Assembly (NCBI GenBank): GCA_016840085.1
Contig: JAEOTA010000086.1
Coordinates: forward strand, 64,001-128,000
Reading direction: 5' to 3'
Length of the DNA stretch: 64,000 nucleotides
From: Promethearchaeota archaeon
Lineage (GTDB): Archaea; Asgardarchaeota; Lokiarchaeia; Sigyniarchaeales; SOKP01
Numbering within the stretch: position 1 is the stretch's first letter; each line of letters begins with the position of its first letter. The translations under genes and the position numbers were made by a program. Positions 1 to 64,000 of the stretch are shown one piece after another. Below the pieces are notes generated by a model that did no database searches, was not told where the DNA came from, and saw nothing but the letters and a program-made list of their open reading frames with translations.

Positions 1-492
1 ATTGATGGCATTTTTTTAGCCCCCCAAAGAGATTTTGTAGAAATTTTATTAGAGAACAATTATTTACGAGAGAATAAGCAAACAGATGGCACTATAAGAT
101 TATTACCTCAGTTTAGTAATGAAACTTTATTTTTATACTATTTATCATTTGCAGCTCAAAGAAGGGGTTTTTTATCAAAAGAATTGATTAATTGGATTTC
201 AATGAATTTTGCTTTTTTAATTTATATGGGGATATTAAAGTGGAAATTATCCGACGAGAATATTTTTTATACTATTTTTAAAGATTTACAAACAAATGAA
301 AAAGTTCTTCCTTATTTAATGAAACTAGTATGTTTTCCAAATTATTTAGGTTTAGATAAAATGAAAATCAGAGATTCAGTTCAATACCGAAAAGAAATCT
401 TTAATTTTATAGGTTCGCAAATTGATAACCTGAAGGACTTTATTACTGAAATTGCAAATTATTGTAATAAATTTGATAAGAAAAGGAATTAA
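1..492 (+). CDS. hypothetical protein, 5'-truncated by window edge
   Basis: Frame 1 is open from base 1 (IDGIFLAPQRDFVEILL...) through the 184..492 ORF to TAA at 490-492. Confidence 0.75.
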   Translation: MDGIFLAPQRDFVEILLENNYLRENKQTDGTIRLLPQFSNETLFLYYLSFAAQRRGFLSKELINWISMNFAFLIYMGILKWKLSDENIFYTIFKDLQTNEKVLPYLMKLVCFPNYLGLDKMKIRDSVQYRKEIFNFIGSQIDNLKDFITEIANYCNKFDKKRN

Positions 493-567
493 TATAAAAA
501 AAAGAGTTGAGGAAAAATTAGTAAAAAAAATAATGTAAATGAAGTAAATTTTACGTACACAGATGAT

Positions 568-1626
568 GTGATTAAAGATCGTCTTGGTAAGTATGGAGCA
601 GTCTATTTTTCGGGTGATATAAAAGAATCTGTTGAAGATATTTTAGGTAATGAAACTAAAAAAGAGATATTAGATGATTTCTTTAAAGCTTTGATAAAAT
701 ATGATGAATTCTCAGAACAATTAAAAAATACAAAATTAACTCCTAATTTAACAGTACTTCTTTATGGGCCTCCTGGAACGGGCAAAACTTCATTAACAAG
801 AGGATTTGCTAAGAAATATAGCATTCCAATATGTATTGTAGAATCTGATAGACTCGTGTCACCATTATTAGGAGATACAATTAAAAATATCAGGGGGGTT
901 GTTGAATTAGCAGCAGAAATATCAAAAGAGAGAGGAGCATTTATTTTATTTTTTGATGAAATCGATGCGGTAGGATCTGAAAGGTCTAACATTCACGAAG
1001 TTGGTGAAATTAAAAGAGCCGTTATCTCTTTCCTACAAGTAATTGATAGGGTTAATTACGAAGGAGTGCCATTGGCAATATTTGGAGCTACAAACCACCA
1101 ACATCAACTTGATTCAGCTATATGGCGTCGTTTCACATTCCATTTTAAATTTGATTTTCCCGATTACAATTTACGTAAGCAAATAATTGAAGGTTTTGTT
1201 TATAAAATAGAAAACGCAAAAATAGGAGTCGACAATTCAATATTCACAAATTTAAATAAAGAATATAAAGAAATACAAGATATTGTTAAAGAACTAGAAA
1301 GGAAGTTAGGAAGAAAAATTTCTGAGTTTGATGACAATATTTTATGGGATGAAGTAAAGAGAAAGGGTAAAATAGAAGGTCTTTTGAAACTAACTATTGG
1401 ATATTCTGGTTCAGATATCGAAAGGGGAACTAAAGTTGCGTTATTAAAAGCAATAAATTCAGAACTTCTCACTTACGATATCTTTTATAATTCATTAAAA
1501 ATGGTTGGTGGAACTGCCATTCATGTTGAGAGACAAGATATTTTAAGTGATGCTAGAACCCCCACCAAAGCACAGAAAGTGTTTGAAGAAAATAAAAAAA
1601 AGTTGTTAGGTCCTCCCGAAATTTAA
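568..1626 (+). CDS. single-domain AAA+ ATPase (classical clade, CDC48/Vps4/PAN-like core) with no N-terminal adaptor domain
   Basis: Walker A GPPGTGKT, Walker B FFDEID, sensor 1 GATN, SRH LDSAIWRRF, GYSGSDIE. Confidence 0.9.
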   Translation: MIKDRLGKYGAVYFSGDIKESVEDILGNETKKEILDDFFKALIKYDEFSEQLKNTKLTPNLTVLLYGPPGTGKTSLTRGFAKKYSIPICIVESDRLVSPLLGDTIKNIRGVVELAAEISKERGAFILFFDEIDAVGSERSNIHEVGEIKRAVISFLQVIDRVNYEGVPLAIFGATNHQHQLDSAIWRRFTFHFKFDFPDYNLRKQIIEGFVYKIENAKIGVDNSIFTNLNKEYKEIQDIVKELERKLGRKISEFDDNILWDEVKRKGKIEGLLKLTIGYSGSDIERGTKVALLKAINSELLTYDIFYNSLKMVGGTAIHVERQDILSDARTPTKAQKVFEENKKKLLGPPEI

Positions 1627-1652
1627 ACGATAAATAAAGTATTAAATCAATT

Positions 1653-2694
1653 ATGACAGAATATCGATCATTTAATCTTGATATAATTAAAGAATTAACT
1701 GCCCCTATTGAAATTCTTCAGGCAAAAATTAACCATTTGAGAGAACTTATTCCCACATTTGAATCTGATAAGCGACAATTAGTTAAAAATTTCACTAAAG
1801 ATGATTTTCTTTCTCAGATTGAAGATTTAACAATAGTTATGAACAGAATACAAAACCAATTGGAGAAAACTTCAACTGATAATACTCACAAATTTTTAAG
1901 TTTTAAACTATCGCTAATTAAAAAACATAAAGAAACTTACCGAGAGAGCTTAAAAATATTAAAATTAAATCAAAGCTCATTAAGAGAAATTGGATTAAAT
2001 TTAATTGAAAATAGAAATATTAGCAAAATTATTTACCAGAGATCAATAATACCTTCAATAGGTGTTTATCAGTGGTCGGAACTCTTAGATTCTTTAAAAA
2101 ACAATTCATTATTTTTAAGAATTTTAAAAAAAGTCGAATTATATTATCAAAATTTAATTCAAGATAAACTCAAATTAGAATTAAGTAAAATACCTAACGA
2201 TACAGATTCATCATTAATTAAAACCTATCAAAAAGCTTTCCAAGAAGATCCCTCTTTATCTTTTAATGAATTCATTCAAAATATTGAAAAAAGTTTAACA
2301 CAATTAGAATTGAAGGCTAAAAGAGATATTATACAAAAAGCAAAAGATATAAAGGAGTTAAAAAAATTAAAAAAGAAACAAGAGGAACAAAGAGAAACTT
2401 ATGAAGATTATTTGAAACTCTCTGAGAGAGAATTTGAGAGAAAGTTACGTCGTAAATCTAGAGAAAAATTAAAAGAAATTGCAACTGCTCCTGAAGAAAG
2501 TGATAGTATTGAAATTAGTGATGAAATTTCTGAAAAAATTGAAAAATTTAAATCTCAATTTGACAAAAGGTTTGAAGAAGAATATCTAATTCAAAATGAT
2601 GACCAAAAAGATCCTATTGAGGTTATAAGAGAAAGAAAAAAAAAAAAAAGAAAAAGAATTTAAGACATATAAGAAACATTTTGAAAAAAAATAA
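1653..2694 (+). CDS. coiled-coil hypothetical protein; probable 1-nt frameshift in the A14 run near the C-terminus
   Basis: ORF 1653..2663 is K/E-rich and helical; the A-run at 2636-2649 leads into an alternative frame KEKEFKTYKKHFEKK ending at TAA 2692-2694. Confidence 0.7.
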
Positions 2695-2718
2695 ATAATA
2701 GAGTTTAAGTGTTTTAAT

Positions 2719-4332
2719 ATTCCGATAAATAATTTCAAGCTCTCAATTGGTTCTAAAGAAATTCTAATTCAAGATCGATTTACATTGATTAATGGTAAAT
2801 TTAAGAAAAGTGAATTAAATAAATTTAAAAAAAATATGTTTTCAAAAATTTTAGAGAACTTAGAACTAATTCCAATTGAGATTTTCATTGATTTTCTCTA
2901 TAGGCAATCTGAAGAATTTCTCAATTTAAAAAAATCTCTCAAAATTCTAGAAATATTTAATGAAAATCGGAATTGTATGGAACAAAATATTAAATTTGTT
3001 ATACAATTTATAGAAGTAGTTGAATCACTGATTTCACTTTTTAGATTCATTAAACTCACAAAAGAAAAAGAAATCCTAGAAAAAGAATTAGAAATTTCAA
3101 AAAAATATAAAAAAACCAGTGATATCACTGCTATTTCAGATTTAATGAAAAAACTCAATGAATCTTTAATCAATAATAGAAGGAAATTAAAATATCTAGA
3201 AGAAGATTTTCTTCAACGAAAAAATCAAATAGACCAAATTATTAATACGATTGATAACTTTAAGTTAAAAATCCAGGAATTAACAAAACAAAAAAAAGAA
3301 AACTTCAGTCAAATTAATAAAATTACACGTGAAATGGAAGGAGATTCCACCAATCAAGAAATAATTCCGAATAACAAGCCAGAAATAAATACTTCTTTAA
3401 CAAATGCAGAAAAAATAAAAAAGCTCCAAATGAATGCGAAAGAAATTCAAATTGAAATTAATCAAATTAATTCAAATATTAACGAAACTAAATCGAAACT
3501 CGAAGAATTAAGCCCATTTTATGAGATATATAAAAAAGATTACGATAAACTTTTAGAAATAATTAAAACAGATGAAGGAAAATTTGAAAAACTACAGTCT
3601 CAACTTAAAGATAAAATCAAAGATAAAGAAAGCATATTAAATCAAGAACTTGATATTGTAGATTTCAAATCAATAAGACCACTTCAAGAAATCGAAGAAC
3701 AGATTCAAAAAATTGACTACAAATTAACTGAGATTTCAATAGTAAACCCTCTTTTTAATGCTGAAAACCAATATGACTTATCTTTAATTATAAAAAAATT
3801 AGAAGAAATTAGTCATGACATAGAAATTCGACAAAATGAAATTATTATTGATATGAATGAAGTGGATATGAAAAATAATATCAAGAGCCTTCAAAATTTA
3901 GAGATAATAATAAATACTATTGATACGTTTATCAATATATTCTTAAAAGAAATTAATTTAAAATTAGAACTTAGAATTATCATCAGTTCTGATAATCAAA
4001 ATTTATATATCCGCCCAAATTTCATTCGTACTACAGAAGAGCGAATTAATTTTGATAATTTGACTACTCCTGAGAAAATCTTTTTCGCGATTATGTTCTA
4101 TATATCAATAAATCTTTACATTGGTACTAAAAATATTATCTTCTCAAATTTATTTGTACCAAATAAATATAATAAAGCGGGTTCTATATTCAGAACAATC
4201 AGAAAAATACTACCCCTTTTTGAAAGTGAAGAAAGGCTTTTAGACTTTAACTTAATTTATATTATTTCAAATCTAGAGATGAAAAAAGATATTAAAAATT
4301 TGAAAATAATTACAATGCCAGAAAATGGATGA
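2719..4332 (+). CDS. degenerate SMC/Rad50-like coiled-coil protein (ATPase motifs lost); start probably upstream of the 2785 TTG
   Basis: N-terminal INNFKLSIGSKEILIQDRFTLINGK resembles an SMC N-head, followed by a long coiled coil; C-terminal NLTTPEKIFFAIMF...NIIFSN...NLIYIISN resembles LSGGEK/Walker B/H-loop; frame is open from 2695. Confidence 0.6.
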   Translation: MPINNFKLSIGSKEILIQDRFTLINGKFKKSELNKFKKNMFSKILENLELIPIEIFIDFLYRQSEEFLNLKKSLKILEIFNENRNCMEQNIKFVIQFIEVVESLISLFRFIKLTKEKEILEKELEISKKYKKTSDITAISDLMKKLNESLINNRRKLKYLEEDFLQRKNQIDQIINTIDNFKLKIQELTKQKKENFSQINKITREMEGDSTNQEIIPNNKPEINTSLTNAEKIKKLQMNAKEIQIEINQINSNINETKSKLEELSPFYEIYKKDYDKLLEIIKTDEGKFEKLQSQLKDKIKDKESILNQELDIVDFKSIRPLQEIEEQIQKIDYKLTEISIVNPLFNAENQYDLSLIIKKLEEISHDIEIRQNEIIIDMNEVDMKNNIKSLQNLEIIINTIDTFINIFLKEINLKLELRIIISSDNQNLYIRPNFIRTTEERINFDNLTTPEKIFFAIMFYISINLYIGTKNIIFSNLFVPNKYNKAGSIFRTIRKILPLFESEERLLDFNLIYIISNLEMKKDIKNLKIITMPENG

Positions 4333-4834
4333 TATAATAATGGGAGTAAAAGATGTTAAAGAAACAGTAAAAAATATAACTAAACTTATTCTAACAAATC
4401 CTCAGAAAGTTATTAGAGAGGAAGATCTCAAAAATTTAAGCAAGGCTTTTAATTTTGAACAAATAATCAGTGAAATATATGTTAATTTGAGAAATATTGG
4501 TTTTGAACTGATAAAAACAAATTTTCTTGATCAACAATATTATATCTTAACATCTGAAGGTAAAGATGATAATATTACGCCATCGCAATACGGCACTTTA
4601 GCTTTAATCATAGCTTTAAGTAAAGAACTTGATGAGAATATGAAAATTGAAGATTTAAAAGAAATTTTTGCTGATATTTGGGATACTGATATTCAATTCT
4701 TGCTTAATAATGATTATTTAAGAAAATTTGATGATTTAGAAATAATCAAAGTAGCACCTTTAGGGAAAGCTACTATGAAGAATATTATTAGAGAAATTCA
4801 ACTAAAAAATTTATTAGATATATTTAAAGAATAA
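4325..4834 (+). CDS. tandem winged-helix protein, ScpB/MksE(JetB)/Nse-type kite-like
   Basis: 169 aa; ITPSQYGTLALIIAL followed by a wHTH-like tail (FLLNNDYL...IKVAPLG); overlaps the end of the SMC-like gene. Confidence 0.5.
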   Translation: MDDIIMGVKDVKETVKNITKLILTNPQKVIREEDLKNLSKAFNFEQIISEIYVNLRNIGFELIKTNFLDQQYYILTSEGKDDNITPSQYGTLALIIALSKELDENMKIEDLKEIFADIWDTDIQFLLNNDYLRKFDDLEIIKVAPLGKATMKNIIREIQLKNLLDIFKE

Positions 4835-4866
4835 AATAAATATAAAAATTTTAAAAATAAAAAAAA

Positions 4867-5286
4867 TTAATCTATTTCTAAGTCCATTTTAAATTGTTCA
4901 TAAATTTTCCTAACTCTGTCAGCTGAAGGACCTTCTCCTCTTACTCCTTTTTCATCTACAATGATTTTACCACTTAATATTGATATCATGTTCTGGTCTT
5001 CAATATAATCTACATGGCCTTTCGAAAATATGCTTGCTATTCTATCGGAAAGAGCTTGCATAGGAAAAGGCTCTTCTTCTAAACTCACAAAATTGTAATA
5101 TCTACTTCTAATAAACAATTTTGGGAATGATTTGTTTTTTTCGTTTTTAGCATTAATAAGAATAAGATTGGAATCCTCTGAAATTCCTTTTAACTGTCCT
5201 ACAAAAAATTTATCTTTATCAATATATACTTTAACGATTTTATCAATTAAAGTTCCTAACTCTGTATTATATTGTCTAATTGACAT
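4867..5286 (-). CDS. Lsm/Sm-like RNA-binding protein with C-terminal extension (SmAP3 type)
   Basis: Sm1 motif LIDKIVKVYI...FVGQLKGI...NLILINA, Sm2 LFIRS, plus a ~70 aa C-terminal domain. Confidence 0.8.
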   Translation of the reverse strand: MSIRQYNTELGTLIDKIVKVYIDKDKFFVGQLKGISEDSNLILINAKNEKNKSFPKLFIRSRYYNFVSLEEEPFPMQALSDRIASIFSKGHVDYIEDQNMISILSGKIIVDEKGVRGEGPSADRVRKIYEQFKMDLEID

Positions 5287-5350
5287 GATATATCAGAACT
5301 TTTATATTATGTATTATAATTATCTTATTTTTCTTTTAATCTTAATTCTA

Positions 5351-6007
5351 TCAATTAATAATCTCTTTTATAAGCTCCGAGATGTTTTCTCCAGTTATAG
5401 CACTAGTTTTTATGATTTTTAGGTTTGGATTTATTTTTTTGGCATCATTGACCATTTTATCAATATTGACATCCATTACATCAATTAGATCGATTTTATT
5501 GATTACAGCAACATCTGACATCTTAAAAAGCATTGGATGTTTTTCGATTACCCATTCGCCTTCGGTAATAGATACAATTACCACTCTTTTCTCAGCACCT
5601 AAAATGAAATCAGATGGACAGATTAGATTACCGACATTTTCAATGAATAATAAATCAATTTCATTTAAATCATAATTTTTTATAACCTGAGAGATGTGAT
5701 ATGAATTTAAGGCACACTCACGACCTGTATTAACCTGAATTGTTTTCACACCATGTTTTTCAATTCGGTCAGCATCTATTCTAGAAGTTACATCACCATT
5801 GATTACAAGAATCCTATAGTCTTTTAAAATCCTTTTTACAATACTTTCTATAACCGCAGTCTTTCCCGCCCCTATTGCTCCTACAAAATCTATAGATTTT
5901 ATATTTTTCTTCTTAAATAAATTTCTATTTTGGTTAGCTAATCTCTCATTATTTTCAATTAAATCTTCATTTAACTCTATAATATTTGAAATTTCTTTTT
6001 CAGACAT
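5351..6007 (-). CDS. hypB: hydrogenase nickel incorporation GTPase HypB
   Basis: GAIGAGKT, DADRI, QVNTGREC, ENVGNLICP, NKID. Confidence 0.92.
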   Translation of the reverse strand: MSEKEISNIIELNEDLIENNERLANQNRNLFKKKNIKSIDFVGAIGAGKTAVIESIVKRILKDYRILVINGDVTSRIDADRIEKHGVKTIQVNTGRECALNSYHISQVIKNYDLNEIDLLFIENVGNLICPSDFILGAEKRVVIVSITEGEWVIEKHPMLFKMSDVAVINKIDLIDVMDVNIDKMVNDAKKINPNLKIIKTSAITGENISELIKEIIN

Positions 6008-6107
6008 CTTAAATATTAATCCCGTTTCTTAAAATCTGATGAGGTATGAAAATAAAGTTATAATCCTTGATATTTTTTATTAATTTATGAAAGTTTAAAA
6101 AAAGGTA

Positions 6108-7058
6108 TTATCGACTTCTAAATTTGTATTTGTAAACTATATACGCTCCAAGAATACCTCCTAATTCAGGTAAATAATATAGTAAATAATGTGGAGAAAA
6201 TAGTGCAAAAAGCAATCCTGGAACTAATCTGAATAATATGATAATTAGCAAAAAAGATCTTCCCCTCATTCTAATTGGAAGAAAATACATTAAAGAAGTA
6301 ATTTCTCGGTTCATTATTGGAAAGAGTGAATATGATATTAATCCTAACATCCCTCCCCAGGCTAATCCTACTGAAATGGAATAACTATCTAAGGGGTAAA
6401 GAGAAACTAATGAGATTCTTAACAAGAAATAAAATAGTGCTGTAAATAAACAAGAGATTAAATATAGTTTTATTAAAAATTTTGTACCAAGGCTTAATTC
6501 GATAGTTCTTGTCATAAAATATAAAATATACAACATGATAAACAAAAAGAATATCCCAAAAAAGTCTTTAGTGCTAATAAAAAGCGCTGTAAATAATGTA
6601 TGGAATGTGTATTCATAAATAAGACCATTTAGACTTAAATATATATAATGATCTAATGGAGTATATGCAAAAAACAAAGCTACAATTGAAAATAAAGAAA
6701 TCATCAAAAATAAGGTTTTAGTACCTACATATTGTGTTGTTTTTTTATAAGGTCTTTGATAAGCTTGATAACTTCGCATTGTCTCTTTTCTTTGTTTGTC
6801 TTGTCGTTTCAGATACTTTTTTAATGATTTTGGACCTTTTTCTAAATACTCTCGGGGAATTGGTTTCTCTATAACTGCATCCTGATAACGTCGACGAGTT
6901 TCTTTTGACTCCGGTGTTGAAATGGGGACATGTTTCAATTCAAATGAACATTCATGATTCTCAGGCAATCGATGTTTTTTACAAAAAGTCCCTCCACAAT
7001 ATTTACATGTAAAAGGAAGATAACCGATTTGTTCACCACAGAATTCGCAAAATGTTAC
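6108..7058 (-). CDS. AN1-type zinc finger fused to a rhomboid-superfamily membrane domain (catalytic dyad absent)
   Basis: Frame extends upstream of the 6968 TTG as [37 protein letters not shown] (complete AN1 finger); about 6 TM helices; GLAWGG and PELGG at the GxS and HxGG positions. Confidence 0.75.
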
Positions 7059-7241
7059 TTTAAATCACCAAGTACTGCTTTTATTATTTGTATAGTTTAT
7101 TATTAAAATTATATAAAATTCAAGAATATAATATTTTTAAATTATTATCCTTCATAATTTTTACTCCAATTTTTCTTCTTATTGTAAGATTTTTATTCTA
7201 AGAGTTCTATATAAAAATTTCTCAATTACTTAAACTCATAT

Positions 7242-8234
7242 TTAAATATAGGGGCTACTATCAATTGGAGCGTAAATAACAATCAAAGTAATAATTAATA
7301 AAATTAAAAGTAATCCAATTAATAGAAGATAGACTTTTTTATTCCATTTCCAAATATTTTGACCGTCTAAGATTCCTAATGGGATCATGTTGAATGCTCC
7401 TAATATATAATTCAAACTCGCAGCATACCCGACAAACATATTCAGTGGATAGAATTGAGTTGGAATCAAAAATGATATTATTAGAAGTATAGTACCATAA
7501 AAAAGATTGATAGTAGGCCCTGCTGCTTTACATAAACCGGTCGTTCTATCCACCTTATCTAAGCCTAAAACCACAACAGCCCCGGGAAGAGCTAATGTGG
7601 GTAATGCGGCACCACCTAACACTAAACCGTATAAACCTGTTATAATTCCAAAAACAGTTAAAATCATCCCAAAAGTTAATAATCTAAATTTTGTTTGAAG
7701 TCCAAAATGAACTGCTACCTGTCTATGCCCAAATTCGTGGAAAAGAAACGCTGTGGCGTAAAAACCTGCTAACATGAATATTCCCCATTCATACCCAGTA
7801 TTGATGAGATTAGGGTAAAAATTCAAAAAACCTATAACAAAAATTAAAGAAACTCCAATTAGAAAATGTACCAATTCTGACGTATGGGGGAATAAAATTC
7901 CCTTAAATTTAATGCCCGAATCAGGATCAAACGCATTTACAGGAACTTGAGCTTCTTGACGATACCATGTATAAGTTCCATCTGTTGTTCCTCGTATTTC
8001 ACTGGTCGATATTTGTTCCCGATATCCTAGTTCTTGCGAAGTATGTGGAATTTGTGAAACATCAATATATGATGCTGTTGTTGGTTGCATTTGTTGAGAC
8101 CTAAAACTTGTTTTTACAAATTCACAATCATGATTTATAGGATCTTTATGAAGTGAACAATAATTTTGTCCGCAATCACTACAATAAAATGGTTCTCCAA
8201 TAATTTCTTCTCCACAATGAGCACATTTCGCCAT
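7242..8234 (-). CDS. AN1-type zinc finger fused to an M50 (site-2 protease family) metallopeptidase
   Basis: CAHCG...CSDCGQNYCSLHKDPINHDC; HEFGH; AAGPTIN; FNMIPLGILDG. Confidence 0.88.
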   Translation of the reverse strand: MAKCAHCGEEIIGEPFYCSDCGQNYCSLHKDPINHDCEFVKTSFRSQQMQPTTASYIDVSQIPHTSQELGYREQISTSEIRGTTDGTYTWYRQEAQVPVNAFDPDSGIKFKGILFPHTSELVHFLIGVSLIFVIGFLNFYPNLINTGYEWGIFMLAGFYATAFLFHEFGHRQVAVHFGLQTKFRLLTFGMILTVFGIITGLYGLVLGGAALPTLALPGAVVVLGLDKVDRTTGLCKAAGPTINLFYGTILLIISFLIPTQFYPLNMFVGYAASLNYILGAFNMIPLGILDGQNIWKWNKKVYLLLIGLLLILLIITLIVIYAPIDSSPYI

Positions 8235-8456
8235 TCTAATTACCTTATGATAAATTTTAAATTGTTTACAAAGAAGTGTTTTTTAATTAATTATAAAATT
8301 AAAGATTTAAAATTTTATTGAGTATATTTATCCTTGACTTTTTTTGAAATTTTTAATTTCTACTTTCATGAGAATTAGTTGATATAATTTTAAGAAAATT
8401 ATTTTAATAAGAAGAGTAATATTTTAATATAGTTAAGGATCTTATAAGTGTTTGTT

Positions 8457-8615
8457 ATGAGTGAAGAAGAAAAAGAGGAAGAAGAGGAAAATTTAGAACT
8501 TGAACGTAAAAAATTAGAAGAAATGGGTGTAAATAGCACCTGGGATATTTTATCCTCGGGAGAAAAAAAAAAGAAAGAACCAGAAAAAAAACCTACTTTT
8601 AGGGGATTTAATTAA
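8457..8615 (+). CDS. small charged hypothetical protein (52 aa)
   Basis: ATG 8457, MSEEEKEEEEENLELERKKLEEMGVNSTWDILSSG..., TAA 8613-8615, followed by a T-run; below the ORF-track cutoff. Confidence 0.6.
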   Translation: MSEEEKEEEEENLELERKKLEEMGVNSTWDILSSGEKKKKEPEKKPTFRGFN

Positions 8616-8723
8616 CTTTTTTTCAAGAATTCTCGAAAAATAATTTTATTTAAAAAAATTAAATAAAATATATAAAATAATCTTAGACAGAAGTGAAATA
8701 TTACGAAAAAAGCAAAAAAATCG

Positions 8724-8906
8724 GTGTATTGTGATGTCTGCGAACGAGAAATTGTATTACACCGAAAAAACTTCGATCACATTTACCACGAGGTTCTTTG
8801 CTTCATGGTAGTTTTAACATTAGGATTTGGTTTTATAATATATTTTATTTTAAGATTGTTTCAACCTTGGGTTTGCCCAAATTGTGAAAAGCAATTTGAT
8901 TTATGA
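8724..8906 (+). CDS. small LITAF-like zinc-ribbon membrane protein
   Basis: CDVC - hydrophobic stretch - CPNC. Confidence 0.65.
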   Translation: MYCDVCEREIVLHRKNFDHIYHEVLCFMVVLTLGFGFIIYFILRLFQPWVCPNCEKQFDL

Positions 8907-8958
8907 AGTTGAGAAATATTAGAGCATAATTTATTAAATTTTTAAATAGAACGGTGTC

Positions 8959-9218
8959 TCATTTAATGTTCATTTCTTTATTACATCTAGGGCATTTTCT
9001 ATCAATTTCATTCAATTGTTTTTTCATTATTATTTTTTGATATTTACATTTTGTGTTTGGACAAACAAGTGTATATTTCGTTAGCTTAATCGTTTGTTTT
9101 CCAAGAATTTCTTTTTGAGAATCTTCATTTTTACTTTTTTTAGCTTGAACAAGAGGTTTTTTTTTTTAATTTTTTTATTTGCGTCATCTTCCGGTTTAAG
9201 CCATTTGTCTAAACCCAT
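8959..9218 (-). CDS. small zinc-ribbon protein, frameshifted in a T11 run (probable sequencing error)
   Basis: MGLDKWLKPEDD... then, after the homopolymer at 9157-9167, ...YTLVCPNTKCKYQKIIMKKQLNEIDRKCPRCNKEMNIK*. Confidence 0.6.
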
Positions 9219-9356
9219 TCAAACTCACTTTTAAAAATTAATTTATTAATAATAAAGACTCCTAAAAAGATACAAATAAATAATCTCTTCTTATAAATAA
9301 AACCTAATAAATAAAAAAGAAAAAAAAATAAAAATTTGTGTATCACAAATGACTTT

Positions 9357-10616
9357 TTAAAAAACCTGTTCTTTTCCAGCTATAAGACGTTTTCTTAATT
9401 CTATTAACCTATCAGCGCTCAACATCTCTTCCGAAACTTCTTTAGCGATATTTTTAATACTAGAGAAATCTACATTTTCAGCAGGGATAAGGTTTATTGA
9501 ATTTACCCATGGTTCTGTAATTTTATGACCAATCTGGCTTAATAATTTGACGTGTACTTCTAAAATATCCCCTTGTCCTCGTTTATAAATTTCTCTTGCC
9601 ATATTTGTGCTAAGGATGTTATATATCTTGCCTACATGATTAATTGGATTTTTACCACACACTGCTTCTAAGCTCATAGGGCGACATGGAGTAATTAAAC
9701 CATTCGACCTATTACCACGTCCGACTTCACCATCATCCCCACTTTCTGCGCTTGTTCCGGTGATTGTTAAATAAATCAAATTTTTTTGGAGTATATCAGC
9801 TACATTTACTTCACAAGTGACTTCTCGTTCTGGAATTATATCTGATGCTAAATCTAAAACAGCATCTTTAATCTGATTAGTATTATTAACATATTCATCA
9901 AGATCATTAATATATTTGCTAATCATTGCTGCTGCTACTGTTATACCTACTTTATTACCAACTCTTTCAGTCATAACCTTAATGTCTTCACCAGAAGCTT
10001 TACATTTATCTTTAAATTTATCAGAATTTATTAACCTTTCAGCTTCAAGAGTTATCTTTTCTGCATCTGAATAAGGAGCGTACCCAACTCCAAAACTCGT
10101 ATCATTTGCTAATGGAACTTCTTCAGAATGATGAGATTCATCAAATAAACCAGTTAAATCAGTAGAACCTGGTCTTATGGCAGTGTCAAATTGTATATCC
10201 CTATTTAAATCAAGATTTCGGAATATTTTTCCCATAACTTCACGTGAAGTTTCAAGGCATATAGTTGCAATGGGGATATATTCCATTTTATTTTCTCCAG
10301 AAGCACACTCCGTTAATATTTGATTAATAGCCCTTCCAACAATTAAAAAATATTGTGGTTGGATAATTAATCCCCCACCAAACTCTGGTTTAGCAACTCC
10401 CCCTACAAGTGCAGCCTTATCAACATTATGATGATAAACACGGTCAAATTTTTTTAAATAATAAGCACATAGTGCTCTAGAACATGCATCAGCAACAGCA
10501 TCACAGACACTATCCGGATGACCGATACCTTTTCTTTCAATGAGCTCGGGAAAATTAGAACGTTCAACAGCGAATTTAAGATCTAAATGTTCAATTTTTA
10601 ACATGTCATCTAACAT
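9357..10616 (-). CDS. mat: archaeal S-adenosylmethionine synthetase
   Basis: [52 protein letters not shown]. Confidence 0.96.
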
Positions 10617-10793
10617 CTTTTTAATTATATAAAAAGTTCTTTAATGTATATTTTTAAATTAATTATTAGTTAAAATCATTATTAAAAGAAAAATGCTATA
10701 AACACATTTTATATCATTTTAAATAAATAATTTTTATAAATATTTAATCATTATAATATGCTTAAAATGCATAAACTAAAATTCCATTAGAAG

Positions 10794-11366
10794 ATGAAAA
10801 ATTTCCCGCATTTAAGTGAAATTAAACATTTAAGGAAAAAACTAGGAATAACCCAGAAGGAATTAGGAGAAAAGTTAAATATTCCACAATCCACAATTTC
10901 TAGGATTGAAAATGGAAGTATAGATCCACCATATTCCAAAATTAAAATAATATACGAATGTTTAGAAGGTGAACGTAAAACACGTAAAAAAATGAAAAAA
11001 CAAGCTGAAGATATCATGATAAGACATATTATATTTATTAAACCTTCTTCTTCAATAAGAGATGCTGCAGATCTCATGAATAAACATGGTATATCACAAC
11101 TTCCTATCTTAGAAAAACAACAAAACTTAGGCAGTTTAACCTCAAAAAAAATTCAAAAATTCATAACAGAAAATCCAAAAATTATAAATGGAGATGTTTC
11201 TCTCATAAAAGAATTACCCTTTCCAGAAGTTAATAGAGATTGGGGCATTAAAGATATTTCAACTCTACTTGAAAATTATCCTGCAGTTTTAGTAAAGGAC
11301 GAAAATTATAATTTTATAGGGATAATTACTGACGCTGATCTCCTTAAACTTACAAATAATTATTAA
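10794..11366 (+). CDS. XRE-HTH + CBS-pair transcriptional regulator
   Basis: RKKLGITQKELG...QSTISRIENG; CBS motifs ISQLP and GIITDADLL. Confidence 0.9.
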   Translation: MKNFPHLSEIKHLRKKLGITQKELGEKLNIPQSTISRIENGSIDPPYSKIKIIYECLEGERKTRKKMKKQAEDIMIRHIIFIKPSSSIRDAADLMNKHGISQLPILEKQQNLGSLTSKKIQKFITENPKIINGDVSLIKELPFPEVNRDWGIKDISTLLENYPAVLVKDENYNFIGIITDADLLKLTNNY

Positions 11367-11482
11367 GTAGATATTCATTCAATTTTTAAACATTTCAAAA
11401 ACAGAAATAAATTAAAAAAGTTTCAAAACATTATAATCTTAAAAGAAAGTATATTTTTTATATACCATTAAAGTACTAGTAA

Positions 11483-12490
11483 TTGATGACAAACACAGTC
11501 ATAGAGAAGATTGATGATTTACTAAAAAAGGCAAACTTTGAAACCTTAAAGATAGGAAATTTTGCTAGTAGAACAAAGACAAAATTTTGCTTTGATTTAT
11601 TAGTAAAAAAGGATGCTCAAGTTTTTAGTGTCAAAATCTTTCCTAATATTGATAATTTAAATCCTGATCTAATCCGGGATATTAAACAATTATCATTTAT
11701 ATTAAAATCAAAACCACTATTAATTGGAATTAGGAACCGATATCAAAAGTTAGAGGATAACACAATATATGTAAGGGAAGGTTTACCTTTTATAACATTA
11801 AATACATTTGAGAAAATTCTAACTAAGAATATATTCCCCTATATTCTAGCAAGAAGAGGTGGAGGTGTGGTATTTTTAGACGGTACATTGATGAAAACTT
11901 TAAGAGAAAAACAATTAATAACAAGAAAGGAATTATCTGAAAGACTCGGAGTCACTAAAAGAACGGTGAGTGCTTATGAAAACGAAAGTATGCGACCTTC
12001 AGATCAAATAGCTGTAAAAATATTAAAAATACTAGAGAATAATGAAATTTTCAAAAAAATTAATGTCTTCAAATGGAACATTAAATCTCATCAAGAAGAT
12101 ATTGACCTTCTTGAAGAAAAAGAGTTAAACGATTTTGAATCTCATGTTCAAACAATAGTAAACGATATAGGATTATCTTCATATTGGTATAAAAAAGGCT
12201 CAATACCATTCAAATTATCATTATTTTCTTCAATTGATAAAATTGAACAAGAGGGCTTTTATCCTCTATTTTCTGCCATCTCTGAGGAACAAAGGAAAAT
12301 TAATCAAATGAATTTTCAATGTTTAAAGATGTTTAATGAGTTGTTCCATAAAACTGCACTATTTATTGTTAATAATGATGTAAGAATTCCCGTTTCGATA
12401 AAAAAAGATGATATACATATTGTTAAAATAAAGAATCTAGAAGAAATTGATGACGAGGAAGATTTCATTGAACTCATCCAAGAATCTTAG
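11483..12490 (+). CDS. archaeal Cro/XRE-HTH transcriptional regulator (conserved family)
   Basis: CFDLLVKK...VKIFPNID, LEDNTIYVREGLP, LARRGG, TRKELSERLGVTKRTVSAYEN. Confidence 0.85.
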   Translation: MMTNTVIEKIDDLLKKANFETLKIGNFASRTKTKFCFDLLVKKDAQVFSVKIFPNIDNLNPDLIRDIKQLSFILKSKPLLIGIRNRYQKLEDNTIYVREGLPFITLNTFEKILTKNIFPYILARRGGGVVFLDGTLMKTLREKQLITRKELSERLGVTKRTVSAYENESMRPSDQIAVKILKILENNEIFKKINVFKWNIKSHQEDIDLLEEKELNDFESHVQTIVNDIGLSSYWYKKGSIPFKLSLFSSIDKIEQEGFYPLFSAISEEQRKINQMNFQCLKMFNELFHKTALFIVNNDVRIPVSIKKDDIHIVKIKNLEEIDDEEDFIELIQES

Positions 12491-12497
12491 GGAAAAG

Positions 12498-13193
12498 TTG
12501 GAAATAATTTGCGGCATAGACGAGGCTGGTAGAATATAATTCAGATCGAATTATATGCAAATAGGTTCTGTCTTAGGCCCTATGGTTATTTGTGGAGTCT
12601 GTTTTACTAGAACTAAATTAGAATTTTTATCTGAAATTGGAGTTAAAGATTCAAAGAAATTATCAACCATAAGAAGGAATCAATTATCTGAACTTATCAA
12701 AAGTAATTGCTATTCTCATAAAATTATAGTGGTAAATCCTCACGAGATAGATCAGAGAGAAAAGAAAAATTTAACACTTAATCGACTTGAGGAATTAAAA
12801 ATGGCTGCCATCATTAATGATTTAAGGCCAAACATTATATATATTGATGCAGCTGATGTAAATGAAGAAAGATTTGGAAGATCAATTAAAAATTTACTAA
12901 ATTACAATCCAAAAAGAATTATATCTAAACATAAGGCTGATGATATTTATCCAATAGTTTCGGCAGGATCAATAATTGCAAAAGTTAAAAGGGATACTTT
13001 AATAGATGGATTAAAAGAAAAATATGGAGATCTTGGTTCTGGATACCCTTCTGATGTAGTAACTATTGAATTTCTTCGAGAATGGATAAAGAATCATAGA
13101 AAAGCACCCTCTATTGCAAGGAAATCATGGAATACCACCAAAAATATATTAAATGAAGAAATCGCTAATAGAAAAATAACTGAATTCTTTTAA
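12498..13193 (+). CDS. rnhB: ribonuclease HII, split by a 30-nt candidate BHB intron (exon 1 12498-12532, exon 2 12563-13193; 221 aa spliced)
   Basis: TTG 12498 gives MEIICGIDEAGR; after the insertion GSVLGPMVICG, VKDSKKL, IYIDA, HKADDIYPIVSAGSIIAKVKRD, GSGYPSD. Confidence 0.93.
12533..12562 (+). other. candidate bulge-helix-bulge intron in rnhB mRNA
   Basis: In-frame TAA 12537-12539; perfect 9-bp stem ATATAATTC/GAATTATAT with 5-nt loop; bulges AG^A and AT^A; removal restores GGT AGA GGT (G-R-G). Confidence 0.8.
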
Positions 13194-13888
13194 ATGGTAT
13201 TTTTTTTTACAATTAATACGATATGATTAGAGGCATATTTATGAATATTTACACTTTCTATAATGTGATAATCTGCTTTTTCAAGAATTTTTTTTTCTTT
13301 AGCATAAATACGTTCAGATTTTTGAATACTATCTATAGATTGGGATTTTATAGCAAGAATTAATATTCCATCATCTTGTAAATAATAATTACAATTGTGA
13401 ATTGCGATCTCAGCTTGATTTGGTTGAGCAACATCTTGATAAATTATATTAGCTTTAGTAAAAATTGATTTCGCATAACTTTCAGGATATCGAGCATCTC
13501 CTAATATTGGAATAATATTTTTTCTACCTGAAGTATTCTGAATTAATTGTCTGATACTTCTTTCAGCAAATTCTACTCCATATATTATACTGGATCTTAA
13601 AATGTCAGACAGATGAGAAATTGTAGTCCCAGATGACGCTCCTAAATATAAACAAATTAAATCATTAGATAAGAAATTACTAGCAGGATTTTCTAGAATT
13701 AGAGCTGCTAGTTTACTCCTGAATGGATCCCATTCTCTATATTCCTCTCCTCTATATTCTATTAATTTCTCACCGTAAACTCTATAGCCAACGTTTAAGT
13801 TTTTTGTATAAAGTTTTCTTTTTTCTTGGGGGCCAGATATAAAAACATTATAAAATTTTGGATGATTTCTAATCTCAGTTTTAGTCAT
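13190..13888 (-). CDS. flpA: fibrillarin-like rRNA/tRNA 2'-O-methyltransferase
   Basis: VYGEK, YREWDPFRSKLAA, LYLGASSGTTISHLSD, YQDVAQPNQA. Confidence 0.96.
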   Translation of the reverse strand: MTKTEIRNHPKFYNVFISGPQEKRKLYTKNLNVGYRVYGEKLIEYRGEEYREWDPFRSKLAALILENPASNFLSNDLICLYLGASSGTTISHLSDILRSSIIYGVEFAERSIRQLIQNTSGRKNIIPILGDARYPESYAKSIFTKANIIYQDVAQPNQAEIAIHNCNYYLQDDGILILAIKSQSIDSIQKSERIYAKEKKILEKADYHIIESVNIHKYASNHIVLIVKKNTI

Positions 13889-13905
13889 TTTTTTACCTAT
13901 TTACC

Positions 13906-15111
13906 TCACTTTCTCTTTTTTGATTTTTTTTTCTTGCTCTTTATTGTATCTACCTTTTTAGGCGGATTTGGATATTTTTCTTCAATTTCTTTTATTTTTT
14001 CTTCAATTTCTTGTGATAATCTATCACCAATAAATTCTCCAGAAAAAAAGTCAACTTTAGCCGAAAGTCCTAACTTTCCCGCAACAACACGAGCTATTTT
14101 CCCCCTTTGATAAGGCTTAGCTGATCGAATTTGATTCCATTGAAATATTAATCCATGTTTAGGTCTTTTTTCACCAGTTCTCAAAAATCGATATAATGCT
14201 TTTTCAGCACCTAATAATTGGATTCTTGAAGCTGGCATGTAAGCTAACTTTTTTAATCCCCCCGCTTTTGAAATTAATTTAGCACCTATTAAAGAGCCCA
14301 CAATAGCTCTAAGATTAGGCGCTGTTTTTTCCATTAAATCGTCTAAATAACGCTCTAATTCCTCAATATAAGAATTTAAAGATAATATCTGGTTTGCATA
14401 AGCCTTGACGATCTCAAGATCAATTTCAGCACCCATTGAATTAATTGCTTGTTTGTATAAATTCAGAACCCTTTTTTCCTTCAAATTAAAGTTTTGTTTA
14501 AGATTATCGAGGGTATAATTGTCTCTATGTCCTAAACTTGAGATTAATTTTGTGATTAGAATATTATCATCAATAACTCTATCAGTTAATTCTGGAAAAT
14601 GTAATCCATACCATTCTCTAAGACGTGCGATAAATAGACTTAATGATTTCTTAATAATGTCTAATGTTTCATTTGTTTGAATAATAATTATGTCATTTTG
14701 CCCCCCAACTTCACTTACCTTCTTTTTAACTAACTCTTCATTAATTTTCTTATATCTGTCCAAGAGTTCGCTATTTGAAACGATTATTCCAACTTTTTTA
14801 AGCTGGTCTATTAGATTTAATCTAAAATTTTTAAATTCCAATGAAGTTATATTTAATTCAGTCGATACTTCTAACTTTTGAGAAGTTAATGTTTCCATTT
14901 TCTTATTATCAAAAATAAATTCATCAAAACCAGAATTTTTCAAATCTGAAATAAATTCTTTGTATTTATTTAAAATTTGCTCTGAATCTAAAGTTTTATA
15001 AAACTCTATAACTTTTTCATTATCCCCATTAAAATCAATGAAATTTAAAGTATTCCCTGTCTCATCAAGAGCAAATATACCCACCAAAGTATCAACAATG
15101 TAGCACTTCAT
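13906..15111 (-). CDS. nop5: box C/D RNP protein Nop5 (Nop56/58)
   Basis: LREWYGLHFPEL, APNL, PASRIQLLGAEKAL, PKHGLIF, K-rich tail. Confidence 0.96.
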   Translation of the reverse strand: MKCYIVDTLVGIFALDETGNTLNFIDFNGDNEKVIEFYKTLDSEQILNKYKEFISDLKNSGFDEFIFDNKKMETLTSQKLEVSTELNITSLEFKNFRLNLIDQLKKVGIIVSNSELLDRYKKINEELVKKKVSEVGGQNDIIIIQTNETLDIIKKSLSLFIARLREWYGLHFPELTDRVIDDNILITKLISSLGHRDNYTLDNLKQNFNLKEKRVLNLYKQAINSMGAEIDLEIVKAYANQILSLNSYIEELERYLDDLMEKTAPNLRAIVGSLIGAKLISKAGGLKKLAYMPASRIQLLGAEKALYRFLRTGEKRPKHGLIFQWNQIRSAKPYQRGKIARVVAGKLGLSAKVDFFSGEFIGDRLSQEIEEKIKEIEEKYPNPPKKVDTIKSKKKKSKKRK

Positions 15112-15189
15112 TTTTTTGAACTGTTCTAAATTATTATTTCTCTATTAAAAATGATTTATAAGATCATAATCATTATTTTCTTTTAAAAA

Positions 15190-16116
15190 ATGCTAGAAAT
15201 TAATCTATCAGGGTTAAAATTAAAATCTCCTATTATATTAGCATCTGGTATTTTAGGTGTTTCTTACTCTTCGATGAAAAGGGTTATCGATGCTGGAGCT
15301 GGTGCTGTAACTACAAAATCTATCGGACCAAGACCGCGAAAAGGATACAAAAATCCATCAATAATTGAAATCTATTCTGGCACTTTCATGAATGCAGTAG
15401 GTCTAGGTAATCCTGGTATTGATAATTTTGTCGCAGAAATAAAAGAAGCGAAAGAACATACCATACCATTAATTGTAAGTGTTTTTGGAGATACAAATGA
15501 TGTCTATCTTGATGTGGCGGTTAAAGCTGAAAAAGCTGGGGCTGATGCAATTGAAATAAATATCTCTTGTCCGCATGCTGAAGTATCTTCCATAGGAATT
15601 GATAAAGGTTTAACGTTTGAAATTGTAAAATTTCTAAAAGAAAAGCTTACAGTTCCTCTTTTTGTAAAATTAAACCCCAATGTAACAAATATAGTAGAAA
15701 TTGCTTTAGCTGCTGAGAAAGGTGGTGCTGATGGAGTAGTTGCTATAAATACTTTGTCAGCATTGAAAATTGATGTGAATACCAAAAGACCAATCTTATC
15801 ACATGGAAGTGGTGGTCTTTCTGGGAAAGCAATTCAACCTATAGCTATAAAGAAAGTATATGATTTATATAAAGTTTTAAAAATCCCAATTATTGGATGT
15901 GGAGGGATAGATTCTTGGCAAGATGTAGTAGAATTCTTTTTAGCTGGAGCTTCAGCAGTACAAATTGGTACAGCTTTCTATAAAGGAACCGAAATTATTA
16001 CTGAAATAAGTCATGGAATAACACAGTATCTTAAGGATAATGATTTTAAATCTATAAATGACATAAAAGGATTAGCCCATAAATTTAAGACTCAAGAGGT
16101 GCCAGATTTTGACTGA
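15190..16116 (+). CDS. pyrD: dihydroorotate dehydrogenase family 1B catalytic subunit
   Basis: ILASG, NAVGLGNPG, EINISCPH, VKLNPN, GGLSG, GASAVQIGTA. Confidence 0.95.
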   Translation: MLEINLSGLKLKSPIILASGILGVSYSSMKRVIDAGAGAVTTKSIGPRPRKGYKNPSIIEIYSGTFMNAVGLGNPGIDNFVAEIKEAKEHTIPLIVSVFGDTNDVYLDVAVKAEKAGADAIEINISCPHAEVSSIGIDKGLTFEIVKFLKEKLTVPLFVKLNPNVTNIVEIALAAEKGGADGVVAINTLSALKIDVNTKRPILSHGSGGLSGKAIQPIAIKKVYDLYKVLKIPIIGCGGIDSWQDVVEFFLAGASAVQIGTAFYKGTEIITEISHGITQYLKDNDFKSINDIKGLAHKFKTQEVPDFD

Positions 16117-16963
16117 AAATACAATAAGGACAGTGAAAGTACAGAAAATAATTGATGAATGTAAAGATGTTAAAACACTTGTTTTTAACATGAAAATTAG
16201 CATGAATGAAAATTATATTATTCCTAAACCAGGACAATTTGTTATGGTATGGGTACCTGGTATAGATGAAGTTCCAATGTCCCTCTCTGGATGTGATACT
16301 GATGGAAATTGGTCAATTACAGTAAAAAATGTTGGAGAAAGTACAAATGCTATGTACAACTTAAACATTGGAGATTATATTGGAGTAAGAGGGCCTTTAG
16401 GTAATCATTTTAAACTTATAAATCTAAGTTTAAAAGAAATTTACTTAATTGGCGGTGGAATAGGTATGGCACCTCTAAAATTCCTCTCTAATCAGCTTAC
16501 AAAAATGAATATAAAACACACGATCATAGAGGGCGTAAAAATTGAGAATGACATTATGTTTAAAGATTATTTTCAAGAAGCTATAACAAGTATTTCTGAA
16601 GTTCATTATTGTACTGATGATGGAAGTTATGGAATTAAAGGAGTCATCTCTGATATTTTTAAAGAAATGCTAAATAAATTTAATAAAAATGATCTCTCAA
16701 ATCTAGTTGTTTATTCCTGTGGCCCAGAAATAATGCTATATAAATTATTTCAAATATGCCAAGAACATAAAATTGAGTTTTATGCGAGTCTTGAAAGAAT
16801 AATGAGGTGTGGGTGTGGATTATGTGGATTATGCACTTTAGATCCATTAGGTTTACTGGTTTGTAAGGATGGACCAATTTTTAATTCTGATATGTTAAAA
16901 AAAATTGAGGACTTTGGGAAGTTTAAGAGAGATTTTACAGGATACAAAATCCCCCTTATGTAA
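16109..16963 (+). CDS. pyrK: dihydroorotate dehydrogenase electron transfer subunit
   Basis: PGQFVMVW, RGPLGN, GGGIGMAP, TDDGSYG, CGPEIM, MRCGCGLCGLC, VCKDGP. Confidence 0.94.
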   Translation: MTENTIRTVKVQKIIDECKDVKTLVFNMKISMNENYIIPKPGQFVMVWVPGIDEVPMSLSGCDTDGNWSITVKNVGESTNAMYNLNIGDYIGVRGPLGNHFKLINLSLKEIYLIGGGIGMAPLKFLSNQLTKMNIKHTIIEGVKIENDIMFKDYFQEAITSISEVHYCTDDGSYGIKGVISDIFKEMLNKFNKNDLSNLVVYSCGPEIMLYKLFQICQEHKIEFYASLERIMRCGCGLCGLCTLDPLGLLVCKDGPIFNSDMLKKIEDFGKFKRDFTGYKIPLM

Positions 16964-16998
16964 TTCCCGTTATTCTACCCTCTATTTTATGAAAATTA

Positions 16999-18291
16999 TT
17001 ATATATGTATTTCATTTTGAGTTTCTTTTGCCTGTTGTCCGAGCCCCATTAGGAATAAATCTGATTTAACTCCAAGTTTCGCAATTGTTATAATAGGCAT
17101 GAGTATATCCATATACAAATATGGCTTTACTGGTCTATCATCATTCTTAAGGATTTCCTCTAATTTACTATGGAATTCTGAACTTAAGGTTTTTACTTGT
17201 TCAAGTTGATCCTCAGAAATAAAGCGATAATTTATTAAATTGGTGTCGAGCACTTGCATAAGTAAATCAATAGTTTCTATTAACGGTAATTCTTCCATCG
17301 CAACAGATGTCAAGATTTGATTTTCTGTCGCTTCTATAAAGTTATTTAGGTAGTCTGCGATCATCTTGATTTTTTTATATTCATAGGAAAATCTAGGTAA
17401 ATTTGCTAAAAGAGGTTCCCAATTATTCTCTTTTATTGCCTTTCCTAAATCAAACTCCTTTTTCTTCAGTAATTCATCAAAATTTTGACTAAGCTTATAA
17501 TATTTGCGTTTAATATTGCCTGGTTGTATCTCATCTTCTTTTGAGTATGATTCAAGCAGGTGTAATTTGAGCAATTCTTTTGTATGTCGAGAAAATGTTG
17601 CTTTATTCTTACCCATATGATAAACCATTTCTTTAAGGCTTAATTCCTTATAGATTTTTAATAAAATGACTATTCTTAAGTCAAGAGTACTTTTAAAAAC
17701 ATCAACTAAGTTCCTACTATTTATAATCCTCGTGAAATTTGTAAAGAGCTTCTTCACTTTGTCATCGGTTAAAGCAGAAATTTCAATAGCACCAATTAAA
17801 TCCTTTGACAACGCTAACTTATTAGCATTTTTCGTTTTAATTTCTCTTTTTTCTTGAAGATCAAGCTTATTACCAATCATTAATATAGGAGTTCTTCTAT
17901 TTAACCTGCTCGATCTGTAAATGGCTAACCATTTATCTAAATCACCTAAACTTGATTTATTAGTTATGTCGTAAACAAATATTGCAGCAGCAGCTCCCAA
18001 GGTGAAACTTTCAAATAAAAGTCGTGGTTTTTTTAGTTTACCCTCCCTTTTTGTTTTATCAATAATAAGATCCTTGAATTTAGGATTACCCGTAAGCTCC
18101 CAAATATGCAAAATAAAAGTTTCTCCATCCACTTCTATAGTATCCTTATAGAATGATACTCCTAAAGTCAATTTTGGAGGCACTCCTAAACTTTCATTGT
18201 CGGCTTCTTTAAAACATTTACTTAATAGGGTGGTTTTTCCCACTCCACTCTCACCAAACACAATAATCTTGAATACTTTTGGTTTTTTCAT
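16999..18291 (-). CDS. Rab/Ras-like small GTPase fused to a winged-HTH domain
   Basis: GESGVGKT, TLGVSF, WELTG (variant G3), GNKLD, EISA; C-terminal half LSLKEMVYHMGKNKATFSRHTKEL...KYYKL. Confidence 0.85.
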   Translation of the reverse strand: MKKPKVFKIIVFGESGVGKTTLLSKCFKEADNESLGVPPKLTLGVSFYKDTIEVDGETFILHIWELTGNPKFKDLIIDKTKREGKLKKPRLLFESFTLGAAAAIFVYDITNKSSLGDLDKWLAIYRSSRLNRRTPILMIGNKLDLQEKREIKTKNANKLALSKDLIGAIEISALTDDKVKKLFTNFTRIINSRNLVDVFKSTLDLRIVILLKIYKELSLKEMVYHMGKNKATFSRHTKELLKLHLLESYSKEDEIQPGNIKRKYYKLSQNFDELLKKKEFDLGKAIKENNWEPLLANLPRFSYEYKKIKMIADYLNNFIEATENQILTSVAMEELPLIETIDLLMQVLDTNLINYRFISEDQLEQVKTLSSEFHSKLEEILKNDDRPVKPYLYMDILMPIITIAKLGVKSDLFLMGLGQQAKETQNEIHI

Positions 18292-18765
18292 CTTATAAGA
18301 TCACTTGAAGTATATTATTATTCTACACAATAATTGTAACATTGCATACTTAAAAATGTTTGCAACGCTGGAGATCGTCCCTTCTAATCAAAAAATCCAT
18401 TTTTAACAAATAAGAAAAAAAAAAGATTTAATTATCAAAGAAAGACTAATATCTTAACTGGTCTGACTCAAAAAAATCAAGTTTGAAAAAAAAAACTTAT
18501 AGATTAAAGGATTTGAATCAAAAAATATTTCTTTGATACTTAACATACATTAATTGACATAGAAAGAACTTTTAGAGAGCATCAAAATAATTTTATTTAT
18601 TAAATTTTAATGGCTTATTTAGAAACTTAATTTCTATTCACCTTATATTAAATCTGAATACTAATGATAAATCCAAAAATTTAGTAGTTTTCTGCCATTT
18701 AATTTTATACAGTATTAAATAAACAAATTATACTAATGCAAAATTCAGATAAGATTGAAATAATA

Positions 18766-18900
18766 GGATTATGTGCTTTAGATCCATTAGGGTTACTGGT
18801 TTGCAAAGATGGACCAATTTTTAATTCAGAAACTCTAAAAGAAATTCAAGATTTTGGGAAATATAAAAGAGGTTTTACTGGAAAGAAAATAAAAATGTAA
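18766..18900 (+). repeat. diverged duplicate of the pyrK 3' end (first copy 16826-16963)
   Basis: GLCALDPLGLLVCKDGPIFNSETLKEIQDFGKYKRGFTG vs GLCTLDPLGLLVCKDGPIFNSDMLKKIEDFGKFKRDFTG. Confidence 0.9.
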
Positions 18901-18904
18901 TTAA

Positions 18905-19534
18905 TTAAATCTCAAATTGCAAATCTTTAACATTCTCTCGATATAGTAATTGCTGTTTCTTTTGAGCTTCCCGCCAAGTTTTTGGAAATTCATATTTTTC
19001 ATAAAAAATTTCATCTATAGCTTTCTTCATTTGTAAAGCACATATGTCATACGATACTTTGCCTACTCCTGTTCCCCTTCCTGGAATAGCAACACTTTTT
19101 ACCTTTTCTTTTATCAAGTTACCATTTTTAAATTTCCCATATTTTACCAAAATTAAAACTGCTCGTGTAGCTAAATAAACATTCACTGAATTCTTTAAAA
19201 TCATAGGCACTCTCATTGTAGGAGCAGAAATTACATATTGTATCTTTTCATTACCAGTTTCTATTATTTCTGCCATACCTACGATTAATTCTCCATGATA
19301 CTTTTCTTTAATAATTTTTTGTAATTTTTCTTGCACATACCAACCGAAAAATCGTGATATTTTCAAATCAAGCCCACCATCCATAAATCCGAATGAGTTT
19401 GCTGGACTTACCAGTGCATCACATTTTACGTCAAAAATAGATCCATTAATTATTTCAATATTTGGATCTTGTTTAAAGAATTTATGCCATGATTTTATCA
19501 GATTGATGTTTAAATCGCAAAGTATTAACTTCAT
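18905..19534 (-). CDS. macro domain (ADP-ribose binding/processing) protein
   Basis: DALVSPANSFGFMDGGLD, APTMRVP, PGRGTGVG. Confidence 0.9.
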   Translation of the reverse strand: MKLILCDLNINLIKSWHKFFKQDPNIEIINGSIFDVKCDALVSPANSFGFMDGGLDLKISRFFGWYVQEKLQKIIKEKYHGELIVGMAEIIETGNEKIQYVISAPTMRVPMILKNSVNVYLATRAVLILVKYGKFKNGNLIKEKVKSVAIPGRGTGVGKVSYDICALQMKKAIDEIFYEKYEFPKTWREAQKKQQLLYRENVKDLQFEI

Positions 19535-19601
19535 GTCTAAATATATTATTTGAAATATAAAAAATCTTTAACAGCAGTTTATCAATTTTTGAAATTAACA
19601 C

Positions 19602-21236
19602 ATGAGTATTTTAGAAAAAGAAAAAGCTGAGAAAGTCGAAAGAATATCAAGAGAAGTAATAGAATATTTAATAAAAAATCCTGAAACTTTACGTGAAAAA
19701 ATAACTAATATTAAAGGAAGAATAAGTAAGAAATATTTCTACGATAAAGTTATTAAAAATGCAACAATCTTAGATTATGCGTTAGAAGAAGAAAAGCAAG
19801 TAATACTCCATATTCTTAAAAGAAGAATCACCAGAACTTTATCTGGGGTTTCTGTGATTGCTATAATGACTAAATCCCTTCCATGTCCAGGTACGTGTAT
19901 ATATTGTCCGGGAAAAAACTCTCAACCCGGCGAAAAAGTTGCACAATCCTACACTGGTCGAGAACCTGCGGCTATGAGATCTATTCACTGTGATTATGAT
20001 CCTTATTTACAAGTTCAGAGTAGAATCAAGGATTTAGAAGCAATAGGACATAAAGTAGATAAAATTGAATTGATCATCATGGGAGGTACATTCTTATCTA
20101 CAGATCCAAGATATCAGGAAGAATTCATTAAAGGGGCTTTAGAGGGTATTATTGAACAACGAGTAAACAATTTAAAAGAAGCAAAGAAACTTGCTGAAAA
20201 ATCTAAGAGGAGAGTTATTGGTATAACAATAGAAACAAGACCAGACTACTGTAAGGAAGAAAATGTGGATCAAATGTTAAATTATGGGACAACTCGTGTA
20301 GAAATTGGAATCCAGACGCTTTATGATGAGATCTATGAGTTGGTGAAAAGGGGGCATTCTACTTTTGACAGCAAGGAAGCAATAAGAATTGCTAAAGATG
20401 CTGGATTAAAAGTCAATGCTCATATGATGCCAAATTTACCTGGATCTAATATTACAAAAGATTTGGAAATGTTTAAGTTATTATACTCCAATCCGGAATA
20501 TCGTCCAGACATGTTAAAGATCTATCCTACTATTGTTGTAAAAGGGACTGAACTATTTGATTGGTGGAAAAAAGGAAATTATAAACCCTATTCTGAGGAA
20601 GAACTTATTAATTTAATAGCGCATGTGAAACTACATATTCCTCCATATGTAAGAATTCAAAGGATCATGAGAGATATACCAGCATATTTAATAGAAGCAG
20701 GATGCAAAAAAAGTAATTTAAGACAACTAGTTCAAGAAAAATTAGCGCATTTAAAGGGTAAATGCAATTGTATAAGATGCCGCGAATTTGGCTTAAGTAA
20801 AAAATTAGATTTGGGTAATGAGCAATTAATTGAAGATGTTAATTTATTTCGTTTAGATTATGATGCATCCCTAGGAAAAGAAATATTTTTGTCTTATGAG
20901 AATAGGAAAGAGAATTATTTAATAGGGTATTTACGCTTAAGAAAACCTTCTGAATTTGCTCATAGACCCGAACTAAATGATGGAAAAACATTAATCGTAA
21001 GGGAAATCAAGGTAGTTGGAGAAATGGTCCCAAAAGACTTGAAACCCAAACGTTTCATTCAAATTCAACATAGAGGATATGGAAAATTATTAATGGAAAA
21101 TGCTGAAAAAATCTCATTTGAAGAATTCGGAGCTAAAAAACTAGCAGTTATAAGTGGTTTCGGAGCAAGAGATTGGTTCTATGAAATTGGATATAAATTA
21201 GATGGTGTTTATGTCTCCAAAACCCTAAATCGTTGA
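19602..21236 (+). CDS. elp3: tRNA U34 carboxymethyltransferase Elp3 (radical SAM + GNAT)
   Basis: CPGTCIYCP, MGGTF, ETRPD, RGH, KIYPT, QHRGYG. Confidence 0.96.
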   Translation: MSILEKEKAEKVERISREVIEYLIKNPETLREKITNIKGRISKKYFYDKVIKNATILDYALEEEKQVILHILKRRITRTLSGVSVIAIMTKSLPCPGTCIYCPGKNSQPGEKVAQSYTGREPAAMRSIHCDYDPYLQVQSRIKDLEAIGHKVDKIELIIMGGTFLSTDPRYQEEFIKGALEGIIEQRVNNLKEAKKLAEKSKRRVIGITIETRPDYCKEENVDQMLNYGTTRVEIGIQTLYDEIYELVKRGHSTFDSKEAIRIAKDAGLKVNAHMMPNLPGSNITKDLEMFKLLYSNPEYRPDMLKIYPTIVVKGTELFDWWKKGNYKPYSEEELINLIAHVKLHIPPYVRIQRIMRDIPAYLIEAGCKKSNLRQLVQEKLAHLKGKCNCIRCREFGLSKKLDLGNEQLIEDVNLFRLDYDASLGKEIFLSYENRKENYLIGYLRLRKPSEFAHRPELNDGKTLIVREIKVVGEMVPKDLKPKRFIQIQHRGYGKLLMENAEKISFEEFGAKKLAVISGFGARDWFYEIGYKLDGVYVSKTLNR

Positions 21237-21323
21237 GATTTACTCATATTTAAAAAAATTTATCTTATTATGGTGTTTTATATAATATTAGTATATATAT
21301 TTGTCAAAAATCTTGAATAATGA

Positions 21324-21671
21324 TTGAGAATGGCTTCAGATAGACCTTTATCAAAAAAGAAAATAACCCAACAGACAATTTCTATTTCCCCCGCATTGAA
21401 AGATCGAATCGAGCAATATGTAATTGAAAATCATAAAAAATATCCTAATGATAATGGGTTTAAAAACATTTCTGCTTTTTATAATTATGTTATGGAGAAA
21501 ACTATGGATTGTTTTGAACAGGGCAAAACAATTGATGACTTTGAAGCTTTTGTAGATAGTGAAATTAAGGAGTTTTTCGAAAAAAACACTGAACAAGAGC
21601 AAATGTTAATAGAATATCTTTCACAACAAGCAGAAATTACTCAAAACAACGGTATTTTTTATTTAAACTAA
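21324..21671 (+). CDS. hypothetical protein with RHH-like N-terminus, possibly a truncated remnant
   Basis: TISISPALKDRIEQYV...NISAFYNYVM; short, with an abrupt composition change near the end. Confidence 0.45.
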   Translation: MRMASDRPLSKKKITQQTISISPALKDRIEQYVIENHKKYPNDNGFKNISAFYNYVMEKTMDCFEQGKTIDDFEAFVDSEIKEFFEKNTEQEQMLIEYLSQQAEITQNNGIFYLN

Positions 21672-21926
21672 CTCATTTTAGTCAATTTCTTACTTAAATT
21701 TTCAAATTACAAAATGTTTTAACATTTCCAAAAGCAGTTCAGGATGATATTGTTGCGAGGCATTGTTATGCAAATGTATGAAATGAATTATGAATTAGTC
21801 CTTGCTGTTAACTATTTAAAATAACCTATATTAAAATATCCTAAATCTTTTTTGAAAATTAATATAAGATTTATTACTTCAATCTTTATAGTATTTGACT
21901 AAAATTTAAAAGAAAATTCGATTAAT

Positions 21927-23846
21927 ATGAACGAATTTGATTATGAAAAATTAGGTCTTAAATGCGGCTTAGAGATTCATCAACAGCTTGATACAGAGAA
22001 AAAATTATTCTGTAGATGTCCTGCTAAACTTCAAGGGACTCGAGAGCCAGACTTTACTATAAATCGAAGAATGCGTCCTGTTTTGGGTGAGCTAGGTGTT
22101 TACGATAAAGCGATGCTTACAGAATACGAAAAAGGAATGGGAATTACCTATGAAGGCTATAATGATGTGGTTTGTACTTATGAATTGGATGATACACCAC
22201 CTTTTTCCTGTAGCAAAGAAGCCAGAAGAATAGCCCTACAAATTGCGATGCTCGTTAATGCTAATATTATCGAAGAAATGCATGTTTGTAGAAAAAATTA
22301 CTTAGATGGAAGCGTCCCATGCGGTTTTCAGCGCACGATGATACTTGGGACAGATGGCTTCATTATGTTAGAAAATGGTAAGAAGATTCGAATAGATATA
22401 TTGAGTTTAGAGGAAGAAGCTGCAAGAAAAATTAAAACCGAAAATAAAATAAACTATTTTCGACTAGACCGCTTAGGAATTCCATTAGTGGAAGTTACAA
22501 CTAAACCAGATATTAGCACTCCAATTGAATGCCAAGAGTGTGCAGAAAGAATAGGTTTGTTATTATGGTCAACTAAAGTAAAGAAGGTGCTTGGCTCGAT
22601 TCGACAAGACGTTAATGTAAGCATAGAGACGGGGACACGAATTGAAATAAAAGGTGTGCAAAAATTAAGCTGGATTCCAATCTTAATCAATCATGAAGTT
22701 TCACGACAATTAAAACTCCTCGAAATAAAAGAAGAGCTTGAGAAGAAAAAATTGGACGAAAAAAACGTACAGGAGAACTTTATAGATTTATCTGGAGTTT
22801 TAGCAAAAACTGATTCTAAATTTATAGCTAAAGGTATTAAATCTGGAAAAAAATTATTTGGGATTAATTTTAGTGGATTTAAGGGTATTTTTGGAAAAGA
22901 GTTAATGGAAGATTATAGATTTGGCACGGAAGTTAGTAGTAAAGTAAAAGTTATATCTGGATTAAAAGGAATAATTCACTCTGATGAAGACTTAAATAAT
23001 TACAATTTTTCAAATGAAGATATCAAGAAAATCAAAGAAAAACTAACATCCAAAGAAGATGATTGTTTTGTTTTAGTTTTAGGTTCTAAGAAAGAAGTGG
23101 ATAAAGCGTTGAAAGTAATTATTAATCGTGTAAAGTTTGCGTTCAAAGGAGTTCCTCCTGAAACCAGAAGAGCCCTTGAAACGGGAAATACAGAATTCCT
23201 AAGAGAGCTTCACGGGGGTGCAAGGTTATATCCTGATACGGATACAGAAGCTATATTTAACTCAGAAGAAGAAATTAATGAAATAACAAAGAATTTACCT
23301 GAATATCCTTGGATAACTATAAAACAATATTCTAAGAAATACAAAACAGAAGAAAGATTGATAAAAGATCTTATTTTTACAGGAAAACTCAAGTTATTTG
23401 ATGATTTAATAGAATTTTATCCTGATAATCCCTCTTTAGTTTTCACAACTCTATTAGAAACCACAACTGCCCTTAGAAGAGAAGGGAAAAATATGGAAAA
23501 CATAACTGACAATGATTTTCTTGAAATTTTTGCTCTATTAAAAAAAAAGGAAATTAGTAAAGAAGCAATTGAAGAAGTGATGAGCCTTAAAGCAGACTCT
23601 CCAGAGCTCTCGATTGCTCAGATCAGGAAGAAATTAAAAATTGAGAGTATTTCATTAGAGGATCTAAAAAATCTAATAGCTGAGATTGTAAATAAAAACT
23701 TTAAAATGATAAAAGAAAAAGAATTGAGAGCAAAAGGACCATTAATGGGAGAAGTAATGAAAAAAGTCCGAGGAAAAATAGATGGTGCCATTGTTTCTAA
23801 GGAACTAGAAAGAATAATCAAAGAAAAATTAAAGGAGTTGAAATAG
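21927..23846 (+). CDS. gatE: Glu-tRNA(Gln) amidotransferase subunit E
   Basis: GLKCGLEIHQQL, GFQRT, RLDRLGIPLVE, IRQDVNVSI, GVPPETR, RLYPDTD. Confidence 0.96.
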   Translation: MNEFDYEKLGLKCGLEIHQQLDTEKKLFCRCPAKLQGTREPDFTINRRMRPVLGELGVYDKAMLTEYEKGMGITYEGYNDVVCTYELDDTPPFSCSKEARRIALQIAMLVNANIIEEMHVCRKNYLDGSVPCGFQRTMILGTDGFIMLENGKKIRIDILSLEEEAARKIKTENKINYFRLDRLGIPLVEVTTKPDISTPIECQECAERIGLLLWSTKVKKVLGSIRQDVNVSIETGTRIEIKGVQKLSWIPILINHEVSRQLKLLEIKEELEKKKLDEKNVQENFIDLSGVLAKTDSKFIAKGIKSGKKLFGINFSGFKGIFGKELMEDYRFGTEVSSKVKVISGLKGIIHSDEDLNNYNFSNEDIKKIKEKLTSKEDDCFVLVLGSKKEVDKALKVIINRVKFAFKGVPPETRRALETGNTEFLRELHGGARLYPDTDTEAIFNSEEEINEITKNLPEYPWITIKQYSKKYKTEERLIKDLIFTGKLKLFDDLIEFYPDNPSLVFTTLLETTTALRREGKNMENITDNDFLEIFALLKKKEISKEAIEEVMSLKADSPELSIAQIRKKLKIESISLEDLKNLIAEIVNKNFKMIKEKELRAKGPLMGEVMKKVRGKIDGAIVSKELERIIKEKLKELK

Positions 23847-25205
23847 TTGAGTGAAAATTTAAAAGGTTATAAGGCAGAAGGAAAAAAACTTTTAGAAAAG
23901 AATAAAATAGAAATTTGGGATATAGTTCAAATTAAAACTACAAAAACCAATTATGAAGGAATTATTTTACCTAGAAGTGAGTATTCCGCACCCAATTTCA
24001 TTAACCTTAAGCTAAGTAATAATTACAATATTGGTATAAAAGTTTTTGAGATCCAAGAAATTAAAAAAATTGGAAAAAGAGAGGTTTCCTATAAAATTCC
24101 AGAGAAAGAATTTCCGAAAAATAAAAAACTTCCGAATGTCATACTATTAGGTACAGGTGGAACAGTTGCTTCAAGATTAGATTATACTACTGGAGCAGTA
24201 ATACCCTCTTTTACTCCAGGAGAATTATTTAGTGCAGTTCCAGAATTAGCAGAAATATGCAATCTTGAATGCGAAATGGTTTTTGAAATTCTATCAGAAA
24301 ATATGAAATATGAATACTGGCAAAAATTAGCTAAGAAAATTGAAGAAGCAGCAAACTCTGGGATTGATGGCATAATGATAGGGCATGGAACGGATACGAT
24401 GTCTTTTACCAGTGCTGCTTTATCATTCATGTTAAGGGGCCTAACTATCCCCGTAGTGTTGGTTGGAAGTCAAAGAAGCTCTGATAGACCCTCATCTGAC
24501 GCTGCTGTAAATTTAATAAATGCCGCTGTCGTTGCTGGTTCGAATATCGCCGAGGTGGTTGTATCAATGCTAGGTTCTACGTCACATGATTATGGATTAA
24601 TCCATAGAGGAACTTTAGTAAGAAAAATGCATTCTTCTATTAGAGACACATTTCGAACAATTGATAATATCCCTCTTGGGATGGTAAGGAATAGAGAAAT
24701 TAAAATGTTTACCCAAGATTATAGAAGAAGATTAAAATTAAAAACCACAGCCTTGACTGACTTTGAAAAGAAAGTCGCCCTTATTTATTCATATCCTGAA
24801 ATTGATAATGAGTTAATTGATTTCTATATCGATAAAGGATATAAAGGGATCGTTTTTGCTGGAACTGGATTAGGACATCTACCGACTACACTCTACAACT
24901 CGATAGAAAGAGCTGTACAAGAGAAAATGACAATTCTCATGACTACCCAAACACTTCATGGGTTTGTTGGTATGAACGTGTATTCAACAGGACGAGAATT
25001 GCTAAACCTGGGTGTTATTCCTGGTAGAAACCTATTACCAGAGGTTGGATATGTTAAATTAGGGTGGGTTTTAGGACAAACTAGTGATCCTGAAGAAATT
25101 AAAAAATTATTGCTCCAAAATATCGCAGGTGAATTTATAGACAGAGAATTACCAATTGCATTCAATTATAATATAGATGAACTTCTAAAGAACAATAAAC
25201 TCTAA
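23847..25205 (+). CDS. gatD: Glu-tRNA(Gln) amidotransferase subunit D
   Basis: GTGGTVASRLDY, HGTDTM, GSQRSSDRPSSD, RKMHS. Confidence 0.96.
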   Translation: MSENLKGYKAEGKKLLEKNKIEIWDIVQIKTTKTNYEGIILPRSEYSAPNFINLKLSNNYNIGIKVFEIQEIKKIGKREVSYKIPEKEFPKNKKLPNVILLGTGGTVASRLDYTTGAVIPSFTPGELFSAVPELAEICNLECEMVFEILSENMKYEYWQKLAKKIEEAANSGIDGIMIGHGTDTMSFTSAALSFMLRGLTIPVVLVGSQRSSDRPSSDAAVNLINAAVVAGSNIAEVVVSMLGSTSHDYGLIHRGTLVRKMHSSIRDTFRTIDNIPLGMVRNREIKMFTQDYRRRLKLKTTALTDFEKKVALIYSYPEIDNELIDFYIDKGYKGIVFAGTGLGHLPTTLYNSIERAVQEKMTILMTTQTLHGFVGMNVYSTGRELLNLGVIPGRNLLPEVGYVKLGWVLGQTSDPEEIKKLLLQNIAGEFIDRELPIAFNYNIDELLKNNKL

Positions 25206-25297
25206 CCCTACATCTTTCATAACTTTATTAGGAGAAAAGAATTTAATATAAAATTTTGAAAAAGTAATATAAACCAGAATAACTTATTTTCCTTTCA

Positions 25298-26584
25298 ATG
25301 AAAATTAAACAAATTAATCCTGCAGTTTTTAAAAAACTATCACTTGAATTTCAGAGTTATATAGATGATAATAAAACTGGTTGCGTTCTTTGTGCAATTT
25401 ATCATCGAGATAAACTCGTATACTGTAATAAATTTGGTTGGAAAGATAAAGAAAATCAGATTCCAATTGCTTTTGACGATATCTTCCGAATATATTCGAT
25501 GACTAAACCAATTACTTGTTTGGCTGCATTAATTCTTCACGAACAGGGGAAATATGATTTAGATGATCCGCTTGAGAAATATCTTCCTGAGTTCAAAAAT
25601 TTTAAGATATTAAAATCTTATGATGATAAAACTGGTGAAACTGAATTAGAAGAAAGTAAGAACCCAATAACCATCAAACAGCTTTTTACTCATACATCTG
25701 GACTTAGTTATGGTGATGATCCCGAAGAAATCCCAGTTGACAAGCTATATGGAGAGAAATTTGGCTTTACTGGTGAAAATAGGCTTAAAACAAAACTAGA
25801 GATGTTCCCCATAATGCCACCGTTAGATGAATTTAGTAAGCGTTTAGCGACTCTCCCCCTTGCTTTCGCACCAGGAAGAAATTGGTGGTATGCTTTCAAT
25901 CATGAAATCTTGGGTTTCCTAATTGAAATTCTTTCAGGAAAAAAATTAGATGTTTTTCTTAAAAAACAGATTTTTGATAAACTAGGTATGAATGATACTG
26001 ATTTTTACGTTCCTAAGGAAAAATGGACGCGATTAACAAAAGTATACACAAAGAATCAAGACGACAAATTAATCGAAGTAGAAGGGGCTATTTATGAAGG
26101 ATTCAAACATAAAATCCAGTACTTGTCAGGCGGGGGAGGATTGGTATCCACATTAGAAGATTACATGAAATTTTGTCTAATGATGCTAAATGGAGGAAGA
26201 TATAAAGATAACCAAATTGTATCTAAGGAAACAATAGAATTGATGACGTCCAATCAATTACCGAATAATAATACTTTTCTGGATATGCAGTATATTAAAT
26301 ATGAAGATTCTGAATCAATAAAAAGAAACGAAGGATATGGGTTTGGATTGGGTGTAATGGTGAAAATAGCAGAAAATATGTCAAGAAGTGGAATTGGAGA
26401 TTATAATTGGGGTGGAGCTTTTAATACATTCTTTGATATAGATCCTACGAATCAAGTAATTTCAATAGTCTTAACACAATATTGTCCAGAAGACAGTGAC
26501 TCGGTTTTTCCAATTGATTGGCTCAGAATAGACAATTTGGTTTACGAAGCGTTAGAAAAAGCCAATACTAAAATCAGAGAATAG
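25298..26584 (+). CDS. beta-lactamase-family serine hydrolase
   Basis: FRIYSMTKP, LFTHTSGL, PLAFAPG..WWY, GGGGLVST, WGGAFNT. Confidence 0.9.
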   Translation: MKIKQINPAVFKKLSLEFQSYIDDNKTGCVLCAIYHRDKLVYCNKFGWKDKENQIPIAFDDIFRIYSMTKPITCLAALILHEQGKYDLDDPLEKYLPEFKNFKILKSYDDKTGETELEESKNPITIKQLFTHTSGLSYGDDPEEIPVDKLYGEKFGFTGENRLKTKLEMFPIMPPLDEFSKRLATLPLAFAPGRNWWYAFNHEILGFLIEILSGKKLDVFLKKQIFDKLGMNDTDFYVPKEKWTRLTKVYTKNQDDKLIEVEGAIYEGFKHKIQYLSGGGGLVSTLEDYMKFCLMMLNGGRYKDNQIVSKETIELMTSNQLPNNNTFLDMQYIKYEDSESIKRNEGYGFGLGVMVKIAENMSRSGIGDYNWGGAFNTFFDIDPTNQVISIVLTQYCPEDSDSVFPIDWLRIDNLVYEALEKANTKIRE

Positions 26585-26825
26585 GAAAAAAAGGTCCAAA
26601 GAGAAAAAGAATAATAAAGGGAGATTTCCAACTCTACACGCGAGGTTTATATAATACAATCCTGATTAGACGTCAAAACAAGCATTACAAGAACAACAAT
26701 TATTTAATAAGATTCATTTAATTATAATCATATCCTTATTTAAATTCTTAAATTTAATTGAAAACAATAAAAAATTTAAAGTTTAAATAATTTAAATTTA
26801 TATCCGGAAAATATCGTGAAAACGT

Positions 26826-27554
26826 ATGGGAAAACGTATACTTGCTCAACGGAAAGGTAGAGGGACATTACCTTTTCGATCACCCTCACATCGACACATT
26901 GGTCAAGTTAAATATCGCCCATTTAGACAGGGGGAAAAATTATTTAAATTTAAAGTTATAGATCTCCTCCATTCTCCAGGAAGAGGCGCTCCAGTAGCTC
27001 AAATTCAATATGATGATGGTGAGAAGAAACTTTGGCTACCCCCAGAAGGAATTTTTGAAGGACAAGAATTTATCCAATCTAAAACGGGATATGGTCAACC
27101 AATAAAAGTTGGAAATATTCTACCATTAAAAAAAATATCTTTAGGAACTCTTGTTTTCAATGTTGAGGCAACACCTCAAGATGGCGGTAAATTCGCACGA
27201 GCCTCTGGCGTTGCTGCTATCGTTAGGAATAAATCTGGCAATAAAGTAGAACTTCTATTCCGATCTAAAAAAACTAAATGGATAAATGAAAAATGTTTAG
27301 CTACTGTAGGCGTTGTAGCTGGAGGGGGCAGAACTGATAAACCATTCCTTAAAGCTGGAAATAAATTTCATTATATAAAATCTAAAGCAAAAAAATGGCC
27401 AATCACTCGCGGTGTAGCTATGAATGCAGTAAGCCATCCTTACGGGGGAGGCGCAAAGCAATCACCTCATAAATCAACAACGACTTCTCGCAATGCTCCT
27501 CCTGGTAGAAAGGTTGGGCAAATAGCTGCAAGGCGAACTGGGCACCAAAATTAA
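26826..27554 (+). CDS. rpl2: 50S ribosomal protein uL2
   Basis: MGKRILAQRKGRG, HSPGRGAP, RGVAMNAVSHPYGGG, PPGRKVG. Confidence 0.98.
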   Translation: MGKRILAQRKGRGTLPFRSPSHRHIGQVKYRPFRQGEKLFKFKVIDLLHSPGRGAPVAQIQYDDGEKKLWLPPEGIFEGQEFIQSKTGYGQPIKVGNILPLKKISLGTLVFNVEATPQDGGKFARASGVAAIVRNKSGNKVELLFRSKKTKWINEKCLATVGVVAGGGRTDKPFLKAGNKFHYIKSKAKKWPITRGVAMNAVSHPYGGGAKQSPHKSTTTSRNAPPGRKVGQIAARRTGHQN

Positions 27555-27712
27555 GCTCTTTCCCTAACTAATCAATTCTTTTCAATTTAGAGATTCATAA
27601 TTTATATATTATTACATAGACTAACTGAATTTTTGATAATTTAAATAAGAAATAAAGAGATTCGCCGCCTCAACCCTTATTTTATGAAAAAAAATGGAAA
27701 AGAAAAACTAAC

Positions 27713-28603
27713 TTAATTTGTTTGAAATTTAAAAGTTAGATTTTGCAAAAATTCTTTATATCTTGAGCGTAAGGTCACCTCTGTAACCCCTATAACTCGT
27801 GATATATCTTTTTGACTTACTTTTTGGTTTTTTAGCTTCGATACTAAATATATTGCTCCTGCACACAACCCTTTTGGATCTTTACCGCAAATAGATGTAT
27901 TTTGAATGAAATTCTTTAATACTTTTATAGCTTCTTTTTCTATATTTATATTTAACCCTAAATCAGCACAATATCGAGGTATTAGTGACACAGGATCTAT
28001 ATGTTGAGATTTTAAATTTAATTCTCTTACCAAGATCTTATAGCACTTCTTTACAATGTTGTCATTAATAGAAGCTTCATCTAAAATCTCTTGAAGTGTT
28101 ATTGGAACCCTTTCTTGTTTGCATACATAATATGCACAAGCTGCTATCATACCATTTATAGATCTACCTCTTAGTAGATTCTTTTTAAATACTTCCTTAT
28201 ATAATCGAACCGCCGATTTCTTAACACGTTCAGGAAAATTTAAATTGCCGCCAATTCGCTTTAACTCCGTAATAGCTATAAGCATGTTTCTCTTTTCCCA
28301 TGATAAATGCGTATTCCACTTCGCTGCTCTCCTTAAATCAGGATTCTTAATCTTAGTTCTGTCAATAATCGTACTTAATCCAATATCAGGCATTAAAATC
28401 GAGATAGGACATCCAGTCCTCTCTTTTTTATCTTTCTCCTGCTTTGAATACGCTCTTATCCCACTATGAGAAATATCGACTTGCTTTTCGTTTAAGACCA
28501 AACCACATTGCTGACAAACGGTCTCCCCTCTCTGTTCGATTGAAAGGGTACCTCCCCCGCATTCTGGACAAAAACTTGTATGATGTGTTATTTCTACAAC
28601 CAT
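27713..28603 (-). CDS. tfb: transcription initiation factor TFB (TFIIB) paralogue
   Basis: Zn ribbon CPECG...CQQCG, LRGRSI, GKDPKGLCAGAIY, VTEVTLRSRYKE. Confidence 0.93.
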   Translation of the reverse strand: MVVEITHHTSFCPECGGGTLSIEQRGETVCQQCGLVLNEKQVDISHSGIRAYSKQEKDKKERTGCPISILMPDIGLSTIIDRTKIKNPDLRRAAKWNTHLSWEKRNMLIAITELKRIGGNLNFPERVKKSAVRLYKEVFKKNLLRGRSINGMIAACAYYVCKQERVPITLQEILDEASINDNIVKKCYKILVRELNLKSQHIDPVSLIPRYCADLGLNINIEKEAIKVLKNFIQNTSICGKDPKGLCAGAIYLVSKLKNQKVSQKDISRVIGVTEVTLRSRYKEFLQNLTFKFQTN

Positions 28604-29335
28604 TAACCCTTACCTTATCCCAAATCTTATATTATGATTCTTGATACACACACAAGAATTCTTTATTTTTATTCAGTTTTTTTACACACAAATTAATCTT
28701 TTTTTTTACATCTAAGATATTTGTGTGGAAAAATTCTGTCAGTTATAACAAAATAGGTGACTCAAGTATATAAATGTTACTTTTTGTATAAAAAAATATC
28801 TAGGTAAAATCCATTTTTTATCCGTTTTTTTTGAAAAATTATTTTTTGTTATAAGTTTTAATGTAAAAAATTATTGATTCTTTATTATTGAAATCATATA
28901 ATATTGGCATTATACTAATTGTTGTAAAAATTCTTAATGAAAACTTAATTTTGTCGAAGTTAGAGTAACATTTAGGTTAAAATAAAATTCACTTCTACAA
29001 AAAAGTCTAAAACTAAAGAGTAACAAACTTTTTTATTTAGTTTTATAAATTCATATTACCTATTTTGTGTACAAAAATCATATTAATTTAGTTATAAGTG
29101 ATTTTTTTGAGCTAAAATATTTTTCTTATGGTCATCCCTCAAAATTTATATAATAAAAAAACGTTAAATAGTAATTCTTTTATTATTTTTTTACAAAAAA
29201 ATTAGATCTAAAATTAGTGGTCAAAAAATTCCCGCACCAAAGAGATCAGAAGAAAAATCAGGGGACACTGAAGAAAACTCAGATGATAAGGATTTAATCA
29301 AAATTGATAATAATTCTATTGAGAAATCGGATGAA

Positions 29336-30175
29336 ATGAAAAGATATGAAAAAGATACGGGGAGATATTCAGTATGGCGAAGTGTGGTGACCGAAGGCTA
29401 TAAAAAATGGCAAAAAGGGGAGAAAATATACCATCGAGACAAAGAACGAATTTCTTTATATGTTTCTGAAGATACTAAAACCAAATGGTTAGATTATACA
29501 AAAAATAATGGCTCTTTGACAATTTCTAAATTAATAAGACAAGCAGTGGAAGCTTTCATTGAAAGTAAATCCATAGAAAGTAATCACATCCTGAAAAAAT
29601 TAACTAAACATACAATTTCTAATATTTCTCATACTCTAAAAGAACCATTGACTTCAATAAAGGGATATTCACAATTACTTCTTGAGAATTATAAAGAAAA
29701 ATTGAATGATCACATATTAGACACTGTTAAAAATATTTTTGAACAGAGTGTTCTTCTAGAGACAAAAATAATCAATATTCTAGATAATATTAAGGTAGAA
29801 TCTGAATATGATTTACTATTAATTGAAGACGATTTAGCAACAATTCGTTTGATTACGAGTTATTTTGACAGTAAAGGATATAAATGTAAGGCCGTTGTAA
29901 GTGGATCTAAAGGTTTAGAAGAATTAGGGCATGCTACTCCTAAATTAATTTTATTGGACATAATTTTACCTGATTTAAGTGGCTATGATATTTGTAAAAC
30001 TATAAAATCAGATAAAGAATGGTCAAATATTCCTTTATATTTCTTAACAGCTATAGCTGGTTCTGAAGTTGAAAAAAATCTTGAAAAAACGAAAGCTAAT
30101 GGTTATATTCTAAAACCATTTAATTTTTCTGATTTTGAAGTTATTTTTGACATTTTGAAGAGTAAGAAAAATTAA
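29336..30175 (+). CDS. RHH-HisKA-receiver regulator, paralogue 1 (start may be ATT 29228)
   Basis: ERISLYVS...TISKLIRQAV; SHTLKEPLTSIKGY; LLIEDD...LLDIILP...KP. Confidence 0.85.
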   Translation: MKRYEKDTGRYSVWRSVVTEGYKKWQKGEKIYHRDKERISLYVSEDTKTKWLDYTKNNGSLTISKLIRQAVEAFIESKSIESNHILKKLTKHTISNISHTLKEPLTSIKGYSQLLLENYKEKLNDHILDTVKNIFEQSVLLETKIINILDNIKVESEYDLLLIEDDLATIRLITSYFDSKGYKCKAVVSGSKGLEELGHATPKLILLDIILPDLSGYDICKTIKSDKEWSNIPLYFLTAIAGSEVEKNLEKTKANGYILKPFNFSDFEVIFDILKSKKN

Positions 30176-30527
30176 TAGATACTTTTTCTTTCAGTAATAT
30201 TCTTATCATTATATAAGTTCTTTTTGCAATAATTTGGACATAATCACGATAACACATTAACTTTATAATAAAAAAGATTTATTAACTGATAAAAAATTAC
30301 CAAATATTGTAAACAAATAATTATTTTTATAAAAAAAAATAGAAATACAATTTGTAGTGTTCAATTTTATAAGAGAGTATACAAAAATAGTATTAGATTT
30401 AATTTGACAAATTTATATATAATCTGAATAAAGCAATAAAAGAGATGGAGAAGAAATTCCGGGTGAAGAAAAAAAAAATAAAACTAAAACCGGGAAAGAT
30501 ATCGAAAATGATGATGATAGACCGAGT

Positions 30528-31421
30528 ATGACGGATAAAGAAATAGCTAATTTAGATTTGGAAAGTGAAAAAGTTAAAAACTTAATGAAAGAATACCAAG
30601 AAGTGACTGATAAATATGCTATATGGCGTGGCACTATTACAGAAGGATTTAAAAAGTGGTTGAAGGGAGAAAAAATTTATGACAGAGATAAAGAACGTAT
30701 CTCATTATATGTATCAGATAAAACAAAATCTGATTGGCAAAAATTTAAAGAAACACATGAATATTCTACAATTTCTGCATTAATTAGAGACAGTGTTGAT
30801 TACTACATTGAACAAAAATCTGATATACTGGGAGGAGGTTTAAATAATATTGATGAAAAAACCATCTCAACTATTTCTCATGCACTAAAGGAACCATTAA
30901 CGAGTATAAAAGGTTTTAGCCAACTCCTTTTAGAAAATTATAAAGAAGACTTAGATGAGGAAGTATTATCCACAATAAAAAACATCTTCGACCAAAGTTT
31001 ACTTCTTGAAAATAAGATTATCAACATTTTGGATAATATTAAGGTAGAGGAAACTGAACCCCAATATGATATTCTCCTGATTGAAGATGATCTTGCGACC
31101 ATAAGGTTATTGACTAGCTACTTCGAAAGTAAAGGATATAAATGTAAGGGTGTAGTTAGTGGGACAAGGGGATTAGAGGAATTGCGTGGTGGGCTTCCTA
31201 AATTGATATTACTTGACATCATCTTACCAGACATTTCGGGGTATGAGATCTGCAAAATGATTAAAGATCATAAGACATATAAATCTGTACCTATTTACTT
31301 ATTAACAGCTATTCCTGGTTCTGAAGTTGAAAAGAAAATGGGGGAAACTAAAGCAGATGGATTTATTTTGAAACCATTTGACTTTTCAGATTTCGAAATA
31401 GTGTTTCAATATTTGAACTAA
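30528..31421 (+). CDS. RHH-HisKA-receiver regulator, paralogue 2 (start may be ATT 30456)
   Basis: Same architecture as, and closely similar to, 29336..30175. Confidence 0.85.
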   Translation: MTDKEIANLDLESEKVKNLMKEYQEVTDKYAIWRGTITEGFKKWLKGEKIYDRDKERISLYVSDKTKSDWQKFKETHEYSTISALIRDSVDYYIEQKSDILGGGLNNIDEKTISTISHALKEPLTSIKGFSQLLLENYKEDLDEEVLSTIKNIFDQSLLLENKIINILDNIKVEETEPQYDILLIEDDLATIRLLTSYFESKGYKCKGVVSGTRGLEELRGGLPKLILLDIILPDISGYEICKMIKDHKTYKSVPIYLLTAIPGSEVEKKMGETKADGFILKPFDFSDFEIVFQYLN

Positions 31422-31627
31422 TATTAAGATTAGTAAAGGATTTAGTTTAAATAATACCAAATTGATTATCTGATTCATTTTATTTCTCTTTAGCTAATTA
31501 TTATTGTTTTAATATTGAGAAGCACTTTTAATTTCAATTAAAATTTTTGTATTAAATGCAAATAACATCAATAAAATCATGTTGATTTATAGATCCATTC
31601 CTAATAGAAGTGATTTATTTACAGTTA

Positions 31628-32434
31628 CTAAGACGATTTAACTAACTTTATAAGATAAAAGAGATGTCCAGTTGACTCATCATTACTAATAATAGTGGCA
31701 CGAAAACCGTATTTAAAGGCAATTTTTTTAAAATATTGGGCGTTTAAGAAAAGAAGTTTAAACGGAATCCCAATTTGACCTTTATATTGAGGAATATATA
31801 CTACAAACCAGTATTTTAAGGTACGAATATGTCGTATAATTGTTAATACCTGACCGTCGTGATTAAGTAAGCTGTATAGTCGCTTCAACATTATTTTTAA
31901 TCTATATCGTGTTCCTGAGAGTGCAATATCGTTTCCAATGAGTGTAATAGTGTCGAAAGTGTTGTTGAATTTGTATGTAAAAAAATCACCTATAACACAA
32001 TTATCTATTCCCTCTTTTCGGGCAATATTGTTAATTATTGGTGAGATTTCTATCCCGGTTACGGTTCCTTTTTCCATTAAATAAGGAATATAATATCCTG
32101 TACATGATCCTATATCAAGTATACGTCCTTGTGCTAACTCAATAAGTTTTCTTTCCAAAGGAAAAAGTTCATCTAAACTTCTAAAATAGATCCCTAAATC
32201 AAATTCCCATTTTATATCATTAAATTCCTTTTGTAAGCAGTACTGGTCTAATGTAAACTTAGATTTCATCTTGCTAGAATAAAATTCTCTTATTGCATCG
32301 GCAAACAAATCCATTGAACGAGTGGTAGGGTGTAATGTGAAGAATGGTAACAATCTAAATAATTTCTCAAAATAGGGCACATATCTTGATAATATCTTAA
32401 ATAATCGGAAGATATAATGGGAGAATATTGACAA
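31628..32434 (-). CDS. class I SAM-dependent methyltransferase
   Basis: ILDIGSCTG, VTGIEISP, FDTITL. Confidence 0.85.
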   Translation of the reverse strand: MSIFSHYIFRLFKILSRYVPYFEKLFRLLPFFTLHPTTRSMDLFADAIREFYSSKMKSKFTLDQYCLQKEFNDIKWEFDLGIYFRSLDELFPLERKLIELAQGRILDIGSCTGYYIPYLMEKGTVTGIEISPIINNIARKEGIDNCVIGDFFTYKFNNTFDTITLIGNDIALSGTRYRLKIMLKRLYSLLNHDGQVLTIIRHIRTLKYWFVVYIPQYKGQIGIPFKLLFLNAQYFKKIAFKYGFRATIISNDESTGHLFYLIKLVKSS

Positions 32435-32833
32435 TTCTATCGATTTTTATCTTATTTAGTATATCAATATAACAATAAATAAAAATTCAATTTTTTTTAG
32501 TGGTGTATAAATTACTATTTAGAAAATTAATATTATGTTCCGTGGTGGTCCCATAGTACCCTAGTTTATGTAATGGCTCTCGAGACATTAGCATCCTATT
32601 TTATTTTTTTAACTAAGTTAAGTTTAACATTATTAGTTATCTAATAATGTTTAAAACTTAGGTAAAACTTAGGTTAAATGAGAATTTGTAATTTTTCTCA
32701 AAGACTACGTATAGAAAATTATAAAAAAAGTTATTTTTAAATTTTTGGTTATCTTTCCATAGATTAACTGAGAATTAGAACTCTCAGCGGAGAATTTATA
32801 CTTTATTTAATAAGTTAAAGAAATTGTATCTTT

Positions 32834-33316
32834 CTACTCAGATATAATTTCGAATACCATTTTCTCTATGATTGGTTTCTTGGTATACCGTTTGTCGTAA
32901 TACCAGCCTACAAGGTGCGCTTTTTGTTCTTTTTCTGGAGCAGGTGGCACGACGATTATCATCACCCCGTTGGACAAGTACTTCAGGATTCTCTTGTCAA
33001 TAGCATGAAGCTTCTCATTTCCCGATGGATGAGAATGCCATTGCCAAACGATATCAACTCCAAGTTCTTGTTTAAACTTACGCATATTATAGATTTTCGA
33101 TTTTTTATACCTCATCCAACTGCGTGGTTTTACATGAACTTTCATTTTCCGTAAATCTGGATTCATGATAAACTGTGTGCAGATGCCAAAGTTCTCCTTA
33201 CGGTCGGCAAAGAGCCATCCATGAACAATATTAGGATATTCTTCTGCTGCTTTTTGTGTGATTTCCTTAAATAAGCTCTCAGGTATTAAGTAACGGAAGT
33301 CTTTTACCCCACTCAT
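32834..33316 (-). CDS. JAB/MPN (JAMM) domain protein
   Basis: EEYPNIVHGWL ... WHSHPSGNEKLHAID. Confidence 0.78.
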   Translation of the reverse strand: MSGVKDFRYLIPESLFKEITQKAAEEYPNIVHGWLFADRKENFGICTQFIMNPDLRKMKVHVKPRSWMRYKKSKIYNMRKFKQELGVDIVWQWHSHPSGNEKLHAIDKRILKYLSNGVMIIVVPPAPEKEQKAHLVGWYYDKRYTKKPIIEKMVFEIISE

Positions 33317-33506
33317 ATTCTCACCATCTCAATGAAGGGCAATGTAGCATAAAATTTATATTTTACTTATTTTAGCAAGAAAACCCTATAAAAGATTATA
33401 TTAAAACCAAGAAAATGAAAAAATAATATGTCTCTGTTGGTTTCTGATTCTCCTAATTTGTTATACTTATCTTCTTCTTTCCATAATGGTAACAGGAGTG
33501 TATAAA

Positions 33507-33612
33507 TGGTGGGCCAGGAGAGGTTTTCAAGAAAAGATGAGAAATCTTCTCTTATTGAACTCCCGACCTTCTCGGTGTAAGCGAGACGTCATAACCACTA
33601 GACTACTGGCCC
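33507..33612 (-). tRNA. tRNA-Val(TAC) with encoded CCA and a 30-nt intron at 59/60 (33524-33553)
   Basis: Acceptor GGGCCAG/CTGGCCC-ACCA, anticodon arm CTCG-CT TAC AC-CGAG; strict BHB with central helix TTCA/TGAA and bulges AT^A and AA^C. Confidence 0.93.
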
Positions 33613-33621
33613 ATAACTAAG

Positions 33622-33704
33622 CGCAATCGGTGGGATTCGAACCCACGAGTCCGTTGGACACCGGTTTAGCAGACCGGCGCTCTACCAGGCTAAGCGACGA
33701 TTGC
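33622..33704 (-). tRNA. tRNA-Ser(GCT)
   Basis: GCAATCG/CGATTGC acceptor, CCGGT-CT GCT AA-ACCGG, long variable arm, GGTTCGAATCC, G73. Confidence 0.95.
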
Positions 33705-34084
33705 AGATTTGATAAATATTTGATATAATACAATTTCAATATAACGATTCAAAATTTTAATATTTTATTATAAAATCTAGCTTCAAAAGATATATTTCAT
33801 TCCTTATGAAAGAAATTCTTATCAGATAAATGAAAAAAGCGAAATTAATTCGAAATTTTTGATTGCTTTTTCTTGGTATAATGAAAATAATAGATGACTA
33901 AAAATCGTGTAAAATTTAGCTTATTGTTAGTGTTTTTGACTCATTTATTTATTTATTTTTTTCTATTGATTTTTTTAAAATTATAAGAGAGCTTAATAGT
34001 AAGGAGGGGAAGAATAAAAAAAAATTTATTATAGTTAAAATAATCTAATTTAATAGCTAAGTATCTATAAATCAAATATATTGT

Positions 34085-34195
34085 GCAGACGTAGCCTAGC
34101 TGGTAAGACGCCGGCCTTGAGTGTTATAATGAAGATTCATAATATTGATAGCCGGTGCGCGTAAGCGCTCGGGGGTTCGAGTCCCTCCGTCTGCG
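34085..34195 (+). tRNA. tRNA-Ser(TGA) with a 28-nt intron at 37/38 (34122-34149)
   Basis: GCAGACG/CGTCTGC acceptor, CCGGC-CT TGA G^A-GCCGG, variable arm GCGC-GTAA-GCGC, GGTTCGAGTCC. Confidence 0.92.
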
Positions 34196-34233
34196 CTAAA
34201 TTTATATTGGTAAAATTATTATTATATTTGAAA

Positions 34234-34307
34234 GGGCTATTGGCGCAGGCAGGTAGCGCAACCGGCTCTTAACCGGCAGGTCGGGGGTTCGAATCCCTCA
34301 TAGCCCG
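34234..34307 (+). tRNA. tRNA-Lys(CTT)
   Basis: GGGCTAT/ATAGCCC acceptor, CCGG-CT CTT AA-CCGG, GGTTCGAATCC. Confidence 0.95.
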
Positions 34308-34356
34308 TCCCATCTCCACTATTTGCTTTCCTTGAGATTTTTCTCAAAGACACCAT

Positions 34357-35151
34357 TTACTCATTCTTAGTACGTAGTCTTTTTATTTTTTCTGGCCGTA
34401 ATGCGCTTAATTTACAATTCTCAAGCTCATTACCAATATGAGAAATGATTCCGGGAGCATCAGATCCCTCTTTTAATAAAACAAGGTTTTCTAAAAAACC
34501 AAATCTTTTAAAAGTAATTATATCTCGGAAATGCCCTTTTCTAGTAATAACTTTCTTGAATTGTCCTTTAGTTTCTCCACTTAAAAACACACCTTCGATA
34601 TTTTCCTCCAAAATTTTTCGAAAGAAATTTATAGTTTGTGGTGCTAACTTACCTAGCAATTTACTTTTTGCTAAATCTATCTCAGTAATATTAACAAATA
34701 CTGGAAAATGATCAATGAAATCATAAGCTTCAATAATTTCTTTTAATGATCTTTCTTTTCCTTCGCATAATTGTGTTCGCAAAGTGTGTAGATTTATAAG
34801 TACATCTGCTCGTGGATTAAGAATAGCACAATCAACAAATAAACCAAAACCTACTTTTCCCACATCTACAAGTGTTCCTCTGAACTCCTTTCCAACCTTA
34901 ATATCGTTGAATTCATTAGTAGATCCTATTTCTTTTTTTAATAGATTAAATACAAACTGTTCCTCTGGACCGCTAATGGAAATCTCAAATCTTTTATCAA
35001 AATCTCTTAGTTTTTTAATTTTTATAGAGGTATCTGAAAACCCCTTAACATGCTCTTTTAAATATTTGAAATATCTAAGATAAATATCCTCTTTCTTTAC
35101 TCGATTCGATATATCATAAATTTTATCAAATAAAACTAACTTTTCTACCAT
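34357..35151 (-). CDS. conserved archaeal protein, DUF2110-like (OB-fold)
   Basis: GTLVDVGKVGFGLFVD; LKEGSDAPGII; likely start MVEKLVLFDK. Confidence 0.65.
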   Translation of the reverse strand: MVEKLVLFDKIYDISNRVKKEDIYLRYFKYLKEHVKGFSDTSIKIKKLRDFDKRFEISISGPEEQFVFNLLKKEIGSTNEFNDIKVGKEFRGTLVDVGKVGFGLFVDCAILNPRADVLINLHTLRTQLCEGKERSLKEIIEAYDFIDHFPVFVNITEIDLAKSKLLGKLAPQTINFFRKILEENIEGVFLSGETKGQFKKVITRKGHFRDIITFKRFGFLENLVLLKEGSDAPGIISHIGNELENCKLSALRPEKIKRLRTKNE

Positions 35152-35325
35152 GAGAAGACAATTAAGAGCTAAAATCAATTAAAACTTAAGTAATTTAATA
35201 TCTTTTATGTAAAAAATTTTTCTCACATTTAATAAAAATCAATCTAAAGTGTAAAAAGATTTAAATTACAAAATTTTTATCTTTCAATAAAACTAAAAAT
35301 AGTATTTTGCGAAAGGTGAAGAATT

Positions 35326-35697
35326 ATAAAAGAACAAAGATTTAATATTCTGGTCGATTCACTAAATAGACAAGAAGGAGTTGAGGAAATTTTTCTTTTA
35401 AACAAAGAAGGAGATATCATTTTTAAATCTGGTGACTTTTCTTTATCGAATGACGAAGCTAAAGCACTACTAAATGCTTGGAAAACAAAAGAACCGTCTC
35501 TTACATATCAGAATTATCGATTTGCTATTTTAAAAAATGATGAAATCCAACTAGCAGCAAAAAATATAGCTGGTGGAAAAGGTAATATCGTTGGATCAAT
35601 TACAAAAGATGGAGATTATCTTATTGCTCATACTAGAGATGAAGGTATGATTCTGTTAGAATGGTCGATTTTTATTAATAAAGTTGCGTGGTCTTAG
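35326..35697 (+). CDS. profilin-like protein (123 aa), non-canonical ATA/ATT start; absent from the ORF track
   Basis: AGGTGA RBS at 35314-35319, then (M)KEQRFNILVDSLNRQEGVEEIFLLNKEGDIIFKSGDFSLSNDEAKALLNAWKTKEPSLTYQNYRFAILKNDEIQLAAKNIAGGKGNIVGSITKDGDYLIAHTRDEGMILLEWSIFINKVAWS*. Confidence 0.75.
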   Translation: MKEQRFNILVDSLNRQEGVEEIFLLNKEGDIIFKSGDFSLSNDEAKALLNAWKTKEPSLTYQNYRFAILKNDEIQLAAKNIAGGKGNIVGSITKDGDYLIAHTRDEGMILLEWSIFINKVAWS

Positions 35698-36024
35698 AAT
35701 AATTCAATATAAAGATAAATGATATAAATCTAACCTATTTCCAGAAATTTTAAATTTTAATTTTTATTCTGTATAAAATTTTATACTTCTCGATAAAACA
35801 TTAAGTGAAAGCTCGATAAAAAACACCAAAAAAATCCAAAATTAGAAAAGATTCTTCGCACAATGAGAGTTTAACTTATGTTTATTTTATTTTTTTATTT
35901 TATTTAAACAAAATATTTATTTCAGTATTTATTACTACTTTTTAATTAAGTAAAACAAAAAAACTAAAAAATAATATAAAGAAAAGAATTAGTTAAAAAT
36001 TTAAAGTTAAGGAGGCTAACAAAA

Positions 36025-36744
36025 ATGTTTCAGCAAGCAGGTCGCGGCTATGATATGGCTATAACCCAATTTAGCCCTGAAGGACGACTCTTTCAAGTTG
36101 AATATGCTATTGAAGCCGTCCGAAGAGGTACAACGGCAATTGTATGTAAAAATAAAACCTCCGTTGTTTTTGCGGTGGAAAAAAAAGCATCTGAACTTCA
36201 AGAACAAAGTATAGGTTCAGAGAAAATATTTAAAATTGATGATCATATCGGTGTCGCTATAGCTGGACTTACTGCTGACGCTCGAGTTTTGATTGACAGA
36301 GCAAGAGTTCAGGCACAAGTCAATTTGCTGAATTATGATGAAAAAATCTCGGTAAAGGATAGCACTTTAAATATCTGTGAATATAAACAGGTATTCACCC
36401 AAAATGCAGGAGTAAGGCCGTTTGGTGTAAGCTTTTTAATTGCTGGGATTGATGCCAATGGAAAGCCTTCTTTATATTTAACTGACCCTTCAGGCGCGAT
36501 GTGGGGATATCTTGCATTTGCAATAGGATCCAATGCGACTGAAGCAAGGGTGTACCTTGAAGAACATTATAGTGAAGAGATAAGTGATGAGGATTTGAAA
36601 TCATTACCTTTAAGAGCTTTAAGGGAATTGATGGGTGATAATTTAAATAAGGATACATGTGATGTAGCTTTTATATTGAAAGAAGATAGAACTTTTAAGC
36701 TTTTAAGTTTAGAAGAAAAGGAAGAATTGTTAAGCAAATTATAA
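36025..36744 (+). CDS. psmA: proteasome subunit alpha
   Basis: GYDMAITQFSPEGRLFQVEYA, GLTADAR, RPFGVS; GGAGG RBS. Confidence 0.97.
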   Translation: MFQQAGRGYDMAITQFSPEGRLFQVEYAIEAVRRGTTAIVCKNKTSVVFAVEKKASELQEQSIGSEKIFKIDDHIGVAIAGLTADARVLIDRARVQAQVNLLNYDEKISVKDSTLNICEYKQVFTQNAGVRPFGVSFLIAGIDANGKPSLYLTDPSGAMWGYLAFAIGSNATEARVYLEEHYSEEISDEDLKSLPLRALRELMGDNLNKDTCDVAFILKEDRTFKLLSLEEKEELLSKL

Positions 36745-36870
36745 TCACCCTTAAATAATATATAATTTATCAAGGCTCCAGCTCTTTATATTTATCCATT
36801 AACGCAAAGACAAAAAATAGGAAAGGATAGAAAGCAAGGGAATCCAATTCATAAAATAAAAAGTGATATT

Positions 36871-37674
36871 ATGAGTGAGCGACCGACTGATAGGGCAAGA
36901 ATTGATTTAGGTGAGTTCATTATAGGACGGATTGAGAAATCAGGAAGAGCATTCGAAATGTTAATGGATCCAGAGAAAGCTTGGGAAGCAAAGAAGTTAA
37001 TTCGAGAGGAAATCAACAAACGTTTGAAAGAAGGTAAGGAAAAATCAAGACTTTCCGTTGATGAAATTCTAAATGATAATAAAATAGATCTTGAGCTAAT
37101 TTTTGAAAGTTATATGGTATTTGAAGATTTAAGGAGAGGAAAAAAGGCAACCGATGGCGATAAAGAGGTTGTATTCGATACTAACGATGGTATAAGAATT
37201 GCAGGACATATTTTACTTGAAGGAGATATACAATGGACAAAAGCTCAAAGAGAAGAAGAAAAAAATAAGAAATTAAAACAAATTATAACTATTATTAGTA
37301 AAAATGCAATAAATCCACAGAATAAAAAACCTCACCCTTATCAAAGAATTGAGAAAGCTATCGAAGAAGCAAATGTAAAAATTGATTTAATGAAAAGTGC
37401 TGAAGAACAAGTTGATGATATAGTTAAAAGTATACGAGCAATTATACCTATTCGAATGGAACAAGTAGAAATGGCAATTAAAATTCCATCAGCATTTACA
37501 GCAAAGGGTTATAATATTGTTGCTCAATATTCACAAATTAAAAAAGAAGAATGGCAATCTGATGGTTCATGGGTTTCAGTTATAAGTTTACCAGCAGGAC
37601 TGCAATTAGAATTAATTGATAAATTGAATAAATTAACGCATGGTAGGGTTCAAACTAAACTGTTAAAATCCTAA
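36871..37674 (+). CDS. ribosome maturation factor SBDS/Sdo1
   Basis: FEMLMDP, INPQNKKPHP..RIE, EEWQSDGSW. Confidence 0.95.
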   Translation: MSERPTDRARIDLGEFIIGRIEKSGRAFEMLMDPEKAWEAKKLIREEINKRLKEGKEKSRLSVDEILNDNKIDLELIFESYMVFEDLRRGKKATDGDKEVVFDTNDGIRIAGHILLEGDIQWTKAQREEEKNKKLKQIITIISKNAINPQNKKPHPYQRIEKAIEEANVKIDLMKSAEEQVDDIVKSIRAIIPIRMEQVEMAIKIPSAFTAKGYNIVAQYSQIKKEEWQSDGSWVSVISLPAGLQLELIDKLNKLTHGRVQTKLLKS

Positions 37675-37767
37675 GTTAATAGTTTTTAATTAAGTTCTCG
37701 TTTATATTGTTTTTTATCTGATAGGGAAAAAATAAGAGTAGTTTTAAAACAGAAGTGAGTAATAATA

Positions 37768-38547
37768 ATGGAAGAAGAAGAAGAAACTAAACCTGAAGAC
37801 TTCGAAGATTTTGAAGATGATGAATCAACGAGAGATCTAGTTATCCCTGGAGAGGTTCTATCTGAAGATATTAAAAATTATTTACCCGGAAGGGGCACAA
37901 TATATAATAAAGATAAAACCAAAATAGTATCACTTAATATAGGATTAAAACAAATCACAAAAAATTATATAAATGTGATTCCTTTAAGAGGTTTTTATAC
38001 CCCGAGACCTGGAGATAAAGTTATAGCATTAATCGTTGATAAAAATCCCGTTAAATATAAATGTGATATAAATTCTAAAGATTTTGGGACATTAAAACCA
38101 AAGAATACAATTAAAAAAGGTAAGGTAAAAGGTTTTAGAGGATCTGGTTATTCTCAAGAACAACCGAATACTGAGAAATTTGAAATAGGGGATATTCTTG
38201 TTGTAAAAATTCTTTCAGCTGATCGTTTAAATAAACCTGAATTGACTACTGTAGGAAAATATCTTGGAAAAAAAAATGGTGGAATTGTTATTTCTATAGA
38301 CCCACCAAAAATACCAAGGGTTATCGGGCGAAATGGTTCTATGATTAAAATGCTAAAAAATTTAACAAATTGTAATATCTTTGTTACTCAAAATGGTCGT
38401 ATTTGGCTGAAAGGAAATGATATTGCTCATGAACGATTACTTATAGAATCAATTAAAAAAATAGCTAGTGAGGCACATACAGTTGGTTTAACAGACCGGA
38501 TGGAAGAATTTATAATAAATGAAAAAAAGAAAAGAGGGATTATATAA
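37768..38547 (+). CDS. rrp4: exosome RNA-binding subunit Rrp4
   Basis: LVIPGE, YTPRPGDKVI, PRVIGRNGSM, QNGRIW. Confidence 0.95.
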   Translation: MEEEEETKPEDFEDFEDDESTRDLVIPGEVLSEDIKNYLPGRGTIYNKDKTKIVSLNIGLKQITKNYINVIPLRGFYTPRPGDKVIALIVDKNPVKYKCDINSKDFGTLKPKNTIKKGKVKGFRGSGYSQEQPNTEKFEIGDILVVKILSADRLNKPELTTVGKYLGKKNGGIVISIDPPKIPRVIGRNGSMIKMLKNLTNCNIFVTQNGRIWLKGNDIAHERLLIESIKKIASEAHTVGLTDRMEEFIINEKKKRGII

Positions 38548-39333
38548 ATGCCATTAATTATTAAAGATGAGTATCCAGAGAAGTTATTTCGTGAAGATGG
38601 AAAAAGGTTGGATGGTCGTGATACAGATGAGTTAAGACCTATAAAAATGGAAGTGGGGATTATAAAAAATGCAGATGGTTCAGCATATCTTGAATGGGGT
38701 AATAATAAGATTTTTGCTGCTGTTTATGGACCAAGGGAAGTTCACCCCCATCATTTAGCTAAACCTGATCGTGGTATTTTAAGAGTATTCTATAGAATGG
38801 CTACATATTCTGTTTTCGATAGGAAAAGACCAGCTCCAGGACGTCGTGAAAAAGAAATATCAATGATAGTTGCAGATTGCCTAGAACCTGTTTTATTTCT
38901 TGAATTATATCCTGGTACGAGTTTTGAGGTTTTTATTGAAATAATAGATGCTGATGGTGGAACCAGATGTGCTAGCACAACAGTTGCAGCTTTAGCATTA
39001 GCTGATGCTGGAGTACCAATGAAAAGTTTAGTATCTGCAATAGCTGTAGGGAAAATAGATGGAAAAATAGTAGTCGATCTTTCTGGAGTTGAAGATAAAG
39101 CTGGAGAAGCAGATTTGCCATGTGCTATTACTTGGTATAACGAAGAAATATCACTGCTACAGTTTGATGGCAATATGGATTTAGATGAGATGAATGAATT
39201 TATGGACTTAGCTACAAAATCATTAAAAGAAATACATCAAATGCAATTGGATGCTTTAAAAAGTAAATATATTACTTTAAAAGAAGAAGAAACTAAAGAA
39301 AAAGAGGAAGAAGTTAAGGAAGGTGAAAAGTAA
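38548..39333 (+). CDS. rrp41: exosome catalytic subunit Rrp41
   Basis: RLDGR..ELRP, ADGSA, VYGPRE, ADGGTR, EDKAGEADLP. Confidence 0.96.
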   Translation: MPLIIKDEYPEKLFREDGKRLDGRDTDELRPIKMEVGIIKNADGSAYLEWGNNKIFAAVYGPREVHPHHLAKPDRGILRVFYRMATYSVFDRKRPAPGRREKEISMIVADCLEPVLFLELYPGTSFEVFIEIIDADGGTRCASTTVAALALADAGVPMKSLVSAIAVGKIDGKIVVDLSGVEDKAGEADLPCAITWYNEEISLLQFDGNMDLDEMNEFMDLATKSLKEIHQMQLDALKSKYITLKEEETKEKEEEVKEGEK

Positions 39334-39335
39334 AA

Positions 39336-40163
39336 ATGATGGATGTTAAAAGAATAATCTCAAAGATTGAAAAAAGCTACATAACATCTAATTTAAAAAA
39401 GGGAGAAAGAATTGATGGAAGAGATATTTGGGAATACCGCGAATTTAATATAAAAAGTGATATTATTTCCTCAGCAGAAGGTTCTGCGGATGTTTCATTA
39501 GGAGATACAAGGATTATAACAGGGTTGAAATATGATGTCGGCGAACCATTCCCAGATTTACCAAACGAAGGAGTTTGTACTATCATGGCTGAATTACTTC
39601 CTATAGCATCTCCTTTATTTGAAAGAGGACCTCCAGATGAACAATCAATTGAATTAGCAAGAGTAGTGGATCGCGGAATTAGACATGCAGATTGTGTTCA
39701 AACTAAAAAACTTTGTATAAAAGAAAATAAAGCAGTTTATATACTATTTGTCGATATGTATGTAATAAATTATGACGGAAACTTAATTGATGCTGGAGGT
39801 GTGAGTGCATTAACCACATTAATTTCTGCGCATATCCCTGAAGGTAAAATTGGAGAAGATGGGCTTGAATGGACAGGAAATTATTTTACAGGAGAAACAA
39901 TAGTTAATGAATTACCTTTAGTGTTAACTTATGGTAAAATAGGTGATATTATATTTTTAGATCCTAATTTGGCTGAAGAATTGGTTTGTGATGGGAAAAT
40001 CTCAATATCTGCAACAGAAAATAAAATTACATCCATTCAAAAAAGTGGAGCTGCCACATTTTCAATAGAGGAAATTAAAATACTTGGTAAAAAATCAATT
40101 GATATTGGCAAGAAATTAAGAAAAGAATTAAACCTTTTACAGTACAAGACTGAGTACAAATAA
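39336..40163 (+). CDS. rrp42: exosome subunit Rrp42
   Basis: RIDGR, AEGSA, PFPDLPNEG, ELARVVDRGIR, DGNLIDA. Confidence 0.96.
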   Translation: MMDVKRIISKIEKSYITSNLKKGERIDGRDIWEYREFNIKSDIISSAEGSADVSLGDTRIITGLKYDVGEPFPDLPNEGVCTIMAELLPIASPLFERGPPDEQSIELARVVDRGIRHADCVQTKKLCIKENKAVYILFVDMYVINYDGNLIDAGGVSALTTLISAHIPEGKIGEDGLEWTGNYFTGETIVNELPLVLTYGKIGDIIFLDPNLAEELVCDGKISISATENKITSIQKSGAATFSIEEIKILGKKSIDIGKKLRKELNLLQYKTEYK

Positions 40164-40253
40164 TTTTTTTAAATAAATTTTTTCTTATTATAATATATTT
40201 ATTCTCTTAATATTTAGATTAAAAACTTTAAAATTACTTATTCTTTCTAATCA

Positions 40254-41225
40254 TTAGTCGGTTCTAATTTTTCTAAGGGTTTCATAGGTTCCATAACCAC
40301 CTTTTACATCATCTAATTCAAAACTACCTAATGACTGCACAAGAATAGATTGCTTTCCTTCATTATCAGTAAAGGGCATTGGAATTATTGGCCCCACAAA
40401 AGCTTTTAATATATATTTTTGATTAGAATTATCCATCAATTCAAGCTTTGAACTAACGGGGAATACTCCATCTTCTCGAAATTGTTGGTTAAGAATTTTA
40501 ATTTTTTTTAAGGGTATGTTCTCTCCATTCCTAAACAAGAAACCTCCAGTTGATAAACGACCATCATCTGTGATTATTGCTGCAGGATTAACTGCCAAAT
40601 TTTCATTAAACCAAACAACATAATATAACCAATTACCCACTCCAATCCAATCACGAACACCATAGGTGTGATCTCTTTGACCCATGGTATTAGAAATCGA
40701 ATATTTTCTATCTCCTATAGTGATCTCTCCTTTTATATTACCAATTTGTTCCCAGTGTTTATCACCAGCTTTTTTTCCTATTTCTAATGATTCCGGAGTC
40801 ATATATTTACTATATTCATACACCTCATTAATCGGCTCAAAATCAAGATAGATTTCTACTGACTTTATTTCACTTATTAATTTCGGATTCTCGCGTACTT
40901 TTGGTAAAGTCTCTGAGTTTTGGACAATAATTATATTCCCGCTAAATTCATAATTCCATTTTCCATCAGGAAAAGAAAGATGTTTCATACCTTTAATTTG
41001 AAGATTTTTTGTATAATCTTTAATTTTAATTTCTTGATGATATCCCCCAGCAGAACCATCCGGCAAAAAAAGAAAGAAAAAAGTCATGCCCTCTTGTTTA
41101 TTAGGCTTGAATCCTATTCTTGAAACCCCTCCAATATTATAATCCTTATTAAAGAAAGCGAAATAATATGATTCATTCCATTCAGGATGAGCCGTGCAAA
41201 GATTAGAATGAGTCAAAGATTCCAC
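40254..41225 (-). CDS. hypothetical protein, lipocalin/tocopherol-cyclase-like beta-barrel
   Basis: WNESYYFAF, HWEQIG..KG.I, GQRDHTYGVRDW. Confidence 0.6.
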   Translation of the reverse strand: MESLTHSNLCTAHPEWNESYYFAFFNKDYNIGGVSRIGFKPNKQEGMTFFFLFLPDGSAGGYHQEIKIKDYTKNLQIKGMKHLSFPDGKWNYEFSGNIIIVQNSETLPKVRENPKLISEIKSVEIYLDFEPINEVYEYSKYMTPESLEIGKKAGDKHWEQIGNIKGEITIGDRKYSISNTMGQRDHTYGVRDWIGVGNWLYYVVWFNENLAVNPAAIITDDGRLSTGGFLFRNGENIPLKKIKILNQQFREDGVFPVSSKLELMDNSNQKYILKAFVGPIIPMPFTDNEGKQSILVQSLGSFELDDVKGGYGTYETLRKIRTD

Positions 41226-41243
41226 CTTTATTCACCTTAAACA

Positions 41244-43970
41244 TTATTTTTGTAATACGATAGTACCATTAAATCCATTAATTTTAAAAATTTGACCTGT
41301 TTTAAAGATTTTACACGCATTTATTATGTTTGTGACAGCAGGAATACCATATTCTCGCGAAACAACAGCGCCATGCGAAAGTATTCCACCCGTTTCAGTT
41401 ATTAAACCCCCTATTTTAGAAAAAACAGGAGTCCAGCCCGGATCTGTTCTAGGTACAACTAAAATCTCTCCTTTACGTACTGTAGAAATAAAGTCGATAT
41501 CTTGAAGAATACGGATAGGACCGGTGATAATTCCTTGACTTGCAGGTATACCGTGGAATATTTTACTCTTTTTATTGTATTTCAAAACATCATTAAATTC
41601 TCGTGAACCTAAAAGGAATTTTGGGGGTATTATATTTTCATGGTTTTTAAAATGATCATATCTCTTTTTAACTTCAGATGAGATTTTTTGAATTTCTTGA
41701 TTATTATATTTACCCAATCCTAAATTCTTAATTTCATGTTTAAAGAAGAAAAAGATTTTATTTGCATCTTCAATTATTCCACGTTTCATAAATATTTTCC
41801 CTATTTCTAAATATACATTTCTATTCCTTGTAATCCATCTATCGAGGTTGAATCGCTGATTTTCCCTAAATATTATATATTTCCTACTGTTCTTTAAAAT
41901 TGTGAAAAATAACTTCCATTTTAAAAATCCAAATCGTTGTGATCTTATCTTTTTTTCCACAATTTGTTCAATTTGCTGACGTTTTTGCAAACTCTTATTT
42001 TTTATTTTTTCAAGTCCTTGCCAATGATCCAGAACTAATGATTTTAAAATATCAAATACATTTTTCATTGGTGGTTGTCTCCAGCGAGGGTAATAAGTTT
42101 CTCTTGTGAAACCCCTATCTCCATATTTCTCTAAAAATTTTTCAAATTCACTTAGAAAGTTCTTAATGGAAGGATTACTTTCTGTCAATAGAATATTATA
42201 AATACTTCTTGATTCTTGATTAATTAATATGGATTTAAGTTCCGGAGAATTATTAATAAGGGAAGCTAAATAATGAATTTGATCATTTGTTTCTGTCAGT
42301 TTATGTTTGAGTCCAGAAACTAAAATTGGATAAAATTGTTGACATTCCTCTCTACTCAGAAAACGATTAAGTAAATATTGGATTAATAAATTCATTCCAA
42401 TGTTATGTACGGGAATCCCATATCGAACTAGTCGAAAATGAGCAATCATAGTTTTATCTAAATCTTCAGCTAAATTGATAAAATCCAGTAGTCCACCAGT
42501 TTTTATAAGTTTTTTTTGTTGTATATCAAATTTTTTACAATAAACATCAAATGTCTCTTGAGTCCACTTTTCATAAGTATCTGCAGTTTTAGACATTGCT
42601 CCATCTGGGTCATGAATTTTAATTCTAAGCTCAGCAACAATTCTTCTAATTAGATGAAATGGGAGATCTTTTGTTGTTTTTTTTCCATAAGAACCAGAAC
42701 CTTCTGGAAAATAATTTAAAACGTCTTCATTACGCAAGAATTTAGGTATTTCATATTCAACTTTCCTTTTTAACACATTGAGATTGAAATAAACATGAGC
42801 ATTATATAATTTTAATAATTGAATATCCATTTGTTTGTAGCCCATTATACTGTTTAGTTCCACATTAACTACCTTAACTAATTGATCACCTAAGAGTTCA
42901 AAATATAAAGGTGTCACATTATCATTCCAATAATCATCTGAATACCCTCTGCTCCATAGTATTTCAGTTGTTTTATCATCTGCTTTTATTACAGTAATAG
43001 GTCTGGTTTGTAAGATATTAATTTTATTATCTTGGCTTAGAGCCCATTCAATGTCTTGAGGTACATTTTTAAATATCCTTTCTATTTGGAGACCCATCTT
43101 AGCAAGTTTTATAATATCACTATCAGAAAGTGAAGATTGCTGATTTAAATCATCAGACAATTTTACATAATCAATACCTCCATTAATTTCTAAAGGTTTT
43201 GGATATACTGCTAATTTCTTTCTACCAATCTGTTTGTTCAGAATACTAACTGATCCTCTCTTTAGTTTTTGAATAAAAAATTGGTCTGGACTACTTTTTC
43301 CAGATACAATCGATTCTCCCAATCCAAAATTAGACTCAATTAGTAGTTCATTATTATTGAAAGTTAATGGATTTATTGTGAATAAAACACCAGCAGATTT
43401 CGATGGTACCATTTTTTGAATAATAACGGCAATTTTGACTTTATTATGTGGTATTTTGTTTTTGTATCGGTAAATAATTGCTCGGCTTGTCCATAAAGAT
43501 GCATAACATTGCTTTATATGTTGAAGTACTTGCTCTAAATCTTTTAAATTCAAATATGTATCATATTGTCCCGCAAACGAGGCTTTTAGTAAGTCTTCTG
43601 CTGTTGCAGAGGATCTAACAGCTACTCCGTATGAGGAAAATTTTTCATAATTGATTTTTATCTCATCAATTAATTTCCGTGGAAACTGATTTTTCTCGAT
43701 TGAATTGTGGATAATGTTAGCGGAGCTTTTAATCGACTCATAATCATTATAATCAATTGATTCTAATGTTTTTTGAATATGTTCTAAAAGATTGTTGCTA
43801 TCAAGAAAAAAATCATATGCTCTAGTTTTTACAACAAAACCATTAGGTACAGAAATTTTATTTTGAATTAAAATACCAAGATTGGCAGCTTTACTACCCA
43901 CTTCCTTACTATCATGATTAACTTCTGTTAATTCAACTATTAGTGAATCTTTTTCAATCATAGGATACAT
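41244..43970 (-). CDS. PEP-synthase-like phosphotransferase (rifampicin-phosphotransferase architecture)
   Basis: ATP-grasp GSKAANL, AVRSSATAED, SFAGQYDT, QDIEWA, LQTRPIT; C-terminal swivel domain TDPGW, LSHGAVVSREYGIP. Confidence 0.88.
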   Translation of the reverse strand: MYPMIEKDSLIVELTEVNHDSKEVGSKAANLGILIQNKISVPNGFVVKTRAYDFFLDSNNLLEHIQKTLESIDYNDYESIKSSANIIHNSIEKNQFPRKLIDEIKINYEKFSSYGVAVRSSATAEDLLKASFAGQYDTYLNLKDLEQVLQHIKQCYASLWTSRAIIYRYKNKIPHNKVKIAVIIQKMVPSKSAGVLFTINPLTFNNNELLIESNFGLGESIVSGKSSPDQFFIQKLKRGSVSILNKQIGRKKLAVYPKPLEINGGIDYVKLSDDLNQQSSLSDSDIIKLAKMGLQIERIFKNVPQDIEWALSQDNKINILQTRPITVIKADDKTTEILWSRGYSDDYWNDNVTPLYFELLGDQLVKVVNVELNSIMGYKQMDIQLLKLYNAHVYFNLNVLKRKVEYEIPKFLRNEDVLNYFPEGSGSYGKKTTKDLPFHLIRRIVAELRIKIHDPDGAMSKTADTYEKWTQETFDVYCKKFDIQQKKLIKTGGLLDFINLAEDLDKTMIAHFRLVRYGIPVHNIGMNLLIQYLLNRFLSREECQQFYPILVSGLKHKLTETNDQIHYLASLINNSPELKSILINQESRSIYNILLTESNPSIKNFLSEFEKFLEKYGDRGFTRETYYPRWRQPPMKNVFDILKSLVLDHWQGLEKIKNKSLQKRQQIEQIVEKKIRSQRFGFLKWKLFFTILKNSRKYIIFRENQRFNLDRWITRNRNVYLEIGKIFMKRGIIEDANKIFFFFKHEIKNLGLGKYNNQEIQKISSEVKKRYDHFKNHENIIPPKFLLGSREFNDVLKYNKKSKIFHGIPASQGIITGPIRILQDIDFISTVRKGEILVVPRTDPGWTPVFSKIGGLITETGGILSHGAVVSREYGIPAVTNIINACKIFKTGQIFKINGFNGTIVLQK

Positions 43971-44166
43971 ATAGAATTGAAAACATAATTTTAATAAATT
44001 TATAATTTTATTTTTTAATTTTAGTAAATTTAAAAATTCTCTTATTTGGCTCTAAAATTTAGTCAGAAGAAAAACGATTAATGTAATTTTTTCTAATTTA
44101 GAAAAATTTATAGTTTATCGTAGGTTTTTATAAGACATTAATAATTCAATACTATTTTTGATTAAA

Positions 44167-44454
44167 ATGGGTAAAACTAAGAAAGTAGGAGTTACTGGCA
44201 CATTCGGTGCACGCTATGGAAGTACATTACGTAAGAGAACTCGATTAATTTTAGAAAAAATGAAGGGAAAAATTAAATGCCCTAGGTGTGAAACTAGAGG
44301 ATCTGTTCATCGAGTATCAACTGGTATTTGGTATTGTAGAAAATGTAATGCTCGATTTACTGGTGGTGCTTATTTCATAGAAACAGCTCGAGGTGCTGAA
44401 TCCTTTAGGGTTGCAAAACGTAAGCAAAGAGAATTGGAAATTACTGAAGAATAA
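44167..44454 (+). CDS. rpl37ae: ribosomal protein eL43 (L37Ae)
   Basis: TKKVGVTGTFGARYGSTLRK, CPRC...CRKC, FTGGAY. Confidence 0.96.
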   Translation: MGKTKKVGVTGTFGARYGSTLRKRTRLILEKMKGKIKCPRCETRGSVHRVSTGIWYCRKCNARFTGGAYFIETARGAESFRVAKRKQRELEITEE

Positions 44455-44726
44455 TGAGTCATAAAAGCTTTTTTTCAATAAAATCAACAATAGAATTAAT
44501 ATTTAATGATCCCTCAAGTCGAGATATTTCATATAACTCTTTCATTCCAGAAATTAAGAAATTACAAACCAAACGTTCAAACCTTTCAATCGAAAAAAAA
44601 AATACTACTTCCTTATTTTTTAAGATTGAGAGTAATGATATTACAGCATTTAGAGCTTCTATAAATGAAATTACTTGTTTTGGGAAAATAATTGAAAATA
44701 CATTGAAAATAACTAATAAATCATAG
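44454..44726 (+). CDS. pcc1: KEOPS subunit Pcc1
   Basis: IESNDITAFRASIN motif and its usual superoperon position. Confidence 0.8.
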   Translation: MSHKSFFSIKSTIELIFNDPSSRDISYNSFIPEIKKLQTKRSNLSIEKKNTTSLFFKIESNDITAFRASINEITCFGKIIENTLKITNKS

Positions 44727-44785
44727 GAAAAAGATTTATTATTTATTACATAAAATAAAATATAGAAAAGCAAAGGTAAGTAATT

Positions 44786-45148
44786 ATGACGATAAATCTA
44801 GACGATTTAGACGAGGAGCAGAAAAAGAAAATATTGAATCTCCAAAATCTTCAGCAAACATATGAATTTATAACAACTCAAAAACTACAATTGGAATCTA
44901 CACTTAGAGAAACAGAATTAGCTATAGAAGAATTAGAAAAAATAAATCCAGACAATACAGTATATAAGAGTATTGGAGGAATACTAGTTAGAAGTGAAAA
45001 GAACAAATTATTAGATGAGAAAAAGAGTTTAAAAGTAACATTAGAAATGCGGCTAAAAACTTTAGACCAAAAGAAAGCAAGAATAGAAAATCAAATTACT
45101 ACATTACGAAATTCGATACAAGCTGATTTTCAAAATAAGAATCTTTAA
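44786..45148 (+). CDS. pfdB: prefoldin subunit beta
   Basis: Coiled coil - VYKSIGGILV - coiled coil. Confidence 0.93.
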   Translation: MTINLDDLDEEQKKKILNLQNLQQTYEFITTQKLQLESTLRETELAIEELEKINPDNTVYKSIGGILVRSEKNKLLDEKKSLKVTLEMRLKTLDQKKARIENQITTLRNSIQADFQNKNL

Positions 45149-45155
45149 TAGATTT

Positions 45156-46175
45156 ATGTTAAAAATTAAATTTAAAAATTTATTAACTTTTTTGAAGAAT
45201 AAAAGAATTTTAATTACTACACATAATCTAGTAGATATTGATGGATTTGTTTCGTGTTTTGCTTTAAAATTTTTCTTAATTCAATATTATAAAAACCAAA
45301 ATATATCTATTTATTTTCCAGAACTTCTAAAGTCAACTAAGAATTTTATAAATAACTTTAGTGAAAAATTCCCTAAATTTAAGTTTAAAACTAAAACCCA
45401 TTTAGATTTTTCTAAATTTGATGTATGTCTAATATTAGACACTAATAATCTTAGCCAATTAAAATTTGAAAACGATATAAATATTTCTCCACTCGAAATT
45501 CCTTATATTTTTATAGATCACCATTATCCAAACCTTAAAGCCGATGCTCAAAATTTAGAATCATTGAATTTAGTATTTGATAACTTTTCTTCCACATCAG
45601 AAATTATATTGACCTTATTTAAATACTATCAGCAAGATCTAATTCTCCCTTACAGAATTCTATTTATAGCTGCAATTCTAGCTGATTCTGGATTTTTTAA
45701 ATATGGAAATAATGAAACCATTAATAATGTGAGTGAGTTATTAGACGAAGATTTAGATATTCAAGAAATTCGATCACTACTTAAAGAAGATATCGAGATT
45801 TCAGAAAAGATTGCCAAAATAAAAGGATTACAGCGTGTAAAATTAATTCGTGAAGGAGATTATTTAATTGGAATTAGTAATGTTAGTAGTTTTGGAGCAA
45901 GTGTAGCATCTATGTTAATAGCTTGTGGCGTTGATATAAGCTTAGTCTATTCAAAAGCCAATACAGAATATAGGATTAATGCAAGAGCTAAAAAAGTAGT
46001 TTGTTTACAAACTGGAATACATTTAGGAAAAATTTTAAAAGAAATATCTGATAACTGCGAGGGAAATGGTGGTGGACACGATGGAGCAGCGTCTTTATCG
46101 TTTAATGCGGAATTTGATATAATTCTTGATAGAATTATTGAAAAAATAAAAGAATTTTTATCACCTAAGTTTTAA
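45156..46175 (+). CDS. DHH/DHHA1 phosphoesterase
   Basis: THNLVDIDG, ILDT, IDHH, ADSG, GGGHDGAA. Confidence 0.9.
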   Translation: MLKIKFKNLLTFLKNKRILITTHNLVDIDGFVSCFALKFFLIQYYKNQNISIYFPELLKSTKNFINNFSEKFPKFKFKTKTHLDFSKFDVCLILDTNNLSQLKFENDINISPLEIPYIFIDHHYPNLKADAQNLESLNLVFDNFSSTSEIILTLFKYYQQDLILPYRILFIAAILADSGFFKYGNNETINNVSELLDEDLDIQEIRSLLKEDIEISEKIAKIKGLQRVKLIREGDYLIGISNVSSFGASVASMLIACGVDISLVYSKANTEYRINARAKKVVCLQTGIHLGKILKEISDNCEGNGGGHDGAASLSFNAEFDIILDRIIEKIKEFLSPKF

Positions 46176-46226
46176 ATAACTAAAGATTATAATAAAGCAA
46201 TACTCTATTACTAAAAATAAATATAC

Positions 46227-47075
46227 ATGAATTTAATAAAATTCAATAACTTTTTTTTTCGTTATAAAGGAAATGAAGATTATGCCTTAAATAATATTAA
46301 TTTAAAAATAGGAGATAATAAATTTATATTACTCTGCGGAGAAACAGGATCAGGTAAAACCACATTAATTAGATGCATGAATGGTTTGATCCCACAATTT
46401 TATTCTGGTTTTTATAAAGGTAAAGTTGAAATTAATGGTAAAGATACCACTGAAACTTCAATAGCAAATTTATCAACTGAAGTTGGAATTGTATTTCAGA
46501 ATCCAGAAAACCAATTAATTGCAATGAATGTAGAACATGAAATCGCATTTGGATTAGAAAATTTAGGAATACCGCCTAATGAAATCTCTCGAAGAATAAA
46601 AGAAAGTGCATCTTTAACTGAAATTGAACATATTTTGGATAAGGCACCCTTTGAATTGAGTGGAGGTGAACAACAGCGAGTTGCGATTGCATCAATCTTG
46701 GTTTTAGAACCAAAATTACTAATATTAGATGAACCAACAGCTTTATTGGACCCCTATATGGCAAAAAAAATCATTAATTTATTAACTGAAATAAAGATAG
46801 AAAAAAAGATAACAATTTTAATTAGTGAACATCGATTGGATTTAATTCTCCCTTTTACTGAACAAATGATTTTAATGAAAGGTGGATATGTAATTGAGCA
46901 TGATATTCGTGAAAAAATCCTTAACGGAGATAATTTTAAAAATCTTAATTTGAATAAACCTGTTATTTATGCTATATTTAATAAATTAAGAATAGATGGC
47001 ATATTTCATGGGAAAATACCTGCCTCTATTCCAGATGCAATAAATTCTTTAAAACAGTTAAAATTAGGTGAATAA
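46227..47075 (+). CDS. ECF transporter ATPase A
   Basis: GETGSGKT, FQNPENQ, LSGGEQQR, LDEPT. Confidence 0.92.
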   Translation: MNLIKFNNFFFRYKGNEDYALNNINLKIGDNKFILLCGETGSGKTTLIRCMNGLIPQFYSGFYKGKVEINGKDTTETSIANLSTEVGIVFQNPENQLIAMNVEHEIAFGLENLGIPPNEISRRIKESASLTEIEHILDKAPFELSGGEQQRVAIASILVLEPKLLILDEPTALLDPYMAKKIINLLTEIKIEKKITILISEHRLDLILPFTEQMILMKGGYVIEHDIREKILNGDNFKNLNLNKPVIYAIFNKLRIDGIFHGKIPASIPDAINSLKQLKLGE

Positions 47076-47943
47076 AATGCTAGAAAGGTTACCTTTGATT
47101 ATCATTAAAGATTTATCCTACACATATCCTGATGGTACTCAAGCTTTGAAAAAAATCAATATAAGTATTAGGAGAGGGGAATCAATCGCAATAATGGGAA
47201 AAAATGGAGCAGGTAAGACAACCCTCATTCGTACGTTAAATGGATTAATAAGACCAACACGAGGGAATATCTATATTGCCAAAAAGAATATTAATTCAAG
47301 TAGTATAGCAACATTATCTAAAAATATAGGGATTATTTTTCAAAATCCATACCATCAACTTTTTGCGAATTCAGTAGAAGAAGAAATTAGTTTTTCTTTA
47401 AAAAGTTTAAACTTAAGTAAAGATACAATACAACGAAAAACAAATGAAGTTTTAAAAAATTTTGATCTTGAGAAATATCGAGAAAGATCACCTTTAAATT
47501 TATCAGGAGGAGAATCAAAAAAATTAGCTATAGCATCAATAGTATGCCGAGATCCAGGAATTTTAATATTTGATGAACCTACTCTTGGTCAAGATGCTAA
47601 AGAAATTGAATTTTTTATCAATTTAATCAATAACGAAAGGAAAAAAAGTAAGACTATAATAATTATAACTCATAATATTGAGTTTACTTTTAAATACATA
47701 CCAAGAACAATATTAATGGCTGATGGGAAAATCATAGCTGATGGACCTACAAAAAAAGTACTTAACAGTGAATTTCTTGTTGAGAAAGCATCATTAATTT
47801 TACCACAAACGCATCAATTTTGTTTAGCTTTACGACAAATAGGGATTCAGGATATAAGAGATGATATTTCAGAGAACGATATTATTAATTATTTAAAGAA
47901 ATTTTTAAAAGAGAAATCTATAAGCATTAAGGAGGAGGAATAA
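47068..47943 (+). CDS. ECF transporter ATPase A'
   Basis: GKNGAGKT, FQNP, LSGGE, FDEPTLGQD. Confidence 0.92.
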   Translation: MNKMLERLPLIIIKDLSYTYPDGTQALKKINISIRRGESIAIMGKNGAGKTTLIRTLNGLIRPTRGNIYIAKKNINSSSIATLSKNIGIIFQNPYHQLFANSVEEEISFSLKSLNLSKDTIQRKTNEVLKNFDLEKYRERSPLNLSGGESKKLAIASIVCRDPGILIFDEPTLGQDAKEIEFFINLINNERKKSKTIIIITHNIEFTFKYIPRTILMADGKIIADGPTKKVLNSEFLVEKASLILPQTHQFCLALRQIGIQDIRDDISENDIINYLKKFLKEKSISIKEEE

Positions 47944-47948
47944 AAAAA

Positions 47949-48716
47949 ATGTCATTAGAATTCCTTAACGCCTTTAAATTTATGAAAAAACAATCTTTTC
48001 TGCATAAAGTTGACCCAAGAACTAAATTAATATTAGCAATAGTATATACTATCAGTGCGTTATTATTCAATAAAATTATTCCTCTACTTTTTATCTTTTT
48101 AAGCTTAATTCCAATAGTGTTACTTGGAAAATTATTTAAAGAATGGATTAAAAGTATACGCGGTTTATCATTTTTAATTCTTTTTATAATTATGTTGAAT
48201 ACTCTTTTTTTATCTTTATCATTTGCTGTAGCAATGATATTACGTATATGTATTATGGTTTCTGCGTTCTCAATATTTTTTCTGACTGTAGATCCTAATG
48301 ATTTAGCCCTTTCTTTGATTTCAATGAAAATTCGTTATGAGTTTGCCTTTGCTTTTTCATTAGCTTTTCGATTTGTACCCACAATAGCATTAGAAGCTCA
48401 AAATATTATTGATGCTCAACAAAGTAGAGGTTATGAAATGCAAAAAAAAGGCATTATTAAGCAAATTAAAAATCTTTTTCCTTTATTAATTCCACTAATA
48501 ATCTGCTCAATTAAAAGAGCATTTAATGTAGCAGAAGCACTCGAATCTAGAGCATTTGGAAGTAAAAAACAACGATCTTATTATTATTCTATTCACTATT
48601 CACTTAGGGATTGGTTGTTTACAATATATTTGTTATTATTTTTAACATTTTTAATTATAATCAAAGTACAATTTTCTATTTTGCCAGAATTTTTAAATTG
48701 GAGATTGCCTGTTTGA
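47949..48716 (+). CDS. ecfT: ECF transporter transmembrane component T
   Basis: DPRTK, RFVP, AQQSRG, ALESRAF. Confidence 0.92.
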   Translation: MSLEFLNAFKFMKKQSFLHKVDPRTKLILAIVYTISALLFNKIIPLLFIFLSLIPIVLLGKLFKEWIKSIRGLSFLILFIIMLNTLFLSLSFAVAMILRICIMVSAFSIFFLTVDPNDLALSLISMKIRYEFAFAFSLAFRFVPTIALEAQNIIDAQQSRGYEMQKKGIIKQIKNLFPLLIPLIICSIKRAFNVAEALESRAFGSKKQRSYYYSIHYSLRDWLFTIYLLLFLTFLIIIKVQFSILPEFLNWRLPV

Positions 48717-49417
48717 TAATAAAAAAATTCAATATCAAAGAAATTAGCTTAGAATATTTTGTAGGAATTAGTCAAATTAAATTCAATTTTAGTCAATTTC
48801 TACAATTATTCACAATAGATAATGAAGAGGAAGCCTTAAAACATCTTTTTCAATTAACACAAGAACTCCAAAATAGGAATAAGGGTTCAATGATCCAATT
48901 TATTAAAGATAAGTATCTTTTAAATGAAAATCATCTTTTTACAGCCTGTTATTATATGCAAAAAGCTTTCTATTATAATACTAACATTTCAAACAAAAAA
49001 AATATTGAATTTTTATTATACTTATCAGCAAATCGTCAAATCAGTAAAGGAATTGAGACCTTTGGCATAAATTTTAAGGATCTAAGGAAGGGAAATTTAT
49101 TATTTTGTATTATTTCACAATCTAATACTATTAGTAAAATAAATTCAGAAATATTAAGTATACTTAAAGTAAATGAAATAGAACGTGCGATAAACTCATT
49201 ATCAAATGAAAAGATAACTGTGATCAAAGAATACTATGGTATTTCTGATAATCAAATTTTCTCTATTTTAAATTCTTATGGGGTTAAATTAGTTGATAAT
49301 CAAATATCTAATATTGATTTAGATTCAATTTCTTTAGCGTTATACGATTTAATATGTGAAAAGATGGCTCTCTTGAATTTAGAAAAAATAAAAATTAGAT
49401 TAGCAAGATTCTTTTAA
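48713..49417 (+). CDS. cgi121: KEOPS subunit Cgi121-like
   Basis: HLFTAC...AF...NIEFLLYLSANRQISKGIETFG; TTG overlapping the ecfT stop, preceded by GGAG. Confidence 0.8.
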   Translation: MIIKKFNIKEISLEYFVGISQIKFNFSQFLQLFTIDNEEEALKHLFQLTQELQNRNKGSMIQFIKDKYLLNENHLFTACYYMQKAFYYNTNISNKKNIEFLLYLSANRQISKGIETFGINFKDLRKGNLLFCIISQSNTISKINSEILSILKVNEIERAINSLSNEKITVIKEYYGISDNQIFSILNSYGVKLVDNQISNIDLDSISLALYDLICEKMALLNLEKIKIRLARFF

Positions 49418-49947
49418 TTATTTACCTTAATAATTCCGTTTTTTTTAATAAAAGATATACCACTAAAATTTCCTAAAATTTCTATCCTAATAATTTTATC
49501 AGGGTTTTCAAGCATAACTTTATTACTTAATAGTTCAGCAATTTGTTCAATAAGATGATTTCTTTCTATTTTCTCGTGTTTCCTCCGTTTTAATACTATT
49601 TTATACGTTTCTTCATCTTTAATGAAATCTTTATAGTGTTCCTTTATTAGTTTAACTATAAGTTTTGTATTACTTTCACATACAAAATCAATAGGAATTA
49701 CTTTAAGAATAAATTGAAAAAAGTTAGGATCTTTTTCTATTATTTTTTTAATTTTTCTTATAATTTTTTTCGCATCAATACTAGTTAATGCTGCTATCAA
49801 GCCTGAATGAGTTAATCTTGATATTATTGGATAATTATCGCCACATATTAATGAAGTAAACCATAATTCTGATTTTGCATTTGTTTCATTATATCGAGAA
49901 GTTGAGATTAATAGATTAAAATTCTTCGTATATATCACTCTTTTCAT
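49414..49947 (-). CDS. THUMP domain RNA-binding protein
   Basis: LKVIPID, KVMLENPDKIIRIEI; ATG overlaps the sua5 stop (TAATG). Confidence 0.85.
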   Translation of the reverse strand: MKRVIYTKNFNLLISTSRYNETNAKSELWFTSLICGDNYPIISRLTHSGLIAALTSIDAKKIIRKIKKIIEKDPNFFQFILKVIPIDFVCESNTKLIVKLIKEHYKDFIKDEETYKIVLKRRKHEKIERNHLIEQIAELLSNKVMLENPDKIIRIEILGNFSGISFIKKNGIIKVNN

Positions 49948-50603
49948 TATGATAAAAATTCCATAATTTCTTCTTCTGAAATTTTCCCAATTCGTAAAAA
50001 CTTTATCATTTGAGATGTGCAATCAACAATAGTAGTCGCAAGTCTTGATTTTGACTTACCACCATCAATAATTAAATCTATAGGACTTAATATCTTTTTA
50101 GTTACTTCTTCTCCACTTATAGAAGGAGTTTCTCCTGAATAATTTGCTGATGTACCAATTAACCCCCCAAAATGCTTTCTTTCCTTTAAAATCTTTAATA
50201 TATTTAAAAGGATTTCATTCTCAGGAACTCGTAAGCCTATTGTATTTTGAAAAGCGGTTACTTCTGGAGGTAGGATATTAGGCTCCTTTTTTTTTAATAT
50301 TAAAGTTAATTGACCTGGCCAATAATGATTTACCAATTTTTGGGCTATATCATTAAATTCAGCAATTTTAGTTGCTTCCTCAAAATCAGAAATTAATAAT
50401 AGAAATCCTTTCGTTCGATCCCTAAATTTAATATCATATATTCTGTTAATAACATTTAGATCTAATGGATTCCCTCCAATTCCATAAACTGAATTGGTAG
50501 GAAAGGCAATTACTTTACCTTCAATTATATTATCAACAGCAATATCAAGATAAAGCTTAATATCTTTTATATTTTTGCCAGCCAGCTTTATTAAAAATCC
50601 CAT
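49947..50603 (-). CDS. sua5: threonylcarbamoyl-AMP synthase Sua5/TsaC
   Basis: AFPTNSVYG, IKFR, WPGQLT, GLRVP, TSANYSG. Confidence 0.92.
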   Translation of the reverse strand: MGFLIKLAGKNIKDIKLYLDIAVDNIIEGKVIAFPTNSVYGIGGNPLDLNVINRIYDIKFRDRTKGFLLLISDFEEATKIAEFNDIAQKLVNHYWPGQLTLILKKKEPNILPPEVTAFQNTIGLRVPENEILLNILKILKERKHFGGLIGTSANYSGETPSISGEEVTKKILSPIDLIIDGGKSKSRLATTIVDCTSQMIKFLRIGKISEEEIMEFLS

Positions 50604-50663
50604 TTAAAATCTATTAGAATTTAATATTAATAATAAAAATTGAGCATAGAATAAATATAAATA

Positions 50664-51605
50664 TTATTTCGTGTATTGTTCTTGACAGCTTAATTCAACA
50701 GTTATGCGTTTCCAATTATGATCTAGTCTTTCTTGAAGTTCTATTAAATCTTTTTCAGAAATTTTTGAAAACCTCTTTTGTTTGGATAGGTAATCAACCA
50801 GAGGTGTTCTTTTCGTTGGATCTAATAATGATTTACTCTTTTTAGACAATCTCATAATACCATTTTCAATTTCAAACAATATCCATGAGCCTGTTTTTAC
50901 TGCTAATCGCGCTATTTCAATTGTTTCTTCTGAACCAAAACCCCACCCTGGTGCGCATGGCGCTAAAATATGGATATATTTACAACCCTTAATTGATTTA
51001 GCCTTCATAAATTTATCAAATAAATCAAGTGGCTCACTTATACTGCAAGTTGCAACATAAGGGATATCATGGGCAGCTAAAATTGCTGGAAGATTTTTTT
51101 TGTATCTTTCTTTCCCTTTTGTAGTTGTAGTAGTGATTGCGCCATGAGGAGTAGATGATGATCTCTGAATCCCTGTATTCATATAAGCTTCGTTATCATA
51201 ACATACATAAAGTATATTACTATTTCGCTCTGCGGCGCCTGAAAGGCCTTGAATTCCTATATCTGCTGTTCCTCCATCACCCGCAAATACCAATGCTGTT
51301 ATCTCATCCCATCCTTTATCAGGATATTTATATGCTTTGGCTTTAAAAGCGGCTTCCATACCCGTAGCAGCAGCAGCAGCAGCAGCAAATGCCATATTCG
51401 TAAAAGGAAAATTAGGTGCTGTTTTAGGCCATAAACCAATAACAACATTTAAACATGAAGCAGGGGTTACTAATGCTGTATTAGGTCCTAATGCTTTCAT
51501 TGCCCACCTAAGGGCTATCTCAAGACCACATCCGGCACAACAAGAATTTCCTGCAAGAAAATATTCTTCTTGGCATGATTCTAATACTTCTTTTAATTTA
51601 ACCAC
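50664..51605 (-). CDS. porB: pyruvate/2-oxoacid:ferredoxin oxidoreductase beta subunit
   Basis: CAGCG, GDGGTADIG...DNEAYMNTG. Confidence 0.92.
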   Translation of the reverse strand: MVKLKEVLESCQEEYFLAGNSCCAGCGLEIALRWAMKALGPNTALVTPASCLNVVIGLWPKTAPNFPFTNMAFAAAAAAATGMEAAFKAKAYKYPDKGWDEITALVFAGDGGTADIGIQGLSGAAERNSNILYVCYDNEAYMNTGIQRSSSTPHGAITTTTTKGKERYKKNLPAILAAHDIPYVATCSISEPLDLFDKFMKAKSIKGCKYIHILAPCAPGWGFGSEETIEIARLAVKTGSWILFEIENGIMRLSKKSKSLLDPTKRTPLVDYLSKQKRFSKISEKDLIELQERLDHNWKRITVELSCQEQYTK

Positions 51606-51608
51606 TTT

Positions 51609-52865
51609 TTAATCAACCTCTAATAGACCATCCCAAAGAGTTCCATGAATTATATCTTTAGGTAACTCTCCCGTTTCATTCAATTTTATTAACAATTTTA
51701 ATTGATTCTTTTGTTGTTCAAGAGAGACTTCTCTTCCACCTAAACCATTAATGATTGGTAAGACTTTAGTTTCGACTCCTGAATCAAATAAAGCAGATTT
51801 AACTTCGCAACTTACTGGTCCTCCGGTTTGTGACCCAAATGCTGTAGCTCTATCAATAACACCAATAAGATCAACTTTTTTAGCAGCATCGATGATATCT
51901 TCAACAGGAAATGGTCGAAAATGTCTTAGTTTTAACATTCCCACTTTATATCCTTCATCTCTTACATCATCAATTGCTTGTTCCATTTGTAATGCTAAAT
52001 CCCCGTAAATAACAACTCCAACTTTTGCATCATCCAATTTGTATTCTTGAATCAATCCATTTCCGTAATTCCTCCCAAAAATTTCTTCAAATTCTTTAGC
52101 AACGCTTTTAATATTTTCTTTTGCTCTTATATGAGCATCATGAATTTTCATTCTAAATTCATAATAAAATCCCGCAGGCATAATAAGATTTCCAAACATC
52201 ATCGGCCTTTTAGGATCAATCCATATGTGTGGCCACCCATCTTCACTTGGTAGTGCAGGTAAGAATTTATCTACAAGATCTTGATCTTCAATTATTACTG
52301 GTTTAGAAGTATGGGATAAAATAAATCCGCCATAAGCAACGAATTTAGGAAGTAGAACTTCATGGTTTTCACAAACTTTATAAGACATTAAAATTTCATC
52401 ATATATTTCTTGATGCGAAGCACAAAAAGAACTCAACCATCCTGTATCACGTTGACTGAGTACATCAGTAAAATCTGCCCATATATTCCAAGGAGGTGCC
52501 GGCCCCCTTGAAGCAATCGCAACAACAATAGGAAGTCTTGCACCTGCCGCCCAATGAATCATTTCATGGGCATAAAAAATACCCTGACCTGATGTTGCAG
52601 TGAAAGTTCTTGTTCCAGCTTTACTAGCTCCGATAACTGCAGCAAAAACACTGTGTTCAGATTCAAATTTTATATATTGCGTTCCAGGCATCTCATCATT
52701 ATCTGAAAATTCAGATAATTTCTCAACAACCGTCGTTTGTGGAGTTATTGGATATGCACTAATTACTTGAACTCGTGCAGATTTCGCAGCATATGCTACT
52801 GCTACATTTCCTTTAATAATTTTTGTTTCATGTTGCTGTATAAAATCTTTTTGAGCTTCAACCAT
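51609..52865 (-). CDS. porA: pyruvate/2-oxoacid:ferredoxin oxidoreductase alpha subunit
   Basis: AYPITPQT, ESEH, TATSGQG, FRPFP, GLGGRE. Confidence 0.93.
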   Translation of the reverse strand: MVEAQKDFIQQHETKIIKGNVAVAYAAKSARVQVISAYPITPQTTVVEKLSEFSDNDEMPGTQYIKFESEHSVFAAVIGASKAGTRTFTATSGQGIFYAHEMIHWAAGARLPIVVAIASRGPAPPWNIWADFTDVLSQRDTGWLSSFCASHQEIYDEILMSYKVCENHEVLLPKFVAYGGFILSHTSKPVIIEDQDLVDKFLPALPSEDGWPHIWIDPKRPMMFGNLIMPAGFYYEFRMKIHDAHIRAKENIKSVAKEFEEIFGRNYGNGLIQEYKLDDAKVGVVIYGDLALQMEQAIDDVRDEGYKVGMLKLRHFRPFPVEDIIDAAKKVDLIGVIDRATAFGSQTGGPVSCEVKSALFDSGVETKVLPIINGLGGREVSLEQQKNQLKLLIKLNETGELPKDIIHGTLWDGLLEVD

Positions 52866-53205
52866 CTTTTACATCACTTTCTCTAATCATCTCAATATTA
52901 TTTGAGGGACATTCTTTAGCACATATCCCACAACCTTTACAATATTTTAAGTCTATTTCAAAAGAACCATCTTCCTTTCTCTTAATTACACCTTCAGGAC
53001 AATACATCCAACAGATCCCGCATTGATTACATCCTTCCTTAATAACAGGTCTAAAAGTTCTCCAATCACCCGTTGTACCAATACTTCCATCTATAGGTAA
53101 TGATATTGGAATAGGAGGTAGTTCTTTCCAGTTTTTATATTCTTGAACTTTAGGACGTTCTTTTATCGATTTATTAATTTTTTTCCATTTTTCAGATTCA
53201 GACAT
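52858..53205 (-). CDS. porD: oxidoreductase delta subunit (2x[4Fe-4S])
   Basis: TGDWRTFRP, CNQCGICWMYCP, CKGCGICAKECP. Confidence 0.93.
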   Translation of the reverse strand: MSESEKWKKINKSIKERPKVQEYKNWKELPPIPISLPIDGSIGTTGDWRTFRPVIKEGCNQCGICWMYCPEGVIKRKEDGSFEIDLKYCKGCGICAKECPSNNIEMIRESDVKDG

Positions 53206-53207
53206 TG

Positions 53208-53786
53208 TTAAACCTCTTTAACAGATTCATAAGCATCTCTAGCTACACTCATGTTATTATCCAATTTGCTTTCTCCAAATTCTTTTCTTATAACATTTTC
53301 CATTATCTCAAGATCATAATAACCTGTAATTTTTCCAAATGCTCCTAGCATAGGGATATTTAAAATAGGACCGCTAGCATGCATAAAATCTCTTTTGATA
53401 CAAATCCCTGTGGCATCGACTATAAAAATCTTAATATTTTTTGGAAGATCACGAGAATCAATAGGATCTGGACTATTAACTATGAGAGTAACACCATCTT
53501 TAATGGTGGCTTTAATTCTTGGTATTTTGATTAAAGAAGTATCAAATAATAGTAAATAATCAGGATATACTACGCTATCATAGGTTTTGATTGATTTATT
53601 CTTCGAAATTTTTGTAAATGCTTGTATAGGAGCCCCTCTACGTTCGGCTCCAACGATAGGGATTGCAATAGTATCTTTAAATCCCTTTTCAAATGCCATT
53701 TCTGCTAATAATTGACTTGCTGTTATACATGTTTGACCTCCCCTACAATGCATTGAGATTTCTACAATTTTTTGTTCTTGAGACAA
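53208..53786 (-). CDS. porG: oxidoreductase gamma subunit
   Basis: RGGQ, GAERRGAP, NIPMLGA. Confidence 0.9.
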   Translation of the reverse strand: MSQEQKIVEISMHCRGGQTCITASQLLAEMAFEKGFKDTIAIPIVGAERRGAPIQAFTKISKNKSIKTYDSVVYPDYLLLFDTSLIKIPRIKATIKDGVTLIVNSPDPIDSRDLPKNIKIFIVDATGICIKRDFMHASGPILNIPMLGAFGKITGYYDLEIMENVIRKEFGESKLDNNMSVARDAYESVKEV

Positions 53787-54026
53787 CTTTTTCCAATTTT
53801 TTATTATTTAATTCTTCTATAATATATTAATAATAGTCCTTTTGATTTTTCTCATATAATTGCAATATTAAACAATAATATAGAGTTTTTAATTATAATT
53901 ATTATAACTAAAAAAAAGTTCTAATAAATAGTTTATTTTCTAAATATCATTATTTTGAATTAATTTAAAGAAAATTAAAATAGAATCAGATTAATTTTGA
54001 GCTAATTTAAATTCTATATTGTTCTT

Positions 54027-54596
54027 ATGTCTGGAGAGAAGAGAAATAGCGAAATTGTATATTCATTTAAATGCCCTTCGTGCGAGACAGGCACTATTGA
54101 TATCGTTAAAAGCATATATGATCTACCTGATGGAGATAAAATGCTTATATTAAAATTCGAATGTGGAGATTGCAATTTTCACAAAAATGATATAATTCCT
54201 TTAACAACAAATATGGATCCAGGAATTATGACCTTGAAAGTTACCAATGAAAATGATCTTAAATCAAAAATTTATCGTTCGCCACTAGGAAAATTAGAAA
54301 TTCCTGAGCTAGAATTAATCGTGGAACCGGGACCAAGAGCTGATTTTTATTATACAAATGTAGAAGGCGTATTATATAGATTTGAAAATGCTGTTTCACT
54401 ATACAGAAAAAATCTCACGGAAGGCAACCCAGAATTAGATGAAATTGAGGATATTTTAAATAATTTGAGGGAAGCACTATTAGGAAATTTTGAGTTTACC
54501 TTAAAAATAACTGATTCTGGAGGAGGAAGTTATATAATTCCAAAAGATAAATCGACATATAAATTTGAAAAGCTTGAAAGAAAGAAATCAGAATAA
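54027..54596 (+). CDS. ZPR1 zinc finger protein
   Basis: CPSC...CGDC, IPELEL.VEPG, TNVEG, DSGGGSYI. Confidence 0.9.
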   Translation: MSGEKRNSEIVYSFKCPSCETGTIDIVKSIYDLPDGDKMLILKFECGDCNFHKNDIIPLTTNMDPGIMTLKVTNENDLKSKIYRSPLGKLEIPELELIVEPGPRADFYYTNVEGVLYRFENAVSLYRKNLTEGNPELDEIEDILNNLREALLGNFEFTLKITDSGGGSYIIPKDKSTYKFEKLERKKSE

Positions 54597-54667
54597 ATAT
54601 AAAATATATTTTTAACATAATTGTTTATTATTAAACTAAATTCAAATTCTAAATATTGTGATCAGAT

Positions 54668-55822
54668 ATGGGAAATCAAATTAAAAAGATTGGAATTCTT
54701 ACTGGGGGAGGAGATTGTCCGGGTCTGAATTCTGTGATCTACGGTATTATGCTTAAAGCTTATGATGCTGGGGTTGAATGTATTGGAATCCTTAAAGGTT
54801 GGAAAGGCTTTTTGGAAAATCAAACAATTCCTCTTGACATCTCTGAACATGATGACTTACATACTGTTGGGGGAACTATCCTATATACAAGTAGAACTAA
54901 TCCATTTAAAGGTGTAAGTTCAAAAGAAGAAAAAGCAAAGGAATTAGCCAAAAAATTTGAAGAATTGGGAATAGATGCTTTAATTGCTATAGGGGGAGAT
55001 GATACATTAGGAGTAGCGGATAATATGTATAAATTTGCTAATTCTAAAGTTGTAGGCTGCCCTAAAACGATAGATAACGATTTAGCAGGAACACATTATA
55101 CGTTTGGATTCTGGAGTGCCGTACAGTTAGCCTCTAACGCAATGGATAATCTTACAACTACAGCTCGTTCACATCAAAGAGTATTTGTTGTCGAAGTTAT
55201 GGGGAGAGATGCCGGTTTTTTAACAATGTATAGTGGAATTTCTGCTGGAGCTGATATAATATTAATTCCTGAGACTCCGTTTGATTTAGAAAAGGACATC
55301 ATTGATATTTTGAAAAAAAGAGTTAATGCGGGCTATAAATATCAAATAATTGCTACATCAGAAGGAGCTTACCCAAATTCAGAATCTTTAAACCGAGATT
55401 TTAAAACCATATCGAAAGAAACAATTGATAAATTACCTAAAGATACATACGGTAACCCATTACTCGTAAAATTGAAAATGTCTCAAATTATTGTGGATGA
55501 ACTAAACTTAAGGGAAGATCTAAAACAGGAATTCCAGAAAAACGGAGTAGATTTTGAATGTAGAAGTGTAGTACTTGGTCACACAATGCGTGCTGGAACA
55601 CCTAATTCATTTGATAGAATCTTAGGATTAAGATTTGGCTTAGCGGCTATGAAACTTGTTCTTGAGGGAAAATTTGGAAATATGGTATCACTCCAAGGAA
55701 ACAAAATAAAAACTGTTCCTCTTTCAGAAGGAGTTAAAAAGAAATATATCACTCCAGAAAATGATAAAATGGAATTACGAGATTTATTAGTTAAAATTAG
55801 ATATTTATCAAAACAGAAATAA
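54668..55822 (+). CDS. pfk: PfkA-family 6-phosphofructokinase, probably PPi-dependent
   Basis: TGGGDCPGLN, GGDDT, PKTIDND, EVMGR. Confidence 0.92.
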   Translation: MGNQIKKIGILTGGGDCPGLNSVIYGIMLKAYDAGVECIGILKGWKGFLENQTIPLDISEHDDLHTVGGTILYTSRTNPFKGVSSKEEKAKELAKKFEELGIDALIAIGGDDTLGVADNMYKFANSKVVGCPKTIDNDLAGTHYTFGFWSAVQLASNAMDNLTTTARSHQRVFVVEVMGRDAGFLTMYSGISAGADIILIPETPFDLEKDIIDILKKRVNAGYKYQIIATSEGAYPNSESLNRDFKTISKETIDKLPKDTYGNPLLVKLKMSQIIVDELNLREDLKQEFQKNGVDFECRSVVLGHTMRAGTPNSFDRILGLRFGLAAMKLVLEGKFGNMVSLQGNKIKTVPLSEGVKKKYITPENDKMELRDLLVKIRYLSKQK

Positions 55823-55967
55823 ATATTTGAGTTTTTTTTTTATATATTTTTAGTTTAAAAAAGGAATTTTTCTGCACCAATGTTTTTATATTAAGTTTCT
55901 TGATAATATAAAATCAAGTAAAATAAAAGCAGAATTTTCTTAGAAGTTAATTATTATTCTAAATTAA

Positions 55968-57509
55968 ATGAAAATTATGAAATGGAAGAAAATTTTATTA
56001 TTAGTTGCAAATTACAAGACAACTGGTTATGATTTTTATGATTCCGCCTTTCCCCCTTTAGCTTTTGAATATCTTGCAGCTTATGTAGAAGATCTGGTAG
56101 AAGTGAGAATAATAGATTCAAAAGCTGCTAAATTAAATTTATCTCAAGTTAAGAAGGAAATTGAAAATTATCAACCTGATTTAGTAGGATTAACAGTTCC
56201 CGTTACAAGTGCAATAGATACTGTTTTACAACATGCAAAAATTGCTAAATTATATGGCTCAACAACTGTTATTGGTGGATGGCATCCAACTTTAGCAGTT
56301 GAGCAAACTTTATCTTCTCCATGGATAGATATTTTGGTTAGAGGTGAGGGTGAATTTACTTTCCGTGAATTAATTGAAAAGGAGTCTCCAGTAAATATAA
56401 GTGGTCTATCATATAAAATGAATGGAAAATTAATACATAATCCAGATAGACCATTTTTAAAAAACTTGGATGAGTTAAGGCCTCCGTCTCGCCATTTGGT
56501 AGGAAAATATAAATACAAGATATTTAATATGAATTGTGACGCGATTGAGACTTCTCGTGGGTGCCCACAAGCTTGCAAGTTCTGTAGTACTAATGTGGTC
56601 TATAATCAAACATGGAGATCTAGATCAGTTGAAAATATTATAAAGGAATTAGAAATAATATCAAAAAATAAAAAAATCAATGATGTTTTTTTTGTAGATG
56701 ATAATTTTCTTGTTAATATGAAACGCATTGGAAGATTATCCTTTGAAATTATAAAAGGCAAGAGAACAGGAAGAATACGAAAAAATTTATTTTTTTTCTT
56801 TCAAGGACGCTTAGATTCAATGGCGAGATACCCTAAAGTAGTTAAGTTAATGGCTAAGGCGGGTTTTTGGCTTGTTCTTGTAGGTGTTGAAGCAACCGAT
56901 AATAAAGGACTCAAAATAGTGGCTAAGGGATGTAATATGAATCAAATTAAAAAGGGTATAAAGGTTTTACATGAAAATGAAATTACAGTAATGGGAAATG
57001 TTATTATCGGAGCTAACCTAGAAGACTCTGTGGATGATGTTTTCACAACAATTAATAAAACAAGAGAATTAAGTTTAGATTTACCAAGTTTTACATTGCT
57101 AACGCCATTCCCAGCGACTAAATTTTACAATGAAATCATAGAAAAAGATCTACTTTTAACTGAAGAATATAGTAAATTTAATTGGCTTAACCCAGTGATA
57201 AAAACCCCAAATCTTAGTCCTGAAATTCTTAAAAAATTATTATTTCTTGGATTTTATTCAATTGGTTATTATGGTGGAAACTTGAGAAATAAGTTATATT
57301 TATACAATCGAACTGTTAAATCAAGAGGAATCTTTTATGTTATCAATCCCCTAAGATTTTACCTAGGGTTAAGCTCATATTTTAAATGGAAAAAAATTGT
57401 CCTTAAAAATTTAGATGGATTAAAAAAGAAAGTTGTGAAACAAATTAGATCAGGAAATCTAAACCGCATGGAAGATCTAAGAAATGCTATAAAAAATTGG
57501 GGGCCCTAA
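55968..57509 (+). CDS. B12-binding radical SAM protein
   Basis: GGWHPT, RGEGE, SRGCPQACKFC, DDNF. Confidence 0.92.
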   Translation: MKIMKWKKILLLVANYKTTGYDFYDSAFPPLAFEYLAAYVEDLVEVRIIDSKAAKLNLSQVKKEIENYQPDLVGLTVPVTSAIDTVLQHAKIAKLYGSTTVIGGWHPTLAVEQTLSSPWIDILVRGEGEFTFRELIEKESPVNISGLSYKMNGKLIHNPDRPFLKNLDELRPPSRHLVGKYKYKIFNMNCDAIETSRGCPQACKFCSTNVVYNQTWRSRSVENIIKELEIISKNKKINDVFFVDDNFLVNMKRIGRLSFEIIKGKRTGRIRKNLFFFFQGRLDSMARYPKVVKLMAKAGFWLVLVGVEATDNKGLKIVAKGCNMNQIKKGIKVLHENEITVMGNVIIGANLEDSVDDVFTTINKTRELSLDLPSFTLLTPFPATKFYNEIIEKDLLLTEEYSKFNWLNPVIKTPNLSPEILKKLLFLGFYSIGYYGGNLRNKLYLYNRTVKSRGIFYVINPLRFYLGLSSYFKWKKIVLKNLDGLKKKVVKQIRSGNLNRMEDLRNAIKNWGP

Positions 57510-57513
57510 AGAA

Positions 57514-58983
57514 ATGGATTATCAAATTTTAAAAAATCATGATTTTACTTGGAAAAAAGTACTATTAATTAAACCAAATTATAGAACCACTGGCTTGGAC
57601 TATTATAATATGGATTTTCCTCCAATTAATCTGACATATATAGCTAGCTATTTAAATGATTTAAATGTAAATGTAGAAATCCTTGATACAAAATTAAAAA
57701 ATCTAAAGAGTAGTCAAATAAAGAAAAAGATAAAGAAATTTAACCCAAATATTGTTGGAATTTCTGTTTTTGTATCCGCTGCATTAAAAGCTTCAATTGA
57801 CATAGCAAAAATTGTGAAAGAGGTTAAACCAAATTGTATTGTGGTCTTTGGTGGGCGACATCCTACCTTTGAACCTGATTCAACGCTTAATATAGATGAA
57901 GTTGATATTTTAGTAAGAGGAGAAGGAGAGTTAACATTTAGAGAATTAATCATTAAAGGTACTCCTGATGGTGTAAAAGGGATTTCCTATAAATCTAATG
58001 GAAAAGTAATTCATAATCCTGATAGGCCATTATTAAAAGATATTGAGAACATTAAATTCCCTTTAAGAGAACTGACAAAGAAAAATAAATATCGGATGTT
58101 TACAGTGAGATTAGAAACGGTTGAAACCTCAAGAGGTTGTCCTTACACGTGCAAATTTTGTACGACTCATATTTTCAATAATCAATTATGGAGAGCACGA
58201 CCAGTCGAAAAAATTATAATAGAATTAAAATTCATCTCTAGAAATCGAAAAATTACAGATATTTTTTTTGTTGACGATAATTTAACTGTAAATACTAATA
58301 GAATTGAAAGACTATGCGATAGAATAATAGAATGCAAACAAAACAAAGAAATTAATGACTTTAAATTTTTTGCACAGATTAGAGCCGATTCAGTCGCAAA
58401 AGCTCCTCAAATGGTAAAAAAAATGGCTGAAGCGGGGTTCTGGGCAGTTTTTATTGGGATTGAGAGTGTTAATTAAGACTCTCTTAAAGAAATCAGAAAA
58501 GGTTTCAACTTTAAGAAAGTAGTTGAAGCACTTAAAATTTTACACGATAATAACATAATTGTAATTGGGAATTTGATAATTGGGGTTGATTTAAACGAAA
58601 CAGAGGAAGAAATTATTAAAGAAATCGAATTTATGAAAACTGTGGATGTTGATATAGTGAGCTTTGTGTTATTAACTCCATTTCCCGGAAGCGATACAAT
58701 GAAAGAATTAGAAGCACAGAATTTAGTTATTTCTAAGGATTGGGCTAAATACACAGTTTTTTATCCTGTTATCAAAACACACAAATTAAGCCCAACACAA
58801 TTATATAATCTATTATATTTTTCTTTTAGAGAACTTAAATATGTAAATAATTTGAAAGGGATAGGTTATCATGTACTAAAATCTCGAGGGTTACTATTTC
58901 TTTTAAATCCTATACGATTTTTATCCTTTATCAATTCTTTCCTAAAAGTAAGATGTTTATTCAAAGAATTCCAGAAAAGCTGA
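57514..58983 (+). pseudogene. B12-binding radical SAM paralogue interrupted by one in-frame TAA (58474-58476)
   Basis: GIESVN*DSLKEIRKG aligns without gaps to GVEATDNKGLKIVAKG of the upstream paralogue; the 58573..58983 ORF is in the same frame. Confidence 0.85.
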
Positions 58984-59067
58984 AATCTCTTTTGGTATTC
59001 GCTTATAGCATTGCTAACTTTTTTTACTAAACTTTTAATAATAAAATATAATTGAATTATTTAAACC

Positions 59068-59328
59068 ATGAATGAAATTAGAGGCACTCTTTTTGCTATT
59101 ATAAAGGGAAAGGGAACAAAATCGGAAGGACCTGAATATTTCATTAAACCATTGGATGATTACAAAGACAGATGGTCAGAAATACTCGTTAGGAAAAAAA
59201 CTCACATGTGGGAAAAAGATCCTGAATTGCATAAATTTTTAAATAAAAAAGTGTTGATAATCGGAGAGATAATCGAGACAAAGAGTATAATTACTGTTGA
59301 CTATTCAAAAGTAAAGCAGATAGAATGA
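59068..59328 (+). CDS. small hypothetical protein
   Basis: 86 aa ORF with ATG start and typical composition. Confidence 0.65.
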   Translation: MNEIRGTLFAIIKGKGTKSEGPEYFIKPLDDYKDRWSEILVRKKTHMWEKDPELHKFLNKKVLIIGEIIETKSIITVDYSKVKQIE

Positions 59329-59352
59329 GGTATTGTTTAAATACTGTCCATC

Positions 59353-60597
59353 TTATCCATAGTGCTTTTCCTCCTCTTGGTCTGCATCGATTGCATCCAA
59401 TTCAATATCTCGACCAAGCCATTTTTCACTTAACATTTCCTTATAATATTCATGTTGGATTATTAGATTCATAATTTCTGTTGTTCCCGTCCAAATTTCA
59501 CCTATTCTGGCGTCTCGTAGTAATCTTTCAATTGGATAAACCGTTGTATAACCAATTCCCCCCATAATTTGCATGGAATTATTAATTACTTTCCAACATG
59601 ATTTAGTTGAAAATTTCTTCGATTCAGAAACTAATCTTCTCTGAAGGGCAGGTGGAGCTCCAGCATCAATACTTTTAGCAGTGTTATAAACAATAGATCG
59701 TGTTGCATCTAATAAAGTGATGCTATCTGCTATCAGAAAACTCACTCCCTGAAAATTTCTTATAGCTTGCCCGAAAGCTTTTCTTTTAGTGCTGTATTTT
59801 GTGGCAATTCGTAAACAAGCCCTTGCTAACCCAATAAATCCCGATGCTGTGGTTAAACGTTCAGGAACCATCATTTGATAGAATATTTTTCCACCAGCAC
59901 CCTCCTCAAGAATGATATTTTCTTCGGGAACTTTAACATTATTAAATTTTATTCTACCAGCACCACCACCTCTGGTCCCTAGTATACCATAAATATATTC
60001 AACAGCAACATCTTCAGTTCTATCTACTATGAATAAACTTAATTTTTTATGAGGATCTGCTTTTGGATCTAAATTGGTTTTCGCATACACTAAAAAGAAA
60101 TCTGCTCCCTCTGCCCCTACTACAAAACGTTTTTCCCCATTCAAGATATAATAATCACCTTCCTTCACCGCAGTAGATGTAGCTCCAAAGAAATCGGAAC
60201 CCCCTCTTGGTTCAGTTAAGGCTTCAGCAGTAAATTTTTTTCCTTCACACATAGGTTTAAGATATTTAAGTTTTTGCTCTTCTGTCCCAAAAATATTTAG
60301 AGCTTCCCCACAAATACTCGGTAAAGAAAATAAACATGCAAGTGAACTCCCCAACATACCTATTTCTTCTTGAGCAATAATTTCACTTTCCCAATTTAAC
60401 CCTCTTCCACAATATTCCTTAGGAAATCGTATTCCTATGAGATTTTGTTTTGCTAATGCATGTAACCATTCGCTTGGATATTGAACTTCATTGTTATCCA
60501 TTTTTCTTAATAATGAGGGAGAAACAGCTTCTTTAACGAATTGCTGCACTTCTTCTCTAAACTTTTTGTTTTCTTCACTTAGTAAATAATCATACAT
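59353..60597 (-). CDS. acyl-CoA dehydrogenase
   Basis: [42 protein letters not shown]. Confidence 0.94.
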
Positions 60598-60819
60598 TTT
60601 TTCTTATCCCTAAATCATTTATATTGCAATTAAGTAATGATGAGTTTAATAAAAATAATGATTAGATCTAATTTTATTAGTTTACAATGATTTCTCAAAT
60701 TCATACTTCAATTATAGTTCAACAGTTTAAACTATAAATATCATTAACATTTTACACACATTAAAGCAACTTAATAGTTAAACTTTATACTATCAAACTC
60801 TAAAATAGGGGATTTACTT

Positions 60820-62088
60820 ATGTTCACAAAAATTAAACGTATATATAACGAATACCCCAAAGCGTTTAAAGTGCTGACTCTCGCCACTTTCATTGACATG
60901 CTAGGATCATTTTTATTGTATCCTTTTTACGCACTGTATATAACCGAGCATTTTGGGGTAGGGATGATTCAAGTAGGATTCCTATTTTCGATCTTTTCGG
61001 CAGGAAATATATTTGGTAGTATAATCGGAGGAGCTTTAGCCGATAAATATGGTCGTCGTGCGATGGTCATAATTGGGTTGGTTGCAAGTGGGATAGGAAG
61101 CATCCTAATGGGAATAGTCAATAATCTGAATATTTTTTACATAATCGCTGGACTTTTAGGTTTAGTAGGCAATTTTGGAGGTCCAGCACGACAAGCAATG
61201 GTAGCCGATTTACTTCCAAAGGAAAAACAAGCAGAAGGATTTGGAATTCTACGCGTGGCATTTAATCTTTCAGCAGTGATTGGTCCTCTTCTTGGTGGAT
61301 TTATAGTAACCCAATCCTATATGTTATTATTTATTGCGGATGCTGTGAGTAGCATAATTACTGCTGTTATTGTGTATGTTGTTATTCCAGAGACGAAACC
61401 TCAAATACAGGATGATCACTCAGAAGAAACAGTAATGAAAACTATTATTGGATACAAAGATGTGGTAAAGGATTGGAAATTTATGTTATTTCTATCTGTG
61501 TCCGCTATAACGGTTTTAGTATATATGCAAATGAATAGTACACTATCAGTATTCTTACGGGATGTTCATGGGTTCCCCGTGCAAGGCTTTGCTTTGTTGT
61601 TAAGTATGAATGCACTGATGGTAGTATTATTTCAATTCTGGATAACTAGGAAGATTTCAAAGTATGCTCCCATGAAGATGATGGCCTTTGGAGCTATGTT
61701 TCTTATGATTGGTTTTGGTATGTATGGTTTTATTTCTGAGCCATACCTGTTTTTCATCGCTATGGTTATTATTACAGTGGGGGAAATGATTGTATTCCCT
61801 ATTGGACAAGTTGCAGCTGCATCTTTTGCTCCTGAAGATAAACGAGGACGGTATATGGCAGTGTTTGCTTTTCAATGGGCGATCCCGAACCTGTTTGGAG
61901 TTTTAGCCGCTGGATTAATTATGGAGTATATTGGACCAAATTGGGTATGGTATTTAGCTGGTTTTCTATCTCTGATTTCAATAATAGGGTTTTGGCTGCT
62001 TCATGGGATCTCTAAGGAACGTTTTTCAAAAGAAAAAAAATCCATGAAAGAAGAATTTCTTGAATGTACCGTTCCTTCAATCGAATGA
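60820..62088 (+). CDS. MFS transporter (drug:H+ antiporter-like)
   Basis: GGALADKYGRR, about 12 TM helices, APEDKRGRY. Confidence 0.93.
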   Translation: MFTKIKRIYNEYPKAFKVLTLATFIDMLGSFLLYPFYALYITEHFGVGMIQVGFLFSIFSAGNIFGSIIGGALADKYGRRAMVIIGLVASGIGSILMGIVNNLNIFYIIAGLLGLVGNFGGPARQAMVADLLPKEKQAEGFGILRVAFNLSAVIGPLLGGFIVTQSYMLLFIADAVSSIITAVIVYVVIPETKPQIQDDHSEETVMKTIIGYKDVVKDWKFMLFLSVSAITVLVYMQMNSTLSVFLRDVHGFPVQGFALLLSMNALMVVLFQFWITRKISKYAPMKMMAFGAMFLMIGFGMYGFISEPYLFFIAMVIITVGEMIVFPIGQVAAASFAPEDKRGRYMAVFAFQWAIPNLFGVLAAGLIMEYIGPNWVWYLAGFLSLISIIGFWLLHGISKERFSKEKKSMKEEFLECTVPSIE

Positions 62089-62164
62089 GAGATTTTATAT
62101 TTTTTTTCTTATTAATAATTATGCATTTAATAACGAGTTAAGAGTTAAAATTTAATATTAATGA

Positions 62165-62187
62165 TCGTGAAACGCATAATTTCACGA
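62165..62187. terminator. hairpin between convergent genes
   Basis: TCGTGAAA-N7-TTTCACGA. Confidence 0.4.
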
Positions 62188-62212
62188 AGATTTATATTAA
62201 AAAATTTATTCT

Positions 62213-63364
62213 TTAATTCTCAACCTCAAATACAATCTTAAGATATTCATACTTGGAATTAAGTAATTTTAGAACCCTTGCAGCAAAAATCTTTAGATTC
62301 TTTACGTGAAGGCTTTTATCATCTTTCTGTTCAAGTAGAAACTCATGTATCATGTTTCTAGTAGCATCAGGACCATTTTTTTCAAGATATTCCAACCAAT
62401 GAATTGATTTTCTACAAATCCTTTTTAAACTGTCATCGGGATATTCCTTTTTATTTAAGATTTTCTCATGATATTTACTTATAGCATTACTAACTTTTTC
62501 TAAATAATCAGCAATACCCAATGAATATCTACACAGACTAATTAGATTTGAAGTAATTCTAGTGTTTCTAGTATTAGTTGCTGCTTCAAAAGAAACCCAA
62601 GCATCATTCCACTCGTCCGTATTTTTACTTGATAAGCCATCATTATGTAAGGCTACATTAATCATATCACTCAGATCTACATCGTGACCTCTTTTTATTT
62701 TTTTATTAAAAATCTCTCCGAGCTTTGTTCCTTCTAGGTAACTCCCCGCTCCAAAATCGAGTAATTGATTCAGGTTATTTGCCGCACAAAGTGCTTCATA
62801 TCTCACTTCACCGGTATCGAGATTAATCCATTCCACTTTTTTTTCCCATTCACCAGTTTCTTTATTCTTTATCCAACCCATTTGCCTTAAAACGTGGTCC
62901 AACAAATGGATTTGAAAAGTCCAAAAATCAATGTCATCAGTGAATCTTTTTCTTCTCCAATCTCTAGTTGTATATTTTGCTAAATACAATTTCAGAGTTC
63001 CACGAACTAACCCAAATTTTCCATCCTTTAGTGTTTCACAAGCATCTTTATAATAAACATTATCGGGGTCTTTCGAAATTCCAACTATTCTATTAATTAT
63101 TTTTCTAGCTTCTCTGGCAACAATATCGCATGGAATAATCCCATCAGATGGATAAGCTCTTGATCCTCCATCTAAAAACTTTTTAAACAATTCAAAGTCA
63201 TTTTCAGGGATATTATACCAGGGATTATTAAATATAATCTTACTGAATACATAATGAGAGCAACCAAATTCATCCACTTCAGTTTTATCATATAAAGGAG
63301 AAACATCTCTTAATTGATCTCCTTTATGGACAGCATCAGCTTTAATATCCCAAATTGTATTCAT
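62213..63364 (-). CDS. hypothetical protein with a nucleotidyltransferase-like (AbiEii/pol-beta) motif
   Basis: GTLKLYL...RFTDDIDF; KIKRGHDVDLSD. Confidence 0.55.
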   Translation of the reverse strand: MNTIWDIKADAVHKGDQLRDVSPLYDKTEVDEFGCSHYVFSKIIFNNPWYNIPENDFELFKKFLDGGSRAYPSDGIIPCDIVAREARKIINRIVGISKDPDNVYYKDACETLKDGKFGLVRGTLKLYLAKYTTRDWRRKRFTDDIDFWTFQIHLLDHVLRQMGWIKNKETGEWEKKVEWINLDTGEVRYEALCAANNLNQLLDFGAGSYLEGTKLGEIFNKKIKRGHDVDLSDMINVALHNDGLSSKNTDEWNDAWVSFEAATNTRNTRITSNLISLCRYSLGIADYLEKVSNAISKYHEKILNKKEYPDDSLKRICRKSIHWLEYLEKNGPDATRNMIHEFLLEQKDDKSLHVKNLKIFAARVLKLLNSKYEYLKIVFEVEN

Positions 63365-63451
63365 ACCAAATATAATATTGAATGCAGACTTTAAATATTT
63401 TCAATTATATATAATAAGAGATTTTTTATTAATTGACTCTATAGGTATTAT

Positions 63452-64000
63452 ATGACTGATTTTTTTACTGTGTTTGCATTAACTGATGCTTGGGATAATC
63501 TTAAAACATCTGAATTAACTAAAATACGAGTTATGTCCTTGAAAAGTATTTTTAAAACATATCCTGTTATAGAACCTGTCTTTTTTGACGACCTTAGCTC
63601 AAATGTGAATAATAATCATCATTATTCTTGGATTCAGAGCATAAAAAGAATAGTGGGTCCATCCAATAATGATTATGATATTCAAAATTGGAATTTCTTA
63701 TGGGCTTTTGATGTTCAAAATAGAATGTTTCAATTCTTATTTCAAAAAGAAGACGAGCAAGGAATTTTAGCAGGTATTGCTCCGCCAGAATTAGCTAAAT
63801 TATTTTCTGAGCATGGTAAAGAAGCGATATTACGAACACTCACTTTATTAAATAATCCTTCAAAGATAAAATTTTTAATGATACTTGCCCCTAAAGGGAA
63901 GTCTATTGCCCAAGAAAGACAGCTCTTCCAATTGAGTACACAACAATATGACAGAATTAAATTTATCGATATGTTAAGAAAACAACCTAATATTTCGGGT
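63452..64000 (+). CDS. hypothetical protein, 3'-truncated by window edge
   Basis: ATG 63452, MTDFFTVFALTDAWDNLK..., open as far as read toward the window end. Confidence 0.7.
   Translation, partial: MTDFFTVFALTDAWDNLKTSELTKIRVMSLKSIFKTYPVIEPVFFDDLSSNVNNNHHYSWIQSIKRIVGPSNNDYDIQNWNFLWAFDVQNRMFQFLFQKEDEQGILAGIAPPELAKLFSEHGKEAILRTLTLLNNPSKIKFLMILAPKGKSIAQERQLFQLSTQQYDRIKFIDMLRKQPNISG

Follow-up and report, generated by a model that had tools for sequence, protein, structure and literature searches.

A tRNA-Val(UAC) gene in this window (the whole 64,000-nt stretch of DNA analysed here) carries an insert in its T-loop, and the rnhB gene of the same window carries another with an identical internal layout. 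Does this likeness mean that one family of minimal introns spreads between tRNAs and mRNAs, or do the two inserts follow a common norm? The genome belongs to Promethearchaeota/Lokiarchaeia, judging by homologous proteins and named records. The features are collected in Table 1.

Table 1. Features of the window, and candidate mRNA introns of the genome grouped by the basis of their detection
Feature	Position in window	Strand	Basis
tRNA-Val(UAC), complete with encoded CCA	33612-33507	-	
tRNA-Val(UAC) 5' exon, positions 1-59	33554..33612	-	
BHB intron at 59/60, 30 nt (1+9+5+9+4+2)	33524..33553	-	
tRNA-Val 3' exon, positions 60-73 and encoded CCA	33507..33523	-	
tRNA-Ser(GCU), intronless, 8 nt upstream of tRNA-Val	33621..33704	-	
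tRNA-Ser(UGA), anticodon-loop intron without good BHB	34085..34195	+	
tRNA-Lys(CUU), intronless here, 59/60 intron in relatives	34234..34307	+	
rnhB insert, relaxed BHB, 30 nt, in-frame TAA	12533..12562	+	
RNase HII (PF01351) match spanning the insert	12510..13139	+	
Candidate mRNA introns: rnhB, E2, E1			homology
Candidate mRNA introns: purA, rps3 (two), rpo10, EF-2 (two)			restored motifs
Candidate mRNA introns: three more			restored frame only

The tRNA-Val insert forms a strict BHB, with a 5-bp exon helix that is the T-stem, a fully paired central helix (4/4) and two 3-nt bulges; the intron helix is paired at 9/9 positions and closed by a 5-nt loop. Once the 30 nt are cut out, tRNA-Val(UAC) regains a 7-nt T-loop and a standard cloverleaf, and the precursor folds better than 200 of 200 shuffles (z −3.3). 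A UAC anticodon reads GUA under standard wobble rules. Since the assembly holds a single Val-UAC gene and GTA accounts for 36% of the Val codons in the genome, the cell needs the spliced tRNA-Val. On this sequence evidence, the insert is to be taken as a genuine intron, in the sole tRNA able to read GUA. A pseudogene, or an insert created by faulty assembly, is hardly credible: neither ARAGORN nor Rfam at its gathering score calls the gene, but it is single copy with intact arms, and related introns that show compensatory changes occur in orthologues from independent assemblies. Nor does the insert resemble a homing (ORF-containing) intron of the archaeal rRNA type, as it spans only 30 nt and neither encodes nor adjoins a homing endonuclease; the genome has one reverse transcriptase and four LAGLIDADG-type matches, none of them near tRNA-Val.

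Among 69 Val-UAC orthologues in the family, the T-arm is interrupted at 59/60 in 24, at 58/59 in two and at 53/54 in two, and the 41 uninterrupted T-arms have exactly the joined sequence. In the relative G067, the exons are near-identical and the insert is absent. Where intron length at 59/60 was measured by script, it was 30 nt in 16 of 17 cases and 32 nt in the other, and the interior sequences at this site fall into at least three unrelated-looking kinds, in different genera. Exon base 57 covaries with its partner in the intron (G57 stands opposite C 40 times and opposite U five times; A57 stands opposite U in 28 of 32), and the BHB structure pairs 95% of cells as compared to 46–64% in slid controls, a figure drawn from kin that are not independent. 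The claim of a strict BHB at the non-canonical 59/60 site, with a 30-nt intron partitioned 1+9+5+9+4+2, is thus borne out by structure, empty sites and covariation.

The Val intron has a scattered distribution when mapped on a phylogeny of DUF2110, a protein encoded next to it, and in several well-supported pairs one sister lacks it. This pattern would follow from repeated precise loss or from lateral spread, and the DUF2110 tree, which is only partly resolved, does not choose between them. Introns of about 30 nt are also present in the D-arm and at 32/33 of Val-UAC orthologues, in mosaic combinations, and five different positions are occupied within one genus. Two further matches to the Val intron sequence, in G033 and G054, lie inside intact reading frames and are due to chance.

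The neighbours of tRNA-Val encode a JAB protein, a methyltransferase and DUF2110, and tRNA-Ser(GCU) and tRNA-Val(UAC) are probably carried on one precursor. The four-tRNA cassette (window 33507-34307) is inverted relative to DUF2110 here and in G072, as compared to most relatives checked. Immediately downstream of tRNA-Val are the JAB-domain protein and the methyltransferase (window 32834-33316 and 31628-32434), in the place that DUF2110 occupies in relatives. A sigma-70 promoter scan carries no information here because the host is an archaeon.

The rnhB insert splits the DEAGRG motif. An unspliced insert, either read through or lying in a dead gene, whose likeness to the real tRNA intron is a coincidence of partition, would be in keeping with the relaxed BHB here, in which only 3/4 of the central pairs form. 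This is very improbable in view of the family record. By our count, about 78 of 127 rnhB genes in the family have an in-frame stop at the insert site, and the 35 inserts examined (in-frame cases plus frameshifted cases of 28–31 nt) share a common junction, their central helix covarying with exon wobble bases. The insert is 30 nt in 31 of these 35; the remaining four, of 28, 29, 29 and 31 nt, shift the frame, so read-through cannot rescue those genes. Furthermore, intron-free orthologues carry the exact joined DEAGRG motif. The rnhB insert is therefore, by comparison of these genes, very probably an mRNA intron.

At least 12 candidate mRNA intron sites were found in the genome, all of 30–32 nt, by two means: comparison with 0.8 Mb of G005, where homology gave three sites of 30 nt each, and motif-guided checks; an ab initio scan of the genome for BHBs with ORF fusion was too noisy for counting mRNA introns. 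In relatives, the E2 gene contains BHB inserts of 29–32 nt at four different positions. A literature search, with most subscription journals outside it, returned no paper on mRNA introns in Asgard archaea.

How special is the match between the two inserts? As the earlier note stated, the Val and rnhB inserts are equal in length (30 nt) and in partition (1+9+5+9+4+2) and differ in sequence, and this match is real, the rnhB central helix being the relaxed one. The numbers 1, 4 and 2 in the partition are uninformative because they are fixed by the BHB definition. Introns interrupt 29 of the roughly 35 tRNA genes in the genome; of 43 such introns, 31 measure 28–32 nt, and six of the seven introns at 59/60 are 30 nt, according to an automated census in which some labels are wrong ('Cys' is Phe-GAA and 'Met' is probably Tyr) and some boundaries approximate. 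Across the family, 87 of 87 distinct T-loop introns are 28–32 nt, in a search that required only tRNA stems, allowed 10–60 nt and took in many orthologues; the 59 among them that were not selected by length show the same range. Anticodon-loop introns, unlike the T-loop class, can be as short as 16 nt or as long as 59 nt. Clustering left 83 tRNA introns, of which 36 are 30 nt; the 9+5+9 register is found in 32 of these 36 and in all nine mRNA sites of 30 nt. About four in ten tRNA introns match the rnhB partition as well as the Val intron does. The hairpin itself is beyond chance but the Val–rnhB match is not, because the partition is the family norm. The earlier note had reasoned that widely varied intron geometries would reduce the match to coincidence; geometry proved uniform across the genome, but the same uniformity takes away the significance of this particular pair.

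The 59/60 intron pattern extends to 137 of 161 genomes phylum-wide. Intron lengths elsewhere, judged by eye, are about 18–23 nt in most of G176, which belongs to another family, and 20–37 nt in family f13. Since other families have other length ranges, the norm of about 30 nt belongs to the lineage, and we regard it, from these comparisons, as lineage-specific. The T-loop introns of G176 are mostly 18–23 nt and those of two genomes of the same genus about 30–31 nt, a shift in intron size that is genome-wide. Several other tRNA genes of the genome deserve mention. tRNA-Phe(GAA) (G000 C19:57232(+)) apparently has four introns of 28–31 nt, and a probable selenocysteine tRNA (G000 C32:24375(+)) has a strict 30-nt intron at 59/60 and a second insert in its 5' half. 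The anticodon-loop introns of the tRNA-Ser(UGA) in the window and of tRNA-Ile(UAU) (G000 C32:27368(-)) have poor central helices and depart from the 30-nt norm; the genome encodes a tRNA with a UAU anticodon.

The larger proposal of the earlier note was that both introns may belong to one family of minimal introns that spreads between tRNAs and mRNAs. In its full form, tRNA and mRNA introns would derive from the same small mobile element through a single insertion route and would since have diverged; for example, an excised intron could be re-ligated into a new RNA and copied back to DNA, with the four exon-pairing bases retuned. The equal length mode and register of the two classes speak for such an origin, as do the introns of about 30 nt at five different positions among Val-UAC orthologues and the presence in the genome of a single reverse transcriptase and of four LAGLIDADG-type matches. 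The hairpin loops add to this. The 5-nt loop is common to both classes (pair 9 is formed in 83–100% and pair 10 in 11–25%), and both favour A as the first loop base, U as the fourth and C as the fifth, with C-G as the closing pair. Loops with UC at positions 4–5 occur in 11 of 28 tRNA and 4 of 9 mRNA introns as compared to 7.8% of genomic hairpins with a 5-nt loop, and a loop profile trained on tRNA introns scores the 15 mRNA sites above controls (p about 3e-4; permutation p 0.0005–0.0035), these statistics coming from eight tests on small numbers with controls that are richer in A+T. In the Val intron the closing pair is U-A, and the UC is all that it shares with the signature. Taken together, length, stem-loop register and this weak loop signature support the assignment of tRNA and mRNA introns to one class.

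Spread between tRNAs and mRNAs did not find similar support, and we consider a single mobile family unlikely. The Val and rnhB hairpins agree at 10 of 23 bases. In a sample of 107 tRNA introns and 15 mRNA sites, short of a full census, the best identity between tRNA and mRNA clusters was 67%, against 70±4% in pair-shuffled controls; no cross-class pair was above chance, and no near-identical introns were found in non-homologous tRNA and mRNA hosts, although mean cross-class identity was slightly raised (0.309 versus 0.292±0.004). No potential donor emerged within the genome either, as no G000 intron had a copy elsewhere in G000 above shuffled controls. The rnhB-type pattern was confined to rnhB in 135 genomes; its sole match outside rnhB, in G007, lies inside an intact ORF and is due to chance. 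The distributions also differ, the rnhB intron being present in most of the genus and in seven genera and the Val intron being patchy. The loop is among the best-kept columns of the old rnhB orthologues (C 0.93, U 0.96, G 0.96), so selection accounts for it no less well than descent does and better than recent copying. Finally, a preprint on Asgard tRNA introns (10.64898/2026.10.13.758758) found no general route of arrival. The shared loop signature and the raised mean identity could equally be remnants of common descent.

Copying of introns was seen from tRNA to tRNA only. In G033 (C4:18299-18482), where Ser(UGA) and Lys(CUU) lie side by side, the 59/60 introns of the two genes agree at 19 of 23 bases, a value that the null reached in 8 of 300 trials, and this is the one pair above null among 1391 cross-tRNA pairs. 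The shared intron likely reflects copying between tRNA types; the flanking exon is the same at both sites, as gene conversion would need.

RtcB is intact in the genome, and the sole EndA gene in the assembly encodes a beta-like protein without the catalytic His. This protein (G000 C79:3618-4226) has its full length and retains the catalytic Tyr and Lys, with Thr in place of His; among its best 120 matches it is 79–92% identical, unusually well kept for a structural subunit. Most relatives have two EndA paralogues, and by our count the catalytic alpha is present in 57 of the 60 searched. The relatives' alpha has a Tyr/His/Lys triad and a crenarchaeal-type loop with a KPR motif, which lines up with the specificity loop of A. 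pernix (K44 and R46 there). The EndA alpha and beta subunits bind each other. In relatives, radA is followed by the alpha gene and, over at least 10 kb, by neighbours that include the A-type ATPase operon. The whole segment is absent from this assembly, which has a gap after radA (G000 C78 after ~254430; stated completeness 98.8%), and tblastn and peptide-motif searches of this assembly found no split or hidden alpha. The missing alpha is best read as an assembly gap and not a gene loss, and the relatives support an EndA of the (alpha-beta)2 type with a broad-specificity loop for the lineage. The assertion that the cell has the activity to splice the rnhB mRNA accordingly stands for RtcB in this genome and for the broad-specificity type of EndA in relatives; as the catalytic subunit is not in this assembly, that part of it rests on the relatives.

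We consider it probable that the Val intron is a BHB tRNA intron, one ordinary member of a lineage-wide class of 28–32 nt, and that its likeness to the rnhB insert reflects a shared norm and not a tRNA–mRNA transfer. The T-arm of pre-tRNA-Val folds into a helix-bulge-helix-bulge-helix, both bulges would be cut by the (alpha-beta)2 splicing endonuclease, and RtcB would join the exons into the GUA-reading tRNA. The norm, common to tRNA and mRNA introns, would consist of the BHB, a stem of about 9 bp and a 5-nt loop often ending in UC; the most likely reasons for it are the range of introns that the shared enzyme processes well, descent from old founder introns, or both. We know of no enzyme that measures intron length or reads the loop. 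Present-day movement would be limited to same-position copying and precise loss via homologous exons, from tRNA to tRNA and between lineages. A bolder reading, unlikely in our estimate, is that one standardised class of micro-introns (about 30 nt, with a 9-bp stem and a 5-nt loop ending in UC) entered tRNAs and essential mRNAs alike by a single route, and that a single EndA/RtcB system, recognising the hairpin in addition to the BHB, excises them. If true, this would be a prokaryote with genome-wide non-spliceosomal mRNA splicing in which tRNAs are the intron reservoir.

Under the preferred reading of a shared norm, the Val tRNA intron alone is ordinary for Asgard archaea, and its value is as an internal standard for the mRNA inserts. 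Splicing is obligatory for the tRNA introns, and since the inserts in mRNAs agree with these in length, register and loop, it becomes much harder to doubt that the inserts are spliced as well. The tight norm of 28–32 nt and the loop bias, unlike the variable interiors of known BHB introns, bear on whether Asgard EndA reads more than the BHB.

The intron position is known, as 59/60 is a listed non-canonical site of archaeal tRNA introns (Marck and Grosjean 2003, via PMC4090602); what is unusual is the lineage-wide standard of size and loop, and the class-level link to candidate mRNA introns. The Val intron resembles the non-canonical introns described there in its strict BHB, its T-loop position and the association with an (alpha-beta)2 EndA. 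Known archaeal tRNA introns span 11–175 nt (PMC2738675), whereas here the non-anticodon introns are held to 28–32 nt with a preferred 5-nt loop. [quoted passage not shown] Both studies centre on Atabeyarchaeia and Freyr/Jordiarchaeia, where the median intron is 22–23 nt, and the words 'mRNA' and 'Lokiarch' do not occur in the main text of the preprint. For the question raised there of how tRNA introns arrive, the present family is well suited, with one tRNA that has five intron positions in a single genus. In Thermoproteales, where tRNA introns transpose (Fujishima 2010, via PMC4090602), introns of the same type likewise occupy many positions, and 28% of introns belong to families that span different tRNAs at 80% identity (10.64898/2026.10.13.758758); here cross-tRNA pairs are rare, with the G033 pair as the one clear inter-tRNA copy. 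The candidate mRNA introns are like the cbf5 pre-mRNA intron of Crenarchaeota (PMC2738675), the only coding-sequence BHB intron within the searchable literature, and the BHB in the 5' UTR of HVO_1309 in Haloferax (PMC7714728), in having an mRNA BHB with a relaxed motif and patchy gain and loss. Those systems each involve one gene, with introns of 16–44 nt and a variable interior, whereas the present genome has at least 12 candidate sites of 30–32 nt.
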